A stretch of 15,839 nt of DNA from Prevotella sp. (GCA_031285625.1 JAITVV010000034.1:1-15839); one strand, 5' to 3'; shown: positions 1 through 15,839, counted from the first letter of the stretch. Notes: generated from the sequence alone by a model not told the origin. Translations and numbers: made by a program.

Positions 1-3000
1 TTGACAAGCACAGGCCAGAAAGACAAAAAGGCCAATTCGGCACGCTACGGCTTTTTGACATCGAGTAACAAGCTATTGAACAAAGTGGATATTGCTTTCG
101 AGGGAGAAACCCTGCGCAGTTATACTTTTGAATATAAGCAGGGAGCATTCAATACGAATATCCTGACGAAAGTAAACCATATCGATTCACAGGGCAATGT
201 ATTCGCTTCGCATGATATGGATTATTATGACGATGTAAAATCTACCGAAGGATATAAACCGTTCAGTGCAAGCGCGGAAACATGGAATTTGCATGATGAC
301 GAGTTGAACGCGGGATTTGTCAATCCGGTGTCTAATCTCGGTGTTCCCGGATTTAGCGACAAGGCTTCGGCTTTGGGCGGCAGCAAAAGCAGTTCAAAAA
401 CGGTATCCATGTATGTAGGTGTAGGTCCGGGAGCTGAATCTAGTAAAAGGTTCTCCGGAGGAGCAAGTTATGGGCACTCCACGACAACTGATACGGGACT
501 GTCTACACTCATCGATATTAATGGAGACGGACTACCGGATAAAGTATACAAAAAAGGAAATAAACTTTATTATCGTCCCAATATATCCCAATCATCGGGT
601 ACAGACTTCAAATATGGGGATGAGACAGGAATAAAAGGAGATGTCAAGGACTTTTCCAAATCTAAAAGCAGGTCGAATGCCTGGGGTGCAAAAGCCATCG
701 GTTCCTTTGGTATTGTAACACCAACGATAGGAACAGATTACGATCATTACAACAATGAGACTTCTACTTATTTTGCAGATGCAAACAATGATGGTTTAGT
801 CGATATAGTGGTTGGTGGTGATGTTTATTTTAACCATATTGAAAAAGACGCCAACGGGAATTTAATACCGACCTTCACGTTGAGCAGCGGTGATACGCCA
901 AGCCCGATAATGGGTGGCGGCGTTATCGACACCGGCGATACCGAAGTAGACCCGCAGGAACAGGAAGATATGATAAAATATTCGCCCCTGCAGGATGTTG
1001 TTCGCGTGTGGGAAGCCCCGTTTAACGGAACAATTAAAATAGAAGGGAATGTCAGCTTAATGCAGCCTGAGACCGGATATGACGAAACAGAATACGAAAA
1101 GGCCGATGGCGTGCGTGTGGCTATTCAGGTAGCAGGCAGTGAAAAATGGAGCAAAACCATTGCCAAAGGTGACTTTGCTTCTTATCCCGCAACAGTAAGT
1201 AGTGTAACTGTTGCCAAAGGGCAGAAAGTGTATTTTCGCGTACAGTCGGGAACAAATGAAATGTCCAACGGTGCATTCGATGAAGTAAGCTGGTCGCCCG
1301 TGATTACCTATACCGACCGCACCAATTACACCAATCCGGATGCCCTTGGTACAGCCATATATAAAATATCCGATGCGGGCTTTGTCAGTATTGAAAGTCC
1401 GAATTATATTCCTTCATCTGAAACCGTAACTGTTTCCGGCCGTTTTGTCAAGCCTGTAACCTCGGACGATGTTACGCTGAAAGCCATATTATCCAACAAT
1501 AAAACGCTGGAAGACGAAGACCAGACACCGAACCCGGCTTATCAGGAAGTAGCCGTCTACCAGAGGACATTCGGTTGGAACGAAACCTATAACGGGGATA
1601 TTTCCTTTAATATAAACAATACCATATCCGGCGAAAACCTGCAGCTTATTGTATATAGTGAGACAAATGTCGATTTTGGCAAAATAAAATGGAGTCCGGC
1701 TATCAGTTATACGGTTGGCGGAAATACAACGAATGCACCGGCATCCGTTCATTATCCGGTCTTTGCATCACAGGTATCGGAAGGGCAGCCTTACAATCTG
1801 GCAGCAGACGGTAACCTGCGGGTAGAGCCGAAATTTTCAGGATTGGCGGGCTTGCCGAATACCTCGGTAAGCGGAACGCTCCTGATGGCAGTGAAAAATG
1901 TAACCGGACTGGTAGCCAAACAGGAAGTGTCTATTGCCAACGGCGTTGTGGCGGCAAGTTCTACCATTAATTCTGTTGCCGCGGAAGCCGGGACTATCTG
2001 GGTGGAATATTATGTTCCCGACAAAGTACTCTTATCAACATTAGGTACTCCTTCGGCTTTGATTACAGTGAACGGGGTAGCCTCAACCGTGGCGGCAAGT
2101 ACATTTACCACCCGTGATAATGAAGGCTACGGCAACATGTACAGGGGTTGGGGACAATTCGTATATAATGCCGCTGACGGGCGTTATGGCAATCCTATCG
2201 CTGAAAACCTGTTGAAAATGCCGGAAACTGAAACCGAAACCGACCCGATGGCAATGGTTTTAGGAATCATGTCTCCCGCCGATACAAGGGATTTTTGGAG
2301 CGGAACAGATCCGAATACCTATATAAAAGGCGATGTGATGGGCGCGTCCCGTTTGGGTGAACAGGATGTCGTCCTGACCAATCCGCTGGAAGGACTTGAA
2401 AGCATGGGAAATTTAAATGGAGCATGCCTTGAAGGTTCCGGCCAAATAGCAATAGGTTTAAAGAGCCGGGGCGAAAGTATTTCCGGACAAGCCGGAGCTT
2501 CGGTCGGTGTTCCCGGAATTAACGGTTCGGGGACTTTGAATAAAGCACAGGGCTGGCAGGATATAGAAACAGCTTATACAGATATGAATGGCGACGGATT
2601 CCCTGATATTGTAACAAAAAATCAAATACAATTGACAAATCCGCGCGGCGGTTTTGACGGGGAGGTTATTTCCGGTGATTTTAAATCGCACAGTACCAAT
2701 AGTAATACCATTATTGCACTTGGCGCTGCCGGCCAGCATTCCCATACGGCAACACTTCCGAAAGCAGGTGTTACTCAGCGGGCAAGTACTGTTCTTCTGA
2801 ATCAGGCCATAACAGCCATCAAAGCCTCGGAAGCAAACGCCGACCTTTCCGGAGGCGGTTCTTATAACAATAACAGCAGTAAAACGGAATATTCATTGAT
2901 AGATATAAATGGCGATGGATTACCTGATAAAATCCTGTCGGATAAAAAAGTCCAGATAAACTTTGGTTATGGATTTTCAGAATCGGTTGACTGGAATCTG

Positions 3001-6000
3001 GATAAAATCAATGAAGGTTCGGGTTATACCATTGGGTTGAATGCCGGTGGAGGAGTCGGCTTAAAATGGGGATTTGATAAAATCGCATCCAGTTTTTCCG
3101 GAGGGTTCAGTATAAATACAACACATGGAGCAGTTGATTATACACTGATGGATATAAACTCGGACGGATTGATAGATAAAGTGTGGAAGGACGGTGATAA
3201 TGTAAAAGTGTCATTTAATACAGGGAATGGATTTTCCCAAGTTGTAACATGGCAGGGTATTGAGAATATATCCAAATCAGCGTCAACAGCAGAATCTGCC
3301 AATCTTGCATTTACAGTTGGTATTCCGATACCAATAATAGGAATCAGGGTTGTTATTAATCCCGGCGGTTCTATATCCCAGGCTATGAGCCGTACATTAA
3401 TGGAATTGCGCGACATCGACGGCGACGGCTTCCCCGAAATCGTCTCCTCGGACGAAGACGGTAAGATGACCGTTTATCGCTCCACTATCGCAAGAACCAA
3501 TAAACTAAAAACAGTAAACAACCCGCTCGGCGGCAGCTTTACCCTCGACTACACACGTTCGCAGGCCACTTACGACCATCCGGGCGGTAAATGGGTGATG
3601 CACTCCGTAGAAGTAAACGACGGCATCAAGGATGACGGTGCCAATATGAAAACCGTCTTCGACTATCAGGATGGGAAACAGGAACGCCACGAACGCGAGT
3701 TCTTAGGTTTCGGTAAGGTAATCACCAGGAATATCGATACCGAAGCAAACGAAGAAAATAAAGTGTACCGCCAGGCTATACAGCAGTATGATGTAGCGAA
3801 TGTCTATACCGCGGGTAACCAGATACGTTCGGTTGTGGAAGATGCCCAGGGTAATAAATTCACAGAAAGCGTGAACGAGTACCATGCCTATAAGGTAAAA
3901 GCATCCGCAGACAACTATACCTTTACGGCGGACAATACCTTCTGTACCGACAGGGCTATTGCCTTTACTCCACTGAAATACACCAAGTCGGTCGTGTACG
4001 AAGGACAGTCGGACGGCATGACAGCCAACGAAAGTTTCTACGAATACTACCTGAACGGTAACTACGGCGACCTGAAGAACTACAAGTACAGCGACAGGGG
4101 TACACTGGGCAATACAGGAACCGGAGCATATAATTACCAGACATCCGTAGAATACGCCCACAATACGGCAAAACATATCTTCGGATTACCAACTAAGGTA
4201 CAGGTCAAAGGCTCGGACGGAGTACTGTACCGTCAAACCGAAGCTGCTTATGATATGAATTACGCCAGCCACCTGACTAAAGTAACCCAAACTCTGGACG
4301 CAGGCAATAAAGCGGTGATCGATATTACTTACGACAGGGACGGCAATATCAAGCAGAAGACATTGCCTGCCAACAGCAAGGGGCAAAGGATGTGGTACAA
4401 GTATTTGTATGACCGCGACTATAACATGTATGTGGAACGTGTGGAAGATGCTTTCGGCTACCGCAGTGAAATGGAAGATTACGACTACCGTTACGGTATC
4501 CCGCTCACGACACGCGATATGAACGGCTATACGCTGGAAATCACTATCGACCATTTGGGACGAGTGGAAACCATTACCGGGCCGAACGAACAGGTACTGG
4601 GATTGCCGTATACCATTAAGTTCGAGTATCACCCACAGGTTGTAACTTCAACAAATGGTGAAATCACTTCTCCTGCTTATGCCGTAACCAAACATTACGA
4701 CCCGCAGAACCCGGACGATGATTTGGAAACCGTAACATTTGTCGATGGGTTCGGTAGAGCCGTACAGGTGAAGAAAGACGGGGTTGTAACCGCTACTACT
4801 AACGGAACCAACCCGCAGGAACAAAAAGTAATGATTGTCAGCGGACGCGCCAAGTTCGACCCGTTCGGACGTGTCAGGGAAGCGTTCTATCCTGTCAGTG
4901 AAGCAACAGGGAACAAAACCGTGTTTAACCTTGCTTTCGACAATGTAACGCCGACTAAGACCGAATACGATGTAATGGACAGGGCGGTAAAAACTATCCT
5001 GCCTGACAACAGCGAATCGCTGATGGCTTATACAAAGGATAACGCAAGCCGTACTCTTGTTACTACCGTGACCGATGCAATGGGCGGAAAACAGTCCACC
5101 TTTACCAACGGTTCGGGACTGACTGTCAAGACAGAACAGTACTCCGGCCCTGACGGTACGATTACTACGAAGTTCGAGTTCGACCCGGTTAACCAGCTGT
5201 TGAAAGCCATAGACAACGGCAATAACGAAACCGTATCGGCTTACGATATGGCGGGAAGAAGGACACAGGTGATACACCCTGCATCGGGTAAGACTTCATT
5301 CAAATATGATAACGCAAGCAACCTGCTGTCAAAGCAGACTGCCAATCTGGAGGCGGAAGGTAAGGAAATCACCTACGAATACGATTACTCCCGTTTGACA
5401 GCGATTAACTATCCGGATAACCCGCAGAACAATGTGAAGTACACGTATGGGAATAGGAACGCCTCGTTCAACCGTGTAGGACGCCTGATGTTGCAGGAAG
5501 ACGCTACAGGTGCGCAGGAGTTCGATTACGACAGGCTGGGTAATATCGAAAGAGTCAGGAGGACGGTGATCATCCCGAACCAGGCGATAGCTACATACGT
5601 GACCCAATGGAAATACGATAGCTGGAACAGGATTGAACAGATGATCTATCCCGACTTGGAAAAGGTAAGCTACGCATATAACACAGGCGGCTTATTGGAA
5701 AGCGTAAAGGGAGAGAAATCCTACTCGTATAACTATGTGAACAGGCTGGGCTATGACAAGTTTGAGCAGCGCATCTATATGAAGTACTGCAACGGTGCGG
5801 AAACCTCATACAATTATGACCCGCAACGCAGAAGGTTATCCAACCTGATGGTTATAAGCGGAAAAGAAAGCCGTAAGGAGATAATGAACAATGCTTATAC
5901 ATATGATAAGGTGGATAATGTATTGAAAGTAATCAATACGGCACCACTGCCAAGTACGGGAGCTATGGGCGGACAGATGAGCCATACCTATAATTATGAC

Positions 6001-7962
6001 GGGCTGTACCGTTTGCAAAGCGCGACAGGTACTTATGCAGGAGCAGACAGCAAGTCGGCAGGCTACAGTCTGGAAATGGCGTATGACAATTTGCATAATA
6101 TTGTCAGCAAGAAGCAGCATGTGCAGCAAAGCGGTATCCAGTTCGATGGAATACTGAAAGCGGGTTATGACCTCGCTTACAATTATGAAAACAATCCGTT
6201 CCAAATCAGCAACCTGAAGGACGACAGCTACCGTACCGAAAGCGATACCATCGCTAACGATGTAATTAAGCGGAACCATGCTTATGAGTACGATGCTAAC
6301 GGAAACCTTGTCTATGTGAATACCGGACGTGAAAAGCAGGACGGACAGGCGGAAGACAAGGCACAGGAAAAGAAGCTGCGCTGGGATGAAGAGAACCGCT
6401 TGCAGTCTATCTATACCAACGGTTTTATTGCAGGGTACTGGTACGATGCTGCCGGAGAACGTGTAATCAAGACCAGCGGTGATGACGAAGGTATTTATGT
6501 GAACGATGTGTTTAGTGGCGGAAGAACCGAAACGGCTGACTTTACAGCGTATATTAATCCGTACTTAGTTGTATCGAAAGGCGGAAGCTATACCAAGCAT
6601 ATTTATATCGGTAGCCAACGTATTGTATCCAAGTTAGGTGATCTCGACAGTTACGGACAAGACCCGAGACGTATCGAGTATGCGGGAAGTAATGTGGATG
6701 GCGCGAAAGTAGACTACAAGTCAAAATATTCGGCTTCGCAACAGGCTATTAAGGATAATTATGCTACCTTTGAAGTGCCTTATCATGGAAAAGATAATGA
6801 TGACTATGTGAATGGGCAAGGTTTCTGTTGCGATGATACACCAAGGCTGAAATCATTTGACCCGGGCAAAAATGACAATCCGGAATTATTCCAGTATTAT
6901 TATCACTCCGACCATTTAGGCAGTAGTTCTTTGATAACGAATTTGGATGGTGAAGTTGTTCAGCATGTGGAGTATGTGCCATTCGGTGAGGTCTTTATCG
7001 AAGAAAGGAATAATACGTGGAATACCCCTTATTTGTTTAACGCTAAAGAGTTAGACGAGGAAACGGGCATGTATTATTATGGGAAACGTTATTACGACCC
7101 AAGAATATCACTCTGGTTATCGGCAGACCCGTTACAGGAAAAATATCCGAATATTTCTAGTTATGTTTATTGTCTAAATAATCCTATAAAATACATTGAC
7201 CCTGACGGCACGTGGGTACCTAATGCAGAAGGTAATTTAACTGCTGAAGAAGGAGATAACATGGAAACATTAAGAACTTATTTGACTGAAATATATGGGA
7301 CTTCAGGGATAATGCAAGATGAGTGGGACGAATTAGAAAACCAAGTAAATGAATTGAAACAATCTTCTGTTGGAGGAGATATATCTGGAAATACAGTTAA
7401 TTCTTCATCAGGTTTGTTTGAAAATCTTGTGGGAACATATCTTCAAACAAAAGCTAATTCGGATGATTCTTGGGGCTATCCACAGGAATTGGACGGTCAA
7501 GGTAATCTATGCTCTCCAACTACATTCAATAGAGTTAGTAAAGCTATGCAATTTGTATATGGTAAAGATATTTTAGGAAAGACCAGTGGGCGAAATCCGC
7601 TATATCAGAACTGGAATAACTTTGCAGGAACAACGGGAGTAAAATATGGAGAGGAAATGCTTCCAAGTATGGGTTATGGGACATTGGTTAATGAGCCGGA
7701 CATTCTTTCTGGAAAACTGAAAGCTGGAGCAGTATTAAGAATGACACAATCTCCAGGACCTCAAAACACTCCTGTTTCTTGGCATGCTGTTATTTTCTTG
7801 AATTACACCTATGGTGATGATGGAAATATTGATGGATTAACTTATTGGCAGCAAAAAACAAGTATTGGATATGTTAATTCTATCAAATTTTCTTACGATA
7901 ATAAAGGAAAATACTCATTTACATATGGATATAAACCTAAATTAGGCTCAAATTTTAAATGA
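1..7962 (+). CDS. Large Rhs/YD-repeat polymorphic toxin, fused TcB/TcC-like (SpvB-end, FG-GAP propeller, YD shell, Rhs-associated core, variable C-terminal toxin); 5' end lies outside the window
   Basis: Open frame from base 1 (TTG start is an edge artefact). Opening segment RYGF...LRSYTFEY resembles the end of SpvB/TcB N-terminal domains. Six DxxxDG.PD-type FG-GAP motifs start at nt 514, 778, 2581, 2902, 3151, 3412. TcdB-middle-like ERHEREFLGFGKV, many YD repeats, core motifs YYHSDHLGSS, PYLFNAKELDEETGMYYYGKRYYDP and NPIKYIDPDG (DPDG at 7198-7209). Confidence 0.93.
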   Translation: MTSTGQKDKKANSARYGFLTSSNKLLNKVDIAFEGETLRSYTFEYKQGAFNTNILTKVNHIDSQGNVFASHDMDYYDDVKSTEGYKPFSASAETWNLHDDELNAGFVNPVSNLGVPGFSDKASALGGSKSSSKTVSMYVGVGPGAESSKRFSGGASYGHSTTTDTGLSTLIDINGDGLPDKVYKKGNKLYYRPNISQSSGTDFKYGDETGIKGDVKDFSKSKSRSNAWGAKAIGSFGIVTPTIGTDYDHYNNETSTYFADANNDGLVDIVVGGDVYFNHIEKDANGNLIPTFTLSSGDTPSPIMGGGVIDTGDTEVDPQEQEDMIKYSPLQDVVRVWEAPFNGTIKIEGNVSLMQPETGYDETEYEKADGVRVAIQVAGSEKWSKTIAKGDFASYPATVSSVTVAKGQKVYFRVQSGTNEMSNGAFDEVSWSPVITYTDRTNYTNPDALGTAIYKISDAGFVSIESPNYIPSSETVTVSGRFVKPVTSDDVTLKAILSNNKTLEDEDQTPNPAYQEVAVYQRTFGWNETYNGDISFNINNTISGENLQLIVYSETNVDFGKIKWSPAISYTVGGNTTNAPASVHYPVFASQVSEGQPYNLAADGNLRVEPKFSGLAGLPNTSVSGTLLMAVKNVTGLVAKQEVSIANGVVAASSTINSVAAEAGTIWVEYYVPDKVLLSTLGTPSALITVNGVASTVAASTFTTRDNEGYGNMYRGWGQFVYNAADGRYGNPIAENLLKMPETETETDPMAMVLGIMSPADTRDFWSGTDPNTYIKGDVMGASRLGEQDVVLTNPLEGLESMGNLNGACLEGSGQIAIGLKSRGESISGQAGASVGVPGINGSGTLNKAQGWQDIETAYTDMNGDGFPDIVTKNQIQLTNPRGGFDGEVISGDFKSHSTNSNTIIALGAAGQHSHTATLPKAGVTQRASTVLLNQAITAIKASEANADLSGGGSYNNNSSKTEYSLIDINGDGLPDKILSDKKVQINFGYGFSESVDWNLDKINEGSGYTIGLNAGGGVGLKWGFDKIASSFSGGFSINTTHGAVDYTLMDINSDGLIDKVWKDGDNVKVSFNTGNGFSQVVTWQGIENISKSASTAESANLAFTVGIPIPIIGIRVVINPGGSISQAMSRTLMELRDIDGDGFPEIVSSDEDGKMTVYRSTIARTNKLKTVNNPLGGSFTLDYTRSQATYDHPGGKWVMHSVEVNDGIKDDGANMKTVFDYQDGKQERHEREFLGFGKVITRNIDTEANEENKVYRQAIQQYDVANVYTAGNQIRSVVEDAQGNKFTESVNEYHAYKVKASADNYTFTADNTFCTDRAIAFTPLKYTKSVVYEGQSDGMTANESFYEYYLNGNYGDLKNYKYSDRGTLGNTGTGAYNYQTSVEYAHNTAKHIFGLPTKVQVKGSDGVLYRQTEAAYDMNYASHLTKVTQTLDAGNKAVIDITYDRDGNIKQKTLPANSKGQRMWYKYLYDRDYNMYVERVEDAFGYRSEMEDYDYRYGIPLTTRDMNGYTLEITIDHLGRVETITGPNEQVLGLPYTIKFEYHPQVVTSTNGEITSPAYAVTKHYDPQNPDDDLETVTFVDGFGRAVQVKKDGVVTATTNGTNPQEQKVMIVSGRAKFDPFGRVREAFYPVSEATGNKTVFNLAFDNVTPTKTEYDVMDRAVKTILPDNSESLMAYTKDNASRTLVTTVTDAMGGKQSTFTNGSGLTVKTEQYSGPDGTITTKFEFDPVNQLLKAIDNGNNETVSAYDMAGRRTQVIHPASGKTSFKYDNASNLLSKQTANLEAEGKEITYEYDYSRLTAINYPDNPQNNVKYTYGNRNASFNRVGRLMLQEDATGAQEFDYDRLGNIERVRRTVIIPNQAIATYVTQWKYDSWNRIEQMIYPDLEKVSYAYNTGGLLESVKGEKSYSYNYVNRLGYDKFEQRIYMKYCNGAETSYNYDPQRRRLSNLMVISGKESRKEIMNNAYTYDKVDNVLKVINTAPLPSTGAMGGQMSHTYNYDGLYRLQSATGTYAGADSKSAGYSLEMAYDNLHNIVSKKQHVQQSGIQFDGILKAGYDLAYNYENNPFQISNLKDDSYRTESDTIANDVIKRNHAYEYDANGNLVYVNTGREKQDGQAEDKAQEKKLRWDEENRLQSIYTNGFIAGYWYDAAGERVIKTSGDDEGIYVNDVFSGGRTETADFTAYINPYLVVSKGGSYTKHIYIGSQRIVSKLGDLDSYGQDPRRIEYAGSNVDGAKVDYKSKYSASQQAIKDNYATFEVPYHGKDNDDYVNGQGFCCDDTPRLKSFDPGKNDNPELFQYYYHSDHLGSSSLITNLDGEVVQHVEYVPFGEVFIEERNNTWNTPYLFNAKELDEETGMYYYGKRYYDPRISLWLSADPLQEKYPNISSYVYCLNNPIKYIDPDGTWVPNAEGNLTAEEGDNMETLRTYLTEIYGTSGIMQDEWDELENQVNELKQSSVGGDISGNTVNSSSGLFENLVGTYLQTKANSDDSWGYPQELDGQGNLCSPTTFNRVSKAMQFVYGKDILGKTSGRNPLYQNWNNFAGTTGVKYGEEMLPSMGYGTLVNEPDILSGKLKAGAVLRMTQSPGPQNTPVSWHAVIFLNYTYGDDGNIDGLTYWQQKTSIGYVNSIKFSYDNKGKYSFTYGYKPKLGSNFK
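5911..7209 (+). repeat. Direct repeat copy 1 (Rhs core, 1299 bp)
   Basis: GTGGATAATGTATTGAAAGTAATCAATACGGCACCACTGCCAAGT...GACCCTGACGGC aligns with 8722-10020; many differences are at third codon positions. Confidence 0.95.
7210..7962 (+). other. Variable C-terminal toxin domain (~250 aa): LysM-like start plus papain/NlpC-P60-like catalytic domain (putative peptidoglycan amidase/peptidase)
   Basis: Follows the DPDG motif, with a drop in GC. GNLC (Cys codon 7510-7512), LKAGAVLRM, WHAVIF (His 7783-7785) and LTYWQQ (7849-7854) match the order of NlpC/P60/CHAP-type catalytic residues. Assignment by motif recognition only. Confidence 0.55.
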
Positions 7963-8720
7963 AAAAGACATTGTTGTTTATTATATTTTTGTATGCTGTA
8001 CGCTTGTTTTCTCAGGAGTACAGCATACAGAATAATGAAATATTATTAATCTTGGGAGATAATAGTTTAAAAAATGAATGTTTAATAAAAGAATTACGAA
8101 CAGATTCATCATTAAATAGAAGTTGTAAAAGTTTAGTTATTGATGGAATATTTAAGTATTTACCTCATAATATTTACCATATTGATTGGATTGAACAACT
8201 ACAAATAAATATTAGTGATACCGTCTTTATAGACAAAAATTTTTCAAAATTTAAGAAATTAGAAGGTTTACTTATTTTTGGAGGGCATGTAAATATTGAA
8301 AAAAAAGTTAATTTACCAAATATAAAATACTTAAAATTACAATATGTTAAATTCATCAACGGTAAATTCCCTGAAGCAATTCTTAATTGGATAAATCTCA
8401 CTGATATTATAGTTACGGAAGGCAATATAAATACGATACCTAATAATATCATCAAATTAAACAAATTAGAAATTTTAGGATTAAGTAATAACAATATTAA
8501 TAGCATACCTGACGAATTATATAGCCTTGAAAGTCTACAAAACTTATCTATATACGGTAATAAACTAAAAAAAATATCTCCGAAAATATGTAATATGAAA
8601 AGTCTGAAATACATTCATTTGGATCGAAATCTAATAATAGATGATCGAGTTAGTACCTGTTTGAAGGCTCGTATTATAAGATTTGACGAATATAATATGC
8701 CTTATGAAGAGGACATGTAG
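7959..8720 (+). CDS. Secreted leucine-rich-repeat protein, candidate cognate immunity protein
   Basis: ATGA overlap with the Rhs stop (7959-7962). Signal peptide MKKTLLFIIFLYAVRLFS|Q. ~23-aa LRRs (IPNNIIKLNKLEILGLSNNNINS, IPDELYSLESLQNLSIYGNKLKK). Very low GC (11/60 in 8041-8100 by hand count). LRR identity is clear; the immunity role is inferred from position. Confidence 0.88.
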   Translation: MKKTLLFIIFLYAVRLFSQEYSIQNNEILLILGDNSLKNECLIKELRTDSSLNRSCKSLVIDGIFKYLPHNIYHIDWIEQLQINISDTVFIDKNFSKFKKLEGLLIFGGHVNIEKKVNLPNIKYLKLQYVKFINGKFPEAILNWINLTDIIVTEGNINTIPNNIIKLNKLEILGLSNNNINSIPDELYSLESLQNLSIYGNKLKKISPKICNMKSLKYIHLDRNLIIDDRVSTCLKARIIRFDEYNMPYEEDM

Positions 8721-8721
8721 G

Positions 8722-10020
8722 GTAGATAATGTGTTGAAAGTCATCAATACAGCGCCACTGCCAAGTACGGGAGCTATGGGTGGACAGATGAGCCATACAT
8801 ATAATTATGATGGTTTGTACCGCTTACAGAGTGCCGCAGGTACATATACCGGGGCGGACAGCAAATCGGCAGGCTACAGTCTGGAAATGGCGTATGATAA
8901 TTTACATAATATCGTATCCAAGAAACAGCATGTACAGCAAAGCGGTATCCAGTTTGACGGAGTGTTGAAAGCGGGTTATAATTTGGCTTACACTTATAAC
9001 AGTGAGAAACCGCATCAGATAGCCAATATCAAGGATGATAACTACCGCACCGAAGGTGATGAATCAAAAGACACGATCAAGAAAGACCATGCCTACCAGT
9101 ACGATGCCAACGGAAACCTTGTCTATGTGAATACCGGACGTGAGAAACAGGACGGAAAGGCGGAAGACAAGGCGCAGGAAAAGAAGTTGCGCTGGGACGA
9201 AGAAAACCGTTTGCAGTCCATCTATACCAATGGCTTTATAGCAGGTTATTGGTATGATGCGGCAGGAGAACGTGTTATCAAAACCAGCGGTGATGACGAA
9301 GGTATTTATGTAAACGATGTATTTAGCGGTGGACGCACAGAAACGGCTGACTTCACGGCATATATTAATCCTTACCTCGTTGTAAGCAAAGGCGGAAGCT
9401 ACACCAAGCATATTTATATCGGTAGCCAACGTATTGTATCCAAGTTAGGCGACCTCGACAGTTACGGGCAAGACCCGAGAAGAATAGAATATGCGGGAAG
9501 TAATGTGGATGGTGCGAAAGTAGACTACGATGCGAAATATGTCGCTTCACAGCAGGCAATCAAGGATAATTATGCTACCTTTGCAGTACCGTATTATGGC
9601 AAGGACAACGATGACTATGTGAATGGACAAGGCTTTTGTTGTGATAACACGCCAAGATTGAAATCATTTGATCCAAGCCAAAACGATAATCCTGAAATGT
9701 ATCAATACTATTATCATAGCGACCATTTGGGCAGTAGCTCTTTGATAACGAATTTGGATGGAGAGGTTGTTCAGCATATCGAATATGTGCCATTCGGTGA
9801 AGTCTTTATCGAGGAAAGGAATAATACATGGAATACGCCATATTTGTTTAATGCTAAGGAATTGGATGAAGAGACGGGGTTGTACTACTATGGGGCACGA
9901 TATTATGATCCGAGAACCTCAATTTGGCTGTCTACCGACCCGTTGCAGGAAACTACTCCAAATATTTCAACTTATACTTATACTGCTTTAAATCCTATTA
10001 AATATGTTGATCCAGATGGT
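8722..10020 (+). repeat. Direct repeat copy 2 (orphan Rhs core, 1299 bp)
   Basis: GTAGATAATGTGTTGAAAGTCATCAATACAGCGCCACTGCCAAGT...GATCCAGATGGT; translation nearly identical to the main gene core, offset 2811 bp. Confidence 0.95.
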
Positions 10021-10287
10021 AGAAGTACATATGTTACCTTGAACTCAGATGGTACATATAAAGTTGTAGGAGGCAATCTTAATGATAAAGATCGGAACAT
10101 ATACCTTCTTAAAGAAGGCAAAGACGGCAAAATTGAAAAATCTAGCATCGGGCAATCTGTTACTATGTATTCATTCTATAATCAGACTAAGGATGAAAAT
10201 GGGAATGAATATAGTCTTCATAAGAACATGATGGATGTGTCACGGCAAAGTCATTTATGGAAGACAACTCTCTTTTCAAGTTGTTAA
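8722..10287 (+). pseudogene. Orphan Rhs core plus truncated alternative C-terminal domain
   Basis: Homology starts right after the LRR stop with no own N-terminus (possible GTG 8731 or ATG 8776). After DPDG (ends 10020) a different tip (RSTYVTLNSDGTYKVVGGNLNDKDRNIY...) appears to break off near 10210; the last ~24 codons are the antisense of an unrelated fragment. No immunity ORF follows. Confidence 0.8.
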
Positions 10288-10366
10288 TATAGGGTATCCC
10301 ATATTCTTGAGCCTCCAGATATGCCACGAGACCGCCACTCCGTTGTAGAATGTTGTGAATGCTCAT
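10187..10366 (-). pseudogene. 5' fragment of a probable tyrosine recombinase/integrase (N-terminal SAM-like region)
   Basis: MSIHNILQRSGGLVAYLEAQEYGIPYINNLKRELSSINDFAVTHPSCSYEDY resembles integrase N-termini (L.AY.E..GY...YI....RE....SYED.). It has an AT-rich leader and a consensus promoter upstream, and runs into the orphan Rhs at ~10210. Family call from memory, not searched. Confidence 0.45.
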
Positions 10367-10392
10367 TGTGCAATATTTTTGGTTATACATGG

Positions 10393-10423
10393 CAAAAATA
10401 ATCACAACTTAGGAACATTCAAA
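10393..10423 (-). promoter_or_regulatory. Bacteroidetes primary-sigma promoter (-33 TTTG, 19 nt, -7 TATTTTTG)
   Basis: Plus strand CAAAAATA (10393-10400) and CAAA (10420-10423) read TTTG-N19-TAnnTTTG on the minus strand, 27 nt upstream of ATG 10366. Confidence 0.7.
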
Positions 10424-10478
10424 ACTCTGATAAATAGGAGGTTTCTATGTCTATTTGACTTATGGATGAGTTGGGATA

Positions 10479-10512
10479 ACCACCGTAATCACAAATTTGT
10501 GATTACTGTGGT
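10479..10512. repeat. Palindrome: perfect 22-bp core GTAATCACAAATTTGTGATTAC (10485-10506), 34 bp with one mismatched pair
   Basis: Read directly: accac-c-gtaatcacaaatttgtgattac-t-gtggt. Confidence 0.92.
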
Positions 10513-10523
10513 GTGAGAGGTCA

Positions 10524-10551
10524 AAACGGGAATTAATCCCGTTTCTCCTAC
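10524..10551 (-). repeat. GTAG-type REP-like hairpin (could also act as a terminator)
   Basis: AAACGGGA-attaa-TCCCGTTT (8-bp stem, 10524-10544) followed by CTCCTAC, i.e. GTAG-GAG-hairpin on the minus strand. Confidence 0.5.
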
Positions 10552-10739
10552 TCGATTATTGGCTTGCCCCTACGAATGTCTATTCTCGCATCTTTAAATT
10601 ATTCTTAAGCTGATTGAGGGGAATTGCGCCATTCTTATATTACAGGGTTCTTACTAATGTAAAGGCATATCGGATACTCCGAAACTAATGCGTATATCAT
10701 TAAGGAAAGTGCCGGTAAAAGTATCAGTTAGCAGCAGGC

Positions 10740-11633
10740 TTATTTTAGCGAATCCCTATCTCTTAGCCGGTATTTTGCAGGGGTCATTCCGGTATGCTTG
10801 CGGAAAAATTTAATGAAGTAAGTAAAATCGAAACCCAGTTCGAGGGCAATCTCTCCTTGGCTAAGCGTCGTATTTTCCAACAGCCGGATAGCTTCCGTCA
10901 GTATTTTCTCATTGATATACTTTTTAACAGAAATCCCATATACCGAGGAAACGGCTTCTGCCAACTTTTTTTCAGATATGCCCAGTTCCTTTGCATAGAA
11001 CCCGACCTGCTTTTGTTTCCGGTAATGCATGTCCAGCAGTATCTTGAACTGCCGGACTTCTTCTTCATGCGTGCAATTCTGCCCGGTGGGGAACCCGAAC
11101 CGTTGCTGCCGGGACAGGTATTCTCTTTCCAATGTTATCAGCAGGTTATGCAGCCAATTACGCAACAGTATCAACTCAGTTTCCGTCCCTTTGCCTGTTT
11201 TTGTTTTCATCAGTGAGAGGTAAGCTTCCACGCACGCTTTAAAACAGTCATTTTGTGGGTTTATAATTGCATAATCGCAGCGAAAGAGGGAACATCCGCT
11301 CAGGAATTCTATCTTTTCTTTCGTACTGCCGAAAAAAGTATCATTGAAAAGGATAACATCGCCATTACATTTTTGCCTGGAGAATTTATGCAGGATATTC
11401 TGGTTTATAACCAGCAGGCTATTATGCCTGATCCTTACCCTTTTATTATAACCGACATAATGGAAATTATCTTCACCCCTGTACCGGAAAACATGATAAA
11501 AAACAGTCCGGTGGTAGTGGTAAAGGGCTTCCTGCGAATGTACCTGCCGGTATAGTTCGTCGAAAGAGTAAGCTTTGATTCCCTGCGAATCCAGTAATTC
11601 CTCCCAGCTGTAACGGGGCATATCAGTAACCAT
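10740..11633 (-). CDS. AraC-family transcriptional regulator
   Basis: C-terminal AraC double HTH: KQVGFYAKELGISEKKL...EAIRLLENTTLSQGEIALELGFDFTYFIKFFRKHTGMTPAKYR. Cupin-like N-terminal part (HYHRTVFYHVF). Start probably ATG 11633 (alternatives 11621, TTG 11639), overlapping the upstream gene stop. Confidence 0.92.
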   Translation of the reverse strand: MVTDMPRYSWEELLDSQGIKAYSFDELYRQVHSQEALYHYHRTVFYHVFRYRGEDNFHYVGYNKRVRIRHNSLLVINQNILHKFSRQKCNGDVILFNDTFFGSTKEKIEFLSGCSLFRCDYAIINPQNDCFKACVEAYLSLMKTKTGKGTETELILLRNWLHNLLITLEREYLSRQQRFGFPTGQNCTHEEEVRQFKILLDMHYRKQKQVGFYAKELGISEKKLAEAVSSVYGISVKKYINEKILTEAIRLLENTTLSQGEIALELGFDFTYFIKFFRKHTGMTPAKYRLRDRDSLK

Positions 11634-12459
11634 TTTCAATTTCGTTTATTATTTCCCGGTAGCTTATCCTTAAATCTTTCGGGTGCATCCCTTTCCCGTG
11701 GGAAAAAAAACGGATGAAATCAGACACATCATAATCGAGTTCATGGGCGATCCGCGTAATGCTTTTATTACCGAATACCAGTAGCTTCATAGCCTCTATC
11801 AGGATCCGGTTCGTCAATATTTCCCGGAATGTTTTATTATAGATAAGTTGCAATGATTTCCTCAACATTTTTTCAGTTATGCCTATCCTGCCTGCATAAA
11901 AGTTTATTTTCTTTTCCCTGACGGCATAGTTGTCTATAAGTCCCATAAATTGCAACGCGTGATTTAACAGGTGGCCCGATTTAAGCTGCCCTTCGTAATT
12001 TACCGCCGAAGAAAGCAACACCATGTTTACCAGCAAATTCCTTAATGCCGGCGCCCGCATATCATCGTGTTGGGAACAATACTCCATGTATAATAAATCC
12101 ATGCATTTCTTCTGTTCCCCATTGAGATACCCCATATCGATAATACCCTCCGGCCGGACGTGGGAAAAAGACAGCTTTAATAAAGCCTTATGTTCGTTCA
12201 ATGTAAAAAACGCTTCGGCTATTATAATCACATAACCTTTCAAATATAAGCGGTAATATACCGGTATCAGGTATGGGTCTACCAGCAGTACCGAATCATC
12301 CCGGAGATGAAGGGCTTCTCTTGTCCCGGCCGATAAATCCTGCATGCATTTTTCAACGTATAGCCCGTAATATAAAGAAGCGTCATCCATATGAGCCGAA
12401 TAAAACCGGTACAAATCCCGGCTATCCAGCGGAAATATCCAACATTTCATATCATTCAT
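11623..12459 (-). CDS. AraC-family transcriptional regulator (divergent)
   Basis: C-terminal HTH: KKINFYAGRIGITEKML...LIEAMKLLVFGNKSITRIAHELDYDVSDFIRFFSHGKGMHPKDLR. Confidence 0.88.
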   Translation of the reverse strand: MNDMKCWIFPLDSRDLYRFYSAHMDDASLYYGLYVEKCMQDLSAGTREALHLRDDSVLLVDPYLIPVYYRLYLKGYVIIIAEAFFTLNEHKALLKLSFSHVRPEGIIDMGYLNGEQKKCMDLLYMEYCSQHDDMRAPALRNLLVNMVLLSSAVNYEGQLKSGHLLNHALQFMGLIDNYAVREKKINFYAGRIGITEKMLRKSLQLIYNKTFREILTNRILIEAMKLLVFGNKSITRIAHELDYDVSDFIRFFSHGKGMHPKDLRISYREIINEIENGY

Positions 12460-12689
12460 GTTTCGTGTTACCTGTCAATGTCAGAGAAGCAGGCAAGCCC
12501 GTGAAAATAAAAATACATTCGCAAAAGATAAATGCCCCGTTCTGTGGCTTTTACCGTAATCAGGTATTGTTTCCCGTAAAATAACAACACTAAGTACTGA
12601 ATTGAAATTAGTTTATACTATATGAGTTTTTATAAATACTGATAATCAGATGTATACTTGAAAAAATAATATAAACAAATTCGCACCCT

Positions 12690-12733
12690 GTACTGACTTT
12701 GTTGCAATAAGTAATGCAAGGTACTGAGCTTTG
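12690..12733. promoter_or_regulatory. Candidate operator: direct repeat GTACTGA(G)CTTTG x2 flanking inverted TTGCA-N8-TGCAA
   Basis: GTACTGACTTTG at 12690 and GTACTGAGCTTTG at 12721 (31-bp spacing); TTGCAATAAGTAATGCAA at 12702-12719; a third GTACTGA at 12594. Lies upstream of the AraC pair. Function is inferred. Confidence 0.4.
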
Positions 12734-12837
12734 CCGGTTTCACAAAATAACAAGGGAAGTCCCTGCTTTCTGTAGGTGCACAGTGGTAAAGAGTGAAAAA
12801 TCGATATCTTATGTATATTTATCTAAAAATGTATCTG

Positions 12838-14850
12838 TCAAGGTGTATTTATTCCGTTAAACTCAGCCTGATTAATAGCCCAAGCCATCATGTTGGCAAA
12901 GAGACGGGAATTTTCAACATTACCCGTTCCTCCACCGGTCGTCGTCCATCCCGTTCGTGTTATAGGCTTATATGTCGTAACCTCTATCGCAAAAGGATAA
13001 GTAGTGGAACTGGCTCCTGTTGCATTCGGGCCGGTATTTCCCCTGCTGGGATTAGCAAGAATTCCTCCTTCGCCATTATAAATAAAGTTAATGTTTGGAT
13101 CTCTAAAGAAAATAAGATTTCCGTTTGACGCTTTACTATATACAATCAGATTTGCAGCTGTAAGCCCAAGTACAGAACGCACGTCACCACAGTCTCCTCC
13201 CCAAAACAGGCCTCTCAAGTCCCCGAACGGACCGTTTATAATAGGATCATTTGCAGATCCGGGAGTGTTCGGAAGTCTGGGATTATAAATGGTGGTTAGA
13301 GGTGTAGTTATAACAGTGGCGACATCATCATATAACGCCCTGATAAATAAATAATCATAATCGTGTTGGTCGAGCATGAGTAGAACGCCTTTATTGTTCA
13401 CATAGTTTTTTACCGCTTGGATAAATTGTGCTGAAAGGCCTGCATTCCAGTGAAAATAATAACCTATAATGACAATATCAGGTTTACTGTTTATTGCGTC
13501 AATCATAGACTGATTTGGAGAGCCTATGATGACAGTTGATTCATACCCCTCACACTTAACGGTACTATAGTCTTCCGTACCGAAATTATAAAGAGATGTG
13601 AGTACCTTGTTTGCCCCGGAGCCTCCATTTGTCGGCTGTGCCAGATAACCCGGTGAAGTGTCGACCGAGCCTATATGTAATATTTTTTTCTTGGGAATAG
13701 CCACGATAACGGTCGCTTTACAGGTAGCTGTGGTTTTTTTACTGTTCGTTGTTATAATAAATTCTTTTTTGTCCACGCTGTTCGGGATTCCATATCCCTG
13801 CAGTTTTACAGTCTGGCTCAAGCTTGTCAATATGCCTTGTCCTTTGAAATATATACCATCTATAGTATTGGTCCCGATAACGTATGTGGATCCCGCAACA
13901 CTGTTCCAGTCGGCAGCGTCAATGTTTAATACAATTTCAATATAGTTGGCAAGAGGATTAAGCTCCCGGTCAAGCACATATGTGCCATGTGTCTTTATAC
14001 TGCCGCAATCCATCCTGAACAGGGGCTTCCTGGATGAATCTTCTACTTTTATTTTTTTCTCACAAAGCGTACCGTCTTGCTTTGTCAGCGGCTTATTATT
14101 CATTGTGACAGTCAGTGCGTCACCCGGATTGCCGGTAGGTGTAAGCCAAAACGGTGTTCCACTTCCCGGAATTGTAATGACATATATACCCTTTTCCATA
14201 AATACTCCTGATGCGATAAAGAAATAACCGTTTGTTTTGCTACCGTCGCCCGCATAGCCTGGAATAGCGGTAATTGTATACGCTCCGGGTTTGGTTATCT
14301 CCAGCTTTATTGATAAATAGTTGGAAGCGTCCAGTGGAACGGCGTCACTGTTTGACGGTGTATTTGGATACACGTCAGGCGATTTATAGTATCCGAAGAC
14401 TTCAAAATCAGCACAGTCCACTATATGGCCGGTTGCATTCCCCATCTTGTTCTGAAGGCAGTTCCATTGTTCCCCGTCCCACTGGTTCAGGCCCGGGCAT
14501 AAATCTTTACTATCGTCTTCGGCCAGGTTATAAACAATAAGCCCGGCATGTTTTTCCCTCAATGAATTCGTATTGTTTACAAATTCCGGGTCATCAACCG
14601 GAATGAAGGGTTCAAGAGTCTTTGTATTCACAAGTTTTACGCGCGGTAATAACAAGCCTCCGTCACTCTTTCCTGCGGTTATATTGGTGTCATCGTCTAC
14701 AGAAGGAACAGTACCGGCAGCTTGTTTTACTTTCAGATCCAGCAATGCTGCGCGTGTCGGCGGAATGCCCGATCCGATAGTTACCTGTGCCTGTATATTC
14801 AGTGTAAGGATGTATAACGTAACCGTACAGATTAACAATGCTTTTTTCAT
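12838..14850 (-). CDS. Secreted modular protein (670 aa): signal peptide, conserved Bacteroidetes QVTIG...LLLPRV...WDG N-terminal domain, two beta-rich repeats, alpha/beta C-terminal domain (class I GATase/ThuA-like pattern)
   Basis: SPI-type signal MKKALLICTVTLYILTLNIQA|Q. Motifs AALLDLK, GGLLLPRVKL, GLIVYNL, CPGLNQWDGEQWNCL. Repeats at aa ~139-270 and ~276-384. C-terminal KKILHIG...PDIVIIGY...VKNYVNNKGVLLML...FANMMAWAI. Confidence 0.88.
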   Translation of the reverse strand: MKKALLICTVTLYILTLNIQAQVTIGSGIPPTRAALLDLKVKQAAGTVPSVDDDTNITAGKSDGGLLLPRVKLVNTKTLEPFIPVDDPEFVNNTNSLREKHAGLIVYNLAEDDSKDLCPGLNQWDGEQWNCLQNKMGNATGHIVDCADFEVFGYYKSPDVYPNTPSNSDAVPLDASNYLSIKLEITKPGAYTITAIPGYAGDGSKTNGYFFIASGVFMEKGIYVITIPGSGTPFWLTPTGNPGDALTVTMNNKPLTKQDGTLCEKKIKVEDSSRKPLFRMDCGSIKTHGTYVLDRELNPLANYIEIVLNIDAADWNSVAGSTYVIGTNTIDGIYFKGQGILTSLSQTVKLQGYGIPNSVDKKEFIITTNSKKTTATCKATVIVAIPKKKILHIGSVDTSPGYLAQPTNGGSGANKVLTSLYNFGTEDYSTVKCEGYESTVIIGSPNQSMIDAINSKPDIVIIGYYFHWNAGLSAQFIQAVKNYVNNKGVLLMLDQHDYDYLFIRALYDDVATVITTPLTTIYNPRLPNTPGSANDPIINGPFGDLRGLFWGGDCGDVRSVLGLTAANLIVYSKASNGNLIFFRDPNINFIYNGEGGILANPSRGNTGPNATGASSTTYPFAIEVTTYKPITRTGWTTTGGGTGNVENSRLFANMMAWAINQAEFNGINTP

Positions 14851-14887
14851 TTTTATTATTTATTGTTGATAATATAAGTTTAAGATA

Positions 14888-14895
14888 CAAAATTA
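14888..14895 (-). promoter_or_regulatory. Putative -7 element (TAATTTTG) of the 670-aa gene promoter
   Basis: CAAAATTA on the plus strand, 38 nt upstream of ATG 14850; only a weak -33 (TTG at 14918-14920). Confidence 0.45.
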
Positions 14896-14964
14896 TATTG
14901 CACGGGCTTCCTTGACACAATAAGTTCATCTCAAAATATAGTCCGTTTTTCTTTTTTAATAGTA

Positions 14965-14991
14965 AAAACAGACAAAAAAGCAGTCTGTTTT
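14965..14991. repeat. Inverted repeat AAAACAGAC-N9-GTCTGTTTT in the divergent intergenic region
   Basis: 9-bp perfect arms read directly from the sequence. Confidence 0.6.
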
Positions 14992-15108
14992 CTTTCGAGA
15001 TATTAAGAAGCTGTTCAAGCTTTTCTTCTTGCTCTTATTTTAATGACAATTATCTTAACTATCATTAAAATAATTCTTCCGGATAATGCGAGATTAAATA
15101 ACTTATCT

Positions 15109-15116
15109 TATTTTTG
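15109..15116 (+). promoter_or_regulatory. Putative -7 element (TATTTTTG) of the ATPase promoter
   Basis: Matches TAnnTTTG, 43 nt upstream of ATG 15159; no clear -33. Confidence 0.5.
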
Positions 15117-15158
15117 TAATTACTATTAAGATAATATGCATATTAAACAATATAAAAT

Positions 15159-15839
15159 ATGAAGTTTTATAACAGGATAAAGGAGTTAGAGATATTGGCC
15201 CGTACATTAGAGCAATCGAAGAAAAGTTCTTGCTTTACAGTTATGGTCGGTCGCCGCCGTATCGGTAAGACTTCCCTTTTACTGGAATCTGTAAAAGGGC
15301 AGAAATATCTTTACCTGTTTGTGTCACGTAAAAGCGAACCGCTTCTTTGCGAGCAGCTCCAAAAAGATGCGGCAGATGCTTTAGGGCTACAGATTTTTGG
15401 GGCTATTAGCCGGTTTAAGGATCTTTTTGAGCAGTTATTGATTTTCGCTACAAAAGAACATTATACACTTATCATTGATGAATTTCAGGAATTCGATAAT
15501 GTGAATCCATCTATATTCAGTGATGTTCAGAATCTATGGGATCAGTATAAAGACAAGACTAAAATCAATTTTATTGCTTCCGGTTCTATTTATTCGATGA
15601 TGATGAAAATTTTTGAGAACAGGAAAGAACCGTTATTCGGCCGGCTTACCTCAAAAATAACGTTGCAACCTTTCGCTGTTAGGGTAATAAAAGAAATACT
15701 GAATGATTATAACCCGGAATATACACCGGAAGATTTTTTATGCCTCTACATGTTGACAGGTGGAGTTCCTAAATACATTGACCTGCTGATGGAAGCCGGA
15801 GCGGTAACCAAGGATAAAATACTGGATATGGCTACACGC
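15159..15839 (+). CDS. Archaeal-type AAA/P-loop ATPase (ATPase_2 / DUF234-associated family), 3' partial
   Basis: Absent from the ORF track because there is no stop in the window. Own translation MKFYNRIKELEILARTLEQSKKSSCFTVMVGRRRIGKTSLL...; Walker A GRRRIGKT (15249-15272), Walker B LIIDEFQ (from 15468), IASGS, PLFGRL, TGGVPKY. Confidence 0.93.
   Translation, partial: MKFYNRIKELEILARTLEQSKKSSCFTVMVGRRRIGKTSLLLESVKGQKYLYLFVSRKSEPLLCEQLQKDAADALGLQIFGAISRFKDLFEQLLIFATKEHYTLIIDEFQEFDNVNPSIFSDVQNLWDQYKDKTKINFIASGSIYSMMMKIFENRKEPLFGRLTSKITLQPFAVRVIKEILNDYNPEYTPEDFLCLYMLTGGVPKYIDLLMEAGAVTKDKILDMATR

Follow-up and report, generated by a model that had tools for sequence, protein, structure and literature searches.

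Six blade hairpins of a single-chain TcB-TcC-like Rhs toxin from Prevotella are predicted to form a 12-stranded beta-barrel, a possible built-in delivery nozzle

TcdB/TcaC-type polymorphic toxins were listed by Zhang et al. 2012 (PMC3482391), and the delivery route of these large SpvB-Rhs proteins has been an open question since that listing. We analyzed a window of 15,839 nucleotides from Prevotella sp. (the whole stretch of DNA, whose start is also the start of its contig) that carries a gene of this kind, and asked whether the propeller of the encoded protein could itself provide the route into a target cell, as a first-pass annotation had proposed. The genes and domains are as follows:

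1..7962, + strand: fused TcB-TcC-like Rhs polymorphic toxin gene, 5'-truncated (frame open from base 1)
808..2445, + strand: insert of about 545 aa (aa ~270-815) between blades 2 and 3, consisting of beta-sandwich modules (structure matches)
3382..3771, + strand: TcdB_toxin_midN shell segment (aa 1128-1257; E 5.1e-16)
3772..7215, + strand: RHS/YD-repeat shell with the Rhs-associated core at its end (aa 2325-2403)
7216..7959, + strand: variable C-terminal toxin domain, about 250 aa
7959..8720, + strand: leucine-rich-repeat (LRR) protein, probable immunity gene; its start overlaps the toxin stop codon
8683..10287, + strand: orphan Rhs C-terminal cassette: end of the shell, core and a different tip (Rhs_assc_core match)

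The toxin gene has lost its 5' end at the contig end and keeps 2653 aa, with about 650 aa missing; full-length relatives have about 3300 aa. The window protein aligns with residues 679-3103 of a 3313-aa Dysgonomonas protein at 71% identity over 2445 aa, and has Pfam matches to FG-GAP, FG-GAP_3, TcdB_toxin_midN and RHS_repeat. The family profile matched TcdB2-TccC3 at E 7.6e-59, and TcB was the best structural match of an AlphaFold2 model of the window protein (mean pLDDT 84.5, pTM 0.79; 6suf_F, Z 15.7, rmsd 3.9, 375 aligned); it also came first in an unbiased search of 48,161 PDB chains with this model. The earlier assignment to TcB/TcC-like toxins holds. The full-length relative P0004 has a SpvB-type N-terminal shell domain (residues 471-648, E 6.7e-21), and full-length relatives also have an N-terminal signal-like segment and an extension of about 470 aa; the SpvB domain had no match elsewhere in the 94%-complete assembly, in which the window gene lies at a contig end without its N-terminus. 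The DPDGTW motif at aa 2400, at the end of the Rhs-associated core, appears to be of the DPxG cleavage type. Judged by sequence, the architecture is that of a TcdB/TcaC-type polymorphic toxin, with the N-terminal parts of the window protein supplied by its relatives.

Family searches with the C-terminal toxin domain, including Pfam, gave no family and only a weak CHAP/NlpC-P60-like lead; GC content drops to 0.35 in this domain, and the variable C-terminal tips of relatives are unlike one another. The LRR gene downstream is probably the immunity gene, and an immunity-type gene in this place points to bacterial targets. In the orphan Rhs cassette, identity to P0004 residues 2653-3089 reaches 81.5%.

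The region has matches at E ≤ 1e-30 in at least 668 clusters (50% identity), human-gut Bacteroides, Prevotella and Segatella among them, and relatives occur in Bacteroidota, Actinomycetota (8 of 38 related loci), Myxococcota and Spirochaetota. An N-terminal hydrophobic, signal-peptide-like segment was called in 33 of the 38 relatives by a crude hydrophobicity test, which is not a signal-peptide predictor. The genome has VgrG and PAAR genes elsewhere, and its VgrG-linked Rhs genes are separate ones, built differently and with DUF6531; its own VgrG/PAAR types had no match among the 1,321 ORFs of the 38 related loci, and neither the window protein nor its relatives contain a PAAR. No TcA-like family was found in 64 neighbour ORFs of related loci, and no TcA-like ORF among the genome's 10 frames of at least 1850 aa (the window gene, SprA and eight others, seven of which were scanned with Pfam, plus two shorter frames). 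TcA_TcB_BD had no match in the 94%-complete genome, whose assembly lacks the sequence before this gene, and none in the control genomes either. Co-occurrence with tcA or vgrG/PAAR, which if consistent had been named beforehand as evidence against the proposal, was not seen at any of the 38 loci. Bacteroidota loci carry a conserved gene for a T9SS-sorted protein directly upstream (20/22), and five of them also a small OMP_b-brl_2 barrel gene. Delivery independent of TcA and T6SS, as first suggested, is favoured by the lack of tcA, vgrG and PAAR neighbours, the signal-like N-termini and the presence of the family in Actinomycetota; in Bacteroidota, with this T9SS-sorted gene, delivery is nevertheless not free of partners.

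Searching the 2653-aa frame with the Ca-loop expression D-x-[DN]-x-D-G-x-x-[DE] gave exactly six motifs, at aa 172, 260, 861, 968, 1051 and 1138 (nt 514, 778, 2581, 2902, 3151 and 3412), which are the six FG-GAP positions originally annotated. Each is preceded, as also noted then, by a Gly/Ser/Thr-rich segment of 40-72 aa, and AlphaFold2 models every one of these segments as a long beta-hairpin that ends at the motif. The hairpins, delimited by the expression and the model, are:

376..540, + strand: hairpin 1 (aa 126-171; strands 126-142 and 152-171) and motif 1 (aa 172-180)
658..804, + strand: hairpin 2 (aa 220-259; strands 220-233 and 239-259) and motif 2 (aa 260-268)
2458..2607, + strand: hairpin 3 (aa 820-860; strands 820-837 and 840-860) and motif 3 (aa 861-869)
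2686..2928, + strand: hairpin 4 (aa 896-967; strands 896-906 and 953-967), polar, and motif 4
3013..3177, + strand: hairpin 5 (aa 1005-1050; strands 1005-1013 and 1033-1050), low-confidence tip, and motif 5
3274..3438, + strand: hairpin 6 (aa 1092-1137; strands 1092-1110 and 1115-1137), most hydrophobic, and motif 6

The motifs are 83-107 aa apart, against 54 aa between two aligned TcdB2 motifs, and the hairpins are therefore extra material relative to a canonical TcB propeller. In place of a tight turn, aa 907-952 of hairpin 4 are a stretch of 46 aa modelled with low confidence, in which a helix (aa 925-945) is itself of low confidence and not conserved; among relatives this tip is 35-60 aa long, variable, disordered and often basic and of low complexity. 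The insert between blades 2 and 3 has modules that, by structure search, resemble carbohydrate-binding and lectin domains, with matches at Z ~6 to 1axk (model 241..697), 6yf6 (236..347), 8xmz (375..483) and 1gzt (504..604), and to the CBM51 2ygm at Z 5.7. Nearly all of 269 homologues have an inter-motif gap of at least 400 aa, which we took as the insert. Neither the splitting of the propeller by this insert nor the low-confidence stretch of hairpin 4 figured in the earlier description.

Behind TcB, the second-ranking fold in the search with the window model was the 12-stranded outer-membrane barrel: KdgM (4pr7_A, Z 11.9, rmsd 2.9, 156/171 aligned), NanC (2wjr_A, Z 11.1, 176/204), 8xua_A (Z 10.8, 187/210), FapF (Z 10.6), the designed membrane barrel 9fdg (Z 8.9, 165/179) and autotransporter barrels (Z 8.0-9.4). 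We take the KdgM/NanC porins and autotransporter translocators named here to have 12 strands, as 9fdg has by its title. The matches align across model residues ~62-1064, the span of the six hairpins. As a replicate, an actinomycete homologue was modelled (pLDDT 86.8, pTM 0.77) and matched TcB at Z 17.8, NalP at 13.2 (226/277), Hbp at 12.4 and BrkA at 12.4; barrels rank third here, and across both models the only folds scoring above them are TcB and, in the actinomycete model, the propeller lectin PVL. Z 8-13 is moderate for a 1170-residue model, and the underlying alignments are shallow (44 and 54 rows) with shared rows, so that the two models are not fully independent. A barrel of six hairpins is supported at the level of prediction, because outer-membrane barrels rank directly behind TcB, or TcB and PVL, in two models. 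The closed antiparallel 12-stranded fold is a property of these predicted models, and its strands are non-contiguous, coming from six separate places over 1000 aa; the part of the proposal that fits less well is hairpin 4, polar and with a disordered tip. We consider it very improbable that the segments are no more than elongated strands of the blades or flexible Gly/Ser loops, with the barrel an AlphaFold artefact: the evidence consists of predictions from shallow alignments, with low-confidence tips in hairpins 4 and 5, but both models share the same six hairpins (strand pLDDT ~64-93, mostly above 85), and the superpositions on 12-stranded barrels take in 156-226 residues at rmsd 2.6-3.8 Å and 81-94% of the target chains.

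The artefact explanation would also have to account for a residue pattern that we scored on an alignment of 63 homologues and that is kept in relatives of four phyla. One face carries at least 45% Gly/Ser/Thr in 11 of the 12 hairpin strands and in 1 of the 33 other strands of the same model, and is for this reason no chance effect. The opposite face is hydrophobic near the tip (in 9 of 12 strands, 61-96% at the four tip-side positions) and becomes charged towards the blade (12-42% hydrophobic, 23-44% charged at the blade-side positions), with Tyr, Trp or His on the hydrophobic face close to the boundary of the two zones. Alternation of Gly/Ser/Thr with hydrophobic residues, as in amphipathic stem hairpins, was found in the same proportion of strands (9/12), which bears out most of the alternating hydrophobicity anticipated for homologues; it breaks down in both strands of hairpin 4 (0.23 and 0.37 hydrophobic) and in strand A of hairpin 5 (0.44), leaving the hydrophobic belt incomplete.

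This gap in the belt at hairpin 4 is one reason to ask whether the barrel is a soluble plug or gate that regulates exit from the cocoon and never enters a membrane, its belt covered by the lectin-like insert, by the N-terminal extension or by the toxin inside. Shells of T6SS Rhs proteins and teneurins are sealed with plug domains; the pTM of the two models (0.79 and 0.77) implies that the insert packs in a fixed way on propeller and barrel, and near-invariant glycines on the small face (G140, G142, G154, G229, G244 and G1035, 93-100% Gly/Ser/Thr) are often a sign of tight protein-protein packing. Geometrically, however, a 12-stranded barrel is too wide for its own side chains to fill, the sole candidate plug, the aa 925-945 helix, lacks both confidence and conservation, and the passage from hydrophobic tip to charged base with aromatic residues or His near the boundary resembles a membrane interface. 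A plug would also leave the toxin without a delivery route, though no TcA or T6SS partner was found. On balance we think a purely soluble role rather unlikely.

If the barrel does enter a membrane, that membrane could be the producer's own outer membrane, where it would anchor the cocoon or help to export it for contact-dependent killing in the manner of an autotransporter or inverse autotransporter. Autotransporter translocators are among the barrels that match best after TcB (and the propeller in the actinomycete model), the signal-like segment would lead to the periplasm, where the barrel-assembly machinery acts, most tips are as short as periplasmic turns are, the blades are large in the way of surface loops, and the T9SS-sorted protein and OMP_b-brl_2 gene of Bacteroidota loci would suit such a site. 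Against this, the same hairpins and barrel recur in the Actinomycetota, most of which have no outer membrane; the barrel is split up along the chain, is not C-terminal, matches no Pfam autotransporter or porin family and has 3-11% identity to its structural matches; and by homology to TcB its lumen would open the cocoon to the producer's own periplasm. We regard this placement as improbable.

The reading we prefer, at a probability of roughly 0.45, is that the propeller region serves as the gate of a TcB-TcC-like Rhs cocoon toxin, a single chain exported by Sec and directed against other bacteria, and that the hairpin barrel is a nozzle that enters the membrane. The inner strand of each of the six FG-GAP blades would be lengthened into a hairpin of about 20 residues per strand, and the six together would form one porin-sized 12-stranded barrel, placed presumably on the propeller axis and pointing away from the cocoon, so as to continue its exit channel and replace a separate TcA injector. 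Through a water-filled lumen lined by the Gly/Ser/Thr face, the unfolded C-terminal toxin could pass. Entry into the target membrane, most plausibly a competitor's outer membrane, would fall to the hydrophobic tip belt and its aromatic/His collar, and binding to the target surface to the lectin-like modules inserted beside the barrel. Several points count against a nozzle: the belt has gaps at hairpin 4 and in strand A of hairpin 5, a bilayer would be difficult to cross for the long variable tip of hairpin 4, the belt is thin for a membrane with its four or so alternate residues on each strand, and a closed single-chain barrel with such a belt needs shielding while soluble. The moderate Z scores and partial dependence of the models weigh likewise, as do the conserved partner gene of the Bacteroidota relatives and the exit of a ~3300-aa periplasmic protein from a two-membrane cell, for which the nozzle offers no account.

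A wider version of the nozzle reading, which we hold to be doubtful, is a self-contained particle with A, B and C in one chain: exported by Sec, it would bind competitors through lineage-specific lectin-type or C1q-type propeller modules, drive the barrel formed by its blade extensions into the target outer membrane and thread the Rhs-caged toxin through the Gly/Ser/Thr lumen. A barrel grown from a propeller gate is a concrete hypothesis that hairpin deletions can test, and could be a reason why neither TcA nor T6SS is needed; SpvB-Rhs proteins are common, and the predicted barrel may explain how the family delivers toxins without a separate injector. If true, Rhs toxins would have a third way of being delivered, in addition to T6SS and TcA, and the particle would be a translocation device without known counterpart; if the barrel conducts toxin, it would be a compact single-gene protein-delivery machine relevant to competition in gut and soil communities. 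The literature searched, in the portions of text available, holds no description of a chimeric propeller-barrel fold.

Among known systems, T6SS Rhs effectors (RhsA, Tse15, Tre23) share the RHS shell and core, whereas the window family lacks their PAAR/VgrG-binding N-terminus and its loci lack vgrG neighbours. With the 12-stranded outer-membrane barrels (KdgM/NanC; NalP, BrkA, Hbp, EspP, AIDA-I) the modelled hairpins would share a joint fold and a hydrophobic belt on one face; they differ in their low identity, in being interleaved with propeller blades and in occurring also in Actinomycetota. Beta-barrel pore-forming toxins (alpha-haemolysin, aerolysin, anthrax protective antigen) have stem hairpins in which Gly/Ser/Thr alternates with hydrophobic residues and a polar upper stem stands above the hydrophobic membrane part, and they build their barrels from 7 or more subunits after a prepore step. 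The likeness drawn at first to aerolysin and anthrax PA extends to the alternating residues and the polar stem zone and is an analogy, because those pores are oligomers, whereas here one chain, fused to its cargo container, would give all 12 strands. The Tc toxin BC cocoon (Photorhabdus TcdB2-TccC3, Yersinia YenB-YenC2) has the same FG-GAP propeller, TcdB_toxin_midN, RHS shell, Rhs core with DPxG motif and variable C-terminal toxin, and shares the SpvB-type shell with full-length members of the family; the window family departs from it in being one ~3300-aa chain with a signal-like segment and the N-terminal extension, in its wider blade spacing with six extra hairpins that model as a barrel, in the propeller insert, in the lack of a detected TcA and in the immunity-type gene downstream. 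In Apibacter, SpvB/TcdB-Rhs genes adjoin T9SS sorting-domain genes (Steele and Moran 2021, PMC8125069). The available text on these genes and on the TcdB/TcaC-type toxins (PMC3482391) makes no mention of blade hairpins, a barrel or a propeller insert and leaves the export and delivery route open. As far as that text goes, the window family appears to share with both groups the signal peptide, SpvB, integrin-like propeller, RHS and variable toxin, and with the Apibacter genes also the T9SS-sorted neighbours seen in Bacteroidota.

The window comprises the first 15,839 bases of its contig and the frame of the toxin gene (nt 1-7962, + strand) is open from base 1, so that the 5' end of the gene was lost to the contig break. 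In the 2653 aa that are kept, Pfam profiles detected FG-GAP, FG-GAP_3, TcdB_toxin_midN (aa 1128-1257) and RHS repeats, and NCBIfam the Rhs-associated core, with DPDGTW at aa 2400. Using aa 1-1300 as a single sequence against solved structures returned nothing; a family profile was needed, and it matched TcdB2-TccC3 with an E-value of 7.6e-59. On this profile match we classify the protein, at the sequence level, as a fused TcB-TcC-like Rhs polymorphic toxin, a class catalogued as 'TcdB/TcaC' in Zhang et al. 2012 (PMC3482391). A word-indexed search yielded 917 matches at E ≤ 0.001 among 8000 scored candidates, most of those listed being 3000-3350 aa long, and an exhaustive search yielded 1653 clusters at 50% identity (668 at E ≤ 1e-30). 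Among named relatives, a 3313-aa Dysgonomonas protein is the closest (71% identity across 2445 aa), and from it we read off the missing parts: a hydrophobic segment at the N-terminus, an extension of ~470 aa and an SpvB domain. We searched the window's own genome for the missing 5' end and for an SpvB N-terminus, and found neither. Another contig (C70:1-4343) opens with a second copy of the 3' part of the Rhs gene, 81% identical to the Dysgonomonas protein; the assembly break was probably caused by a repeated locus.

The toxin tip and the genes downstream are as follows.

Toxin tip and downstream features (window coordinates)
7216-7959, + strand: C-terminal toxin tip, ~250 aa
7959-8720: leucine-rich-repeat gene, its start overlapping the stop codon of the toxin gene
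8683-10287: orphan Rhs C-terminal cassette with a tip different from the toxin's, after the leucine-rich-repeat gene
10740-12459, - strand: two adjacent AraC-type regulator genes
12838-14850, - strand: 670-aa ORF of no family
15159-15839, + strand: AAA ATPase gene, start only

The tip had no Pfam or NCBIfam family match, and a language-model search against the atlas gave only a weak CHAP/NlpC-P60-like lead (score 0.90-0.91, ~150 shared features). GC content falls to 0.30-0.35 over the tip and the leucine-rich-repeat gene, which is probably the immunity gene for the toxin. The overlapping gene, the orphan cassette and the fall in GC are all typical of Rhs toxin/immunity loci.

The six FG-GAP Ca-loop motifs placed by the first-pass annotation at nt 514, 778, 2581, 2902, 3151 and 3412 were each found at exactly these positions, with spacings of 88, 107, 83 and 87 aa. 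To examine the segments preceding them, which that annotation had read as hairpins, we modelled aa 90-1260 with AlphaFold2 from 44 aligned sequences (mean pLDDT 84.5, pTM 0.79). All six motifs were directly preceded by a hairpin with 9-23 residues per strand, the longest being hairpins 1, 2, 3 and 6, while the tip of hairpin 5 was of low confidence and hairpin 4 was broken by a 46-aa low-confidence stretch. This stretch, the tip of hairpin 4 (window 2719-2856; aa 907-952), contains one helix. Blades 2 and 3 are separated by a ~545-aa insert (window 808-2445; aa ~270-815), and a gap of at least 400 aa between successive motifs, which we took as this insert, was present in nearly all of 269 homologues.

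We judged the barrel by structure comparison of the models, not from coordinates. When Foldseek candidates were re-examined for the window model, TcB came first (6suf_F, Z 15.7, rmsd 3.9, 375 aligned), and the matches that followed included the translocator barrels of BrkA, NalP and EspP (Z 8.5-8.8, 219-233 aligned, each over model residues ~47-1046). TcB was also the top match (Z 15.4) in an unbiased search over 48,161 chains, and behind it came the barrels below and additional autotransporter barrels.

Membrane barrels matched by the window model in the unbiased search, after TcB
KdgM: Z 11.9, rmsd 2.9, 156/171 aligned
NanC: Z 11.1
Vibrio KdgM-type porin: Z 10.8
FapF: Z 10.6
AIDA-I: Z 9.4
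Designed 12-stranded membrane barrel: Z 8.9, 165/179 aligned

As a replicate, the model of a Pseudonocardiaceae homologue (54 sequences, pLDDT 86.8) had the same six hairpins and matched TcB (Z 17.8), NalP (13.2, 226/277), Hbp (12.4) and BrkA (12.4). An artefact of prediction is one of the rival readings. The two alignments have rows in common, and Z-scores of 8-13 are moderate for models so large. Even so, both models cover the 12-stranded targets almost completely, which makes a predicted 12-stranded barrel formed by the six hairpins the best reading. The barrel suggested by the first-pass annotation thus stands as a predicted fold in two models; its placement on the propeller axis is something we infer from the hairpins running into the strand before the Ca-loop motif, not something seen in coordinates.

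The residue pattern of the hairpin strands was then assessed in 63 aligned homologues. The alternating two-faced pattern, named beforehand as the alignment check, was recovered: Gly, Ser and Thr make up at least 45% of one face in 11 of the 12 hairpin strands, as against 1/33 other strands. On the other face, the four tip-side positions are 61-96% hydrophobic in 9/12 strands, while the blade-near part is 12-42% hydrophobic and 23-44% charged, with Tyr, Trp or His near the boundary of the two zones. Relatives from Actinomycetota, Myxococcota and Spirochaetota keep the two-faced pattern. Such a pattern would be expected of a stem, if it is one, whose lumen is polar, whose upper part is soluble and whose tip lies in a membrane. 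Against membrane insertion stand the thin hydrophobic belt and hairpin 4, both strands of which are polar and whose tip is in relatives a variable, Lys/Arg/Ser-rich and often basic low-complexity stretch of 35-60 aa; that the barrel is a soluble plug is among the rival readings. Another would make it an anchor in the producer's own membrane, but the family is also present in Actinomycetota, which speaks against a function limited to the outer membrane of the producer.

In order to look for delivery partners, we surveyed 38 related loci having a long match. Homologues of the own genome's VgrG and PAAR proteins occurred in none of them (1321 ORFs), and a TcA-like family was absent from 64 neighbouring ORFs of related loci. 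A crude hydrophobicity test, which is not a signal-peptide predictor, found an N-terminal hydrophobic segment in 33/38 giant ORFs. In the own genome TcA_TcB_BD had no match, a weak result as control genomes were silent too. Its 10 frames of at least 1850 aa are the toxin gene, SprA and 8 others; Pfam found nothing TcA-like in 7 of these 8 or in two shorter frames, which encode a polyketide synthase, a subtilase, macroglobulins, a restriction-type enzyme and a TPR protein. The genome also holds five VgrG-like genes and one PAAR gene (C80:177742-185251 and contigs C52, C87 and C81), with a separate Rhs gene of different build (1432 aa, DUF6531-RHS) beside one VgrG-like gene. No VipB/TssC sheath was matched in this genome. 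Two explanations offer themselves: the assembly has captured only part of the T6SS, or the VgrG-like and PAAR genes are components of a different contractile system.

These searches gave no TcA, VgrG or PAAR neighbour in the related loci, but the Bacteroidota loci do have a conserved partner gene. Of 22 Bacteroidota loci, 20 carry it next to the toxin gene (L009, L010, L012, L015, L017, L020, L021, L024, L031, L033, L034, L038, L040, L043, L045, L046, L049, L052, L053 and L054): a homologous gene of ~450-1090 aa that either overlaps the toxin gene or stops 0-85 bases upstream of it. In one of the other two loci it lies two genes upstream, and the second is truncated by the contig end. The partner gene was found in 0/16 non-Bacteroidota loci. 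The atlas assigns this family to DUF8202, and 10 of the 13 partner genes scanned had a T9SS sorting domain at E ≤ 1e-3 (6 above the Pfam cut-off). SprA is encoded in the window's own genome, and the same kind of T9SS link is described in Apibacter by Steele and Moran (PMC8125069). In five loci, a gene for a small outer-membrane barrel (OMP_b-brl_2) directly precedes the DUF8202 gene (L020:6267-7007, L021:4268-5715, L031:4886-5713, L033:4929-5798 and L038:4839-5726), which suggests a three-gene module with the toxin; carrier, tether and cap are candidate roles for the DUF8202 protein. Short N-terminal fragments resembling the partner lie at contig ends (C48:1-307 and C72:3-107), their adjacency to the window's contig being unproven.

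Structure searches showed that the insert of the window protein resembles lectin/carbohydrate-binding sandwich modules (Z ~6), and that in an actinomycete homologue (L023:5735-9220) it resembles, in part, a jelly roll of C1q/TNF type (Z 8.4, rmsd 2.1). As the fold differs by lineage, the insert may be a swappable receptor-binding part adjoining the predicted barrel. The propeller in the actinomycete model (residues 88-1050) is also like the Streptomyces umbrella-toxin UmbA4 lectin propeller with teichuronic acid (9oee_A, Z 10.2, 257 aligned, 20% identity).

In the simplest view, the barrel would extend the TcB exit channel. That it serves as a TcA-independent nozzle entering the target membrane is our tentative main reading, to which we give a probability of roughly 0.45. 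Literature searches, whose coverage excluded subscription journals and the supplements of bioRxiv preprints, returned no paper that describes hairpins on the blades, or a barrel, for TcB-like or Rhs proteins. We set aside mosquito SGS1 as a relative: the available part of its description (PMC9935623) reports propellers of seven and nine blades but mentions no barrel. Compared with TcdB2, in which 54 aa lie between two aligned motifs, the 83-107 aa of the window toxin amount to ~30-50 extra residues per blade, which are the hairpins.
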